Shown: piece after piece, positions 1 to 56,410 of the stretch | How positions within the stretch are numbered: the stretch's first letter is position 1 | How the letters are laid out: each line of letters opens with the position of its first letter | Origin: a virus | Lineage: Duplodnaviria > Caudoviricetes | Strand: one strand, 5' to 3' | Length of the DNA: 56,410 nt | IMG/VR virus record: IMGVR_UViG_3300022592_000005 | Coordinates: 1-56,410 of that record | Made by a program: the position numbers and the translations under genes | The notes under the pieces: model-generated | What the model was told of the DNA's origin: nothing | The model's input: only the letters and a program-made list of their open reading frames with translations | The model's database searches: none

Positions 1-50
1 GAAATTTGGAGTGGCAAACATTTGCCGCGTTTTAGAAAGTAAATTAGGAA

Positions 51-341
51 TCAGATCGATAAATTAGAATATTTGGACAGTTTTTCAAAATTGTCGATTG
101 TTTGATGGATCGCCTTCTGAATAAGAATAGGTAGAATTGGCGTAGCTGGTTCAAACAATAAGGATTTGATTGGAGACCCGATTTCTGGGTGGAAAGGTTT
201 TTCGTAGTTCGATGTTAGAATCAAATTACGCACAGACGCTTTAATTGCCTGATAATCTACCTGTGTTGTTACATCCTTGGTCACTGGGTGTGCCAAGAAG
301 TTTAGGTCTAAGTCTGTGAAAAGTCTAGAATTTCGTGCCAT
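51..341 (-). CDS. gp25: Baseplate wedge subunit gp25, apparently C-terminally truncated
   Basis: Typical gp25 motifs (DLDLNF..HP, AIKASVRNLILT..EKPFHPEIGS); ends abruptly after NFE where EPR is expected. Confidence 0.85.
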   Translation of the reverse strand: MARNSRLFTDLDLNFLAHPVTKDVTTQVDYQAIKASVRNLILTSNYEKPFHPEIGSPIKSLLFEPATPILPILIQKAIHQTIDNFEKLSKYSNLSI

Positions 342-349
342 ACTATTAT

Positions 350-664
350 TTAGCCACCTGCAAAACCATTTGTCGATCCTTGGACAATTATATTATCTCC
401 CATCATATCGCCGATTCTTCCAACTCTCAATCCACCAATCTTTATGGTATTTGAGAATGTTGATAAAACCTGTTCATCAATCGTTGAGCATCCTGGGAGA
501 GGATGGGGTGCTACTTTACATCCTTCGACAACAACAAGCATTCCATTTAGCTTGACATTGTGCGTATTACCTTCACCAACTGCAGTTTCCATTGGTTGTG
601 TACAATGGTATCCAGTTCCATTCGGTGATAAAACTTTATCTCCAACTCTTGCAATTGCTGGCAT
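350..664 (-). CDS. PAAR-domain spike tip protein (gp5.4-like)
   Basis: MPAIARVGD start, RVGRIGD repeat, position downstream of gp5. Confidence 0.8.
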   Translation of the reverse strand: MPAIARVGDKVLSPNGTGYHCTQPMETAVGEGNTHNVKLNGMLVVVEGCKVAPHPLPGCSTIDEQVLSTFSNTIKIGGLRVGRIGDMMGDNIIVQGSTNGFAGG

Positions 665-1233
665 TATCTAGTCCCCTTACCCTTTAAAGCTGCTATATTC
701 GCAAACGCAACCAAATATGACCAATAGAACCACTGTGTCATCGAATAGTTTTCAACAGTGGTAGAAGAACTTCCATAAGTCGCTGGAATAGTCACAGCGA
801 AGGGATATGTCTCCATAACGCTAGTTGGGTTTGGTTTGCTATAACGGCTAAGACTTAAAAATTTCGCTGATGTATCTGGTTGTAACTGTTGCTGCGTATA
901 ATCTGGCATCGTGAATTGATAATACTGATTCGTAAATACATTTCTCGCTGGTCCAGTCAAACGAACAGTATACGCATTGGGTTTACTGTATGTTATTCCA
1001 ATGGAACTCCAATTAAACGTACTGGTTACATCGGTTGCATTGGCATACTGATAAGTTGTAGAAGTTAATCCAGAAACTGGGTCAACTGTATCTGTTGGAT
1101 ACTTACCTTCAAAAGTAATGTCCACTGTAAAATTATCCACAGCTTCCAGAGCAGCTGGTAGATTATAGTCATCTACTGGATGCTCGGAAGAAACACTAAA
1201 ACCCGATGCGTTAATCTGTGTAACTCTTAACAT
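664..1233 (-). CDS. Hypothetical virion/baseplate-associated protein
   Basis: 189 aa ORF translationally coupled between gp5 and PAAR. Confidence 0.6.
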   Translation of the reverse strand: MLRVTQINASGFSVSSEHPVDDYNLPAALEAVDNFTVDITFEGKYPTDTVDPVSGLTSTTYQYANATDVTSTFNWSSIGITYSKPNAYTVRLTGPARNVFTNQYYQFTMPDYTQQQLQPDTSAKFLSLSRYSKPNPTSVMETYPFAVTIPATYGSSSTTVENYSMTQWFYWSYLVAFANIAALKGKGTR

Positions 1234-4200
1234 TATACTAGGGCAAAGCCACCTCTAGGGTATGTTCCAGCGAAAGTCTTATGCTGGTTCATTGTGAAAT
1301 AATCTCCCTTGTTTCCACTGTATCTAAAGGCACAGTGAATCCATGTTTTGCTTGGACCATCATATTCAAGAATAATCTGGTTCCATGTTGGAAGTGACTG
1401 AGTCAATTCTGAGGCAATCTCATGCATACGCTTACGTCCAGCTGTGAACGATATATCCGCTGCACAACCACGAGGATGGTCGCCACCTTCTTTATGTCCT
1501 GCTCCAAGATCTCCTGGAATATCTCCAACTGGAGGACGACGGAAGGCACTTGTAATTACAAATGAGTTTCTTCCATATTTATCTGCGATTGGATCAAGTA
1601 GATTTTCTGCCAATCCTTTAAGGTTACATACAATCTCTTGTGGTGTCAATGTTACACCATCAACAACATAACTCTGACGAGGAATACGTTCACCACCTTT
1701 TGTTAAATCACCAAGCGTAAAGTGCTTGGATAATTTCATACCAGCAGTGAAGTTCTTAGAGTCCATTGCAAAGATAGCATCGCAACTTGCTCCAACTGGA
1801 ACTGTCGATGGTTTTGCCGCAGGAACATTCTTATCAAGGACGATTGAATTTGATTGAGCATCTGTCTTTGATGATTGATTGTTTTGAATACGTCCAGCAA
1901 CATATGATTTTGAATCACCAGTATTCGGTCCATCAAAACCAACTTCACCACCACGTCCAGGAACTGTCAATGGTGGGAATGAAACAGTTCCAGATGTTCC
2001 TCTAGTTTCAACTGGCAATTCAAGTTCTGCGCCTTTAGCATGTTCCGCTGGTTTTGCAGATTCAGCTTCACCAGCATCTCCTGGAGTATTTGAGTTTCCG
2101 TCCTGCATATCAACTTCAGCTGCATCGATAGCAAAGATACCAGGTGTATTTAAACTCAATGTTCCGTCTGCGCCAATATTAAAGTCAGATGCAGATTTAA
2201 GGTTAACAGTTGATTCTGCCTGAAGGTTGATACCAGATGCAGATTTAATATTCGTAGTTGATTGACTTTGAATGTTGACAAGACCTGCGGATTTGATATT
2301 CGCATCACCTTCTGTTTCGATGGCAATGAATCCAGATGTTTTCTGACTAATATTACCATCAGCCTGCATAAACATAGTTCCCTCTGAGTATGTATGAATA
2401 TCAGAGCCAGCCATTGTTTTAATACCAGTCTTGGCTTTAATGTTTATATTATGTGAAGACTCAAGGTTAATTTGATTCGCTGCTAGGTTAAATGAACCAC
2501 CGACAGCCATGTTCATATTACCACTTACGTTGAAGTCGCAATCATTGTATACGTTAATAATTGACGCACCAGAAACTTCAATGTTCAATGCGTTGTCTGT
2601 TCTTAAATTGTATGCACCATCAACTGTTACGTTTAACGCACCCTTAACATATACGTTACCGTTACGCTCAATAATCTCGTAACCATCGCCGACAATTCTG
2701 TTTACCTGTGTACCATTGGCATCAATCTCAACGAAAGTGCCTTTCTTGTGGTAGATATGGATACGCTCAGATTCTGGAGTGCTATCATATTCAACGACAT
2801 GGCCAGCTTCGTATTGTGTCACATGGTTATATGGATACTTGGCATTATACGGAACGCCAACCTGATCCCATGTTCCACCATTGGCAACTGGAACATCTTT
2901 AACTAACGATGCTTCCTTTTCAAGAACAATTGTTCTACCAAGATTATTTCCTGTGGCAAGTCGATTGCTGTCTTGTTCGTTTTTGTATTTTGGATATACG
3001 CCATTAGGATCTTGGAATCCTTTAGTCGGGTCAACTCCAGTTCCGTTACTAATTGTTCCGTCTGGGTTTTTCTGTCCGATTGGTGCAACATTTGGTTTCG
3101 TTGGTTCATTTTGTAATTTTGTTAATAGTGCTTTTGCCTGCCCAGTAGTTGAACCAGCCATTGTTTCTAATTCTCGGATCAATGCATCTGGTGAATAACT
3201 TGCAAGTCCAAGGTTTTGAACCAACTCAGTTACACTTCCAGTGACATTCGGAATACCAAGTGTTGTTGCCACTTCAGATAAAGAGCCACCGAAGTCATGC
3301 AGAATACTAGTATCTGGAAGAATATCTTTTAGTGCACCATTAATATCTACCGATGACACTAAACTCTTAATATCATTTTGAATTGATGCGATTCCAGATA
3401 ATAAGTCTGCTGGTAAACCAAGATCTCCAAGACCAGTTGCTTTTCCGAGTGCAGCTAATTCAGGTGGAACTTGGATTGGAAGGTTACCAATACCGAAACC
3501 ACCAGCGTCTGGTGCAGCTGGCGCAGATGCAGATTGAACAGCACCTGTCTTTGATGAATCGTCAATTGGTTTATAATTTACAGCAACACCAGTATAGTCA
3601 GTTCCCTTGTCTATCTTATCGCCAGATGCGATAGTAGCTGTTGGTGGTGGTGACTTCTGATTATTACGGAAATCCCATTCATGTAATAATGTTGCTTTTA
3701 TTTTTTCGTAAGTTGTATGAACCTTATTGCCGTTTTTGTAATATGTTCCTGTTGGACCACCGTAAGGATATCCTGGATAATAAGGATCTTCGATTGATGC
3801 AAATTCTGCAGCAAGAGATTTACCAGCTTCTTTTAATAGTGTTTCACTATTCTTATCTGGGTTACGATAATATGCAATTAGTTTTGGACGTTTACGACCA
3901 ACCAAATACTCTTGACAAATAATGTCTTGAACCTGTGGTGTGAACTTCGTATCAATGTCAATGTTCAGTGCTTTACATGCTGATGTTAAAGTGACAGGAA
4001 TACATTGATATTTACCAACAGCAAATAATTTCTTTGGATCTCCAGTTGGTAATGCCTGTTGAGCCATAATGTCTTTGATGGTCATTGAAGTTAATGTTAA
4101 CTTCTCTCCACCAGTAGAACCAGTTCCTGGAGGCGCATTACTTCCACGATTAAACGCATCGTATCCAGCTGAACCAGATTCGCCCTTGGCAATTAACCCA

Positions 4201-4694
4201 GCCAATGGACCAGTAATTTGTCCTTCAATTGTTTTTCCGTCTTTGATATTTCCTGGAGCTGAATTGGCAGAACCAGTTGAACCAGCATTGGCAGCTGTAT
4301 CTGGTGGAGTTACTGTTTGGCCAGTTGACGGATCAGTTGGTGTTGTTTGACCAGAGAAAGATACTTCGTTTAATACAATTTTACCAGGATCGTCAGTTGA
4401 GTTTGGAATCTGAGCAACACCACCAAGTGTACCCATCATCATTGGCATCTGCTGATCTGGATCCATAAAGGCAATCAGAACCCATGTTCCTTCAACTGGA
4501 CCAAGAGGTGATTGACCAATACCAGAAGTATTTGCTGAAGTGATAGGTGTAACTGGGAATGCCCATGGCAAATCCGCAGTTGGAAGTATTGTTTTATCTT
4601 CGGTATGTAAACCTACAATACGAACCTGACAACGACCTAACTTTAGTGGGTCATTTCTGTCTTCAACGCAACCAGTATAAAACTTCGTAATCAT
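1233..4694 (-). CDS. gp5: Baseplate hub/spike gp5 with OB fold, lysozyme-like domain, beta-helix and C-terminal M15 peptidase
   Basis: G.VEDR.DPLKLGRC.VRI.G.H OB fold; GESG..YDAFN..AVGKYQ lysozyme-like; YPYNHV..E.GH..EYD; LSKHFTL..SAFRR..H..G.AADI..WIH M15 motifs. Confidence 0.92.
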   Translation of the reverse strand: MITKFYTGCVEDRNDPLKLGRCQVRIVGLHTEDKTILPTADLPWAFPVTPITSANTSGIGQSPLGPVEGTWVLIAFMDPDQQMPMMMGTLGGVAQIPNSTDDPGKIVLNEVSFSGQTTPTDPSTGQTVTPPDTAANAGSTGSANSAPGNIKDGKTIEGQITGPLAGLIAKGESGSAGYDAFNRGSNAPPGTGSTGGEKLTLTSMTIKDIMAQQALPTGDPKKLFAVGKYQCIPVTLTSACKALNIDIDTKFTPQVQDIICQEYLVGRKRPKLIAYYRNPDKNSETLLKEAGKSLAAEFASIEDPYYPGYPYGGPTGTYYKNGNKVHTTYEKIKATLLHEWDFRNNQKSPPPTATIASGDKIDKGTDYTGVAVNYKPIDDSSKTGAVQSASAPAAPDAGGFGIGNLPIQVPPELAALGKATGLGDLGLPADLLSGIASIQNDIKSLVSSVDINGALKDILPDTSILHDFGGSLSEVATTLGIPNVTGSVTELVQNLGLASYSPDALIRELETMAGSTTGQAKALLTKLQNEPTKPNVAPIGQKNPDGTISNGTGVDPTKGFQDPNGVYPKYKNEQDSNRLATGNNLGRTIVLEKEASLVKDVPVANGGTWDQVGVPYNAKYPYNHVTQYEAGHVVEYDSTPESERIHIYHKKGTFVEIDANGTQVNRIVGDGYEIIERNGNVYVKGALNVTVDGAYNLRTDNALNIEVSGASIINVYNDCDFNVSGNMNMAVGGSFNLAANQINLESSHNINIKAKTGIKTMAGSDIHTYSEGTMFMQADGNISQKTSGFIAIETEGDANIKSAGLVNIQSQSTTNIKSASGINLQAESTVNLKSASDFNIGADGTLSLNTPGIFAIDAAEVDMQDGNSNTPGDAGEAESAKPAEHAKGAELELPVETRGTSGTVSFPPLTVPGRGGEVGFDGPNTGDSKSYVAGRIQNNQSSKTDAQSNSIVLDKNVPAAKPSTVPVGASCDAIFAMDSKNFTAGMKLSKHFTLGDLTKGGERIPRQSYVVDGVTLTPQEIVCNLKGLAENLLDPIADKYGRNSFVITSAFRRPPVGDIPGDLGAGHKEGGDHPRGCAADISFTAGRKRMHEIASELTQSLPTWNQIILEYDGPSKTWIHCAFRYSGNKGDYFTMNQHKTFAGTYPRGGFALV

Positions 4695-6004
4695 TATTTC
4701 GCCTTATCTAAACTCATCGTCAACGAATCTTTTATCAATTCCATATGACACTCATGCTTTTGTCTATCAATTGAATGGTTAATACCAGCAATCAAATACT
4801 TACCACTGATAATCTCATCTAGTAATTCTTCATCAGCGTCTTCTTTTTTAATTGGCTCAGATTTAAACACCTTAACATTTACAACTTTACCGACTGTGTA
4901 ATCTGTTCTTCCTGGAACAACAATCTGAACCTTAAATGCTTCTGCCTGTTTTAATCTTGAAATTCTCTGCTGTCTGAAACGAACATTGGTAGTATCTTCA
5001 TAATCTGTCATCAAACCAGTTTCAATATTATCACTGAACATCGCTGCTCTGTAAGTTGTGAAAATCTTGTTTGAAGCAATTGGGTATTTGTTCAAACGAT
5101 TGAACTTTGGATCTTTCCAATCATTGAATAAAGAATACTTCACATTATAGTATTTCTTTGTTGTAATATCTGCAAACAACAAAGTTGAACCATATGCACC
5201 AGTGGTAACTTTATCCATATAGTCATGGGTAACTGGAACATTTAGTTCTGTTATTCTCTGATAATCCAATGGGATGTTTCGTTTCGATCCGCCAGTTGGA
5301 TTAACAACCTGTTGTGAGTTAATGAACTTAAACTCTTGAATCTGTTTACCAGCATTCAAATAATCCAATGATACAAAATTAAAACCATCTCTATTCTCAA
5401 AGAAAACATAAGTTGGAGATTGGTTTGAGTTTTGTGCTCTTTCTGAAATGTAATTAATGTTTCTGATTGGTGACCAGAAATTAGAAACATATTTTGTTTT
5501 GTTCAATGTCGGTTCAACAACTACTGGCTTCTTCGTTGTTAATGCATCATCGTCTTTTAATAGTTTCGTTGCAATGTCTGAGATCTTACCATCATACCCC
5601 TTTGAGATCTTGGTATTGATATCGCTAATTGCTTCGATTGAAATAAAATGTAATTGGTAGGCTACGTTCTTCTCTGCCAACTGTTCTCTGTCTGACATTT
5701 TGTAGATGTAGAATCTACCTTCAATAATACCCTTAGCATTTACGCTCTGGTCAAGTGTCGGTGTGAATATCTTTAGATCGACAACTTCTTCGCCAACGAA
5801 TGGGAAATTACTTGCAAAATCCAATGATTCTGTAAAGATTAAAGAACCAGTGATAAATGGTGAAAACATATCTTCGTAGATATGTATAGTTGCCAGTTGG
5901 TGTGCTGCATTAAACGATTTGCCATTTACCAGAGAGGTAATTGTAACTCTCTGTATGTTGACATCGCCAGCAAATTTTAATTGTGAAGAATCAGTTCCGC
6001 TCAT
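4694..6004 (-). CDS. Baseplate hub / tail protein (gp27-like)
   Basis: IYEDMFSPFITG, YVFFENRDGFNFVSL and SGKYLI.GINH motifs; lies between gp53 and gp5. Confidence 0.7.
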   Translation of the reverse strand: MSGTDSSQLKFAGDVNIQRVTITSLVNGKSFNAAHQLATIHIYEDMFSPFITGSLIFTESLDFASNFPFVGEEVVDLKIFTPTLDQSVNAKGIIEGRFYIYKMSDREQLAEKNVAYQLHFISIEAISDINTKISKGYDGKISDIATKLLKDDDALTTKKPVVVEPTLNKTKYVSNFWSPIRNINYISERAQNSNQSPTYVFFENRDGFNFVSLDYLNAGKQIQEFKFINSQQVVNPTGGSKRNIPLDYQRITELNVPVTHDYMDKVTTGAYGSTLLFADITTKKYYNVKYSLFNDWKDPKFNRLNKYPIASNKIFTTYRAAMFSDNIETGLMTDYEDTTNVRFRQQRISRLKQAEAFKVQIVVPGRTDYTVGKVVNVKVFKSEPIKKEDADEELLDEIISGKYLIAGINHSIDRQKHECHMELIKDSLTMSLDKAK

Positions 6005-6501
6005 ACACTAAAAATTTTATTAAATTCGTCAGTTAATTGTTGGAGAAGGTCTTTAGAAATTATTCTTATTCTTCGTTTAGATTCGTTAATCGCCTCTTCA
6101 TGCGCAATATTAGATATTGGTGTTGCAAGAGGAACATCGTCATTAACGACATATCCGTTCGCATCTTCATGGTGGTGAATTGCGTAGATATTATCTGCAC
6201 CATACTTGTCAATACAATATTGTTGAAGAGCTGTATATGTCAGCGGCCAATCGTTCACATAATCAAATCGCTGATTGGCAATCATAAGTGCCCAATGATA
6301 CTTTGGTGTATCATACCACTTCGCTGATACAATCTCTGGAGTTTCTCCATCAATAATATCGTATTGGTCAAAAAGAGCGATGTTCTCTAAAGTTTGTTTT
6401 AAAACACGGACGTTCGCTGTGATATCACGAACGACAATTATCTTCTCCCCATCCGCAAATGGGAAGTTGTATAACATCTCTGGTAGTCGATTAAAATACA
6501 T
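6001..6501 (-). CDS. gp53: Baseplate wedge subunit gp53
   Basis: MYFN.LP start, YDIIDGETPE..S.K.Y..HW, DWPL motifs. Confidence 0.9.
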   Translation of the reverse strand: MYFNRLPEMLYNFPFADGEKIIVVRDITANVRVLKQTLENIALFDQYDIIDGETPEIVSAKWYDTPKYHWALMIANQRFDYVNDWPLTYTALQQYCIDKYGADNIYAIHHHEDANGYVVNDDVPLATPISNIAHEEAINESKRRIRIISKDLLQQLTDEFNKIFSV

Positions 6502-7661
6502 TAGAATTTATCCTTAATAAGTTCTTTTGTCAAGATAGCCAACTCAACGAAGGATAGTGTGACATTAATCTGGGTTGGCATACCATCGGCAAATGTATTG
6601 AACGCACCATTCGGTGTGTAGTTTACATTAATGTCTTTTAGAATACATGAGGTATGACGATGTAGGTTCAGGTTCTCTTTACCATTTTGATAATAGTAAA
6701 TATCAAATTCAGAAGGATAGATAAACAAGAAGTTGTTTGTATCTTTGTATTCTGGATGCATGTGAAGTTTGAACAAATAGATTATTTCCTTCACGTTTGC
6801 AGCTTCAGTTGCATTTCTTGGTGAGAATGTATAATCAAATGTAAACTCACGGAAGTTTACGTTCTTGAATACTTGTTCTTTCTTTGGGTTCGCAGCCATA
6901 CCAGAAGCTGCAGACATTGCGCCAGAAACAACAGGTGTTTTAGAAAGAGCGATGTTTGTTGCTATGGAACCAGCTGCTCCACCAACATTTGACTTTGCTC
7001 CGTTACCAGACAACATTGATAGAATGTTCTCTGGAGTAATTGCTTTAGCAACTTCTCTATTTGCGATGGCAGCTGCCTGGAATGCGAATGTATCTTCTGT
7101 CTGCCACTCTGTTGAGTAGCGAATACTTAATTGGTTTGGAACATGCAGAGCAATCGCCTGAGCAAGTCTTTTCTGTTGTCTTGCCATACCAGCTGATGCA
7201 GCTGCAACAACACCACCAGAAGCTAAACCAATACCACCACCAATGGCAGCATCTTTGGCAACTGAAACTACGTTCGTCTGTCCCTTGGCAAGTCCAGAAA
7301 TAGCATTAACACCGACGCCACCAACTGCACCTACAGTTGCCACTGCGCCAGCACCTTCTAGTTTGCTTAAATCCTGTCCGATCAATCCACCACGCTGTCT
7401 CGCTGGAATGTCACCAGCAATCGTAGTCGCATTATCTTCTGTTAATAGCTTGGAGTCGTCCGCCACGTTAATGTAGAAAATGACGTAATTGCCACCATAG
7501 ACCATGTTGTTGTCATACAGGTCAGATGGGTACTGAGCATTTTTAACAGTGTATTTGTTGCCACCACCAGTTCCTGAAGTTTGAAAATCTGGTGCATCTG
7601 TCGGTGCTCCATAAGTTCCAGATCTGGATGGGTTTAAATTTTTGGCATTAGAATCTTGCAT
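6501..7661 (-). CDS. gp48: Baseplate tail-tube cap gp48
   Basis: NP.KEQVFK.V.FREFTFDYTF.PRN..EA, YPSEF.I, V.YTPNG motifs. Confidence 0.88.
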   Translation of the reverse strand: MQDSNAKNLNPSRSGTYGAPTDAPDFQTSGTGGGNKYTVKNAQYPSDLYDNNMVYGGNYVIFYINVADDSKLLTEDNATTIAGDIPARQRGGLIGQDLSKLEGAGAVATVGAVGGVGVNAISGLAKGQTNVVSVAKDAAIGGGIGLASGGVVAAASAGMARQQKRLAQAIALHVPNQLSIRYSTEWQTEDTFAFQAAAIANREVAKAITPENILSMLSGNGAKSNVGGAAGSIATNIALSKTPVVSGAMSAASGMAANPKKEQVFKNVNFREFTFDYTFSPRNATEAANVKEIIYLFKLHMHPEYKDTNNFLFIYPSEFDIYYYQNGKENLNLHRHTSCILKDINVNYTPNGAFNTFADGMPTQINVTLSFVELAILTKELIKDKF

Positions 7662-7698
7662 CTGATGTTCTTTTTAGTTGGGTTGCTCTCTATACAAT

Positions 7699-7728
7699 TA
7701 TTTAGGTGATGTGACACAAGTCTAAATA
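7699..7728. promoter_or_regulatory. Divergent pair of T4-type late promoters (CTAAATA)
   Basis: CTAAATA on - (7699-7705) facing gp48 and on + (7722-7728) facing gp4. Confidence 0.7.
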
Positions 7729-7758
7729 AAAGGTAGTTATTTATTTCTAGACATATTT

Positions 7759-8193
7759 ATGTTTCATAAAAGACGATTCATTCCAATGTTTCCTGAGAAG
7801 TACAACGGAAACCCGTCCAACATCATAATGAGATCCAGTTGGGAGACTAAGTTCGCAAATTGGTGTGATAAGAACCCAGCTGTATTAAAGTGGAAGTCTG
7901 AGGAGACAATCGTCCCTTACAGATGCCCAACTGACGACAGAATACATCGTTATTTCGTGGATTTCCAGATTCAAGTTCAAGGTAAAACTGGGCTAAAAAC
8001 ATATCTAATCGAAGTAAAACCATTTAACCAAACCCAACCCCCAGTATTTCCAGGTCGTCAGACTAAGCGATATTTGACTGAATCAATGACTTACATAAAG
8101 AATCAGGCTAAATGGAAGGCTGCAACTGAATATGCTAAAGATCGTGGATGGGAATTTAAAATCATAACTGAGCATGAGCTCGGTCTAAAATGA
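7759..8193 (+). CDS. gp4: Head completion nuclease gp4
   Basis: P.KY.G.P..I..RSSWE, HRYFVDF, IEVKP, NQAKW.AA motifs. Confidence 0.93.
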   Translation: MFHKRRFIPMFPEKYNGNPSNIIMRSSWETKFANWCDKNPAVLKWKSEETIVPYRCPTDDRIHRYFVDFQIQVQGKTGLKTYLIEVKPFNQTQPPVFPGRQTKRYLTESMTYIKNQAKWKAATEYAKDRGWEFKIITEHELGLK

Positions 8194-8206
8194 CCTAAAT
8201 AATTAA

Positions 8207-8809
8207 ATGGCTAATAAAACACCTACAAACTTGCTCGATGTTTTTGAGCGAAACCAGTATAACCTTCAAGACTCTGTAAAGAAGTCTCAGGCATGGTTCA
8301 ATCAGCAGGTTTTACTAATGAACAGACAAGGCATAACTCCTAACAGAATTATGCGTGTTTCAGACCAAGCGGAATTAAAAGCAAGGATGATCCCTGGAAA
8401 TATGTATATGTATTTCTACGATCCAAAAACTAAAGCGACTCTACCTTACTATGATAGATTTCCTTTGGTTTTACCTTATGCATCTGTTCCAGGTGGTTTT
8501 ATGGGAATCAATCTACATTATCTACCATATAAAATGCGTGTTGTTTTATTAAGTCGCCTAATGGCATTTAAGACAAATGACAAGATGGATGGAAATACAA
8601 GAATTAAATACTCATGGAACCTTATCAGCAGTGCATCCAAATTCGCTGCTGCAGCACCATGTGTTAAGCACTATCTACTTGACCATGTAAGATCTCCGTT
8701 TAGAAAAGTCCATTCTCAGGATTGGGCAACGGCAATGATGTTACCAGTTGAGAGATTTGTTGGTGCGACTAAAGAACAAGTTTGGAAAGATTCGGTTAGA
8801 AAAATATGA
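8207..8809 (+). CDS. gp2: DNA end protector gp2
   Basis: YDPK.K.TLPYYDRFPL, G.NLHYLP, VW.DS motifs. Confidence 0.93.
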   Translation: MANKTPTNLLDVFERNQYNLQDSVKKSQAWFNQQVLLMNRQGITPNRIMRVSDQAELKARMIPGNMYMYFYDPKTKATLPYYDRFPLVLPYASVPGGFMGINLHYLPYKMRVVLLSRLMAFKTNDKMDGNTRIKYSWNLISSASKFAAAAPCVKHYLLDHVRSPFRKVHSQDWATAMMLPVERFVGATKEQVWKDSVRKI

Positions 8810-9477
8810 AAATTTCAGAATTCGTTGGACAATTAACAGCTGGCTTCGCAAGAACCAACCGCTACAGTGTGGAGATTACACTGCCACAACTCATTCGTGA
8901 TAGTATTCACATTAGCGATGTCCAAAGAATGCAACTATTGTGTGACGCAATTCAGCTTCCTGGATTGAATGTTAATACAACCCAAATTAGAACATTCGGC
9001 GAAGTTCGTGAAATGCCGTATGAGTTTAATTATGATGCTATCACTCTATCTTTTTATGTTGATGGTGATATGATCGTGAAGGATGTTTTTGATAAGTGGA
9101 TTAAAAGTATTCAGCAGGGAACATCTCGTAACTTCAATTACTATGATAGTTACACTTGTCCTCAGATGAACATTTATGTCGAAGATTTGGAAGACCAAAC
9201 AGTACATAGAGTTACTTTATATGAAGCATACCCAAAAACAGTAAACGCAGTTCAATTATCATATGAACAAAAAGAAATTATGAAATTGACTGTGACGATG
9301 ATGTATCGTTATTGGGAGTCAGACGCTGGTGTGGCAGAAGTTCCTACACCACCTCCAGTTACAACTCCAAGTAGTATCCTTGCAGAAAATAACGGGAATA
9401 CTACAACGATTACAAATTATAGTTATGAAAACGGAAACCCAATGGGCGACTTATCTAACTATGGAAACAACTGGTAA
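8806..9477 (+). CDS. gp54: Tail tube initiator gp54 (gp19 family)
   Basis: ARTNRY.V, LPG....T, FD.W, L.EAYP..V motifs; synteny. Confidence 0.78.
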   Translation: MKISEFVGQLTAGFARTNRYSVEITLPQLIRDSIHISDVQRMQLLCDAIQLPGLNVNTTQIRTFGEVREMPYEFNYDAITLSFYVDGDMIVKDVFDKWIKSIQQGTSRNFNYYDSYTCPQMNIYVEDLEDQTVHRVTLYEAYPKTVNAVQLSYEQKEIMKLTVTMMYRYWESDAGVAEVPTPPPVTTPSSILAENNGNTTTITNYSYENGNPMGDLSNYGNNW

Positions 9478-9504
9478 AAATTATAATAATAAAAAGGAAA
9501 TAAG

Positions 9505-10068
9505 ATGGCACTTATCGATTCAGTATTAAATTTGGTTACTAAACAACCAAAAAACCCAGACGCACCGAAGGCACCAGTTGGCAGCAGAAGTGAACGTGAA
9601 GCAAAAATTAAAGATAAAGCTGGTATGGTTATCTCCGTATTCGCTTTGATGTTGGCTGTTAACTCATGGTACGCTGGTAAGTTATCAAGCACAGTATTAA
9701 ATAATACTCTTGGTGCTAATAACAAGTGGGCTCAATATCAGGCTAAGAATGGTCGTGGCGTAAGTTACGAAATCGCAGCTTTGACAACTAAAGATCAGGC
9801 ATTGGCAGCAAAGTTCCAGGCAGAAAAAGATCGCATGGATTCTGACAAGAAAGACATTGCAACTGAAGCACGTGAAATGGAACGTGTCCGTGAAGAAGCA
9901 AAGAAAGGTAGCCCATGGATTGGTTACGCTTCAACTGCTTATCAGTTGGCTATCGTTATTCTTTCTGCTTCTATTTTGGCAGTTAGTATGGCAATGTTTT
10001 GGAGCAGTTTCGCAGTAGCTGGACTTGGTCTCGTACTAAGTCTAAATGGTTTGTTCCTGTGGTTCTAA
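9505..10068 (+). CDS. Membrane protein, DUF4337-like
   Basis: Hydrophobic segments, WAQYQAK motif, QLAIVILSAS. Confidence 0.6.
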   Translation: MALIDSVLNLVTKQPKNPDAPKAPVGSRSEREAKIKDKAGMVISVFALMLAVNSWYAGKLSSTVLNNTLGANNKWAQYQAKNGRGVSYEIAALTTKDQALAAKFQAEKDRMDSDKKDIATEAREMERVREEAKKGSPWIGYASTAYQLAIVILSASILAVSMAMFWSSFAVAGLGLVLSLNGLFLWF

Positions 10069-10084
10069 TAATAAGGATAATAAA

Positions 10085-10564
10085 ATGACTGACACAGTAG
10101 AAAAGAAAAGTGACGATAGCTGGATGCAAAAGCAATGGCGACCAGCTATGGGTTGGATGTATATGTTGATTTGTTTGCTTGATATGGCAGTATTCCCAGT
10201 ACTATGGGCATTGTTACAGGCACTTACTCATCAACCAATTACTCAGTGGAATCCATTGACATTACAGGGTGCTGGTTTGTTCCACATCGCAATGGGTGCT
10301 GTTTTGGGTATCGCAGCATTCGGACGTACACAAGAAAAATTAGCAGGAGCAGCAACAAATGCACCAAGCACAACAGCCGTACCAACTGGCATGCCAGCAA
10401 CATCTGGCTTTCCTTCAGCAGCACCAGCACCAAGTGCGTTTAGTGCTCCAACTCCGATAAATACAACTGCTCCTAAACCAATCGCATCTGGTTTTGGTAG
10501 TGGATTCGGTGGTGGTCTAGATCCTTCTGATCCACCTACTCGCAATACTCGTAACGACGGATAA
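10085..10564 (+). CDS. Putative holin (GTA 3-TM holin-like)
   Basis: WRPAMGW.Y..IC..D, GAVLGIAAFGRT.EK; ATG at 10085 follows AAGGA. Confidence 0.7.
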   Translation: MTDTVEKKSDDSWMQKQWRPAMGWMYMLICLLDMAVFPVLWALLQALTHQPITQWNPLTLQGAGLFHIAMGAVLGIAAFGRTQEKLAGAATNAPSTTAVPTGMPATSGFPSAAPAPSAFSAPTPINTTAPKPIASGFGSGFGGGLDPSDPPTRNTRNDG

Positions 10565-10566
10565 AA

Positions 10567-10998
10567 ATGAAAATTGATGATACATTATCTGAGGTCTTTG
10601 ATATTCCTAAAATAGAAAAGATTGCAGTTGAAGGTGAGACTATTGATTCTGAGACTGGTGAAATAATCCAGTCTCCAGAACAAAAGATTGAATCAGATTA
10701 CGATACTTCTCGTAATAACCTTCGTGAACTTTTAACTACTGGGCAGAATGCTTTGATGCATGCGCTTGAAGTAGCAAAACAATCTGAACATCCACGTGCC
10801 TTTGAGGTTGTGGGTAATCTTATGAAACAACTTGCCGATGTTAACCAGCAACTAATGGATCTGCACCAACAGAAGCAGAAATTAGATGAGCCAGGTAAAA
10901 AAGAGGCAGCGAAGTCGGTGACGAACAATAATGCCATATTTGTTGGCAGTACTTCTGAACTGGCGAAAATGATACAGAATATGAACAAGGGGGAATAA
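10567..10998 (+). CDS. gp16: Terminase small subunit gp16 (cyanophage-like type)
   Basis: DY..SR.NL, A..SEHPRAFEV, NNNAIFVGST.EL motifs. Confidence 0.85.
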   Translation: MKIDDTLSEVFDIPKIEKIAVEGETIDSETGEIIQSPEQKIESDYDTSRNNLRELLTTGQNALMHALEVAKQSEHPRAFEVVGNLMKQLADVNQQLMDLHQQKQKLDEPGKKEAAKSVTNNNAIFVGSTSELAKMIQNMNKGE

Positions 10999-11002
10999 TA
11001 TT

Positions 11003-11713
11003 ATGTCTTTACCATTACAAAGTACACCGATCTATAAGATGACAATTCCGTCAACGGATAAAGTCGTTAGTTTTAGACCATTTTTAGTTAAAGAAGAAAA
11101 AGCACTTCTACTATCTCAACAGAGTGAAGACATTGATGTTATGATCTCAACTCTAACAGATATTATTGGTAACTGTGTCAAAGAAAAGATTGATGTTGAA
11201 TCTCTTGCAATATTTGACATCGAATATATGTTCACGCAAATTCGTGCTAAGTCAGTTGGTGAAGTTGTTCCATTGATTTTCACATGTGCACATTGCAAAG
11301 AAGAAAACAATAAAGTTAAGTTGGACATTGACTTAACTGGTATTCCGTTAGTCAAAGATCCTAACCATTCAAAGAAGATTTCTCTTTTTGATAATGTTGG
11401 GGTTATTATGAAATACCCAAACCTTGATACTCTTAAAAAGTCTGAAGGTAAAACAGAAGATATCGATGCTATTATTGAAGTAGTTATTGATTGTATTGAA
11501 TCAATCTACACAGATGATCAAATCTTCCATGCTAAAGATCAAACTCGTGAAGAATTAAATGAGTTTGTGATGAATCTAACAAAAGAACAATTCGACAAAT
11601 TAGAAAACTTCTTTGTGACTGTTCCAAGATTCAAGCAAGAGATTGAGTATGACTGCCCAGCATGTGGCGCACATAATAAAACAGTGTTGGAGGGACCAGC
11701 AAGTTTTTTTTGA
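11003..11713 (+). CDS. gp26: Baseplate hub assembly protein gp26
   Basis: LP...P.Y...IPST, FRPFLVKEEK.LL, IRAKSVGE, CxxC pairs, LEG..SFF. Confidence 0.88.
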   Translation: MSLPLQSTPIYKMTIPSTDKVVSFRPFLVKEEKALLLSQQSEDIDVMISTLTDIIGNCVKEKIDVESLAIFDIEYMFTQIRAKSVGEVVPLIFTCAHCKEENNKVKLDIDLTGIPLVKDPNHSKKISLFDNVGVIMKYPNLDTLKKSEGKTEDIDAIIEVVIDCIESIYTDDQIFHAKDQTREELNEFVMNLTKEQFDKLENFFVTVPRFKQEIEYDCPACGAHNKTVLEGPASFF

Positions 11714-11892
11714 TTAATCTCGGACATGAGTCTTTAAATAATTATTATAAGACTAACTTTGCTTTAATGCAGTATCACAAATACTCCTTGGCCGAGATTG
11801 AAAATATGATTCCGTACGAAAGAGAAATTTATGTGGCAATGCTGGTTCAATACCTAGAAGAAGAAAAACAAAGAATAGAGAGAAACCAATAA
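11710..11892 (+). CDS. gp51: Baseplate hub assembly catalyst gp51-like
   Basis: YYKTNFALMQYHKYSL.EIENM.PYEREIY motif; no obvious own ATG/RBS at the 5' end. Confidence 0.82.
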   Translation: MINLGHESLNNYYKTNFALMQYHKYSLAEIENMIPYEREIYVAMLVQYLEEEKQRIERNQ

Positions 11893-11893
11893 A

Positions 11894-13705
11894 ATGGCAG
11901 CTTCAGCAAACGTAGTTAGTTTAAGCGACTTCAAGAAAGTCGTAATTGTCGATCAGGTTAAAGCACTTGAGGCAGTTAAAGAAAAATCTGAAAGGGTTGA
12001 AGCTGCACAACAGTCTAAAATCCAAGACGAACAAAAGAAAACTAACGATGTTCTTGTTGAAAACATCAAAGATCTCTCTAAAGCAATCAAAGAAAATGTT
12101 AGAATCGCTATTCAGAATGGTCTTGGTCAAAAGGTTGGTTCTGGTTTAGTTGAAAAAGAAAAGAATTTAGAAACTGGCAACAGAGGTTCTTTGAGAAAAT
12201 TCTTAATCGGCGATGTTAAAGGTGCCGAAGAAGTTAAAAAGAAAAGCTGGATGCAAAAGATTGAAGACGTATCTGGTGGTAGACTGAAGGTTGGTAAGTA
12301 CAGTCTAACAGGAATGATTGATAGACGTCTGACTCAGCGTGAAGAAAAACAAGCAACTGAAGCTGAGAAAAAAGAATACGTTAAAAATGCAATGGCATTT
12401 GACTTTGCTAATAAAAAGAACAAGGGTGAAACTGGTGGAGTTGCCAATCTTAAGAACTTAAATCCAGAAGCTGCAAAGAAAAAAGCAGAAGAAGAATTTG
12501 ATAAGATTAAAGCGCAACAGAAAGAAGTTACCAAGGTTCAGAAAGAAGTTGATGCAGCTAAGGCATCTGGCTTTGGTCCATCAAAGGCACTTCTCGCCAG
12601 AAGAGATGCTGCTTCTGCTCAACTGGCAGAAATTGACCCAAGACTTAGAAGAAATCTCGTTGAGCCAGCTAAAGCCGATAAAGTTACAGCTGTTCAACCA
12701 GAAGCTGCGAACTCATCGACATTCTTCTCTAAATCTTCTGAAGAAAAAGAAGAAGGTGACGCAGAGCGTAAGAAATATGAAGCTGACTCCGTGACAGCTG
12801 AAACTTCCATGGGTGCTACACTAATAGCATCTCTTGAAGTTCAAAAGCAAATGCTAGAGGCATTTAAAGCTGGAGGAACTGGTGGAGGAGCATCATCTGG
12901 TGGTGGAATGTTAGATACTATCGGAGATCTCGCAAGTAATGTTGGTAAACGTGGTCTTGGTATGGCAAGTAAAGCAGCTGGATTCATCGGAAAACATGCT
13001 GGTAAGTTAGGTGCTATTGGTGGTATCGCCATGGGTACTTATGATGCATATACTGGATGGAATCAGGCTAACGAAGATATCGCTTCTGGTAAAATCACTG
13101 AAGATGAAGGTGATGTTAAGAAGGGCGAAGCAGTTGGTGGTGGTGTAGGTGGTGCCGCAGGAGCATGGGGTGGTGCTGCGGCAGGTGCAGCTATCGGTTC
13201 TGTAGTTCCAATCGTTGGTACTGCTGTTGGTGGTATTGTTGGTGGCGCACTTGGATATATGGGTGGTTCTGCCATCGGTTCAAAGGTAGGTGGTGCTTTA
13301 ACTGAAGGATACCAAGGTGTCAAGAGTTTCTTGGGTTTTGGTGGCGATAAAGATAAACAAGTATCAGCTACTCAAGAAAACATCAGTGCCAAGTGGAATG
13401 ATGGTAAACCAACAATCAATGGTAAAGAAGTAAGCCAAGAAGAATATTATAAAACGATTGGAACTGAAGACAGTCCAGTTAGAGTTGAGCCAGTTAAATC
13501 AAATGCTGGTGAAATCGTTTCTTCAAAATCAGCGGACTCAGCTGAAGCAAGAGATAATATGGCAAAGTCTTCTAACAATGTAGTTAATGCACCAACTACA
13601 ACTATTAGTAATTCAAACAGTCAAAACAATACGATTCGTTCTCCTATTCGACATGAAGAAGGAAGTCTGAATAGGTATGTGACGCAGCGATACGCTCCGT
13701 TCTAA
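11894..13705 (+). CDS. Tape-measure / baseplate hub gp29-like protein
   Basis: Coiled-coil N-terminus, Gly/Ala-rich hydrophobic segment, NVVNAP C-terminus; follows gp26/gp51. Confidence 0.65.
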   Translation: MAASANVVSLSDFKKVVIVDQVKALEAVKEKSERVEAAQQSKIQDEQKKTNDVLVENIKDLSKAIKENVRIAIQNGLGQKVGSGLVEKEKNLETGNRGSLRKFLIGDVKGAEEVKKKSWMQKIEDVSGGRLKVGKYSLTGMIDRRLTQREEKQATEAEKKEYVKNAMAFDFANKKNKGETGGVANLKNLNPEAAKKKAEEEFDKIKAQQKEVTKVQKEVDAAKASGFGPSKALLARRDAASAQLAEIDPRLRRNLVEPAKADKVTAVQPEAANSSTFFSKSSEEKEEGDAERKKYEADSVTAETSMGATLIASLEVQKQMLEAFKAGGTGGGASSGGGMLDTIGDLASNVGKRGLGMASKAAGFIGKHAGKLGAIGGIAMGTYDAYTGWNQANEDIASGKITEDEGDVKKGEAVGGGVGGAAGAWGGAAAGAAIGSVVPIVGTAVGGIVGGALGYMGGSAIGSKVGGALTEGYQGVKSFLGFGGDKDKQVSATQENISAKWNDGKPTINGKEVSQEEYYKTIGTEDSPVRVEPVKSNAGEIVSSKSADSAEARDNMAKSSNNVVNAPTTTISNSNSQNNTIRSPIRHEEGSLNRYVTQRYAPF

Positions 13706-13709
13706 AATG

Positions 13710-13740
13710 AAAAAAGCCAGCGTAAGCTGGCTTTCTTTTT
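13710..13740. terminator. Bidirectional intrinsic terminator
   Basis: AAAAAAGCCAGC-GTAA-GCTGGCTTTCTTTT between convergent genes. Confidence 0.88.
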
Positions 13741-13752
13741 GGTTGCTAAGAA

Positions 13753-14676
13753 TTATTCTTCTTGAGCGATCTTCTGGAAATAAGACATCACATCTTCGTC
13801 GTCATCTTCCATTGGAGCTGGCTTACTTGCTTTTGGTGTAAAAGCAGGTGCCGATGCCATCTCTGGAGCACGAGCAACTGGACGATCTTCTTGTTCAGAA
13901 ATTTCTGCAGCAGACTTAGCTGAGAAACTGTCACCAGAAAGAACTTCTTCAAGTTTCTTCTTCAACTCATCATAAGATTTGAAATTCTTACGATCTGTAA
14001 ACTCAGACAATTTGTACTGGCTATTTACGATAGCAAGCAATTTATCCTCATCTTCAGTGATAGGTGCTGGATCCATAAAAGTGGATTCGTCGTAGTTTGT
14101 GTAACCATCCTTCTTACGCATACGCAGTTTGAAGTTGGCACCTTCCCACAAGTCAAACACGTTGACTGGCTTCTCATCTTCATAAGTTGGACGAGCTTTG
14201 TCCATAATCTTATCAAAGATCTTCTTACCAAACTTAAACAAGAATACCTTGCCTTCGTTTTCTGGGTGCTTAGGATCAGCAACAACCAAGACGTTCGCAG
14301 TGAAACTCAACTTACGTTTTTGCTTACGAGCGATTTCTTTGTTTGCTTCAGAACCAGAGTTCCATAGTTTGGTGTTCAATTCACCTACTGGGTCATTTTC
14401 ACCAAGAGTAGTTAAACTATTCTCGATATACCACTTACCAGTTGGACCTTGGAAACCATGTGAGAAAATTCGAACCCATGGCAACTCATCACCTTCTACA
14501 CGTGGTAGAAAACGAAGTGTGGCTGTGCCGTTACCTGCTTTGTCGCCTTCTAGTTTCCAGAAGCGATCGTCAGTGTAAGACTTAGATTCGGTTTGGGGAT
14601 TTGCAATTTTGTCGAACTCTTGGGCGATTTTGCCAAAGTCAGAATTGCGCATTTTGCGGAGTGCTTGAATATCCAT
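13753..14676 (-). CDS. gp32: Single-stranded DNA-binding protein gp32
   Basis: DDRFWK..DKAGNG.A.LRFLP, HGFQGPTG.WYIEN, acidic C-terminal tail. Confidence 0.97.
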   Translation of the reverse strand: MDIQALRKMRNSDFGKIAQEFDKIANPQTESKSYTDDRFWKLEGDKAGNGTATLRFLPRVEGDELPWVRIFSHGFQGPTGKWYIENSLTTLGENDPVGELNTKLWNSGSEANKEIARKQKRKLSFTANVLVVADPKHPENEGKVFLFKFGKKIFDKIMDKARPTYEDEKPVNVFDLWEGANFKLRMRKKDGYTNYDESTFMDPAPITEDEDKLLAIVNSQYKLSEFTDRKNFKSYDELKKKLEEVLSGDSFSAKSAAEISEQEDRPVARAPEMASAPAFTPKASKPAPMEDDDEDVMSYFQKIAQEE

Positions 14677-14700
14677 CGTATTTCCTTTGTATTAAAAGTA

Positions 14701-14913
14701 TTAATTAGTATCTTTAGTATGTGTTATAAAAATCTCATCACGAATTTCGAAATCGTCCTCGAAAGGATCGTCATAATCTTCTTCAACATAACTATTTAGC
14801 GTTTTCATACCGCCACTTTTTCTATTGCTAGAATGTTTGGCGTGCTTTCCAGAACGCTGACTGGTTTGCTCGTCTTCGAATCGTTTCTGATTCTTATGAA
14901 ATGTCTTACCCAT
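14701..14913 (-). CDS. Small hypothetical protein upstream of gp32
   Basis: ATG (MGKTF) directly after the gp59 stop; basic N-terminus, acidic C-terminus. Confidence 0.6.
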   Translation of the reverse strand: MGKTFHKNQKRFEDEQTSQRSGKHAKHSSNRKSGGMKTLNSYVEEDYDDPFEDDFEIRDEIFITHTKDTN

Positions 14914-14914
14914 C

Positions 14915-15529
14915 TTACAACTCTTGTATATCCAGTTTAAATTGATTGTATACTTTAGCGATTTTATCTGCGTCGTATTTAACAAATCCCTTTGCCTTTT
15001 CTACTCTGCGTACTTCATTTTCCCAAAGTAAAAGCATTGAAGAATTATCTTTCCAATTTACTAACATATTTTCATAATCATCAATGATTCTGATTGTTTC
15101 AAGACCTATCTGTTTTCCAAGGTATAGATTAAGTATACTCGGATATTGATTGGATGTAAAATTTAAAATAGAGTCTGCTTTAAGTTTTTTCTTGTAAGCA
15201 TCCATTAAAATTCTTGACAAATCGTCGGAAAACACTTTTGTGATTGACTGTTTTCTTCTGTTCCACTCAAATAGGTATTGTTCCGCTTCTTCATATGTAT
15301 ACACAACTGCATCGTTTCCGTATGCAAAGTTTGCAACAAAGAATTGGATTAACTCTTTATCAACTGGATATTTCCGTGCAAGTTTCTCAAAAATGTATCT
15401 ATCGTTTCTCGCATTAAATGCTTCACGTGTTCCCTTAACATTTCCACGATTTTTGAAAACATCAAATGAATCTTTTGTGAAGTGTAATTTAATTGCGATA
15501 TAATACTTATACGCTTTAAAACCGTCCAT
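14915..15529 (-). CDS. gp59: Helicase loader gp59
   Basis: GF.AYK.Y.AIKLHF...FD, F..R.D.Y.FEKL motifs; synteny with gp32/gp33. Confidence 0.88.
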   Translation of the reverse strand: MDGFKAYKYYIAIKLHFTKDSFDVFKNRGNVKGTREAFNARNDRYIFEKLARKYPVDKELIQFFVANFAYGNDAVVYTYEEAEQYLFEWNRRKQSITKVFSDDLSRILMDAYKKKLKADSILNFTSNQYPSILNLYLGKQIGLETIRIIDDYENMLVNWKDNSSMLLLWENEVRRVEKAKGFVKYDADKIAKVYNQFKLDIQEL

Positions 15530-15690
15530 GTTCTAATCTCAACTTCCTACATGCTTCTTTCACTTGGATAGGATAATCAGGACTTATCTCTGATAACCTA
15601 CAATCATACACTACAGTTCTATGTGTTGGCATTAGGGAAAATACAAGTGCCCAGAATGCGATAACAAAAACAACTGCAACGAATGCTGCT

Positions 15691-15906
15691 TTATACATCT
15701 AACTTTGCTGTCTTAGGAAGAAAATTCATATCTTGAAAATCTAACTCAATTTTATCCTTGAGGGATTTATTGATTAGTTTAGCGACGTCCTGTGGCTCAA
15801 GAAAATTCTCTTTACAGTATTCTAATACTGCATCCATATGAGTCATTCTCTTTTCCTGAACCAGCTGTTCAATGTAAAGCGAAAATTCGTTTGCGTTTTT
15901 AAACAT
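15691..15906 (-). CDS. gp33: Late transcription coactivator gp33
   Basis: FS..IE.LV....MDAVL.YC....LI.K.LK.KI....NFLPK motif. Confidence 0.88.
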   Translation of the reverse strand: MFKNANEFSLYIEQLVQEKRMTHMDAVLEYCKENFLEPQDVAKLINKSLKDKIELDFQDMNFLPKTAKLDV

Positions 15907-16168
15907 GTTTAAGTTTGTTTGTATAATATTGTGCTGCTTTAATTGTTCGATCAAGTTCACTGTATTCTTTTAGTTTCTTTTTGTAGAGATCCCAGATAGG
16001 GGTGTTTGGAGTTTCTGAATCCATTTTGCGTTCAAATTTATCCAGATACATGCTGAAAAATTTATCCATCTTCATCTTCTCTGCGATGAGGTTTGAATAA
16101 ATCGTTTGAAGACCTACTCGGTCATAGTTTGATGCTGCTGAAACAATTTGGTTATACGCTGAGTTCAT
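15899..16168 (-). CDS. Hypothetical protein
   Basis: 89 aa ORF immediately after a sigma70-like promoter. Confidence 0.6.
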   Translation of the reverse strand: MNSAYNQIVSAASNYDRVGLQTIYSNLIAEKMKMDKFFSMYLDKFERKMDSETPNTPIWDLYKKKLKEYSELDRTIKAAQYYTNKLKHV

Positions 16169-16358
16169 AATAAAATTATACCTTATTTGTTATTGCATGA
16201 CAAGTTAATTAAACTGCCACCATAGAATGCAACGTCCATGATGAGCGATTCGTTATGTGATTGCAAACTTTCAATTTCCTTCTTGGCTTCATAGAGTTGT
16301 TTTTGTAACAATTCTATTTGACCTTCTTTCTCACTACACTTAACACAAAATTCAGACA

Positions 16359-16715
16359 TCAGTTTCTCCTCATAGTTGCAATGGCAACAGCTTCTTCATC
16401 ACTAAAAATTGGAACTGCGTTACTTTTGTGCATAGTGCCAATACCTTTAACCTTAGTTCCAGTATAAACTGGATTGGACTTCTTGAGGCATGGATCCCCA
16501 GTAAAAGGTAAACTCGGAATCTTAGGTGTCTCACGACAAGCAGGTTTTCCAAGTGAGTATGTAAATCCATCATCCTTGCTTTTGAGCACAGGTTTCTTTG
16601 GTTCATACTTCTTCAACAATTCTGCCCAAGATGCGGACAACTCCCGTTGTTTAGCCGTTGGCTTACGCTTCTTCCTCTTTGAGCCAGTGTCGCGAACGCG
16701 AAGAATCACAGTCAT
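16359..16715 (-). CDS. Basic hypothetical protein of T4-like phages
   Basis: YTG...GIGTMHKSNAVP.F...A..IA.MRR C-terminal motif. Confidence 0.7.
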   Translation of the reverse strand: MTVILRVRDTGSKRKKRKPTAKQRELSASWAELLKKYEPKKPVLKSKDDGFTYSLGKPACRETPKIPSLPFTGDPCLKKSNPVYTGTKVKGIGTMHKSNAVPIFSDEEAVAIATMRRN

Positions 16716-17215
16716 AATAAAATTATACCTTCAAATTGATTAAAAGTCAAGCATGCAGTTTTCAACTACAACTCAATTATACCCTTAATTTGAATAAAAG
16801 TCAAGCATTATTTTCTACTAGATGCATAAACAGCGCACATAACCTCTCCACTACGGTATGCACACTTAACTGCAACTGGGTCAATACCCTTTACAATGGC
16901 TGATTCAATGTTGGATTTCATTGCATTTAGCTCATTATACTTGTAAAAAGTGGTGCAACTTATTGCAGTAATTGCAACAATAACCCCACCGATGATAAAT
17001 GCAAGTGAATCTCTCTGTGTTTCATTACTCATATCAGTCTCCTTAATTACCACGATCCATCGTCAATAACAATACGTACCCAAACTGGACCAAACGAAAT
17101 GTACGAACCATACATATTTGGGTTTAGGTCATCTGGGTGCAGCCATTCGAAGTCTAACTTCCAGTGAAATGGATTGATTGCAAAACCAACCCAAATTCCC
17201 GAGTATTTTAAATAA

Positions 17216-17773
17216 TTACTTAAGGTCTTTAACATCATCGCATAGTCCAAGTTTCTTTGCTTCGAGAGCAGAGAGCCATACGTCTTGTGGTGGCAGCAGA
17301 ACGTCTCGAATTTTATCTTCCGTTAATCCAGTGCATTTCTTGTAATGTGCAATCATGCGCTTCGTCGTTAGATCAAATTCTTTAATCTGTGCGAATAACT
17401 CGTGCTCTTTACCGAATGCTCCCCATGAATACTGATGCGATAAAATTGAAGTATTCGGAGTAAGAAGACGTTGTCCCTTATCACCAGAAATAAAAATCAA
17501 TAATCCAGCTGAAGCAATTTGACCAAGTCCGATTGTTCGAATTGGGACAGCTGAACCACGCATCACATCAACTAATGCAAAAGCTGCATTAAGATCGCCA
17601 CCAGGAGAATTGATCAAGAGATTCAACATACTTGGTCGTTCTTCTGAGAAATTGGCGTCTAATATCCACTCAATTGCCTGTTTGCATGAAGTCAGATTGA
17701 CTTCTTCCATTAAAAGAAAAAACGAATGTTTCGTTTGATCTTCCTTCAATTGAAGGTTTAGTTTTTGCATCAT
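17216..17773 (-). CDS. clpP: ClpP-family protease
   Basis: INSPGG, G.IASAG (catalytic Ser), HQ, D.WLSA.EA..LGL.D. Confidence 0.85.
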   Translation of the reverse strand: MMQKLNLQLKEDQTKHSFFLLMEEVNLTSCKQAIEWILDANFSEERPSMLNLLINSPGGDLNAAFALVDVMRGSAVPIRTIGLGQIASAGLLIFISGDKGQRLLTPNTSILSHQYSWGAFGKEHELFAQIKEFDLTTKRMIAHYKKCTGLTEDKIRDVLLPPQDVWLSALEAKKLGLCDDVKDLK

Positions 17774-18290
17774 TTAAATTCCCACCTTTATAAAAAATAT
17801 GTCTACCAATCTTCACAGTTTTACTTAGTTTCCATCCAGGATTGATATAATCAGCATGATAATATAGCGCACCTTTTGTTACATCTATCATATGTTCATA
17901 GTTAGCGTACACGAGTAAAGCGACACGCAGTGCTTCTTGGTATGCGTCGCTCTCTCTTTTATGTGTCACTGGCACACATACCCATGAGAATTGGCATGTA
18001 TGGTTTATCTTTTGTTTAACGACACCGCAGATATCTTTACCGAATCTATCAACTTGTGTCCTGTTCATTGTTACCATCGCTACGGCAATTTTGCCTTTCT
18101 CGGGTTCATACCCAGCTTCGTGGTAAATGTTGTCGGCTAGACAACTAACTTCTTTTCTTGCATCATCAGTTAAATCAGTCAATCCTATTTCAATTGGTGT
18201 ACCTTCTGCTCTGGATTGATAGGCAGTTAAAATTCCTGTTAATAATATTATTGTTGTTACAGTAATTAGTATAGGTTTAATTATACGCAT
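17670..18290 (-). CDS. Cell wall hydrolase, SleB/Hydrolase_2 family
   Basis: CLA.NIYHEA..E...GK.AVA.V..NR, CQFSW, GALYYHADY, IG.HIFY. Confidence 0.9.
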   Translation of the reverse strand: MRIIKPILITVTTIILLTGILTAYQSRAEGTPIEIGLTDLTDDARKEVSCLADNIYHEAGYEPEKGKIAVAMVTMNRTQVDRFGKDICGVVKQKINHTCQFSWVCVPVTHKRESDAYQEALRVALLVYANYEHMIDVTKGALYYHADYINPGWKLSKTVKIGRHIFYKGGNLNDAKTKPSIEGRSNETFVFSFNGRSQSDFMQTGN

Positions 18291-18340
18291 ACGTTCTCCT
18301 TAATTAGTTAAGGGGTGTGCTAACACACCCCAATCCCATA

Positions 18341-18613
18341 TCAGGTGGACTTTTTGCTAGTCTTTGTATCTAGAGGGATGTTCGAAACGAAACCATTTAA
18401 AGCTGCCGCTTTTGCAATGATATCATTTTCTGATGGGATAGCAGGGAATCCTGGATGATCAGGAATCGTGCCTCCATTGAGTTTAGCAGATTCGACTTTC
18501 ATATGCCAGTCGTTGCTAATTTGTTCACGCTTACCGAAATATTCGTCGTTAAGCATGTCTTTCGCCATTTTTAAAAGTTCGAGGCGAATCTCGAAAGGTG
18601 TCATATTTGACAT
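18341..18613 (-). CDS. Hypothetical protein
   Basis: AGGAG RBS; PFEIRLELLKMAKDML motif. Confidence 0.7.
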   Translation of the reverse strand: MSNMTPFEIRLELLKMAKDMLNDEYFGKREQISNDWHMKVESAKLNGGTIPDHPGFPAIPSENDIIAKAAALNGFVSNIPLDTKTSKKST

Positions 18614-18679
18614 AGTTTTACTCCTAGTGATGTGTGTGAAATGGAAGTTTTTAAGGGTTCTTCCAACCCTCGTGTAATA

Positions 18680-18880
18680 TTATTTAGCGTCTTTTGGAAC
18701 TGGCTTTTTCTTCGGAGTCGGTTTTGGCGACTTTGGAGCTGCAGGACAGTTACCTTTCTTGTCTTTAGTTACGCAATTCTGTTCAGCTTTCTTTGCTTCT
18801 GGTGCCTTTGGAGCATCTGCCGCAAATGATGCTGTAGCAAAAACTGCCATCGACATCAATACAATTAAACTCTTTTTCAT
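18680..18880 (-). CDS. Small secreted protein
   Basis: AAGGAG RBS, signal peptide ending ASFA, Cys pair. Confidence 0.65.
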   Translation of the reverse strand: MKKSLIVLMSMAVFATASFAADAPKAPEAKKAEQNCVTKDKKGNCPAAPKSPKPTPKKKPVPKDAK

Positions 18881-18896
18881 AGGATCTCCTTTAAAA

Positions 18897-19206
18897 TGGT
18901 GGGATATTGGTTAATAAGGAATCCCACCGAAACCCCAGCTTAGCTAGTTTTTAGGCTGCTAAAGCGTATGCGCTATCGTTTGCATTTACGTTTTTTGCTT
19001 GATTTACGGTCATCGCCTACCGTGCTGTCCACTCGTTTACTTGTTGCCCTGTCGAAACCATGGCATCCCCATCAAAAGAACTCTTTAGTAAAGTCTGAAG
19101 CACTATTTTGGCTGTCTCTTTACAGGATGAAGAATTCTTTTGGTGGAGATGGTGGGAGTCGAACCCACGTCCAGAACACTTTTCTCTTTGCTTCATACAG
19201 CAATTC
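18897..19206 (-). ncRNA. ssrA: Permuted (two-piece) tmRNA, tag (A)ANDSAYALAA
   Basis: GGACGTGGGTTCGACTCCCACCATCTCCACCA (CCA at 19141) precedes GGGGATGCCATGGTTTCGAC (starts 19070); tag ORF 18951-18983; outer ends approximate. Confidence 0.93.
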
Positions 19207-19410
19207 TTAATTCGTATGTAGTCTGAATCTTTCTAAAAACGCATCAACCAAACATTCATATGTTCGATCTTCAGCATGACTACCATACGAAATCCAAATA
19301 TCATTATCACGTTGTTCAATTCCACGAACGGTAAAGGTTTTGTAATTAGAACCCATCCATTCACTTCCTATCTTAATCATATTATACCCCATAAAATCTT
19401 GCACGTCAAT

Positions 19411-19716
19411 TTAATTAGATAAGTCTTGTATGAATTTATCTAATTGTGTAATATCAGCGCAGACGGAAACAAGTGGAATTTGTACTCCATCTGGTCCAAC
19501 CATATAACCCTGTTGAGCAACACCCAATCCAGATTTAGTCGCAGCTTTATAAAATTCGCTCTCTTCTAATGGAAGACGTTTTGGTTCTACTATTTTAAAT
19601 CGTTCACGAATAATAGAAGCAAGTGAGGGGTTACCCTGTTCGATTAACTTTGCGCATTCTTCTGCTGCAGATTTATGATCTTCATTAATATTATTATAAT
19701 CAAAAAGATATATCAT
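19411..19716 (-). CDS. Hypothetical protein
   Basis: 101 aa ORF with GAGGTG RBS. Confidence 0.6.
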   Translation of the reverse strand: MIYLFDYNNINEDHKSAAEECAKLIEQGNPSLASIIRERFKIVEPKRLPLEESEFYKAATKSGLGVAQQGYMVGPDGVQIPLVSVCADITQLDKFIQDLSN

Positions 19717-19724
19717 AGTTCACC

Positions 19725-20375
19725 TCAAATGTTAAATTTGTTTTTATAATCAAGTCGCAATTTTCTGAATCCACCGATCCAGTTATCACGTTTCTCTACA
19801 AACAATCTTGGAAAATCATTATCAACACCCATGATAATAACAAGTCTTCCTACTGGGATTCCTGTTCTTTCTTCGAACGCAACTGCATAAGCTGCTGTTT
19901 GCATGAAGTAGTTGTAAATATCATCCCTGTCTTTTGGTTTGCTTGAAGTTTTGAAATCAATGATTGACAGCTTTCCTTGAAAGTCAGCGATACAATCCAC
20001 AGTTCCAGCAACTTGGAGATAATCAGAATAGAGAGGATCTTCCAGAGCATGAATATTATTTATGTCATCGAGCCATTCTCGCATTGATCCAAACATTTCT
20101 GCATCACCAATATTTGGTTCACAAGGATTTCCGCGAAGGTAGTCTTCGCAGAGGGAGTGAATACGTGTTCCTCGTGCACTTGCTTTTGCTGATACTCTGT
20201 TTGCTTCTTCTTCCCCAACCCTGCGTCTCCACTGTGCGATTCCCGCTGCTGAGTGCAGTCCTGTGACTGTTGTAACGGAGGGATAGCGTTTACCCGAAGG
20301 TGTTGCGTATAAGCGACCTTCGGGAGTTGATATGCGTTCAAGTTTGGGAAAGTCATGATATATAAAATTTCGCAT
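19725..20375 (-). CDS. PD-(D/E)XK exonuclease (Cas4-like)
   Basis: R.Y.TP.G..YPSVTT, RGT..H, AG.VDCI..F.G.LSIIDFKTS, YF.Q..AYA. Confidence 0.9.
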   Translation of the reverse strand: MRNFIYHDFPKLERISTPEGRLYATPSGKRYPSVTTVTGLHSAAGIAQWRRRVGEEEANRVSAKASARGTRIHSLCEDYLRGNPCEPNIGDAEMFGSMREWLDDINNIHALEDPLYSDYLQVAGTVDCIADFQGKLSIIDFKTSSKPKDRDDIYNYFMQTAAYAVAFEERTGIPVGRLVIIMGVDNDFPRLFVEKRDNWIGGFRKLRLDYKNKFNI

Positions 20376-20995
20376 TATGTAAGTAAGTTAATTGCCTCGT
20401 TGTAGTGTTTAATACGATCATCAAGACCGATGTATCCACCATTGATTTTCTTTGTCATTAGTTTGATGTCACCATTATCTGCCTGAACATTCAAACCATT
20501 TTTATTCCAGAACCAAATAGCTGACATTAATGCGAAGTCGCGATCGGCAGTTACCCAGTCTGGGTTATCAACAACATTCTGCCAATCTTCAAACATCTCT
20601 TTAGCAAATGCTGTGTAGTTTGCGCGACCAGTTAATTGAATTGGTCCACGACCACGGAAACGATATCCGTCTCCAGATTCTGGTCCACCATTACCCATAC
20701 GATTAGCATAAATCTTGTTTGCAATCTTTTCTGGTTGACGAGCGTATGGTGTTGCTTCTTCGATCGTAGGGAAATACTTCTTGAAAATACTATTCAATCC
20801 CTGTGCCGAATAATTCAAATTCTCTTCAAACACTGTCCAACCACCAGACTCATGACCACACTGAGCGAGGAATGCTGCTACACGCTGTGGTGTGTTAATG
20901 TCGTATTGTGGAAATACTTCATTCATAGAGTTAGCCCATGATTCTGGATCTTGAGCACGTGGGAATAGATGCTTAAACTGTTCTGCTGTAATCAT
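20375..20995 (-). CDS. GH19 chitinase-like endolysin
   Basis: AAFLAQ.GHES, ENLNYS, GDGYRFRGRG.IQLTGR.NY, INGG..GL.DR. Confidence 0.93.
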   Translation of the reverse strand: MITAEQFKHLFPRAQDPESWANSMNEVFPQYDINTPQRVAAFLAQCGHESGGWTVFEENLNYSAQGLNSIFKKYFPTIEEATPYARQPEKIANKIYANRMGNGGPESGDGYRFRGRGPIQLTGRANYTAFAKEMFEDWQNVVDNPDWVTADRDFALMSAIWFWNKNGLNVQADNGDIKLMTKKINGGYIGLDDRIKHYNEAINLLT

Positions 20996-21765
20996 TTCTT
21001 ATTATCCTTATCTTCATAATCTTCGTATCGAATCTTAGCAAGGATATAGTCTTTTACTAATGATGAGCGAACAATGTCGTCTACGGTAAATTCAATACGA
21101 GTGAAGGCACCCATGTGTTGAGCGATATCAAAGAATTTTAAAATTCCAGTAACATCGTTCTTACGTTTATTCAAGTCTGTCTGGCGATAATCACCACACC
21201 ATAAAATTTTCGATCGATAACCGACACGAGTCATAACGGTATCAATCTCTTCAAATGTTAAGTTCTGCATCTCATCAACAATAATGATTGCATCATCAAA
21301 ACTCATACCACGAATGAAACTCGTGGAGATAAAACTAATATGTCCTTGTTCTTCTAATCTATCCCATGCGTCTTTTCGGTCGAATAAAGTTTGACAGATC
21401 TGACGATATGGTTGTTCATAAATTTCCATCTTCTCATTAACGTCTCCTGGAAGATGACCGATCTCACGTGATTGAACAGCGGAACGAACTACAATAATCT
21501 TATTAAAGGGATTACCTTTATCAAGAACTTCTTCAATCGCTTTATATAATGCGCAAAAAGTTTTTCCTGTACCAGCTACTCCGTGTAATGCAACGAAGTA
21601 GTCGCCACGTTTATATGCATCAAAAAATAATTTCTGATTGTCTGTTAATGGCTGGAAAGTTTTTAAATCATCAATTCTTACCTTTAAGGTATTATTCACG
21701 GGTTTTGTTTTTAGCTCAACTTGTACATTATCTATTGGTTTTGTTTTTGCTGCAGCACGAGCCAT
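20992..21765 (-). CDS. phoH: PhoH-family ATPase
   Basis: G.AGTGKT, IGHLPG...EK, FIRG.SF, VDEMQN, GD.RQ.DL, DIVRS. Confidence 0.95.
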   Translation of the reverse strand: MARAAAKTKPIDNVQVELKTKPVNNTLKVRIDDLKTFQPLTDNQKLFFDAYKRGDYFVALHGVAGTGKTFCALYKAIEEVLDKGNPFNKIIVVRSAVQSREIGHLPGDVNEKMEIYEQPYRQICQTLFDRKDAWDRLEEQGHISFISTSFIRGMSFDDAIIIVDEMQNLTFEEIDTVMTRVGYRSKILWCGDYRQTDLNKRKNDVTGILKFFDIAQHMGAFTRIEFTVDDIVRSSLVKDYILAKIRYEDYEDKDNKK

Positions 21766-21775
21766 TATGTTCCTT

Positions 21776-22021
21776 CTAAATTTGTGACGAATTTGTGTTT
21801 AAAGTGCTTCCTGGTGATCGTTCGTGTATTTTTTGAAGAACCTCCTTAAATCCTGAATCGGTTTTACGTGCACCAACTCTAACTGGATCGCAGATCATGG
21901 GCGATTGAATAACTGTTTCTAACTGTGGATTCTCTGCTCTGAATGTGTCCAATTCAGAGATCCTCATTACTTTCTCAAACTGTTCACCAGTTTCTTTATT
22001 TCGAAATACATAAGTTGGCAT
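21776..22021 (-). CDS. FmdB-like small protein
   Basis: MPTY.F....TGE start and GFKEVL.KI motif; upstream of phoH. Confidence 0.65.
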   Translation of the reverse strand: MPTYVFRNKETGEQFEKVMRISELDTFRAENPQLETVIQSPMICDPVRVGARKTDSGFKEVLQKIHERSPGSTLNTNSSQI

Positions 22022-22042
22022 TATAATTCTCCCTAATTGTAT

Positions 22043-22585
22043 TTAGCAAACCCAATATGGTTGAACTCGGTTTTTCCAAGAAAACATTCTGGTTTTATCG
22101 CCAAGATAGTAATTTTTATAAGACTGAATAGAATCTCCAGGAACTTTATAGTCATCGGGCATGGCTGGAGTTGGTTCTGTAAATCGACCAGTTGGTATAT
22201 TTGCAGGGAAGTTATTCTTTAATTCTTGCATTAAACCGATCTGTTCTACCTTATGAACTTTACCGTATCTATAAGTATATTCCTTGCAGCATTCTTCAAG
22301 TAACTCGGTAAGCCACATGTAGTTTTTATCAGACTGTCTTACCCAAATAGCGGACGGATGATTAACGTGAGTGGCGGAATAGAGAAGACTGTCAAGATCG
22401 CTTTCCAGTTTATAATATTTCTGCTTTCGACCAGTCTTAGACAGACGAGTAGATTCAGTGCCATCAAGCACACGATGAGCTGTTGATAGTAGTTGAGCAT
22501 ATTCAAGAATCATCTTTACGCAATGTTTGTCCACATGCATTTGAGCGCATGTCCTAGGTTTGTTATCAAGATAAAAAATGTTCAT
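22043..22585 (-). CDS. Pyrimidine-dimer DNA glycosylase family protein
   Basis: MNIF.LD....CA..H.DKH..KM.LE.AQLLST, HP...W, EY..RYGK.H. Confidence 0.85.
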   Translation of the reverse strand: MNIFYLDNKPRTCAQMHVDKHCVKMILEYAQLLSTAHRVLDGTESTRLSKTGRKQKYYKLESDLDSLLYSATHVNHPSAIWVRQSDKNYMWLTELLEECCKEYTYRYGKVHKVEQIGLMQELKNNFPANIPTGRFTEPTPAMPDDYKVPGDSIQSYKNYYLGDKTRMFSWKNRVQPYWVC

Positions 22586-23214
22586 AATTTAAATTTAAAG
22601 TTACCAGATACTGAGATCCGATATTCGTCACTGGAAAAGAAAGGGTGTACGCAATGTTTCATTCTTGACGGAAACATTAAGAATGTTCCTTCATAACTTT
22701 TATCCGTTGGTATGTTTGTCACCTGAATATCTCCAAGTGTTCCAACAGTAATAAAGTAGAATGTTCCTGCACGATTGCGCTCTACAGGAATCTGAGGATT
22801 AAACAACAATTCATCTTCTATAGTATACGGTATTTGAATATACAAAGCAAAACTCATTATACCATCATGGTGATGAATTGGATTAAATTCGTATTTCTTT
22901 TGAAAGTTTACCCATGCTGTATCAAGAACAACTTCTGGTTGTTTCTTTTCAAACCCAGTTATGGTGTTGAAGTTTAAATTAAAATGATCTGTGTTGTAAT
23001 ACTGCCAGAAGTAAGGTAACAGTGTTTTCTCGATATGGTCTTTAGACTTGACCAAAGTGTATTCGTTCTGAATATTCCCAGCAAGATATTTGGTGTGATC
23101 TTTGGCAGACAGAAAATCCTGTTGAATCTCTGCGATCTCTGATTTAATCGGAGCCAGTTGCTCCGATGTTAAACAATCTTTAAGATATCCGTAGCTGGGA
23201 ATATCCACAATCAT
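22582..23214 (-). CDS. 2OG-Fe(II) oxygenase
   Basis: WVN.QK..EFNP.H.H, FPS.M.H.V.PF, RISVSGN. Confidence 0.85.
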   Translation of the reverse strand: MIVDIPSYGYLKDCLTSEQLAPIKSEIAEIQQDFLSAKDHTKYLAGNIQNEYTLVKSKDHIEKTLLPYFWQYYNTDHFNLNFNTITGFEKKQPEVVLDTAWVNFQKKYEFNPIHHHDGIMSFALYIQIPYTIEDELLFNPQIPVERNRAGTFYFITVGTLGDIQVTNIPTDKSYEGTFLMFPSRMKHCVHPFFSSDEYRISVSGNFKFKL

Positions 23215-23479
23215 ATTTGAGTAGTTCCGTTCTTATATTGAACACGTGGTACGTCTTCCCATGTTCCATAAATTTTAACATTACCATATTGGTCATGAGT
23301 ATTTCGTTTATACTGCAATGCAACCTTTACGATTTTATTATTATCGTCAACATACTCAACTACGTGAACCTCGTAGCTAATCGGCTCTGGCATCGTAATA
23401 GATGGAGCAGTTGCAGCTGGTGGTGGAGGTGGAGATGGTGGAACAGAACCGAAAAATGTATTTGTAGATAATGTTTGAT

Positions 23480-23770
23480 TCATTGTGTAAGCATCCGAAT
23501 TAAACCGACAGTATCAATACTTGTTAACAAGATGTAGTTAGCAAGCATCCCAAAAGATTTCCTAGTAAAAGCAGACCAAGCATACATGGCACAGCCACTA
23601 ATCCAAACAGGATACAACATAATGAGAGGGGGATTAGGGACGGTGAGTGCCATAGTGATCGAGCAGCCAATACTAATAGCCCAAGCGAGAAGCTCCACAC
23701 TAAAACGAAACTTATTTGAATTCCAGTCATCTTTAATCCACTCAAAGGTTTTAAAAAATAAATCGTTCAT
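23480..23770 (-). CDS. Small membrane protein
   Basis: Three hydrophobic segments. Confidence 0.65.
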   Translation of the reverse strand: MNDLFFKTFEWIKDDWNSNKFRFSVELLAWAISIGCSITMALTVPNPPLIMLYPVWISGCAMYAWSAFTRKSFGMLANYILLTSIDTVGLIRMLTQ

Positions 23771-24267
23771 GATCGTAAAGCATTTAATGCATGAATTTGG
23801 GTTATAGTTGAATCCAAGATAGCATTCGTTTCACTAGAATGGGAATGTAGGATACCATGGCCACCAGCCCTAATAAAAGGACCAATGCAACCAGATGAAT
23901 CATCAATAAGAATCGAGGTGGGAGTTGCATATTTTGCTTTTTCTTCCTTTGATCTTACGAAGTTCGCCTTGTATGGAATATTGTGTTTATTCAACCAGAA
24001 CAACTTTTGTTGTTTCGCCGATTCACCCTGAAAGGGGTCATGTGTTCCCATTGATGTAAGAATCTCAATGTTAACACCACGCAATTTAGAAACATGGTTC
24101 AACAGTTCCTGCGTATCGGGCATGAAGTCAAGGTCTTCAAAAATTTTGTATTCCATCACTGCTGATCGGAACTTCTTTCGATCTTCTTTGTGTGGGTCAT
24201 ATTGAGTGTATGCCTTATTGAAATCGGCAAGAACACCATCCATATCTAAGTATAAAGTAATCATCAT
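23767..24267 (-). CDS. HAD-family 5'(3')-deoxyribonucleotidase
   Basis: YLDMDGVLADF, K..WL, K.KYA....LIDD motifs. Confidence 0.88.
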   Translation of the reverse strand: MMITLYLDMDGVLADFNKAYTQYDPHKEDRKKFRSAVMEYKIFEDLDFMPDTQELLNHVSKLRGVNIEILTSMGTHDPFQGESAKQQKLFWLNKHNIPYKANFVRSKEEKAKYATPTSILIDDSSGCIGPFIRAGGHGILHSHSSETNAILDSTITQIHALNALRS

Positions 24268-24305
24268 AGTATAATTATACCCCAAAACTGATTAAAAGTC
24301 AAGCA

Positions 24306-24683
24306 TTATTTCACGAATTTCGCAAAATCTGGTGGTTTCCAGCCCTCTGGCTTAAGGATCTTTCCGTCTTCTCTGCGGATAACCTTACCAGTGGTAGGGT
24401 CAATTTTGATTAGATTGGACTTTGCACCTTCGTCCCATGCTCGTTCGCAATCCCAGCCACGTGCCTTCATATAGCCAACGATGACCCAAATCATATCGAA
24501 GCATGCGTCAAGTTGTTCTGCGTTATCATTGTGAACAACGGCATCAAGGAATTCTTCATATTCTTCCTTGATCAATTTGTAGTATAGCAACGACAAATCA
24601 TTTTGTTCTGCAGTTGGACTATTCGCATGTTTCTGTCCACATGCCTGTAGGAAAACTTCCACATCGGTAAATACTTTAGTCAT
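24306..24683 (-). CDS. MazG-like/PRA-PH all-alpha NTP pyrophosphohydrolase
   Basis: LI.EEY.E, DA..D..WV..G, SN..K, REDGK.LKP.GW.PP. Confidence 0.85.
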   Translation of the reverse strand: MTKVFTDVEVFLQACGQKHANSPTAEQNDLSLLYYKLIKEEYEEFLDAVVHNDNAEQLDACFDMIWVIVGYMKARGWDCERAWDEGAKSNLIKIDPTTGKVIRREDGKILKPEGWKPPDFAKFVK

Positions 24684-25059
24684 TGCATTCTCTTTCAATC
24701 TTTTGTTTTGGAACAGGGAAATTTCTATCGTAGTCATAATACGATGGTGAGTGCTGTTCAACTTCTTTCACATATTCAACAATCTCAAGATTACCGTCAA
24801 AGTGAAAACCACAACCACGAAGGAAGTTCTCGAAGTTTCCGATAATATCGTCAAGTTGCTCAGAATTAAATTCAGAAGTAATTTTACGTTCGATCTCGAA
24901 ATCGTAATTCATATCTTCCAAAAGTAACGTAAATTTATTCATTAGTCATGTTCCTCCATCATCCATAACAGTTTTTTAATTTGTAATTTTAACTCTGCGT
25001 TCTCATCTTTGAGTCGCATATTTTCTTTCATATAATGCTCAAGGGCAGTCTCAGCGTAT

Positions 25060-25260
25060 TCACACTGATTCGATGATTGATTCTGTTCCATCTTTTTCCC
25101 TCTTTCGCATTGTCCATGAGCCATCCTTATTATCGATCCACTCGATAACGTCGCCCTCTTTCCATCCTGCCGATTCCATTAGATCATCGGGAAATTCCAG
25201 AATACAGTCACCTGTCTCTGGATCTTCCTTCACATCAAGAACCCAATTCGTTTTAGTCAT
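25060..25260 (-). CDS. AbrB/MazE-like DNA-binding protein
   Basis: GD.ILEFP.D.....GWKEGD.IEW....DGS motif. Confidence 0.65.
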   Translation of the reverse strand: MTKTNWVLDVKEDPETGDCILEFPDDLMESAGWKEGDVIEWIDNKDGSWTMRKREKDGTESIIESV

Positions 25261-25585
25261 AGTTAAGTTCCAAAAAGTTTGTGTCTTCATCAAGAACTTT
25301 AATGAAGATGTCGTTCTCCGCATGTTCCTTGATCATGGCAGACATAACACCCCAACCATAACCAGTGGAACCATAGGAATTTTTACGGCAGTTATAAACT
25401 GATCCGCTACTACCTTTGAAGTGAAAGACATCGGCAACACATGTTGCCTCAGTAATTCCAGAATTTAACTTCCATGAGTCTCCATTGAGATAACCACCAC
25501 CCCATGTTCCGAAGACACGATGATGTGTTTTATCTCCATGTGTAATGGAAACGACTAACCAACGATCTGGTGAGTATTCGCTCAT
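25253..25585 (-). CDS. Hypothetical protein
   Basis: Y.PD.W, W.GGYL.GDSWKLNSGI, G.SGS.Y.C motif seen in large phages. Confidence 0.7.
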   Translation of the reverse strand: MSEYSPDRWLVVSITHGDKTHHRVFGTWGGGYLNGDSWKLNSGITEATCVADVFHFKGSSGSVYNCRKNSYGSTGYGWGVMSAMIKEHAENDIFIKVLDEDTNFLELNYD

Positions 25586-26505
25586 AATTCTACAACTTTC
25601 AATTCAAAATTGTCTGCAAGATCCTCATATCCAATGTAACCACGTGGATTACAAACGATGCGAGTGTCTCCGATTTTATAGTCAAACAGCTCATGAGTGT
25701 GACCATGAGTCCATAGTTTAATTCCAGGGCGATTCATAATGAACTCGGACAGATCGCTATGATATCCACCATTCATTACCTGATCATCTTTGTAGCGAGG
25801 ATGACATGACTGATGACTCGGTGTGTGATGTCCAACAACGACCATCTGTTTCCATGGTGGCATACCTTCATAAACTACACGAATGTAGTCAAGCATCTTA
25901 CGATGATCCTCGACAGCATCTATCGGTGAGAACTTCGCTGGTTGTTCCTTCATCTTCATTCCAATCTGATGTGGTTGACCAGTCTCCGTCTTCATGAGAG
26001 ATCCATCGGGATTATACTCATACACTGGAACCTTTGAATATACAACTCGTTCGCTGTTTTTTACACAGCGAAAGTCGTTCATCATCGAAGTCATCGCATG
26101 CAGAGTGATAGGATCTTCTTTGTTCATATCTGTCCAAAGCGTTCCACCCACAAATACCGTGTCGTCCAACTCGAAGACTTCCTTGTCAAGAACATGGACA
26201 TTTTTGAGATATTCCAACTTGCGTTTCAGCTCGGGCAGTGTGTACTTGAAGTCACCATGATAGTGCTCATGATTCCCTGCAACATAGATGACATGGGGAA
26301 ATTTCTCGGAACAGTTCTGAAAGAAGGTGTGTAGTCTGAGACTACGATGACCCATGAAACCCATCTCTTCCTGTCTGCGATCGTACACACCCATGTCTCT
26401 TTCAACACAGATATCACCAGAAAGAATCAGTACATCGACTCCTGGATTCTCAAGGACAACATCACCGAACTCCAGATGAAGGTCACTGCAAACTGCTATT
26501 TTCAT
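25582..26505 (-). CDS. Calcineurin-like metallophosphoesterase
   Basis: SDLHLE, GDI, GNHEHY, HH.P, HGHTH, NPRGY. Confidence 0.9.
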   Translation of the reverse strand: MKIAVCSDLHLEFGDVVLENPGVDVLILSGDICVERDMGVYDRRQEEMGFMGHRSLRLHTFFQNCSEKFPHVIYVAGNHEHYHGDFKYTLPELKRKLEYLKNVHVLDKEVFELDDTVFVGGTLWTDMNKEDPITLHAMTSMMNDFRCVKNSERVVYSKVPVYEYNPDGSLMKTETGQPHQIGMKMKEQPAKFSPIDAVEDHRKMLDYIRVVYEGMPPWKQMVVVGHHTPSHQSCHPRYKDDQVMNGGYHSDLSEFIMNRPGIKLWTHGHTHELFDYKIGDTRIVCNPRGYIGYEDLADNFELKVVEL

Positions 26506-28062
26506 TGCTTCTCTCTTTATAATATCGATACATTGCAACATAAGCAGCAAACCTGCGTGGCTCATGTTCAAAGTTTGGAAGTGAGTCGCCGTAGTGTCTC
26601 ACCAACTCATTATAGAATGCCAGTGCTTCCTCATCGCTCATGGCAACTTCCTTATATGATCAATTACCGCTTTAGCCATGGATAAGTCTGTCTTCTCAAC
26701 GGCAGAATCAATCAAGTCCAGCCGCATAGTCTCTAGTTTATCTCTCTCTAAGCGAAGCGTCTCGGACTCGGTCTTATAGGATTTATCCATAACCTTTGGT
26801 TTATACAGACTTGCCAGTAACTCTGGCGTCATCTCGACAAACTCATTCTCATAGACATTTTCCCATGTTCCATCGGGTTTCAATCGAATTTTCAATATCT
26901 TTTTATTCATCTATTCCCCTTAGTATGAAACAAATTCCGGACATAATGAACAATGCCAATGCAATATCGGCATTATCAACCTTTCCAGTACAAAGAACTC
27001 CAAGTCCAGTCAGAAGGGTTGTAAAACCAACGAATTTCAATAACATCATTCTCATACAGCAAGTATACTCCGAATTTCCATAAAAGTCAAGTTAAAAGAT
27101 CTACAATACTCTGAATAACCGATACATTCTCATGTAGTCTCGATGCCATATCTGCAACACTCCAATGCCTTTCAAGCATCTCCTTTACAGCCAGTATTAG
27201 ATCTCTTTTATACATAATTAGCCTTTCTGGTCTAAGTATAAACTTCCAACACGAATCATCAGTTCTGCCTGTTCTTTGTTCATTGGTATTTGCACTGAAG
27301 AACCATCCCTCAGTGGATCTACACCGAAAAGAACATCCCCAGCATGCCTTGGAAAAGTCGAACCCCAATCGGCAATGAATTGAATATCCTCTTCCTCGTT
27401 ATTACCCTTTGCTTCTCCTGGAGGCGATGCGATGTAATACATGATACCCTCGTACTCAGTCTCAACCCTTACAATACCAACCATTGTACGACCGCAAAAC
27501 CATAGTGTGTCTAGAATCTTCATATTAACCTCCAAAGCCAAATATCTCTTCGTATAGATCCAGTAGTTCTTCATTGGAAAGGTTATTCAACTCATGGGGT
27601 GAAATGTCCAATTCGTTTTGAAGATCTGGTGCTTCAATCAATGCCTCTGTAATACGACTTATAACCAAGTTTCTCATACGACCTTTGTAACCTAAAAAAT
27701 TTTGCAGCGATTTTTTGACCGACTTTCCGATGGGATTCGTCCAGCTGATGCAGTGATGGTGATCTTGGTGAAATTCGGTCGGGTCGCAAGCCCATCGTCC
27801 CATACCACCTAAGGGGACCCGACGATTCGTTTTCCCCATTTCCGATTTCCAATACTACATCAACAAAACTTTGTCATAAGACAAAGTATACTCCCATGCT
27901 GAATTAAAGTCAATTTCCCACTTTTGCAAGAAACCTTTGGTGTACTATCTGATTCACATACTCCACTGGACAGGACAACTGATCGGCGATTTCCTGGCAT
28001 AGCAGATGAGTCGTGTCCAGCAGGTAGTTGATGTTTTCGTATAGTTCCTTCATAAAACCTCC

Positions 28063-28965
28063 TTAGGCAGTCAACATATAAGAAGCAAGATCTTTCCAGT
28101 CTTTGTTGGAAGCACGGATCTTGGTCACAGCGATAAGAGTACGAAGACTGATTTCTTTGGCTTCGTCCTTGAGTTCACGGATAAGAGCAAGGGCATCAGC
28201 CTTGGCTTTGGCATCATACTCTGGCATAAACTCATCACTGGAAGCAATGTGTTCCATACGGTCAATCTTCTGAACAGCAGTCATTGACAGGTCGATCATC
28301 ATAGAACGTGAACGGATCGCTTGGTCAATGTTGTTTTGGTCCATATTGGAGATGAAGATCACACGACCCTCGAAGTTGAAGCTACGTGGAAGGTCATCGT
28401 CACGCATATCGGCATTCCAGCTGATAATACGCTTACCGTAGGAATCAAGGGCAGACTTGAGAATGTTCAGTGCAACTGGGTCTTTCAGTACAGCGTCACA
28501 GTCGTCGAACACGATCACGGACTTGTTGTTTTCGAACAGTGTACGATACAAACCCTTAGGTGTAGAGTAACCCTTCACAGTGGTGAAGCACTTGCGAGTG
28601 TTGATTACAGAACCTACTTGGAAGTCGGCAAGGTCAGAAATATCTTTGTAGCCAGCAGACTCCAAAGTCTTGGTAACGGTATAAGTCTTACCAAGTCCAC
28701 CCTCACCAGTGATAACGGCACTTGGCTGAACACCAGAAGCGACCATATTCACGAGTTTTTCAACGAAGCCGAATCGTTCGTTGATACCGAATTTATCATT
28801 GCGAATTGCAGCAGAGGCAGTTTTCTCGTCGGATTCGAGTTTCGCAAGCATCTTTTCCAGATACTTCTTGTCACCAGTACGTTTAACCAAAGAACCCTTG
28901 AAGAAACCCTCAAATTTACCAGTTTTTGCATTAAAACGAATCTCGGTGGTAGCTACTGTCATCAT
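28063..28965 (-). CDS. P-loop (AAA-like) ATPase
   Basis: GEGGLGKT Walker A, VFDDCD Walker B, IFISN. Confidence 0.8.
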   Translation of the reverse strand: MMTVATTEIRFNAKTGKFEGFFKGSLVKRTGDKKYLEKMLAKLESDEKTASAAIRNDKFGINERFGFVEKLVNMVASGVQPSAVITGEGGLGKTYTVTKTLESAGYKDISDLADFQVGSVINTRKCFTTVKGYSTPKGLYRTLFENNKSVIVFDDCDAVLKDPVALNILKSALDSYGKRIISWNADMRDDDLPRSFNFEGRVIFISNMDQNNIDQAIRSRSMMIDLSMTAVQKIDRMEHIASSDEFMPEYDAKAKADALALIRELKDEAKEISLRTLIAVTKIRASNKDWKDLASYMLTA

Positions 28966-29146
28966 ATTTTCCTTTTCACTCAACATAATATAAGTATACT
29001 CCAAGTCCGAATTAAAGTAAAGCACTTTCAGAGAATAACCCTACTATCAGAAGGGTTTTAGAGACTCTAATTAGTCTTTTTTCAAACCCTACACTGTATT
29101 ATACCCCTGTGTCAAATAAAAGTCAAATTTATTTACTTGCAGACGT

Positions 29147-29485
29147 CTAAACCTCCGTCCAAAGGTCTCCACCCGATACAAACTGGTCCGAACCGATCTC
29201 AGAGACCACTGGTTCCATAAAAAGATCAAATGGATTGGTCTCCACCTGAGTTGGATCGAGTTTTTTATTGATTATTTCAATATTTCTTTGAGCACGTGCC
29301 TCCCATTTCCAGTTTTGCTCGCGACCCTCATACGATGTCATATGAATACGCTGAGAATTAGCGATTTTCGCCTTGGTAGTTGCCGAGTGGCGTCTGTTTT
29401 TATTTGAACACGTCTTTGAACAGAACGGACCACGCTGATTATGAATTTTACCGCAGAATGGACAGGTTTTTTTAGCGTAGCTCAT
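29147..29485 (-). CDS. Small Zn-finger/NUMOD3-like protein
   Basis: CPFCGK..FCSKTC followed by HS..TK.KI. Confidence 0.55.
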   Translation of the reverse strand: MSYAKKTCPFCGKIHNQRGPFCSKTCSNKNRRHSATTKAKIANSQRIHMTSYEGREQNWKWEARAQRNIEIINKKLDPTQVETNPFDLFMEPVVSEIGSDQFVSGGDLWTEV

Positions 29486-29544
29486 AGGATTTGCAGGTAG
29501 TAGACCATAGATCACTATTTATCAACCAGTTCATTTTCTCCCTG

Positions 29545-32267
29545 TCACTCTGGCAATACTATGGCATCCTTATATCCCTGGATCTCATCACTGGCTTCGA
29601 AGCAGTCACAGAACTTAAACTCAAAGCAGTGCTCATCTATGGGTAGATAATCAAATTCACAGCAGAAGTGCTTATACTTACCAGTCAGGGGTTTACCGTA
29701 GATAGCGATGGAATCTTCGTCTAATTCAGTCATTTTCAGTTCTCATTGTCATAGTTGGATTTGATACTGTACTGTTTGTAGAAGTGCTCAATGGAGATGT
29801 CTTCAGACTGTACGGTAAACCCTTTCTTCTTTGTTGGATCGGGTTCATTCCAGCGCACACGCATTCCTCCTGTATTCAGATTCAGCTGGACTACCTCAAC
29901 GATGGTCGGTGTTGGAATGAATAGTTGTTCAGTGCCACCTCGAACCCATTTTGGATTGCGGCGACTGACTGGTGCAACGATTTGCGGCAGACTCATTTTG
30001 CTTCCTTGATCATTGCTTGTGTGTAGTAGACGCTACCGCTGTAGTGACAGGCTACCGAGATTCCACCTTGACAAACATAACCTTCGCTTAGAAAGTCATT
30101 GACCCGAACCATCAGTTCTTTTGGGTTTGTTGCTTCAACCAGAATGTATTTCATATTAAACCTCGCATGTTTCGTACTGGCTGAAATAGAATGTATGTGG
30201 AACATTCAGCAGCAGCGCAGTGCGAGTTGATCTTTTCACATAGGTATTGCCATTACAGGAGAAAACCTCACCGATGGAAACAAGACGAAAGGTAACAAAC
30301 AGTGTTTTTCTCATATATTACTCGCAGGTTGTGTTAACGAAGGCATCAAAGATCGGACCAGTGTGTTCAATTTTCTTGCAGGTGGCAGCTACGGTGATAT
30401 GCTCCACGCATTGAGTCACCTTCAAAGAATAGTTGACTTGCTGGCGAGAGCAAACCGACTTGGTTCCAGGAAAGGTTTCGAGCACTGTTTGGTGACCCAG
30501 AACGGAGTTGATTAGAGCAAGAACCACCAACGCAGCACCAGAAAGAAACACACCAGCCACAAAGGCAGGAATCAACAAAAACGGATCACGGGCGATAGCC
30601 TTAAACATAACAAACCTTTCTTTTCTTCCTTACCTTAATTATACTGCAGAGAGCAATTAAAGTAAAGGAGTAACCCTCGAAAGTGAAAGGTTACTATTGT
30701 AAACTAAAAGGTTTACATTTATGCATTTTCAGTCCAGGTCTTCCCGCAGGCTGCACACTTGCAATCATACCATTGAACATATTCCATGGCACCCTCGCCC
30801 ACTAGGTTTTCTTCTCTAATCACAACGGTATGCTTACAGTCCTTTGCCCACTGCTTTATAAGTGGACCGAAGTCATATGTGACTCTGTAGTATGCCTCAG
30901 TGCCAGTGTTGAATACTTCAGTTACCGTTGTTTTCATTTGTCATTTCATCTATGATTATGGAGCTAATCCGCATTCCTCTTAGCTTTGGAGTTGGGCGAA
31001 CCTTCAGTGATATAGATTGTAGTGCATTTTTCAGAGCCATATTCCTACCCTGTGCATGTATGTTTGCAAGAGTGAGAATTTCCTGAATGTCAGGAATTTC
31101 CTTCCAGCCCTCAAGCAGAATACCATGTTCCACCATGCAACCACGCAGGTGTTCCGGACGTGTCACAACCATAATGTCCCGTGGAGATGGATACTGGCGA
31201 TTAAAGTTCTCATCGACACATCGCCTGTTATCAATCCAAATCCTACCCTGAATCTGAGACTTTGCAATGACGCAGTACTTCACCATACTAATGTTTTCAT
31301 AATTTGTTTCCAAATTGATCTGTTTCCACTGCCCAATGAACAACAATCCAGTCATCGAGACATCGTTCACGTGAAACCTCATCGCCATGGCCAGCCTCAA
31401 TCATCTTCATTGACCAGTACTTTATGTATGAAGAGAGAATCTGATCCTCGGACCATGTCTCTTGAACATGCTGACCATACTCGCCAGGAAATACAATTGT
31501 GTAATACTTCACCATACAGATACATCGGTTATGTTAATTGTTGTGTCTTTGTTTTCGAATAGAGAGAAATTCACTGTCAGTGTTGGACCGATTCCACTTT
31601 TACATTCTTCACAGAGAGTGTATTCCTTTGCATCGGGAAATCGTGTGAAGATCTCATTCAGCTGTTTCATCTGTTTATTTGTGAGTGTTATCATGTGTAA
31701 TTATCCAGTTTAGTGCATCTGTCAGTTCATGGAACCATTCAGATTTTGGTGCATTTTTGTTGTCTTTCCAACGATACTTCTTTCGTTCCCCTATGTCCCA
31801 GCTGTTTGATTGTGCATCCCATCTTGCCGAGACTGGGTCTTTTCCATGTTCAAGTATCATTAGTAACCCTCGTACTTTTCAAGTGCTTTAATAAGATCGG
31901 ACAGTGCTCTCTTGTCGAATGTAAAGTAAATTGGATGACCAAGTGTATTATCGTAGTTGTGCATTTGAATCATCATTACTGGATCACCATCGATGATGGA
32001 GAGATAGGGTTTTTCGTTTGGACCATAGATTGTTGTCATGGGCATTGACTCATATTCCTTTGTCTCATGCCTGTCCGCACCAGCTTCCATTGTCTCAGTC
32101 CAGTATGTGTAGGAATCATCAACGAAGTAATCTTCCTCTTCCATACCATGTTCCTTGCAGTATGGATGATCACCAGCGAATTGCGTGTGACGGACACAGG
32201 TCGCTGGCTTTCCGCACTCGATACAGACGTTGGCTTTTTCTCTATCTTCCGTTGTAAATGTAGTCAT
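29545..32267 (-). other. Cluster of short, tightly packed hypothetical (probably early) genes
   Basis: Overlapping minus-strand ORFs of roughly 50-135 aa with coupled starts/stops behind sigma70-like promoters. Confidence 0.6.
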
Positions 32268-32629
32268 AGTGTCACCATTGCAACTAAACCGATATATGTG
32301 AGCGCATGCAGAAATTGATCGGCACCGAGTAACCACCAGAAATACTCACTATTGTCTGGCTTCCATCCCATAGATGCATTGAGATTCATCTTTGCCCAAT
32401 CAATGTGATAGTGAATCACCGCATCTAAAAACGAGAGATATAGCGCAGCCATTGGAGCATACCAAACGAAACAACACCATGTACCAATGCCATGAAGTGC
32501 AGCATGCAGGATACCACCAGGATGTCCATATGTGCCCTTGTTGCTCCACTGAAACTTAGTCTGAAGAATGAAGTCAACGACAAAGTGTTTCGTGAAGAGC
32601 AGTGTAATTAGAATCAGTGTGTCATTCAT
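32264..32629 (-). CDS. DUF3307-family membrane protein
   Basis: HF..DF.LQ, H...H, HY.ID..K, G.DQ.LH. Confidence 0.85.
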   Translation of the reverse strand: MNDTLILITLLFTKHFVVDFILQTKFQWSNKGTYGHPGGILHAALHGIGTWCCFVWYAPMAALYLSFLDAVIHYHIDWAKMNLNASMGWKPDNSEYFWWLLGADQFLHALTYIGLVAMVTL

Positions 32630-33584
32630 TTTCTATAGTTCCCGATAAACCCAAGGTTCTTTCCGCACTTGCGACAGATGGCATCACAGGCACGTGTCTC
32701 ATTGTATCCACCATCATGCTTACATCTTGCCTGTTTAATTGCTGTTTTAATAGAGAAGATAGCAAAGATTGTGAACATACCCAACATTATCACAATTGGA
32801 ATTGCGATGGCAATCACCTGAATCATTGCCCAAATTTCTAACCAACTCATTTCTTATCCCTCAATTGTGCCAGTGAATTCATGCAGTTGTTTATGCCAGC
32901 TTTCTTTCCGACATGGATTGCAACATCCCTTGGACCGAACTCAATGGTATCCTCATTATTCACATCGTACCACTCTCTTCGACATATGTTCATACACTCC
33001 TCGATAATTGAACTGGTTAGAGACTCAATAAATTGTCTTGGGATTTTGATATCTGGAGTGGACGACGCAACCTCATCGTATGCTTTCTCAACCAACGACT
33101 CAATCTTTTTGTTCATGATGTTGCCATGCACAGTACGATGAGAATCAGGATGAGCAACAGCAGTGCCTTTTCTGTATTCATTTCAAAACCTTCTTTTCAA
33201 AAATATAATGACCACCACGACGGGACTGAACCCATGTGATACTCCACAACATACTATTCTGTTTCATTGCATAGATGATGGATTCATTGCCAGACCAGCC
33301 AGCAGTGGAGATGTTGTATCGATAGTTGATATCCTTCTCATCCCACTCGTCTGGTTCATTACCCTCGGACCAACCCCAGCTACGCAGATGCCAGATGCTC
33401 TCAATGAATTTGAACCAACCCTCAGAGTCGGACCAGTGCCACTTCTCAATAATCTCAAGTGCTTCATCTGTTGGATAGCCATCGTCATCGAGCATCTCAG
33501 CTTCAGAGAGCAGGAAAGAGACACGTTCTTTGTATTCCCTCTCCTGCTTTTCAACGGCAATCTTCGCTTCTTCATATGGTGTCA

Positions 33585-34085
33585 TTATTCAACTCCGAAT
33601 CCGTTTGGTAGCCAGATGCAATCATTGCTAATGTATCCGCCAGTGGAACTGTGCTTCTCATCAGAATCATAGGTCAATCCCAATACCTTCATCATCTTGT
33701 GCTTCACACGCAGGTTTGGTTGACGGAAACGATCAGTGGGTGTGAATCCCATCATCGTTGCCACTTCAACAACTGCACCGCTACGACAGATACCAGCATG
33801 GCAGTGAACCACTACATTCATGCTGTTGTCAAGTGCATGTTGCAACAACCGCACCAATTCCTGTGCCTGCTCATCTTGAATCTTGCACTCGTCAGGAAAC
33901 CCATCGGCATCCTCGGCATCGAGAAACTCAAACTCATGCACTTCCTTGAACATGTGTGCATGTTTGATGTTTCCAAACTCTGTGGCTGGATCCTGAATTC
34001 GAATGAGCATGGCATTGGTGCCAGCATCCATATGGAATCCAAGGTTCACATCGCTCTTGCTCACATTTTCAATGAAACGAATCAT
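33585..34085 (-). CDS. Protein-tyrosine/dual-specificity phosphatase-like protein
   Basis: VHCHAGICRS (CX5R) P-loop. Confidence 0.85.
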   Translation of the reverse strand: MIRFIENVSKSDVNLGFHMDAGTNAMLIRIQDPATEFGNIKHAHMFKEVHEFEFLDAEDADGFPDECKIQDEQAQELVRLLQHALDNSMNVVVHCHAGICRSGAVVEVATMMGFTPTDRFRQPNLRVKHKMMKVLGLTYDSDEKHSSTGGYISNDCIWLPNGFGVE

Positions 34086-34582
34086 TTTGCATTCTCTGGT
34101 GTATATTGCGGATCCAGTGGAGCAACCTTCACTGGTCCAAATTTTAATTCAAATTGCGGCAGTGGCATTGAAGTAACATCAAATGTTTGTTCAGTGTCAT
34201 ATGCCAGTGTAATATGTGCCTTGTAGTGATCGTAGTCGGATGTGGCACCCTCATGTCCAAGTTTGCTATTCAGCATCTCAGCAAAGGGAAATTCCAATCT
34301 GGCAACGAGACACTTACCATCGTTCTTTGTGGGAAACACTTCATAACCAACAACACGTGCCGTTGAATCTGTTGTGTTACCAGCATACTTCTCGGCAGTT
34401 GGCACTGGCGTGCGAGAGTAGATAATGGTAATGTGATACGTATCTGGATTGACACGCTCATCTAGACCAAGGTTCATCTCAACGAAGTGATTCAACATTT
34501 GCTTCGACTGGTCATCAAGATCCATTGAAACATATGTCCCATCCTTGTGTGCAGCATATTCCCTTAAACTCATGAGATTCAT
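34082..34582 (-). CDS. 2H phosphodiesterase, Acb1/gp57B-like
   Basis: GTYV N-terminus, HITIIYSR and HITLAY 2H motifs, GATSDY..Y. Confidence 0.8.
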   Translation of the reverse strand: MNLMSLREYAAHKDGTYVSMDLDDQSKQMLNHFVEMNLGLDERVNPDTYHITIIYSRTPVPTAEKYAGNTTDSTARVVGYEVFPTKNDGKCLVARLEFPFAEMLNSKLGHEGATSDYDHYKAHITLAYDTEQTFDVTSMPLPQFELKFGPVKVAPLDPQYTPENAK

Positions 34583-34931
34583 TTTACATTCTCCAGTGTT
34601 TCAAACAACATCTTCCACTTTTCTGCTGGAGTGATAGTACCCTTTGCCATCTCAGTCAGAGCTTCTTCGAAACCAGCTGGGTGCTTGAAGTAGATGTCTG
34701 CATAAGTGCAATCAAAAGAATCATCCTCATCGTAGTCATACAATGGATGATCGGTTACCCATTCAGGAAAGTAGTCTTCACGATTACCGCCACCGCAACG
34801 AGTATGAACAACGATGTGATCTTCAGTGACATAAGTGGCACGGAAACGACCGAAGTCACCACGCTCGGCATCGAGCAACTTCAACAGAAAGTCAGTTGAG
34901 TCACCCTCACCAAATAACATATTATATAAAC

Positions 34932-35222
34932 TCATTTGATATTACTCCATGTTGCAAGTTTAAGTCGCTTCGCCTGAGATGCAACTGTCACTGCATTTGC
35001 ATCGATGATGTTTTCTTCAGTCATCATCTCAATCATACACAACAGGTCACCGATCTCTTCTTCGAGACGCTCTCGGTTTGATGCACCATTATGCATACCT
35101 TCAATACCGAAACGGAAAACCTTACTAATTGCCTGAGTCACCTCGGCACATTCTTCCTGACAGATAAGCATAATTTCTTCCTGTCGTTCAGATTCCATCT
35201 TCTTTACTGCAAATTTATTCAA
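34932..35222 (-). CDS. MazG-like nucleotide pyrophosphohydrolase
   Basis: EECAEV.QAISK..RFG, LEEEIGDL. Confidence 0.75.
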   Translation of the reverse strand: MNKFAVKKMESERQEEIMLICQEECAEVTQAISKVFRFGIEGMHNGASNRERLEEEIGDLLCMIEMMTEENIIDANAVTVASQAKRLKLATWSNIK

Positions 35223-35231
35223 ACACTTCTC

Positions 35232-35696
35232 CTACCAACTCGATTGATAATAAAAATCACACTTCGTGAACGCTGTATCATTGAGAATTTTAGTCAGTCG
35301 TTCAACAGTGTACCTCACGTCATCCATATAGTATTCATCATACTCAGTTGAGCCAAAGAAGAAACCACTCTGCGTCGGCAGTAATTCTTCACCCAACTTT
35401 GGATCGGCGATAATCTTTTCGCAAAGGTCAAGCAACGAACGCAGTTGATCACGTGACAACCATGTCTCTTGACACTCATCGACACCATCCTGACAATTAT
35501 CAACGAACCACTGGTGAATCTGATTTGCCTTTCGCCAGTATGCCACACGGAAAATTACTTCTTGGGCACCATAATCGCCATCTTCTTCACCATCGACATT
35601 GAAGATCTCATTGATCTTTTTAATTTTGTCAGTGTCAGTCGGATCGAAATACTTGCTCATGTATTTCTTGGCACTCAAGTACATATCTAAACCCAT
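35232..35696 (-). CDS. Hypothetical protein
   Basis: MGLDMYL, YWRKANQIH.WF, LP..SGFFFG..YD, YY.SSW motifs. Confidence 0.75.
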   Translation of the reverse strand: MGLDMYLSAKKYMSKYFDPTDTDKIKKINEIFNVDGEEDGDYGAQEVIFRVAYWRKANQIHQWFVDNCQDGVDECQETWLSRDQLRSLLDLCEKIIADPKLGEELLPTQSGFFFGSTEYDEYYMDDVRYTVERLTKILNDTAFTKCDFYYQSSW

Positions 35697-35698
35697 AA

Positions 35699-38046
35699 TC
35701 AATACTCCTTCTTACCACCAAATTGCTCATTCCAATCGTAACCAGCATGGTATGCTTCAAACTCATCGGATGTCTTTGCTTCGACACGTGGACCAGAGAA
35801 ACCACCGACGCCACCACGATGCGGGTCACGTGGGCGACCATACCATGAGTCAGCTGAACCACGATCAAAGAACGAGCCATGCTGCTTATCGTACTCCTCA
35901 GTCTGCTCTTGGATTTCTTCCCTGTCGCTGTCAATCATTTTGTTGTAGGCACGGGCAAAGTTCTCGAGTGAACCGAAGTTCTCAATAACCAACTGACTCA
36001 CGCTGCGAGTCACTTCGTCTCTAGTCATAATCATACTCATTATTTTGCGCCCTTCATTGCAGAAACACCAGAAGCCATCAAAGCCAAGCCAAGACCAGTG
36101 ATCAAAACAAGGGGAATCAACTGAGCATCGGTTGCAGTATCGAAACCACCTGCGCAACCGAAAACAACCAAGAAACCAACACCAGCACGAATAGATCCAC
36201 GCATAATCATTTCTCCTTAAACAAAGTCAAAAGCAGTTTCGTTACCAACACGGGAGATGATAATCCCGCAACGCATAGTATCCAACAACTTCGTTTCCAA
36301 CTTCACAGCCTGTTCAACGGAACACTCAACAAACAAAGAACCGCAGGTAAAGGCAGCAGGAACATTTCCAAGAAACTCAGAAACCACAGACAAAACACGC
36401 TTTTCGAAACTCATAATCAACTCCTTTTTCTCATCCTATACCTAAAGTATACCTGATTACAGAATTAATGTAAAGCACTATTTTAATAACCCTACTCGTA
36501 AAATGGGTATAAAAAACCCTTATAAATCAACGACTTATAAGGGCTAAAACACATAGGATAGCGATTCAGGGGACTTAGCCTATGCCAGACGGTAAATTTC
36601 CTCTGTATCTCGCTTTTTGAACTCAAAAGTCCGTCCACACTCGATACACTGGGTGTATCCATGGGTGATTTTGTTGGTTGTCCATGCCGTCTGAACCTCG
36701 AACCGACAGTTCTTTTTGCAGTCGGGGTCTGGGACAGATGTTACTGGGTTACTTTGCACCTTGCAGCATACCAACGACTTCAAGATAACTCTGCTTAATC
36801 AGTGTAGGTGCAGTGTCACCAGTGAAGTAAATGGAACATGAGTCTGTTCCCTCGAGAACAACAGTCACCAACGCTGGGTTGATTGCGATTGCTTTACCGT
36901 TGCCTTTTTGTGTGAGTGTAATCATTGTCATTTCTTGAACCATCCTTTTATAGTCTGTATCAAATTGTAAAACCTCATCGAGTGTTGTGTTCGACGAGGA
37001 CATTCCCTACCCTGTTTGCATAAATTGTCGCAACAATATTTGCTCATACAGCTCTCCTCAAAATTTTGATATTTGAATCTGGTGCCAGATAACATCTTGC
37101 CACAATTCTATGACCAAAGTGAGATGGGTCTGGTATTTTTGTTACTTCAATCAATTTGTTTTGAATCATATATTCGGCAAGTTGATATGCGAGTTGACTA
37201 CGCATCATCTCCTTTGCCTTTTCATTATTCACAACATTCATCATCTCATGGTCGTTGATCAGAACCGAGACTCTGATCAACTTTCCACCAATCTGATGAT
37301 CTTCGACTTTGATGTCGAAATTTCCCCATGTCATTTCTTCTGATCTTCCATATTGCGAATACGAATACTGAGATCGCGAGACTCGGCAATGAAGATATTC
37401 TTATTCATCTTAATGATATTTTCGATTCTTCGTAGACGAAGATAAACAATTACGAAACCAGCAATCAAAATGCATGTTGTGACTCCGAGACCAGCAACAA
37501 CACCAAGTGTCCAGTTCCATAAATCGTTTACTTCGCTAATCAGTTTCGTTATCATTTACAAGTCCATTACTGTGTCGATCTCTTTGTTCGTCTAGGTTTT
37601 GGAACTGTCTTTGTTCCTGCACTGTCAGTTCCTTGAACGTCTTTCTTGGGTTTGCGCACATTACGCAGTTTGGGTTCCCGCATGACACTGGGCTGTGCTT
37701 TAACAGCTCGTGGGGATTTTCCACTGGGATTCCGTGTGACTTTGCTATCTTTGTCTTTCTTTTCACCACCACTTGCTTTTGGTGAAGTCTTTCGCTGTGT
37801 TTTAGTTTTTGTTGCTCGTGTTCCATCGTCTTCATCCTCCATTGGTGCCCAAACTTTATCCATCCATTCTTTTTCACTAACCTCTCGGTAAGTAAATGTA
37901 TCTATCCAGAACAGAGACTCATTGAATTTCAAATGCGACTTAAGATTATATCCGCGACATGGAACTGTATGCGTGAATGCCTTCTGCTTTCCAGTTTGCT
38001 TCCATGTCACATCAATAAAAATGTAGCTCTGATTGTCCATTATCAA
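35699..38046 (-). other. Cluster of short hypothetical genes
   Basis: Consecutive coupled minus-strand ORFs. Confidence 0.55.
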
Positions 38047-39107
38047 AACGCCAAGTAATTGTAGCCAGTTTCTTTCTGACGAGTCAGTATCAACTGCTTA
38101 CCATCTGCGCTGACATAAGTGAACTTACCATCACGTGCATTCACTTCCTTCAGTTCGTTGGGAGAGAAGTGCACATCATGCCATGTGTCATCATCGGGAC
38201 GCTCTTCTTTAGGATCATCGTCCCACTCAACATAGACAGAGTTGGACAGAGGATTACCCTGCCATACTTTGGTGCGCAGTTCTTCTGGTGTGACAATCTT
38301 ACCATCAAACAGTTGAACATCGAACTTACCCTTGTTGTTGTATTCTGGCTTAGCATTCAGCATAGACAGAACTTCTTGAGGTGTTTCGTTGTAACGATTC
38401 ATCTCTTCAACAACTGCCTTCAACATATCAAAGTTGAATTGTTCAAACAGTGAAGCAATGGTACAGATCTTTTCGATGTGTTCCTTGTTGTTCAGATTGT
38501 CATGGCAGTATTCAACGATGAAGTCATGCTCAAGACCAGTGAAGTCCAACATGTAGTAGATACGACCAGGACGATTGCGCATGTGTTCATTGACACGCCA
38601 CTTGTCATTACATGTGATAACGAACAGTTTCTTTGAAGGAAACACGCCATCGAGCAATGTCAATGCTTGTTCTTGAGATTCATTATCGTAAACCTTCTCG
38701 AACTCATCGAACAGAATGATAGTTGGTTGTTCAATATCCTGCATGAACTTGTTGAACGCATCACCAGAGAATGGTGTGTTGATAATGATAGTGGGAATGC
38801 CCATCTTGGCACCATCGATAGACAGAGTTTTTGCAAGCAATGTCTTACCCGAACCCTTCTCACCATTCAACATTACGCCAGTTGAATTTGGTCGATCCAT
38901 GAATGTATTGAGAATACGCTCAGAGTGACGTGTTGTGTTTCCGTACAATTTTTTAATTTGCGGGAAGTCATCAACCATCTCAAGGAACAGGTTACCAAAC
39001 ATATCCTGTTTCACTGTGTAGTTTCCAACTGGCAATGTATCATGAAGATCCATCGCTTCCTCAGATGAAACACGGAAACTATTACCATTACGAATAAAAT
39101 AAGACAT
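38043..39107 (-). CDS. AAA ATPase
   Basis: GEKGSGKT, ILFDEFEK, LLDG, NRPGRI. Confidence 0.88.
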   Translation of the reverse strand: MSYFIRNGNSFRVSSEEAMDLHDTLPVGNYTVKQDMFGNLFLEMVDDFPQIKKLYGNTTRHSERILNTFMDRPNSTGVMLNGEKGSGKTLLAKTLSIDGAKMGIPTIIINTPFSGDAFNKFMQDIEQPTIILFDEFEKVYDNESQEQALTLLDGVFPSKKLFVITCNDKWRVNEHMRNRPGRIYYMLDFTGLEHDFIVEYCHDNLNNKEHIEKICTIASLFEQFNFDMLKAVVEEMNRYNETPQEVLSMLNAKPEYNNKGKFDVQLFDGKIVTPEELRTKVWQGNPLSNSVYVEWDDDPKEERPDDDTWHDVHFSPNELKEVNARDGKFTYVSADGKQLILTRQKETGYNYLAF

Positions 39108-39175
39108 CTACAACTCCATTTAATATAAGACAATTATACCCCATGACACATTGCATGTCAAGGGGTAATTTTCAA

Positions 39176-40570
39176 TCACTTGTTGCTATTGGCACGAACT
39201 TCTTCAAAAGAGATCTCACCAGTCAGTTTACCATCACGATAAACTTCTTGCAATACTTCAGTCCATCCCAAACCTTTGTCAGTCCAACCAGTTGGTTTAG
39301 TGACAGAAGATTGATACTCTCCACCACTTTCCCACAATGTGACACGACCAGCTTTGGATTTCTTACCACTGTCAGTGATAGGATCTTTTTGCACATCAAC
39401 CCACACTCCATTGATTTGAGCAGATGAACATTTCATTGCAAACTTTTGAGTATCACGATCCAATTGTTGCAACAATGCACCACCCATACCAAAGGCAATG
39501 TTATCAGCTGACCATCCGTAGACCATGAAGTCACCGAGAATCATGCGGATAGTGTGTTCATTGACACCATCACCCTGAATCAAACGCACATTGTTCAACA
39601 CCTTGAAACCTTTGTCGTTGGTAGTGTAACCGAACTTCTCACCAAGGATGCGAATCAACTGACGGCAGATAGTAAGTGGGTCGCCACTATCTGGACGAAT
39701 GACAACAGTAGCGCCACTCTCAACAATTTCTTGTCGGAGTTCTTCTCCCCAAAGTTTTGATGCGGCATTAAACACATCATAGCTATCAGAAACCACAGCA
39801 ACAATGCTGCCAGGTTTAGCAAAGTTAGTAAGCATATTGCGATAAGCATTTACTTCTCCATCTCGACCCCAAGAAGTGATAGTACTGTGTTCAGCAGCAG
39901 GGATACTGAATCCAGCAATTCCTCCGTTGTAATATTCACGAGCGTACAGAATGCCAGTGACAGTGTCACTACCCATAAAATTAACAAGGTGCGCAGCACC
40001 ACCAATTCCTGCACTTTCCATACTAGAAACACCCCTAGCACCAAAGTCATGTAGCTTAAAGTTGATAGTAGAAGGGTCACCAGTTTTCTCCAAATAGTCA
40101 AGAATTACTTTTTTGATAGATTTACTTTGTGTCGCAACAGTGGTAGGATACCATACCGCACGAAGCAAAGCAGTCTCAAGATAAGTTGTCAGCCAGTAGC
40201 ATTCTGGATCAGTGTTTTCAATTGTCGCCAGAACATTTTTAACAGGGACCACTGTGCCTTCAGGTACAGCACGAATAATGACTGGGAGATAACCTTTGTG
40301 CTGGCGTAGGATATATTCCCATCCATCTCGATTGAAGGGTTCTCCATGTGCCGTAAGAATCTCATCCGCAACATCAATGTCGGCTTGGGTAATTGGCTCA
40401 AGTAAATACTCCTTAATAAACGCTTGGAGACCGAACATCACAGTAGTGTCATATCGACCACCACGAGATTCAATATAAGAATATACACCAGTTGTGCCAA
40501 CTGGGTATTGTTTGAACATGCTAACTTTGTAGCTGTCTGTGTTCAACAGAATGTTTTTTGCGAGTTTCAT
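39176..40570 (-). CDS. nadV: Nicotinamide phosphoribosyltransferase
   Basis: TDSYK, LHDFGARG, SIPAAEHS, VSDSYD, IRPDSGDP, IQGDG, FGMGG.LLQ; GGAG RBS. Confidence 0.95.
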   Translation of the reverse strand: MKLAKNILLNTDSYKVSMFKQYPVGTTGVYSYIESRGGRYDTTVMFGLQAFIKEYLLEPITQADIDVADEILTAHGEPFNRDGWEYILRQHKGYLPVIIRAVPEGTVVPVKNVLATIENTDPECYWLTTYLETALLRAVWYPTTVATQSKSIKKVILDYLEKTGDPSTINFKLHDFGARGVSSMESAGIGGAAHLVNFMGSDTVTGILYAREYYNGGIAGFSIPAAEHSTITSWGRDGEVNAYRNMLTNFAKPGSIVAVVSDSYDVFNAASKLWGEELRQEIVESGATVVIRPDSGDPLTICRQLIRILGEKFGYTTNDKGFKVLNNVRLIQGDGVNEHTIRMILGDFMVYGWSADNIAFGMGGALLQQLDRDTQKFAMKCSSAQINGVWVDVQKDPITDSGKKSKAGRVTLWESGGEYQSSVTKPTGWTDKGLGWTEVLQEVYRDGKLTGEISFEEVRANSNK

Positions 40571-40580
40571 AGTAATCTCC

Positions 40581-41555
40581 TTACAGTTTTGCAAAAGCTG
40601 GCATCGGCATGACACCAGTAACCTTACTAATGATGTCTTTATGATCATCATACATGTCGATACTGTTAAGTGCATCAGTAAGTGGCACCCACTTGCACGA
40701 AGCAGCATCATCAGCACCATTGGCACGTGGTAATGAATAATCAGGGTTTGGGCTGATACGCATATACACTGCCATGGTGTTTCTTGGAATACCGAACGAA
40801 CGATAAGGATTATCGAACAATTCAGTCTTCACGATTGAGCCACGTAGAACCTTCTCAGGAACACGGACGTTTGTTTCTTCAATCAACTCTCTGATTGCGC
40901 AGTCAAGAAATGTTTCACGCTGATTGCGAAAACCTCCTGGAAGTGCCCATGCATCTTTTCCTGGGCTGAATTTGCGCTGAATGAGAAGGACATGTCCTTG
41001 GCACTCAAGCACTGCATCGGAACAGTTGAAGTTGAGAGTTTCGGGGAATGGATAATTTTTAAATAATTCTTTTTCTTTTTTGTAAAATGCATAGTCACCT
41101 TGAACAGTTGCTGGCATATCTGGATCTTTAAGATCAAACATGCGCTGACGAATATTAGTGGCGTCCATGTTGTATTGGGATTCAATGTCTTTAAATTTCA
41201 ATTCTGGAAACCAGCGAAGGTAGTTGTTACCTTCTTTCATGTGTCCGAACAGAATCGGCGAACCCATTTCAAAATGTTCAATGGTCGCACGTACATCTGA
41301 CATCCACTGTGTGTCACTGTATCGATAGTCGTTTAGGGGAATAATTTCGTAGTTATCAATACGAGCATTGTGCATTTTGAGACGAATCATATTTGATCGT
41401 TCTTCAAATGTCCAAGGGTTTTTGATACTACGACATGTGTTGGCTGAACCAACAAGGATGTAGAGTTTATCTACTTGGGAAGCAGCCACTCCAATTGCAT
41501 GGACGTGACCTTGATGAATGGGCTGGAATCGCCCGATGAATATACCTGTTTTCAC
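40581..41555 (-). CDS. nadM: Bifunctional NMN adenylyltransferase / ADP-ribose Nudix hydrolase
   Basis: GRFQP.H.GH, NP.TF.ER; WALPGGF....E......REL.EET Nudix box; DH..II. Confidence 0.93.
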   Translation of the reverse strand: MKTGIFIGRFQPIHQGHVHAIGVAASQVDKLYILVGSANTCRSIKNPWTFEERSNMIRLKMHNARIDNYEIIPLNDYRYSDTQWMSDVRATIEHFEMGSPILFGHMKEGNNYLRWFPELKFKDIESQYNMDATNIRQRMFDLKDPDMPATVQGDYAFYKKEKELFKNYPFPETLNFNCSDAVLECQGHVLLIQRKFSPGKDAWALPGGFRNQRETFLDCAIRELIEETNVRVPEKVLRGSIVKTELFDNPYRSFGIPRNTMAVYMRISPNPDYSLPRANGADDAASCKWVPLTDALNSIDMYDDHKDIISKVTGVMPMPAFAKL

Positions 41556-41653
41556 TTCTTAGCTCCTAAGAAAATTTTGGAAGTCAGATTTCACTGACTT
41601 CTTACTACCATAACTTAATTATACCATATTATTTAATTAAAGTCAAGCACTAT

Positions 41654-41902
41654 TTATCGCCCACGTCCAGCGGACTTTGCCATGGGTTTTTTGCTTGCAA
41701 TACGGTTAATTGCCTGTTTCACGAGTTTTGTAGCTTCACTATGGGTATAACCCTTAGTCTGAAGTTCCTTTCGTGCCTTCTTCTTCGATCGCTTCATCAT
41801 CTTCTCTGCATGGTATTTCTCAGAGAAAGACAATGGACGATTTGGTTCAGAGATTGTCAACTCTTTAATTTCTTTTGCTTCAACATCAGTGATGTCGTTC
41901 AT
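41654..41902 (-). CDS. Small basic hypothetical protein
   Basis: AGGAG RBS, 82 aa. Confidence 0.55.
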   Translation of the reverse strand: MNDITDVEAKEIKELTISEPNRPLSFSEKYHAEKMMKRSKKKARKELQTKGYTHSEATKLVKQAINRIASKKPMAKSAGRGR

Positions 41903-41903
41903 C

Positions 41904-42533
41904 TTATGCTCCTGTCAATGGATCGTTGGGAACAACATTCGTTGCAGCTTTCAATGTTGTAACTGATTGTAATTTATCTTCGTTAGTGAAGTTAATAGAA
42001 GCACCAGTTGCTGCATATGCAGTAGTGTATGTTGACAGAGTATCAAATCCACGTGATAGGTTACCAGCTGCAATGTTCATAGACTTGCTAGCCATGAGAC
42101 CAAGACCACCAGAGACAGAATCAACTGCATCAAAATTAGCACCGAGGAAAATAACTTCCCATTTCTTGTCTTCGAACTCTTTTACCTTTGCCTTGATGGA
42201 TGCCTGATTATGTTCACGAGATGCATTCTCATGTCCATCAGTCATAACAACCAGAATTGTTTTGCGAGAATCAGCTTTCTCGGCAGTGGTCATAATCTTA
42301 CCACATGAATCAAACAGAGCAGTCATACCACGAGGTTGCGCATCTTCGTTAGTTACGTCCTTCCAGTCACCAGCAGAACAATCACGGATTATTTCATACT
42401 GGTCATCAAAAGCTGCAAGATATACTTTATCTTTCTTCTTCAACTTTGATACATAATTATTAATAGATCCTAACGCTTCACTCCACAGAGTTGACATCGA
42501 ACCAGAACGATCTAACAAAATATACACATTCAT
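41904..42533 (-). CDS. vWA-domain protein
   Basis: LDRSGSM MIDAS, G.TAL.D, TDG.EN.S, FLGAN.D. Confidence 0.9.
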   Translation of the reverse strand: MNVYILLDRSGSMSTLWSEALGSINNYVSKLKKKDKVYLAAFDDQYEIIRDCSAGDWKDVTNEDAQPRGMTALFDSCGKIMTTAEKADSRKTILVVMTDGHENASREHNQASIKAKVKEFEDKKWEVIFLGANFDAVDSVSGGLGLMASKSMNIAAGNLSRGFDTLSTYTTAYAATGASINFTNEDKLQSVTTLKAATNVVPNDPLTGA

Positions 42534-42551
42534 ATGCTTCTCCTAAAAATT

Positions 42552-42625
42552 TGGAGCGGGATAAGAGAATCGAACTCTTAACCGAAGATTGGAAATCTGC
42601 TGTTTTACCATTAAACTAATCCCGC
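42552..42625 (-). tRNA. tRNA-Gly(TCC)
   Basis: Cloverleaf, loop TTTCCAA, CCA end. Confidence 0.92.
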
Positions 42626-42668
42626 ATGGTGAGAGTGTTTAACGAACACCCTCGAATCGTAAAGCTAC

Positions 42669-44087
42669 TTATATGGCGTAGCGATCAGCCATGACTGCCT
42701 TAAGCATAATTGCTTCTGGAGTGAACTGTTCAGTATCACCACCAAGAACTGCAACCATGATTGCTGGAGAGAAGCCAGATACCAGTGCAACTCCACGAGT
42801 GTCGTACTTCACTGGCACATTGTCCTTGGCGTTTAAATTCCAGAAGACAATCTTTGGTACTTCATAACCAGCTGATTCAAACTTACGAGCAATCATTTGC
42901 ATTGCGGAGTCGTCGAAACGAGCGCATTGGTCAAATTGCATGTCAGAAAGAATCAACAGCATTTCTGGCATTTCTTCTTGTGGTACACCACCTTTAACAG
43001 CAGTAGAAAGAATCTTGTCCATTGCTTTCACAAGATCAGTATTCATTCCCCATTCAGAAGATACCATTTGGCTGCACTTTTGTAGAATGTTACCATTCAA
43101 GTGCAACAGTTCTGGATTACCAGAGAAAGTCAAGAATGTATCCTTGAACTTACCCTTGTTCTTGTCTGCAAGGTATAAACCCAGCGACACGGCAACGTCC
43201 ATACATGTAGTTCCAGAATTGCTTCCGTGACCACCAGCTGGGCATGCCATAGAACCAGATACGTCAACCAGTGGCAACACGTTAGCGTCACCAACAAAGT
43301 TTTGCATTGCTTCCCATTGCTTTTCAATTAAAGCAACTTGAGTTGCGTTGTAGTTGTTACGGTATGAACCGATAAGTCCCTTCAACACATCATATGGAAA
43401 CACTGCACCAGCATTTACCTTCACCTTTGGATTGTCACCCTTCACAAGAGCAGCAACATACTTCGCATACTCTGGAGTATTGCGGAAGAATGCCTTCTTG
43501 TAACGAGCAGCAGCAACAGATGGAACATGAGAGAAGTTAATCTCATCCCAGTTCTTTGCGCACATGTCAGTTTCAACAACCTTAGTCAATTCAACTAAGG
43601 ACTTACGATAAAACTTTGGAGACATGCCAAAGAAGTTACGGATTTCCACTGCTATCTCACCCTTACGTGGAGTCCACTTTGCAGCAAGACCATTCTTCTC
43701 ACGGAGAGCATCTCCCAACATTGTGAACGCAAATGGCTTAGTTGCTTCTACAACAAAGATGTCATCCCAACGACCGATCTCTGGAACTTTCTTCAACAGA
43801 GCAGTCGCAGCATCTGGATCATGTTTGTCCAAATACTTTAGGATCTGACGAAACAATTCACGTTCGCCAGCACCACCACGTGCATCACGTACCCATTGCG
43901 CAATACGCAGAGCAACTTCTTTGTTCTCTACATATGCAGCAACGAAATCTTTAGTGATGTCTTTACCACGTGATGCACCAATTTTGAAAAACAAGTCAAC
44001 ACATGCAGACGCAGTGGACTTGCGAGCAAGCATACCGTTTTCAGTACGTGCTTCTTGATTTTTAACCGCAGATACAAATGTATTCAT
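42669..44087 (-). CDS. DUF2828-family TROVE/Ro60-like helical protein with C-terminal vWA
   Basis: TENG, RD.RGG.GER, GRWDD, LAAKW.PR, DVSGSM, SDMQFD, IVFWNL, ALVSGFSP; AAAGGA RBS before ATG at 44087. Confidence 0.85.
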   Translation of the reverse strand: MNTFVSAVKNQEARTENGMLARKSTASACVDLFFKIGASRGKDITKDFVAAYVENKEVALRIAQWVRDARGGAGERELFRQILKYLDKHDPDAATALLKKVPEIGRWDDIFVVEATKPFAFTMLGDALREKNGLAAKWTPRKGEIAVEIRNFFGMSPKFYRKSLVELTKVVETDMCAKNWDEINFSHVPSVAAARYKKAFFRNTPEYAKYVAALVKGDNPKVKVNAGAVFPYDVLKGLIGSYRNNYNATQVALIEKQWEAMQNFVGDANVLPLVDVSGSMACPAGGHGSNSGTTCMDVAVSLGLYLADKNKGKFKDTFLTFSGNPELLHLNGNILQKCSQMVSSEWGMNTDLVKAMDKILSTAVKGGVPQEEMPEMLLILSDMQFDQCARFDDSAMQMIARKFESAGYEVPKIVFWNLNAKDNVPVKYDTRGVALVSGFSPAIMVAVLGGDTEQFTPEAIMLKAVMADRYAI

Positions 44088-44106
44088 TTTCATTTCCTTT
44101 ACAAAT

Positions 44107-44163
44107 AACAGGTTCAACTTTTCTCTAATTATGAAGTAGAATTAAATTTGCTGAACTGAACCT
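44107..44163 (-). ncRNA. Repeated small structured RNA, copy 1
   Basis: AGGTTCA..TCAGCAA..TGAACCT-GTT closing stem; internal hairpin loop TTCATAA. Confidence 0.7.
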
Positions 44164-44172
44164 AAATCAAAC

Positions 44173-44287
44173 AACAGGATAGTTTCCTACTTTTTGTTTT
44201 AAGTGAGAACTCGAAACTCACTTCGTCAGGCGAACCCGACCTAGTAGTGGTCTTTCGACCAAGTTAGTTGTTTGCAGAACCTATCCT
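44173..44287 (-). ncRNA. Repeated small structured RNA, copy 2 (long, multi-hairpin)
   Basis: AGGATAG..TCTGCAA..CTATCCT-GTT; internal GAAA and TTCG tetraloop hairpins. Confidence 0.72.
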
Positions 44288-44308
44288 TTTATCAACCTTA
44301 CAACCTAA

Positions 44309-44337
44309 AGTATACTCCTAAATGTCTTGCATGTCAA
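44309..44337 (-). promoter_or_regulatory. Sigma70-like promoter for the RNA pair and DUF2828 gene
   Basis: TTGACA-N17-TATACT. Confidence 0.8.
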
Positions 44338-44822
44338 GCAACTTTTCTTTCTGATTCTGCAAGAATATGTTTCATTCTGTCAGCGCAGTAAGAAGCTGCA
44401 AAGGCATTTGGCTTAACCATAGGAATAACATTACACATACCACGAATGTAGCCAACTGCTTCGTTGATGACACATGAACTGCCATGCATTTCGTTAGGGT
44501 TGATGTCCAAGTGGATTTCAACATCTCTATCTTCAAGCACGTCATGTAACTTGTGATACAACTCTGCAATTTTATATACTTCATTCATTAAACGCATACG
44601 TGGACGGTTTTTCTTTTGATCCCAGTCACGTTCTCTTTGAACTTCACCGAAAATCTTACAACCATGTTTACCGTCAATATGCACTACAATGGCAAGAGTA
44701 TAGTCAGCGTACCAATCGGATCCAATTAACATACGCTCAGAATCTGCACCAATGTAGATTTTTGTTTCGGGACTCTGTGCTTCGATGAACGCTTTTACTT
44801 CATCGATGTTAATAGTGCGCAT
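44334..44822 (-). CDS. RNase H-like YkuK-family protein
   Basis: IYIG.DS, RL..EV, EIHLD.N, GY..G, KP.AFAAS..ADR. Confidence 0.8.
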   Translation of the reverse strand: MRTINIDEVKAFIEAQSPETKIYIGADSERMLIGSDWYADYTLAIVVHIDGKHGCKIFGEVQRERDWDQKKNRPRMRLMNEVYKIAELYHKLHDVLEDRDVEIHLDINPNEMHGSSCVINEAVGYIRGMCNVIPMVKPNAFAASYCADRMKHILAESERKVA

Positions 44823-44850
44823 GATACATCTCCATTCTTTTTGAAAATTT

Positions 44851-44925
44851 TGGAGCAGGATATCGGGTTCGAACCGATGACATTCTCGTTGGCAACGAGA
44901 CATTCTACCACTGAATTAATCCTGC
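44851..44925 (-). tRNA. tRNA-Gly(GCC)
   Basis: Cloverleaf, loop TTGCCAA, CCA. Confidence 0.93.
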
Positions 44926-44927
44926 AT

Positions 44928-45001
44928 TGGCATCCCGCCAGAGACTCGAACTCCGACCAAGGGTTTTGGAGACCCACGTGCTGCCATTACACCAGCGAGA
45001 T
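44928..45001 (-). tRNA. tRNA-Trp(CCA)
   Basis: Cloverleaf, loop CTCCAAA, CCA. Confidence 0.92.
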
Positions 45002-45423
45002 ATTTTTACTTTGATTCGTTCAAGAGTTGCTTATTCTCTGAGAGAGTTTGCTCTTGAAGTTTCTTTTGATATTCTTCATTTGTCAGCGAATGCCAACCCA
45101 CACAATCACCAGTTGGGCTACGACCACATCCACATGTTCCAGTTCTTTGTTCACTCATAGTCTTTTCCTTTTTACCAAAAATAATATCCCAACGATTGTC
45201 AAATGTTTCTTTGTCAACCGAGAGTGGTCTTGGTTTATCACCCTTACCACCTGTTCCACCATTCCAATGTTCAGCCATTTAATCTTTCCCTCATGTCTTT
45301 TTTCTGGGCACTTCTTTCAGATTTCCAGAAAACACGTTTCCATTCTTTCAAATGTTTCCACCACTGTGGAGATTTAGTCAAATTACCTTGCTTAACATTA
45401 GCCATAATATTCTCCACAAAACT

Positions 45424-45499
45424 TGGTGCCCATTTACGGATTCGAACCGCAGACCTCCTCATTACTAATGAGATGCTCTACCAACTGAGCTAAATGGGC
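45424..45499 (-). tRNA. tRNA-Thr(AGT)
   Basis: Cloverleaf, loop TTAGTAA, acceptor GCCCATT, CCA. Confidence 0.88.
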
Positions 45500-45509
45500 A
45501 TGAAATTAC

Positions 45510-45773
45510 TTAGTCAACAACAGCAACAATGTTCTCTTCTTCAATGATAACTCGTTGAGCACCATCAACAGTGACAACACTTGCTTTATTCCATTCAAGA
45601 TAAACCACATCACCAACAGCCACTACCGTAACATCTGGTCCAATTGCCAACACAGTTCCAGTTTTAGATTCACGAACAGATCTTGCGTCATCGAGAATAA
45701 TACCAGACTCAGATTTTACTTCTGATTTGTTCTCGGCAATGAGAACCTTCTTCTTCATGGGTTTGACAATCAT
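45510..45773 (-). CDS. groES: GroES-like co-chaperonin
   Basis: KP...VLI, SGIIL, G.VLAIGP.V..V.VGD.V, I.EE.I.AV. Confidence 0.88.
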   Translation of the reverse strand: MIVKPMKKKVLIAENKSEVKSESGIILDDARSVRESKTGTVLAIGPDVTVVAVGDVVYLEWNKASVVTVDGAQRVIIEEENIVAVVD

Positions 45774-45800
45774 ATCATCCTTTTTCACTTAACAAAAAAT

Positions 45801-45876
45801 TGGCTCCCCGAGCTGGGCTCGAACCAGCGACACCATGATTAACAGTCATGTACTCTACCAACTGAGCTATCAGGGA
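45801..45876 (-). tRNA. tRNA-Asn(GTT)
   Basis: Cloverleaf, loop CTGTTAA, CCA. Confidence 0.94.
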
Positions 45877-45883
45877 ATAAACT

Positions 45884-45957
45884 TGGTGCCCCACGACAGA
45901 ATCGAACTGCCGACGCCTGATTACAAAACAGGAGTTATACCATTTAACTAGAAGGGC
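45884..45957 (-). tRNA. tRNA-Thr(TGT)
   Basis: Cloverleaf, loop TTTGTAA, CCA. Confidence 0.9.
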
Positions 45958-45962
45958 GAAAC

Positions 45963-46037
45963 TGGTGGTAATGAGTAGAGTCGAACTACCACTGAACTCC
46001 GTATGAAGGAGGTGCACTACCGTTATGCTACATTACC
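45963..46037 (-). tRNA. tRNA with CAT anticodon (Met or Ile2)
   Basis: Cloverleaf, loop TTCATAC, CCA. Confidence 0.85.
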
Positions 46038-46041
46038 ATAT

Positions 46042-46160
46042 AGGTGCTCTCTGTTCGATTCGAACGAAACTGTCTTGCTCCGTATCTTCCTGGCACTTTC
46101 GGTAGTTAGTCGACTTAGTACCTAACTCGTGTTATCCAGTGTAGCAAAACTTCAAAGAGC
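46042..46160 (-). ncRNA. 119-nt tRNA-like RNA without a recognisable anticodon arm
   Basis: 7-bp acceptor GCTCTTT/AGAGAGC plus ACCT end, T-loop TTCGAAT, nested internal stems. Confidence 0.65.
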
Positions 46161-46167
46161 ATTTATA

Positions 46168-46251
46168 TGGTGCCCCAACCGAGACTTGAACTCGGACGCA
46201 CTAGGCACTGGCTTCTAAGACCAGCGTGTCTACCAATTCCACCATCGGGGC
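46168..46251 (-). tRNA. tRNA-Leu(TAG)
   Basis: Cloverleaf with variable arm, loop CTTAGAA. Confidence 0.93.
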
Positions 46252-46257
46252 AAATTC

Positions 46258-46312
46258 AACAGGATGACTTTCTTTTTTCCAATAAAAAGTTTTTGATTGC
46301 AGCAATCATCCT
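46258..46312 (-). ncRNA. Repeated small structured RNA, copy 3
   Basis: AGGATGA..GCTGCAA..TCATCCT-GTT; internal A/U hairpin loop ATTGGAA. Confidence 0.7.
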
Positions 46313-46316
46313 AAAC

Positions 46317-46393
46317 TGGTTGCGGAGGCTGGATTCGAACCAGCGTTTCTTGGCTTATGAGACCAAGCGGATAGACCACTTCCATACACCGCT
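46317..46393 (-). tRNA. tRNA-Met(CAT), initiator-like
   Basis: Loop CTCATAA, mismatched 1:72 pair, AACCA end. Confidence 0.85.
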
Positions 46394-46400
46394 ATAACCT

Positions 46401-46766
46401 TTACATCTTTGACCACTCTTGGATAATCTTACGATCAACCTTTCGTTGGTCACCTTTACCATACTTCGTCACCATAGCAACGATGCGTGGTATAATATAC
46501 ATCTGAAACATTCCATCGTCCTTACGTTTCTTCTCAACGAAATCGTAGGGTTTGCCAGCAAGATATGCTCTTGCCAACTCCGTTGCTCTTGCTTCGTTTC
46601 TAACATTCCACTTTCGGTGATTGACTAACTCGTTTAACTTGTAGATTAAATTTGCGTCAGTACCTTTAGTGTACTTGATTTGTCCTTTTAACTTACGCTC
46701 TTCATGCTTAATTACTTGTGGCTCGAGAGCGAGATGTTTTGATTTGATTTTTAATTCGATACTCAT
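46401..46766 (-). CDS. Basic hypothetical protein
   Basis: AAGGA RBS before MSIELKIK; HR...VR.EARAT.LA.AYL.G motif. Confidence 0.7.
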   Translation of the reverse strand: MSIELKIKSKHLALEPQVIKHEERKLKGQIKYTKGTDANLIYKLNELVNHRKWNVRNEARATELARAYLAGKPYDFVEKKRKDDGMFQMYIIPRIVAMVTKYGKGDQRKVDRKIIQEWSKM

Positions 46767-46879
46767 TTTGATTTTCCTTTGTTTAAAATTGTTGAATAAG
46801 TTAAGCAAAGAAAAGTCATGGTGGTCGAATAATCTAGGCAAAATCTTTCATAGTTAGATTCCTTATATTAGTTAATGAA

Positions 46880-46956
46880 TGGTGCGTTAGACAGGAATCG
46901 AACCTGCTACATGCTGTTTTAGAGACAGCCACCCTTACCTTATGGGTTACTAACGC
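46880..46956 (-). tRNA. Amber suppressor tRNA (anticodon CTA)
   Basis: Acceptor GCGTTAG/CTAACGC, anticodon arm GCTGT-CTCTAAA-ACAGC, T-arm GCAGG-TTCGATT-CCTGT, ACCA. Confidence 0.88.
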
Positions 46957-46977
46957 ATTGTATTTAGCACGAAAAAC

Positions 46978-47036
46978 AACAGGATTCGCTTTTGGCTTTT
47001 TATCAATAAAAGTTTTTTGTTTGCTGAATGAATCCT
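46978..47036 (-). ncRNA. Repeated small structured RNA, copy 4
   Basis: AGGATTC..TCAGCAA..GAATCCT-GTT; internal hairpin containing TTGATAA. Confidence 0.7.
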
Positions 47037-47041
47037 AAAAC

Positions 47042-47116
47042 TGGCGACCTTGCGGGGAATCGAACCCCGATATCCTACTAGACAGGCAGGTATAATAACC
47101 ACTATATGACAAGGCC
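47042..47116 (-). tRNA. tRNA-Asp(GTC)
   Basis: Cloverleaf, loop CTGTCTA, GCCA. Confidence 0.9.
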
Positions 47117-47121
47117 AAATT

Positions 47122-47206
47122 TGGTGGAGAATACTGGGATCGAACCAGTCGTACCCGAAGGTGGCGGATTTACAGTCCACTGCATCACCATTGATGCTTC
47201 TTCTCC
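47122..47206 (-). tRNA. tRNA-Tyr(GTA)
   Basis: Loop CTGTAAA, variable arm, ACCA. Confidence 0.92.
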
Positions 47207-47211
47207 ATACA

Positions 47212-47327
47212 TTAGTTTTGCTGACGCACTATTTGCTAAGTCTCAACGGAATTGGTGGCCACACTACCGTTTATCGACAGAGTTACTCAGGCATGATCAA
47301 GCCCATGGCTTACATCAGCAAAACTAA
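47212..47327 (-). ncRNA. Unassigned ~116-nt structured RNA
   Basis: Long perfect terminal stem TTAGTTTTGCTGA/TCAGCAAAACTAA extended by G-U pairs; internal hairpins. Confidence 0.6.
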
Positions 47328-47402
47328 TGGTACTCGGTAGGGGAGTTGAACCCCTCTTCTCAGGTTGAAAACCTGATGTCCTAACCGATAGACGAACCGA
47401 GT
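47328..47402 (-). tRNA. tRNA-Glu(TTC)
   Basis: Cloverleaf, loop TTTTCAA. Confidence 0.92.
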
Positions 47403-47465
47403 AAATTTCTAACTAACTAAACATTATTATACTTGAAAAACATTTGTATGTCAAGCATTATTTTT

Positions 47466-47539
47466 TGGAGTAGGTGACAAGAATCGAACTTGCTTCCATG
47501 GGTTTGCAATCCAGTGCCTGTCCAACTGGCTCCACCTAC
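47466..47539 (-). tRNA. tRNA-Cys(GCA)
   Basis: Loop TTGCAAA, U73 discriminator. Confidence 0.9.
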
Positions 47540-47546
47540 ATAACTT

Positions 47547-47625
47547 TGGTACCCCTGCTGAGATTCGAACTCAGAACAACTTCTCCTTTTGAGAGAGACG
47601 ACTTTACCAATTTGTCCACAAGGGC
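47547..47625 (-). tRNA. tRNA-Leu(CAA), short variable arm
   Basis: Loop CTCAAAA, ~7-nt variable region. Confidence 0.85.
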
Positions 47626-47627
47626 AT

Positions 47628-47702
47628 TGGTGGGCTAGCTGTGAATTGAACACAGACTCAACCGATTATGAGTCGGACGCTTTACCATTAAGCTACTAGC
47701 CC
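47628..47702 (-). tRNA. tRNA with CAT anticodon (probably Ile2)
   Basis: Loop CTCATAA, acceptor GGGCTAG. Confidence 0.85.
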
Positions 47703-47708
47703 AACTAC

Positions 47709-47784
47709 TGGCGTCCCGTGAGAGATTCGAACTCCCGACCTGTGGTGTAGAAGACCATTGCTCTATCCACTGAGCTAACGGGAC
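47709..47784 (-). tRNA. tRNA-Arg(TCT)
   Basis: Loop CTTCTAC, A20 in D-loop. Confidence 0.92.
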
Positions 47785-47790
47785 AGTGTT

Positions 47791-47875
47791 TGGTGCGACT
47801 GGCGAGACTTGAACTCGCATGTCTTGCGACGGCAGATTTTAAGTCTGCTATGTATACCGATTCCATCACAGTCGC
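47791..47875 (-). tRNA. tRNA-Leu(TAA)
   Basis: Loop CTTAAAA, variable arm. Confidence 0.93.
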
Positions 47876-47876
47876 A

Positions 47877-47948
47877 TGGCTCGGGTCTCTCCTCGACTGT
47901 CACGCATGTCGCTTACGTTTGCGGTAGGTAGCGAACCTACATTAGAAC
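47877..47948 (-). ncRNA. 72-nt structured RNA ending in CCA, possible kissing loop
   Basis: Hairpins GTAGG/CCTAC and CGCA/TGCG with complementary loop segments TCGCT/AGCGA. Confidence 0.5.
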
Positions 47949-48038
47949 TGGCGGAGAGTCAGGGAGTTGAACCCTGTGACCATATTCCTACGGTCTACAG
48001 TTTAGCAAACTGCTGCATTACCGTCCTGCCCACTCTCC
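47949..48038 (-). tRNA. tRNA-Ser(GCT)
   Basis: Loop TTGCTAA, long variable arm, GCCA. Confidence 0.93.
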
Positions 48039-48605
48039 TTAAACATTACCGTTCTTGAATCCCACAGTACCACCCTGCTCTTGAATTTTCTTCAAGACGT
48101 CTTCAAACAAGATGGGTCTGAAGTCTGTTTGTTCGACACATACAGAGAAGTACTGTGGGTCAATGGTAGTAACACCATACTGGTCAGTTTTCATAACACG
48201 ATTGCTATGTAAGTGACCATGAATGTTACAACCAAAACGATACAACTGTTGCGGATGTAAAGGTATGTGACTCAAGATCAAACCATTCATCACATGGTAA
48301 CTACGTATATCTCTAAAGTGTTCCGTGTATTCTTCTAATCTGAAGATATCATGGTTACCTTTGATCAAAACTTTGTCACCATTCAAACGACGTAAAATTT
48401 TCAATGCTTTACGGTTGATAACTACATCACCAAGATGATAAACTTTATCAGTTGGCTTCACAGTTTCGTTCCACATTTTAACCATCGCTTCATCCATTTC
48501 ATCTGGATCAGTCCATGGTCTTAACTTTTCACCATCGTCACGTGTGAATTTGCATACACCAACATGACCAAAGTGCGTATCACTTGTTAAAAATACACTT
48601 GGCAT
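48039..48605 (-). CDS. Calcineurin-like metallophosphoesterase
   Basis: SDTHFGH, HLGD, GNHD, LSHIP, NIHGHLH. Confidence 0.9.
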   Translation of the reverse strand: MPSVFLTSDTHFGHVGVCKFTRDDGEKLRPWTDPDEMDEAMVKMWNETVKPTDKVYHLGDVVINRKALKILRRLNGDKVLIKGNHDIFRLEEYTEHFRDIRSYHVMNGLILSHIPLHPQQLYRFGCNIHGHLHSNRVMKTDQYGVTTIDPQYFSVCVEQTDFRPILFEDVLKKIQEQGGTVGFKNGNV

Positions 48606-48626
48606 ATACATCTCCTTATAATAAAT

Positions 48627-48716
48627 TGGCGGAAGTGGTAGGATTTGAACCCACGGACCCTTTCAGATCGCCTGTTTTCAAGACAGGTGCCATAAACCAG
48701 ACTCGACCACACTTCC
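48627..48716 (-). tRNA. tRNA-Ser(TGA)
   Basis: Loop CTTGAAA, long variable arm, GCCA. Confidence 0.93.
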
Positions 48717-48722
48717 ATAACT

Positions 48723-48798
48723 TGGTACCCCATGAAGGAATTGAACCTCCACCTCTGCGTTCGTAGCACAGTATGATTATCCATTTCACCAATGGGGC
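48723..48798 (-). tRNA. tRNA-Arg(ACG)
   Basis: Loop CTACGAA. Confidence 0.92.
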
Positions 48799-48805
48799 AT
48801 TAACT

Positions 48806-48879
48806 TGGTACCTCGTGACAGAATCGAACTGCCGTAATCGCCGTGTAAGGACGAAGTTCTACCATTAAACTAACGAGGC
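48806..48879 (-). tRNA. tRNA-Val(TAC)
   Basis: Loop CTTACAC. Confidence 0.92.
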
Positions 48880-48887
48880 ATAAAACT

Positions 48888-48966
48888 TGGCTCCGCATTT
48901 GAGGATCGAACTCAACTAACCACTGATTAACAGTCAGGTCCATGCACCTTGCTCGGATTTTGCGGA
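48888..48966 (-). tRNA. tRNA-Asn(GTT), second copy with atypical D-arm
   Basis: Loop CTGTTAA, TCC acceptor start, GCCA. Confidence 0.82.
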
Positions 48967-48975
48967 ATAGAAAAC

Positions 48976-49044
48976 AACAGGATAGTTTTGACGAACATGT
49001 CAATTTAACAGATTGGTGTTCTTTTGAGTTGCAGAACCTATCCT
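48976..49044 (-). ncRNA. Repeated small structured RNA, copy 5
   Basis: AGGATAG..TCTGCAA..CTATCCT-GTT; internal CAAT-CTGTTAA-ATTG hairpin. Confidence 0.72.
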
Positions 49045-49049
49045 AAAAA

Positions 49050-49124
49050 TGGTGGAGACCGAGGAAATCGAATCCTTCTAGACATTTTCCTTGCAAGGGA
49101 AAACCGTAGCCCACTACTGCCCCC
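49050..49124 (-). tRNA. tRNA-Ala(TGC), reduced D-arm
   Basis: G3:U70, loop CTTGCAA, D-arm only GTAG-TGGG-CTAC. Confidence 0.8.
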
Positions 49125-49130
49125 ATAAAC

Positions 49131-49204
49131 TGGTCTCGGTGGGAGGAATTGAACCTCCGACACATGCTCCCAAAGCACGAATTTTACCACTAAACTACAC
49201 CGAG
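49131..49204 (-). tRNA. tRNA-Pro(TGG)
   Basis: Loop TTTGGGA, C1:G72. Confidence 0.92.
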
Positions 49205-49212
49205 ATAATAAC

Positions 49213-49286
49213 TGGTACCTAGAAGAAGAATTGAACTTCTGTCTATCGGTTATCAGCCGATTGCTCTACCATTGAGCTACCTAGGT
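49213..49286 (-). tRNA. tRNA-Ile(GAT)
   Basis: Loop CTGATAA. Confidence 0.92.
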
Positions 49287-49296
49287 ATAAAACATT

Positions 49297-49372
49297 TGGT
49301 GCAACCTCCAAGAATCGAACTTGGTTCAATGGTTCTTCAGACCACCGCTATGACCACATCAGCTAAAGTTGC
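49297..49372 (-). tRNA. tRNA-Phe(GAA)
   Basis: Loop CTGAAGA. Confidence 0.9.
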
Positions 49373-49385
49373 ATTCAATTTTCTT

Positions 49386-49459
49386 TGGGGTGACCTATGG
49401 GAGTTGAACCCATACTAACAGAATCACAATCTGGGGTGCTACCGCTACACTAAGGTCAC
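49386..49459 (-). tRNA. tRNA-His(GTG)
   Basis: Loop TTGTGAT, C73. Confidence 0.9.
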
Positions 49460-49471
49460 ACCAAAGAAAAC

Positions 49472-49545
49472 TGGTAGGAGCACAGAGAATTGAACTCTGA
49501 TTAACTGGTTAAAAGCCAGCTACTTTACCATTAAGTTATACTCCC
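49472..49545 (-). tRNA. tRNA-Lys(TTT)
   Basis: Loop CTTTTAA. Confidence 0.92.
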
Positions 49546-49549
49546 GTAT

Positions 49550-49625
49550 TGGTCCACCCTCTGAGATTCGAACTCAGTCCTCGTAGATTAAGAGTCTAGT
49601 ATGCTACCAATAACATCTAGGGTGG
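49550..49625 (-). tRNA. tRNA-Lys(CTT)
   Basis: Loop CTCTTAA; unusual acceptor CCACCCT. Confidence 0.82.
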
Positions 49626-49635
49626 GTTGTCGTAA

Positions 49636-49707
49636 TTATTTGATTTTACGTGCCAACCCAAGACCAATACGGGATCTTGAGTGACACTAGAGTTTACCTC
49701 GTTTCAT
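49636..49707 (-). CDS. Mini-ORF MKRGKL-(UAG)-CHSRSRIGLGLARKIK, possible amber readthrough peptide
   Basis: AGGAG RBS 6 nt before ATG; in-frame TAG at 49687-49689 followed by a hairpin; TAA at 49636. Confidence 0.5.
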
Positions 49708-49809
49708 GTCATTCTCCTATTAAATTAAACTACCAAACAGAAACACATTGCCCCATAGACATAGCAGATCATTACTAGTGGTCTACGATTTACGCAATGC
49801 ATTTCTGTT

Positions 49810-49883
49810 TGGCACCCCGAACAAGATTCGAACTTGTGATAGTTGAGTCAAAGTCAACTGTGTTACCGCTACACTATCAGGGA
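49810..49883 (-). tRNA. tRNA-Gln(TTG)
   Basis: Loop CTTTGAC, GCCA. Confidence 0.9.
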
Positions 49884-49993
49884 ACAGACGATCGATGACT
49901 CCAGCGAACTTTCATCACCGATCGTTTTAAAACAGAATCCCAAATTTTTAATGAACATTTAAGTAGCTGACAATTTTCAACTACCGAGCAGGA

Positions 49994-50022
49994 AGTATAC
50001 CCCATAACAGGATATAAGTCAA
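49994..50022 (-). promoter_or_regulatory. Sigma70-like promoter at the head of the tRNA array
   Basis: TTGACT-N17-TATACT. Confidence 0.75.
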
Positions 50023-50064
50023 GCACTAATTTTAATAACCTTACATGATAGTAGGTTATCCTAC

Positions 50065-50104
50065 AAAACAAAAAACCCCGAAGACTCTCATCTATCGGGG
50101 TTTT
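50065..50104 (-). terminator. Intrinsic terminator (candidate attenuator)
   Basis: CCCCGA..AGAT-GAGA-GTCT-TCGGGG followed by TTTTTTGTTTT. Confidence 0.85.
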
Positions 50105-50127
50105 GAAAAATAAAGTAAGTTTACAAT

Positions 50128-50247
50128 CTACTTTTCAAAACCCCCACGATCAATCTCTTGCGCATATCCAAAAACATTGCGTGATGTTGACCAGCCACTA
50201 TTAAGTGGTAAGTGTTTCATCGGCTGTCTGGATATACAAAGTTTCAT
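50128..50247 (-). CDS. Leaderless 39-aa leader peptide containing all 20 amino acids
   Basis: ATG 7 nt after a consensus -10; 3' end complementary to the 5' arm of the terminator. Confidence 0.65.
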   Translation of the reverse strand: MKLCISRQPMKHLPLNSGWSTSRNVFGYAQEIDRGGFEK

Positions 50248-50254
50248 GATTGAA

Positions 50255-50283
50255 ATTATACTTCTTTCTTGGTTAAATGTCAA
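50255..50283 (-). promoter_or_regulatory. Consensus sigma70 promoter for the leader ORF
   Basis: TTGACA-N17-TATAAT. Confidence 0.88.
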
Positions 50284-50363
50284 GCGATTTTTTACATCGC
50301 TAATGTATTTAGTCATATTATATCTCAAAAACGACTAAATGTCAAATTATTTTAAAAAAATTT

Positions 50364-50702
50364 TCAACGACGGTAACAGAAATTTCCTGTCACTGGTTGA
50401 CCATTGACCATCTCACTACGTAACTCACAGGTTTGTCCTGGCATCGGAATAACAGGTGCATCGGAAGGATACACATATACTGTCGGTGGCTGAACTGGCT
50501 GTTGATAATACACGGGTGGAGCTGGATAGTACACTGGTGGTGGCGAATAGACATAAGTCGGACGCTGGGTCAAAATGTTGCCAATGACAACACCGACACC
50601 GAACGGAACCCATGGGCTATAGTAGCCACCATTTGCGTGGGCATGAGCAGGAACTGTCAGCAAAGATGCAGCGAGTGTAACACCAACTATAACCTTCTTC
50701 AT
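50364..50702 (-). CDS. Secreted Pro/Tyr-rich protein
   Basis: AGGAG RBS, signal peptide, PPPVYY repeats. Confidence 0.65.
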   Translation of the reverse strand: MKKVIVGVTLAASLLTVPAHAHANGGYYSPWVPFGVGVVIGNILTQRPTYVYSPPPVYYPAPPVYYQQPVQPPTVYVYPSDAPVIPMPGQTCELRSEMVNGQPVTGNFCYRR

Positions 50703-50816
50703 AACAACTCCTTTTCTCATTCTATACCATAAGTATATCCGATTATTGAATAAATGTCAAGCACTTTTTCATCTTTTTTTCATCTTTTTTATGAAAAAGT
50801 CTTGCAAGAGGGGTTT

Positions 50817-50951
50817 TCAGAGTACTTGGTAGTCTTCCTTGCCCACACCACACTCTGGACACTCAAAATCGGCTGGGAGATCTTCCCACTTACCTTCGGT
50901 GGCTTCATCGTGGACATGCCCACATACAACACAAACTCTTTGCTGTTCCAT
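50817..50951 (-). CDS. Rubredoxin
   Basis: CVVCG..WEDLP.DF.CPECG..K.D. Confidence 0.9.
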   Translation of the reverse strand: MEQQRVCVVCGHVHDEATEGKWEDLPADFECPECGVGKEDYQVL

Positions 50952-50962
50952 GTTAATTTCCT

Positions 50963-51364
50963 TTATTTTGTTTTCTCTGCTATATTCTTGTAACCAGCCC
51001 AACTTGGATGAATCTTGTCTGCTTGCCAGCGTGTAGTTGGAATAACAACATCACCGAATTGGTTGGCAACTGAGCGAACATTTTTAACTGCTTCTGGTTT
51101 GCTTTCCAGATTTGGCTCAATCCAAAATACTCGCTTACCTTTTACTTTATTGCGAATCTCTACTAGTTTTGCATGAGTGTCTGCTTTTTCCCAATCATTG
51201 GTACTTAAACTAATGATAACAGTTTCAGCGGACAGGTCATGCATACCATACTTCTTGTCCCAACCATGGCTAGTGATACCACCTTTAGCATAGCCCGCAC
51301 ATTCTGGGCGAAACATCTTAGTGCCAACAGCAATACTATCGCCGATGATTAGACATTCTAGCAT
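50963..51364 (-). CDS. SGNH/GDSL hydrolase-like protein
   Basis: IIGDSIA, S.STND, D.IHP..GY. Confidence 0.8.
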   Translation of the reverse strand: MLECLIIGDSIAVGTKMFRPECAGYAKGGITSHGWDKKYGMHDLSAETVIISLSTNDWEKADTHAKLVEIRNKVKGKRVFWIEPNLESKPEAVKNVRSVANQFGDVVIPTTRWQADKIHPSWAGYKNIAEKTK

Positions 51365-51813
51365 TATAGATTTTCCAATTGTTGTTTGTATGCATTCGCA
51401 TGTCGTTCTTCAACACGCTTCAAAGCTGCGAATCGTTTTTCAGCTTTTGCAAGAACTTCCTTAAATTGTTCAGCGTGTTCTTCTGATTCGGCAATTTGTT
51501 GTTGTATTTCAGCAGCTTCAAGAATTCGCCCTTCGGCGATTGCTTCTTTTTGCATAGTTGGATACATCTGAGTGAACTCATATGTCTCACCTTCAATTGC
51601 TTTCTCAAGACATTCTTTGGTAGATGGCTTACCGATTAGCAACTCAAGATGACCCCATGCATGTTTGATCTCTTGATCAGCAGTGTGTTCAAAGTGTTTC
51701 GCAACATCTTCGAAACCTTCTTCACGTGCAATCTTAGCGAAATAACGATACTTGATATGAGCCATTGATTCGCCAGCCAATGCACTCTCAAGATTTTGTA
51801 ATGTTACGGACAT
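51364..51813 (-). CDS. Rubrerythrin (ferritin-like domain only)
   Basis: T..NL..A.AGES.A..KY..FA..A..EG, E..HA, AI.GE.YE...MYP, E..HA. Confidence 0.9.
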   Translation of the reverse strand: MSVTLQNLESALAGESMAHIKYRYFAKIAREEGFEDVAKHFEHTADQEIKHAWGHLELLIGKPSTKECLEKAIEGETYEFTQMYPTMQKEAIAEGRILEAAEIQQQIAESEEHAEQFKEVLAKAEKRFAALKRVEERHANAYKQQLENL

Positions 51814-52241
51814 GTCACCCTTTCAATTTCAATACCACATTTTTCTAAAAATTCTAAACCAACAGTATCTCTGTAAGCATCTCGATAGTATAATTTACTT
51901 ATACCAGCACCATGAATCAATTTCGCACATTGAATACAAGGAGCATGAGTGGCAAATATACTAGCACCACTGCCAGACTCACCATCACGAGCAAGTTTCG
52001 CAATCGCATTTGCTTCCGCATGAATCACCTCATCTTTTGTGACCAATTTTGTTGTGTCGTCGGAAAGTTGTACGACGTCCTCACATACATTAGTCCAACC
52101 AGCAGGCATACCATTGTAACCGATAGAGATAATACGATTATCTTTAACGACAACAGAACCAACCTGTAATCTTTTTGCACTAGAGAGCTGAGCAAATCTC
52201 TCAGCAGTATCCATAAACGCATCAACCCACTTCTTTTTCAT
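51804..52241 (-). CDS. cd: dCMP deaminase
   Basis: IIS.GYNG.P, HAEANAI, PCIQC. Confidence 0.93.
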   Translation of the reverse strand: MKKKWVDAFMDTAERFAQLSSAKRLQVGSVVVKDNRIISIGYNGMPAGWTNVCEDVVQLSDDTTKLVTKDEVIHAEANAIAKLARDGESGSGASIFATHAPCIQCAKLIHGAGISKLYYRDAYRDTVGLEFLEKCGIEIERVTCP

Positions 52242-52911
52242 TTGGATCCTTCGCTAAACCACGCCAACATAACAACCTGTCAGTGTTCCACCAGTCCCAC
52301 TCTGAGTTTACAAATTTTGCAAATTCAACACGGGAAGTGTCATCATAATTCTTAATTTCAATTTCGTAGTAACCTTCGTACTGTGGAACTACATCCATTG
52401 AAAACCATTCAGTGCGATCGGCATCTTCCCAATCTTCTCTGAGTCTTTCAACCTCATACTCATCGAACTGAGTAAGAAGATCTCCGAACTGAATCAACTC
52501 TTCAGGAAGATTCTCAATATCTTCACGTGAAGTCCAGTCAAGTTCGTAGTAGTCATCGCCATCTTCTGTAGTGAAAATGCCACCATAAGCCATTCCTGGT
52601 TCATAGTAAACTGCCTCAACACCCCATCCGTTATCAACAAGATATTGATAGAGTGCAGTTGGTGGTGACCATGCTGTATTCATCGAGACCCAGATGGTGT
52701 TATCATCATGTCGTTCCCAATCAATAATGTCTGCATCCCACTTGGTGCCCCAGTTACTAATTGACCAGTCGTATTCCCATTCGCCTTTGGGATTGGGGCG
52801 AAGTGTTTCAAACAAACCCTTTGTCGATCCAACAAGAGCCAGCGAAACAGCATCAATTTTGCTCTTATCACTGTTAGTCAGTGTCAATGCATTGTCGCAC
52901 CAATTAGGCAT
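52222..52911 (-). CDS. YubB/DUF1281-like protein
   Basis: MPNWC.N, W...NWGTKWD, TAWSPP, Y.EPG. Confidence 0.7.
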   Translation of the reverse strand: MPNWCDNALTLTNSDKSKIDAVSLALVGSTKGLFETLRPNPKGEWEYDWSISNWGTKWDADIIDWERHDDNTIWVSMNTAWSPPTALYQYLVDNGWGVEAVYYEPGMAYGGIFTTEDGDDYYELDWTSREDIENLPEELIQFGDLLTQFDEYEVERLREDWEDADRTEWFSMDVVPQYEGYYEIEIKNYDDTSRVEFAKFVNSEWDWWNTDRLLCWRGLAKDPNEKEVG

Positions 52912-52971
52912 ATCACTTCTCCATTATAAATTTAATAACACGTTTCCACCATGGGATGGCTGGTGCCAGCT

Positions 52972-53424
52972 TCATTGCTGCGTCGCACCAGCTTTCACTT
53001 TTTTTACTGTCTTTTCCTTGAAGGGAATGTTGATAGTAAAACCATTTTCGATAACCAACTTCGATGTAATTTTTGGATACATCTTTGTTAGCTTCTGATC
53101 TTTCACGGCAAGTAACATCTTAGCTTCGTCTGGATGCACACCTTCAAGTAGAGAGATGAACAATGACTCACGCTTGATTGATGTAAGATCTTCACGACAG
53201 AAAATATACAGACGACGTAACTCGTTGAACAAATTAGTCGGACTCATACCCAATGGTTCGGCAGATGGTTTGAATGGTGGATCACCATCTGGTAAAATGA
53301 ATTTCTTGGAAGGGTCAAACGCATATTCGAAGATAATCTTCAGTGCTGCGTCATTCTTGTACTTCTCAATACTCTTCGGATCTGCATTGATTTCCTCAAG
53401 CATTTGGGTAACATATTTTCTCAT
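52972..53424 (-). CDS. Hypothetical protein typical of T4-like phages
   Basis: FD....LP.G.PP, KRE.LFI.LLEG.HP.EA....KD motif next to rnh. Confidence 0.75.
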   Translation of the reverse strand: MRKYVTQMLEEINADPKSIEKYKNDAALKIIFEYAFDPSKKFILPDGDPPFKPSAEPLGMSPTNLFNELRRLYIFCREDLTSIKRESLFISLLEGVHPDEAKMLLAVKDQKLTKMYPKITSKLVIENGFTINIPFKEKTVKKVKAGATQQ

Positions 53425-54317
53425 CAAAACTCCTCTAGTTCATCAAGCAATAATCGGCAACGCTTCTCAATAAGATAATTCATAATTGCCATCTTATCGC
53501 CAGTTGGTTTGTTGTTCATATATGCAGAGATAACAGATTGCGTAACATCATCTGGGATTTTAGTGAACGAAACCAATGTTTCATTACGTGCCCAATTACG
53601 CTTCTCTTCATCACTGCGGCATGCGTCTATACCTTTCTCAATAAACTCAGCCAATCGTTTAGCACTCATTGGCTTTTGTCGTTCACCAGAAACAAACACA
53701 TCATCTTTACTTAGGATGTTTGGAACGCCATCGCCAGCGTCACCCTTAACAATGTGTTCAATGGTATAATCACGAATCTCTTGTTTCGTTGCAGTTACAT
53801 ATTTCTTCTGCATCGGTGACCACTGTTTCACATTAGGATACAACTGCAACTGTTTGAAGTCTTTATCAGATGAGAGAATCAAAATCTTCTGAGACTCTTC
53901 AACCAAACCTTCAGTTACAAGTTGATTCTCTTGCGCCCACTTGGTCATTACTGCAATGATATCGTCTGCTTCACAGCGATCGATATGCAACACACGATAA
54001 GGGAAATACTTGGCAAGGTCTTCACGCATTTCTGACAGTGTGTCAAAAATCAATGTCCAATCTAGATCGGATGCGTCACGTGCTTTCTTTCGCCCTGCTT
54101 TGTAGTGTTCAAACACATCACGACGCCAGTACTTGCGACCATCGCAACAGATGACAACTTCACCATACTCATGACCATATTTCTTCTTGAAAGATTTAAT
54201 GGTTGAGAGTGTGACATGTCGAATAAGGTTTTTAACTTCTTCCTCATTACCTTTTAACTCACGTTGGAATGTCAGAATACCACTGAGTGCTACCTGACTA
54301 TAATCAATTAAAATCAT
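53424..54317 (-). CDS. rnh: T4-type RNase H (5'-3' exonuclease)
   Basis: MILID, YWRR..F..YK..R, EADDII, SSDKDF.QL, GD.GDGVPN. Confidence 0.95.
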   Translation of the reverse strand: MILIDYSQVALSGILTFQRELKGNEEEVKNLIRHVTLSTIKSFKKKYGHEYGEVVICCDGRKYWRRDVFEHYKAGRKKARDASDLDWTLIFDTLSEMREDLAKYFPYRVLHIDRCEADDIIAVMTKWAQENQLVTEGLVEESQKILILSSDKDFKQLQLYPNVKQWSPMQKKYVTATKQEIRDYTIEHIVKGDAGDGVPNILSKDDVFVSGERQKPMSAKRLAEFIEKGIDACRSDEEKRNWARNETLVSFTKIPDDVTQSVISAYMNNKPTGDKMAIMNYLIEKRCRLLLDELEEF

Positions 54318-54559
54318 TTCTTTGTATACTCCACACCATCGACAACAACTGTGTTTATCGTAGCTTTACCAGATTGATATTGTATCGATGTTGTAGACAT
54401 TGGGCAACGAACAACCTTCATTGTCGCTCCATTTGAATTACTAATCTCGTAAAATTTACAATCTTTTAATCCATCGGGCAATACTTCCCAGACAGTTTCC
54501 TTAGCTGATGGTGTACAACCAGCAAGAGCAACTGCCATAACTAACATAATATATTTCAT
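54314..54559 (-). CDS. Small lipoprotein
   Basis: Lipobox LAGC. Confidence 0.7.
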   Translation of the reverse strand: MKYIMLVMAVALAGCTPSAKETVWEVLPDGLKDCKFYEISNSNGATMKVVRCPMSTTSIQYQSGKATINTVVVDGVEYTKK

Positions 54560-55683
54560 TAGAATGCTCCCAATAGCAGTGTTTCTTCATTGAAGCGACC
54601 ATTCGGTACTGTTGGTTTTGTCTTCAAAGTTTTCACAGCGTTTGCCAATGCACGTTTACCCATACTCAATCCCTTGAAGAATTCTTCTGGTTTACGCAGA
54701 GTCCACTGCTTCGATTCTTTAACATCAAACCCGATGATAGTTGTTCCCTTGACAGAAACTGTTGAACCATCGATACCTTTGTATACACCGAATCGGCGAT
54801 ACTTTGCATTATAGAACCAAACCTCAGATGAGCCAATGATACTTGTCATTGCGGCACACTTGAGACCCAACTCTGGAACCTCGTTAAGGAACTTCATCTT
54901 GGCAACCTGTTTACCAACAGGAACTTCTTTACGCTTACGAGGTGCACGATTTGCCTTGGCAGATTGTACTTGTTGCGAACAGTCAGTGATCATCGTATCT
55001 ACAAAATCAGCGAACTTCTTCAACTCTCGTTTAGTGAAGTTTGAATAACCTTCAACAAGTTGTTCATCGGCACCAGCAATTGCTTCACGGAGTTCTGATG
55101 CCAATGGCATGAAGAATTCTCCGATGCGTTTAGCAACTGGTGCTGAAACTGCATTCGCAGCAAGATAGGTCTTCGCTGAAAATTCTGTCTTACCCTTAGT
55201 CAAAACAAACTCATCAACACCAGCATCAAATTCTGCAGCATGTTTGTGGGCAGATTCTTCGATACGATCTTGAATTGAGATTACATTAACTGCTGGTGCA
55301 TCAACTTCCTTGGCTTGCGCCTTGGCTTTCTTTGCATCATATTTCGCAATCAGTTCAGTAACCTTACGTGACATCCATACCAAGTGCTCATCGCTGATGT
55401 ATTGTTCACGTGATTTAAGACGTGCCAATGTAGCCAACTGACGAACTTCGTAGTCGGGCATATCGTTGAATAGTGGGATGTTTTGTTTCTGATTGTTTGT
55501 GGTGAAATATGTGGCCAACCACTTACGTTTAGTCTTGTCATCTTCGTTCACATTATACCATGCCAAGGCACTGGTAAGTTGCGAGACATAGTTCTCAGAC
55601 GTAACGACTGGTTCGCCACCACCACGCATCTTGTTTTTAATCATTTCGACTTTTTCAAGTCTTTTTGCAGTATTCACAGCCAT
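54559..55683 (-). CDS. Hypothetical protein typical of T4-like phages
   Basis: 374 aa; VKGTTI.GFD, TLRKPE, PNGR.N motifs; GGAGG RBS. Confidence 0.75.
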   Translation of the reverse strand: MAVNTAKRLEKVEMIKNKMRGGGEPVVTSENYVSQLTSALAWYNVNEDDKTKRKWLATYFTTNNQKQNIPLFNDMPDYEVRQLATLARLKSREQYISDEHLVWMSRKVTELIAKYDAKKAKAQAKEVDAPAVNVISIQDRIEESAHKHAAEFDAGVDEFVLTKGKTEFSAKTYLAANAVSAPVAKRIGEFFMPLASELREAIAGADEQLVEGYSNFTKRELKKFADFVDTMITDCSQQVQSAKANRAPRKRKEVPVGKQVAKMKFLNEVPELGLKCAAMTSIIGSSEVWFYNAKYRRFGVYKGIDGSTVSVKGTTIIGFDVKESKQWTLRKPEEFFKGLSMGKRALANAVKTLKTKPTVPNGRFNEETLLLGAF

Positions 55684-55925
55684 AGGTTTTTATCCTCCAT
55701 AATATAATTATACCGCATTTATGAATAAAAGTCAAGCATTATTTACGCGACTGGATGATGCCGCCAGAAAGGACTCCACCGAGGATGAGAGATGCAGCCC
55801 ATGTATCAAAGGTGTATGGGATTGCAAGAACTGGGAACAAAGTGTTCAATGCCCAGAGAGATGCCAATGGACCGAAAACAATAACAGCCAAGGCAAAGAG
55901 AAGAACCAAAATCACTTGTAACATA

Positions 55926-56168
55926 TTATACTCCAAAAGAAATTACAGAATCAAAACGGAAAGAACGCCACTCGCCTTTCTCTAGGTCGAAGACACGAAC
56001 TGCGGATCCAACAGTGCTGCTACCTTCCTCGCTCTCTTTGGATTTTGGTCGCTTGTCTGCTGGAATTTTTGATTCAACGAGGGTGCAGACCATTTTTCTT
56101 TCACTACCATCTGCTTTTGTAAAAGTGACGGTAGCTTGGTTAGTGCGCAGTAGGTTGAGGATTTCGTC
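55926..56168 (-). CDS. Sm-like/SH3 beta-barrel protein (WYL_2-like), 5' end uncertain
   Basis: VTFTK.DG.ER.M.CTL, VFDLEK.EWRSFR.DSV. Confidence 0.7.
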   Translation of the reverse strand, partial: DEILNLLRTNQATVTFTKADGSERKMVCTLVESKIPADKRPKSKESEEGSSTVGSAVRVFDLEKGEWRSFRFDSVISFGV

Positions 56169-56410
56169 ATGGGTGTCATCGACGAGATCGTGCGTAACCA
56201 CGGTGGGCATCTTATTGGTCTTCCACGCGTGCATGAGGCGGCGGAGACGCAGGCGCCAGTAATCGTCCACCAATTCCTCCAGGGCGCCACGGATCGCGCG
56301 GTCTACGGCCAAGCCTGGGAGTACAACCGAGCTTACGACGTGGCCAACCCCGTTGCCATCGGAGCCGGTGCGAATCTGCTGGCAGGCTCAGTTCCCGCGA
56401 ATCGTATCAC

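What the first reader, a model, noticed from the sequence alone, without database searches (positions are those of the whole stretch)
50065..50283. Candidate pan-tRNA sensing attenuator: a leader peptide with all 20 amino acids in front of the tRNA array
Seen: a perfect TTGACA-17-TATAAT promoter; an ATG 7 nt downstream (leaderless); a 39-codon ORF MKLCISRQPMKHLPLNSGWSTSRNVFGYAQEIDRGGFEK using all 20 amino acids and 33 different codons, including all four Gly codons, ATA, AGA and TTA. Its last codons (GGGGUUUUGAAAAGUAG) can form 13 perfect base pairs (~17 with G-U) with the 5' arm of the following intrinsic terminator, which is mutually exclusive with the terminator. Known: ribosome-coupled attenuators (trp, his) use runs of one amino acid. 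Inference: a stall at almost any codon leaves the antiterminator free and lets transcription run into 31 tRNA genes, while complete translation masks it and causes termination. That would be a general sensor of tRNA depletion or cleavage. Caveat: a second promoter (49994-50022) lies downstream of the terminator and may give basal expression.
Basis: partly seen in the sequence, partly recalled or inferred. Interest (0 to 1): 0.95.

Follow-up and report, generated by a model that had tools for sequence, protein, structure and literature searches.

The report
All-amino-acid leader gating phage tRNA genes
A T4-like phage puts a tiny gene that uses each of the 20 amino acids, wired to a switchable transcription stop, in front of its block of about 30 tRNA genes, so it probably makes more tRNA when ribosomes read slowly.

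Summary
A perfect sigma-70 promoter lies 7 nt before the ATG. The ORF has 39 codons, all 20 amino acids and 33 different codons. Its last codons and stop form the 5' arm of a hairpin that competes with an intrinsic terminator.

The layout is conserved in uncultured T4-like phages:
- 24 of 26 distinct homologues carry all 20 amino acids in 36-46 residues. Column shuffles give 4.1 of 26, and 0 of 5000 reach 24.
- Cys, His, Tyr and Val are mostly single-copy and change position between homologues.
- 26 of 26 keep both alternative helices, with compensatory changes.
- In 30 of 30 loci the ORF heads the tRNA array, and tRNA-Gln is always the first gene after it.

I read it as a ribosome-mediated attenuator that gauges decoding of all amino acids, at confidence 0.6. 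It has not been tested experimentally.

Points against:
- 18 of 26 homologues have further promoters after the terminator.
- The single Asp codon always sits next to the switch arm.
- The peptide has a conserved motif that amino-acid coverage does not explain.

This scan has noted leader-peptide control of phage tRNA arrays before, on other DNA. Those are unchecked AI notes. Five literature searches found no published case.

The parts
50317..50345 (-). Upstream promoter P1 (perfect -35/-10, 17-nt spacer), 62 nt ahead of P2. Transcripts from it would carry the leader ORF behind a roughly 60-nt 5' region with no clear ribosome-binding site.
   Evidence: 12 of 12 match; sequence
50255..50283 (-). 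Promoter P2 (perfect -35/-10, 17-nt spacer). Its -10 ends 7 nt before the leader ATG, so the mRNA is leaderless or nearly so.
   Evidence: 24 of 26 homologues have a promoter matching at least 10 of 12 that ends 6-10 nt before the ATG.
50128..50247 (-). Leader ORF: 39 codons plus TAG, with all 20 amino acids and 33 different codons.
   Evidence: family alignment A1; statistics
50128..50144 (-). Switch arm 1: the last five codons plus the stop codon. This is the 5' arm of the antiterminator hairpin.
   Evidence: ORF nt 104-120.
50097..50119 (-). Switch arm 2: the 3' arm of the antiterminator. Its last 8 nt (50104-50097) are also the start of the terminator's 5' arm.
   Evidence: (self inverted repeat 50097-50144)
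50065..50104 (-). Intrinsic terminator: hairpin 50104-50072 (dG -18.0), then a T-run 50075-50070, then G and TTTT.
   Evidence: conserved in 26 of 26 homologues, with 97.2% of cells paired
49994..50022 (-). Promoter P3, between the terminator and the first tRNA gene (10 of 12 match). It would give expression that bypasses the switch.
   Evidence: 18 of 26 homologues have at least one such promoter there and 8 have none
44851..49883 (-). tRNA array, beginning with tRNA-Gln(UUG) at 49883-49810. A further tRNA-Gly lies at 42552-42625. Small protein genes are interspersed and there is an internal perfect promoter at 47454..47426.

Best explanation
The element is a ribosome-mediated transcription attenuator at the head of the phage's tRNA array.

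Proposed mechanism:
- RNA polymerase starts at the strong promoter P2, and a ribosome loads on the 5'-terminal AUG.
- If the ribosome reads all 39 codons promptly, it sits on the last codons and the stop while arm 2 and the terminator's 3' arm are made. Arm 1 is then masked, the terminator hairpin forms, and the transcript ends before tRNA-Gln.
- If the ribosome lags or stalls upstream, arm 1 pairs with arm 2. That takes away the terminator's 5' arm, and polymerase runs on into the tRNA genes.

Because the ORF holds every amino acid, mostly once, slow decoding of nearly any isotype could trigger read-through. The phage would then raise its own tRNA supply when the cell's decoding capacity drops, and lower it again when supply is restored.

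Shown:
- the anatomy;
- its conservation;
- covariation of both helices;
- selection for the complete amino-acid set;
- the position at the array head.

Inferred:
- that the ORF is translated;
- that the ribosome's position decides the fold;
- that read-through rises on stalling;
- what the natural trigger is.
For: 1. All-20 content is selected.
- 24 of 26 distinct homologues have all 20 residues in 36-46 aa.
- Shuffling residues within alignment columns gives a mean of 4.1 and a maximum of 11 of 26. 0 of 5000 shuffles reach 24.
- Random peptides of the family's own composition reach all 20 with P of about 0.01 each.
- Cys, His, Trp and Asp are single-copy in 24-25 of 26, and Tyr in 26 of 26. 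Cys occupies 6 alignment columns, His 4, Tyr 4 and Val 12.
- Among representatives of 50%-identity clusters, 18 of 22 full-length matches have all 20, 3 have 19 and 1 has 17. 13 of 35 hits were left out as partial.
- In 703 kb of related loci, 50 of 1934 small ORFs have all 20. Of these, 37 lie within 700 nt upstream of the first tRNA and 2 more are leaders before tRNA-Gln.

2. The switch is conserved.
- 26 of 26 have a terminator (dG -14 to -21) and a stronger alternative hairpin (dG -20 to -32). The hairpin's 5' arm is the ORF end.
- Antiterminator: 82.8% of cells paired against 35-56% when slid, and 8 of 23 pairs changed on both sides.
- Terminator: 97.2% paired against 28-67% when slid, and 6 of 14 pairs changed on both sides.
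- Nine alignment columns serve both helices.
- RNAalifold predicts the antiterminator on its own.
- Diverged leaders with different arm sequences keep the layout.
- Masking the ORF end as a ribosome at the stop would gives the terminator in 26 of 26.

3. Position.
- In 30 of 30 loci there is no same-strand tRNA upstream.
- tRNA-Gln(UUG) follows 107-485 nt after the stop.
- Arrays hold up to 39 tRNAs, and 14 loci show all 20 isotypes.
- 8 of 26 have no other promoter before the array.

4. Signs of translation.
- The start is conserved, and upstream in-frame stops occur in several relatives.
- Members that lack the adjacent promoter have purine-rich ribosome-binding-like sequences before the ATG.
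- An invariant Leu column uses 5 synonymous codons and an invariant Pro column uses 3.
Against: - No expression or functional data exist. RNA runs covered only tRNA-Gln, on contigs of other organisms.
- 18 of 26 homologues, the window among them, have 1-3 near-consensus promoters between terminator and array. The switch can therefore only modulate expression, not gate it.
- The only Asp codon lies less than 13 nt before arm 1 in 26 of 26, and Glu's first codon does in 10 of 26. A ribosome stalled there should mask part of arm 1. The footprint size used is recalled, not computed.
- A conserved core motif in the peptide, invariant Lys, Leu and Pro columns among it, is not explained by coverage alone. 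The overall pN/pS of 0.65 is only mildly purifying.
- For the naked full transcript the terminator state is the minimum-energy fold in 17 of 26 and the antiterminator in 8. The state without translation is therefore open.
- Two homologues lack one residue (Gln, Cys) although their arrays encode that tRNA.
- Leader codons are no better matched to the phage tRNA set than bulk phage codons: 0.90-0.97 against 0.95-0.98, in 4 loci only.
- Extra tRNA would not relieve amino-acid starvation.
- Leaderless mRNAs are often poorly translated (recalled).
Confidence: 0.6

Rival explanations
1. It is a free-standing early gene. The roughly 40-residue peptide, or the roughly 180-nt terminated RNA, acts in trans, as leader peptides and attenuator RNAs of Sinorhizobium are reported to do. 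The terminator simply ends that unit, and the array is driven by its own promoters.
For: - The peptide has a conserved core motif with synonymous variation.
- 18 of 26 homologues have their own promoters after the terminator.
- The transcript is unusually structured, z = -5.55.
- Abstracts listed (PMC7298713, PMC6614838) report trans-acting leader peptides and attenuator RNAs. I saw only the listings and abstracts.
Against: - It gives no reason for a complete amino-acid set kept through positional turnover.
- It does not explain why the ORF end is always arm 1 of a hairpin that competes with the terminator.
- It does not explain the fixed place at the array head.
- 8 of 26 have no other promoter before the array.
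- There is no Pfam or PHROG family, and no named homologue among 51 database proteins.
Confidence: 0.13
2. It is an attenuator that reports overall translation activity or ribosome availability, for example early versus late infection, host shut-off or antibiotics, and not the supply of individual tRNAs. It would be like drug-induced ribosome-stalling attenuators.
For: - The anatomy is the same as in the best explanation.
- A three-arm switch reads through whenever the ribosome is late, whatever the cause.
- Leader codons are not specially matched to the phage tRNA set.
Against: - A plain rate sensor needs no complete amino-acid set, yet the set is kept under selection.
- Codon variety is above expectation in 24 of 26 and at P<0.05 in 13 of 26.
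- The regulated genes are tRNAs.
Confidence: 0.15
3. It is an RNA-only element. The long hairpin is a processing or stability signal, for example a double-strand nuclease site at the 5' end of the tRNA precursor, and the open frame is incidental.
For: - The hairpin has 17-23 pairs and is stronger than the terminator.
- Codons inside arm 1 are invariant at the nucleotide level.
Against: - The frame, the start, the stop position and the all-20 content are conserved while the sequence diverges.
- Invariant Leu and Pro columns vary synonymously.
- Rfam has no match.
Confidence: 0.04

Closest known systems
Leader-peptide attenuators of amino-acid operons (trp, his, phe, leu; multivalent thr and ilv leaders)
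   Same: A short ORF, an intrinsic terminator and a mutually exclusive antiterminator. The ribosome's position on the ORF is expected to choose the fold, and complete translation favours termination.
   Different: - It controls tRNA genes in a phage, not biosynthetic enzymes.
- There is no run of one codon; each of the 20 amino acids appears, mostly once.
- The start is leaderless in 24 of 26.
- Three arms are clear. A fourth, upstream arm is not consistent: at most 4 of 26 sequences share one register.
- The stop codon lies inside arm 1.
Ribosome-stalling attenuators induced by translation inhibitors (for example the tylosin-induced yxjB leader; title and abstract of PMC6851288 seen. Other examples are recalled.)
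   Same: Any stall of the leader ribosome frees an antiterminator, and the output helps translation recover.
   Different: Those leaders sense drug-bound ribosomes at particular peptide motifs and show no selection for a complete amino-acid set. Their targets are resistance genes.
T-box riboswitches
   Same: They couple tRNA status to transcription read-through of translation-related genes through a terminator/antiterminator choice.
   Different: A T-box binds one uncharged tRNA directly and has no ORF. No T-box or other Rfam family matches here.
Anabaena trn operon: a long tRNA array induced under translational stress (PMC8421152, passages read; PMC10272220, abstract seen)
   Same: A supernumerary tRNA array is switched on when translation is impaired.
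   Different: Control there is through direct repeats over the -10 box and start site, that is, a repressor. The words 'leader', 'attenuat' and 'terminator' occur 0 times in that paper's main text.
Earlier notes of this scan: leader-peptide attenuators before tRNA blocks of giant phages (e1-5618024, e1-5381190 and others)
   Same: The principle is the same: a small test ORF plus a switchable terminator ahead of phage tRNA genes.
   Different: Those notes describe several blocks, each with a leader spelled in the amino acids of that block. Here one leader with all 20 precedes one large array, in a T4-like lineage with no sequence look-alike in the scan's index. The notes are unchecked AI notes, not independent evidence.

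Membership tests
Ribosome-mediated (leader-peptide) transcription attenuator | A short ORF lies upstream of, and on the same strand as, the regulated genes | tested here: met
   The ORF at 50247-50128 lies 245 nt before tRNA-Gln. The arrangement is the same in 30 of 30 related loci.
Ribosome-mediated (leader-peptide) transcription attenuator | An intrinsic terminator lies between the ORF and the regulated genes | tested here: met
   Hairpin at 50104-50072 plus a T-run. 26 of 26 homologues have one, with 97.2% of cells paired and 6 of 14 pairs covarying.
Ribosome-mediated (leader-peptide) transcription attenuator | An alternative hairpin is mutually exclusive with the terminator | tested here: met
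   8 nt are shared in the window and 9 alignment columns in the family. 82.8% of cells are paired and 8 of 23 pairs covary.
Ribosome-mediated (leader-peptide) transcription attenuator | The ORF overlaps the switch, so that ribosome position can decide the fold | tested here: met
   Arm 1 starts 13-23 nt before the stop codon in 26 of 26. Masking it yields the terminator in 26 of 26.
Ribosome-mediated (leader-peptide) transcription attenuator | Regulatory codons are enriched for the amino acid that the operon supplies | tested here: not met
   There is no codon run. Instead the complete set of 20 is present, mostly single-copy. This is the point on which it departs from the classical family.
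Ribosome-mediated (leader-peptide) transcription attenuator | An upstream arm (1:2 hairpin) gives termination when the leader is not translated | tested here: inconclusive
   A conserved C-rich stretch in mid-ORF can pair with the G-run of arm 1. No single register is shared by more than 4 of 26.
Ribosome-mediated (leader-peptide) transcription attenuator | Read-through depends on translation of the leader and rises on stalling | not testable with these tools
   This needs reporter, coupled in-vitro or infected-cell assays. Public RNA runs were uninformative.
T-box riboswitch | Specifier loop and T-box sequence that bind a tRNA (Rfam model) | tested here: not met
   No Rfam family matches 49850-50400 at or near its gathering score. 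The best E-value is 0.067, to an unrelated sRNA model on the other strand.

The most novel reading that the evidence does not exclude
The ORF is a minimal 'pan-tRNA gauge'. By holding every amino acid about once, it lets one ribosome run test the whole decoding set. The phage then switches its roughly 30-gene tRNA array up as soon as any host tRNA species is depleted. Depletion could come from decay after host shut-off or from anticodon-nuclease defences. Supply returns to baseline once restored. It would be a homeostatic counter-defence sensor, of a design not described for any tRNA genes.
Probability: 0.4. Interest if true: 0.92.

Novelty: new variant of a known kind. Interest (0 to 1): 0.86.

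Why it matters
Why phages carry tRNA arrays, and how they control them, is still debated. Proposed reasons include codon compensation, replacement of decaying host tRNAs and escape from tRNA-cleaving defences (abstract of PMC10264068 seen).

A leader kept under selection to contain all 20 amino acids, fused to a covarying terminator switch at the head of the array, points to demand-driven control. That would extend leader-peptide attenuation from single amino acids to the whole decoding set, and from enzymes to tRNA genes.

It would also give a compact natural part of about 220 nt that reports global decoding capacity. The promoter is a consensus sigma-70 type, so the idea can be tested directly in laboratory E. 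coli.

Tried and rejected
Searches and tests that led nowhere:
- blastn of 49880-50420 against 50,697 phage records found no match. tblastn of the peptide there found no match at E up to 1.
- I tried synteny from the upstream side. The hydrolase gene gave 21 loci and the 118-aa neighbour gave 2 loci. Neither led to the leader: there were no blastn hits, the gene order differs and no tRNAs follow the 118-aa gene.
- An exact 19-nt pattern search of viral contigs gave 0 hits.
- Rfam gave nothing for the element.
- The closest cultured relative by two proteins, Synechococcus phage BUCT-ZZ01, has no tRNA array at the homologous place.
- RNA runs X15-X18 hold contigs that cover only 49802-49886 (tRNA-Gln) and then run on unlike the window. 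This says nothing about expression of the leader.
- I compared leader codons with the codons readable by the phage tRNAs. The leader scored 0.90-0.97 against a background of 0.95-0.98. The test is uninformative, and the script stopped with an error after 4 loci.
- I asked whether leaders that lack a residue go with arrays that lack that tRNA. They do not. L045 lacks Cys and L037 lacks Gln, yet both arrays encode those tRNAs.
- I looked for a fourth, upstream arm. No register is consistent.
- I checked for amber recoding. TAG is the rarest stop, 4 of 53 ORFs, but there is no sign of recoding.
- Of 18 further loci whose array head is visible, 9 have an all-20 ORF of 30-50 aa. Four (L042, L043, L083, L105) have a small frame with 18-19 residue types before a terminator-like site. 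Five have none.

Rejected reading: I rejected a chance ORF.

Literature: five searches found no paper on leader-peptide control of tRNA genes. Supplementary files were not opened.

Full report
WHAT IS THERE

The window is a 56-kb fragment of an uncultured virus. It has T4-like baseplate and tail genes at no more than 37% identity to known phages and about 40% G+C. The finding lies on the minus strand.

The anatomy is as follows.
- A perfect sigma-70-type promoter (50283..50255) is followed after 7 nt by an ATG at 50247.
- The ORF has 39 codons and ends in TAG at 50130-50128. It has all 20 amino acids and 33 different codons.
- The last five codons and the stop (50144-50128) pair with 50119-50097 (dG -26.4).
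- The end of that 3' arm (50104-50097) is also the start of an intrinsic terminator hairpin (50104-50072, dG -18.0) followed by a T-run.
- A second perfect promoter lies 62 nt upstream (50345..50317).
- A weaker promoter (50022..49994) lies between the terminator and tRNA-Gln (49883-49810), the first gene of the array.
- The array holds 27 tRNAs by ARAGORN at default, 29 by Rfam, and 31 at a relaxed ARAGORN threshold. Only the relaxed set adds Tyr, Cys, a weak Ala and a weak second Asn.

IS IT MORE THAN CHANCE?

Within the window, this is the only one of 267 ATG-to-stop ORFs of 30-45 aa that has all 20 amino acids. Among stop-free 39-residue windows, 41 of 27809 do. The transcript folds far better than shuffles, with z = -5.55.

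RELATIVES

Searching from the upstream genes failed. Searching from a phosphoesterase gene inside the array found 375 relatives in viral contigs, of which 80 were fetched. The ORF was found by tblastn in 32 of these loci.

- Start site. The methionine falls at the same place in all of them. Several have in-frame stops just upstream, so the similarity seen further upstream is the conserved promoter read as protein.
- Promoter spacing. 24 of 26 distinct members have a near-consensus promoter that ends 6-10 nt before the ATG. The others, and some diverged members, have purine-rich ribosome-binding-like sequences instead.
- Position. In 30 of 30 loci with a complete ORF no tRNA gene lies upstream on that strand. 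tRNA-Gln(UUG) follows 107-485 nt after the stop. The arrays reach 39 tRNAs, and 14 loci show all 20 isotypes within the fetched stretch.

THE COMPLETE AMINO-ACID SET IS SELECTED

24 of 26 distinct sequences, 36-46 residues long and 38-78% identical to the first row, carry all 20 amino acids. One lacks Gln and one lacks Cys.

- Column shuffle. Shuffling residues within alignment columns keeps each column's make-up but breaks links between columns. It gives 4.1 of 26 on average and at most 11. None of 5000 shuffles reaches 24.
- Composition null. Random peptides of the family's own, already flat, composition reach all 20 with P of about 0.01.
- Turnover. Cys, His, Trp and Asp are single-copy in 24-25 of 26, and Tyr in 26 of 26. 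Yet Cys sits in 6 different columns, His and Tyr in 4 each, and Val in 12. Loss at one place goes with gain at another.
- Caveat. The sequences are related, so the shuffle count is not a probability.
- Wider sample. In a search of 1.84 billion cluster representatives, which are less than 50% identical to each other, 35 proteins matched. Of these, 22 matched over the full profile: 18 have all 20, 3 have 19 and 1 has 17. The other 13 were partial matches and were left out.
- Same-genome control. In the 703 kb of fetched loci, 50 of 1934 small ORFs have all 20. Of these, 37 lie within 700 nt upstream of the first tRNA. Two more are leaders that sit before tRNA-Gln behind another tRNA. Two overlap tRNA genes.
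- Diverged leaders. Strongly diverged leaders of 34-46 residues, with different switch-arm sequences, also have all 20.
- Codon variety. It exceeds the simulated mean in 24 of 26 and is significant at P<0.05 in 13 of 26. The simulation used the window's codon usage for all sequences, and weak codon bias alone could give this result.

THE SWITCH IS CONSERVED

- All 26 have a terminator (dG -14 to -21, followed by a T-run) and a stronger alternative hairpin (dG -20 to -32). The hairpin's 5' arm is the ORF end.
- On alignment A2 the antiterminator has 82.8% of cells paired, against 35-56% when the partner is slid. 8 of 23 pairs change on both sides.
- The terminator has 97.2% paired, against 28-67% when slid, and 6 of 14 pairs change on both sides.
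- Nine columns belong to both helices.
- The structures were derived from these same sequences, which favours them somewhat. However, RNAalifold predicted the antiterminator independently.
- One member changes both the peptide end and the partner arm together.
- Masking the last codons and 12 nt beyond the stop, as a terminating ribosome would, gives the terminator in 26 of 26.

HOW IT MOST LIKELY WORKS

Prompt, complete translation hides arm 1, and the terminator forms. A late or stalled ribosome leaves arm 1 free to capture arm 2, and polymerase reads into the tRNA genes. Since each amino acid is present, slow decoding of almost any isotype would raise tRNA transcription, and restored decoding would lower it again. 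I put this at 0.6.

WHAT SPEAKS AGAINST IT OR STAYS OPEN

- Nothing here shows translation or read-through. Public RNA runs held only tRNA-Gln contigs of other organisms.
- 18 of 26, including the window, have one to three further promoters after the terminator. The switch would therefore modulate expression, not gate it. Eight have none.
- The single Asp codon is always less than 13 nt before arm 1, and Glu's first codon is in 10 of 26. A ribosome stalled there should cover part of arm 1, so two of the 20 may not be sensed in the simple way. The footprint size is recalled, not computed.
- A peptide core motif is conserved with synonymous variation. An invariant Leu column uses 5 codons. Coverage alone does not explain this. 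A nascent-peptide effect or a function in trans is possible.
- A C-rich stretch in mid-ORF is conserved at the nucleotide level and can pair with the G-run of arm 1. That would make a classical four-arm design. No register is shared by more than 4 of 26.
- For the naked full transcript the terminator fold is the minimum in 17 of 26 and the antiterminator in 8. The outcome without any translation is therefore open.
- The leader's codons are not specially matched to the phage's tRNAs (4 loci only).

COMPARISON WITH WHAT IS KNOWN

It works like the leader-peptide attenuators of amino-acid operons. It meets four of their structural criteria and fails the defining one, a run of regulatory codons. 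What it controls also differs.

- It has no Rfam family and no Pfam or PHROG family.
- The 51 homologues in a 5.8-billion-protein collection are all unnamed or 'hypothetical'.
- No cultured phage in the collection carries it.
- Five full-text searches found no account of leader-peptide control of tRNA genes.
- The Anabaena tRNA array that is induced by translational stress is controlled through promoter repeats. That paper's main text does not contain the words leader, attenuation or terminator.
- This scan has noted leader-peptide attenuators before tRNA blocks of giant phages on other DNA. Those are unchecked AI notes of the same idea, not independent support. None resembles this sequence.

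VERDICT

It is a new variant of a known kind of control, and of high interest.

Noticed in passing
window 18860-19248 (-): The phage carries a tmRNA gene. It scores 118.9 bits on the Rfam betaproteobacterial tmRNA model and 145.8 bits on the permuted-tmRNA model. ARAGORN reads a 10-residue tag peptide. This hints at a betaproteobacterial host and at a phage interest in rescuing stalled ribosomes.
   Followed up: no
window 46880-46956 (-) and 50092-50130 (-): The array encodes an amber-suppressor tRNA (anticodon CUA), and this leader ends in TAG. The next in-frame stop is a TAG at 50094-50092, just past the shared arm. Suppression would therefore carry the ribosome over the terminator's 5' arm and should block termination, which would be positive feedback. 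Most relatives end in TAA. TAG is the rarest stop in the window (4 of 53 ORFs of at least 120 aa).
   Followed up: partly
window 48888-48966 and 49050-49124 (-): Two tRNA-like stretches (Asn GUU, Ala UGC) appear only at a relaxed ARAGORN threshold and not in Rfam at E up to 1. Without the second, the array has no tRNA-Ala.
   Followed up: partly
loci L026-L105; window 49810-49883: The leader is always followed by tRNA-Gln(UUG), in 30 of 30 loci. This holds even where another tRNA precedes the leader (L076, L082). I have no explanation for why Gln comes first.
   Followed up: partly
L034, L037, L036, L044, L032 between terminator and tRNA-Gln: Up to three near-consensus promoters lie about 100 nt apart in tandem between the leader terminator and the array. 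What these short units make is unknown.
   Followed up: no
window 50170-50180 (-) and the same columns of alignment A2: A C-rich stretch in the codons for Ser/Thr-Arg-Pro is nearly invariant at the nucleotide level, third positions included. It can pair with G-runs of the switch. It may be a fourth arm or a pause signal, but no consistent register was found.
   Followed up: partly
window 47426-47454, 50317-50345 (-): Further perfect -35/-10 promoters lie inside the array and 62 nt upstream of P2. That makes three perfect matches in 11 kb.
   Followed up: no
window 42669-45788 (-): Protein genes are interspersed in the tRNA region. They include a DUF7788/DUF2828 protein that PHROGs calls RNA-binding, an RNase H-like protein and a Cpn10/GroES homologue.
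   Followed up: no
window 39176-40726, 50817-51813 (-): Auxiliary metabolic genes are present. They are nicotinamide phosphoribosyltransferase, a rubredoxin and, beside it, an ORF that looks rubrerythrin-like. The last name is my reading of the translation and was not searched.
   Followed up: no
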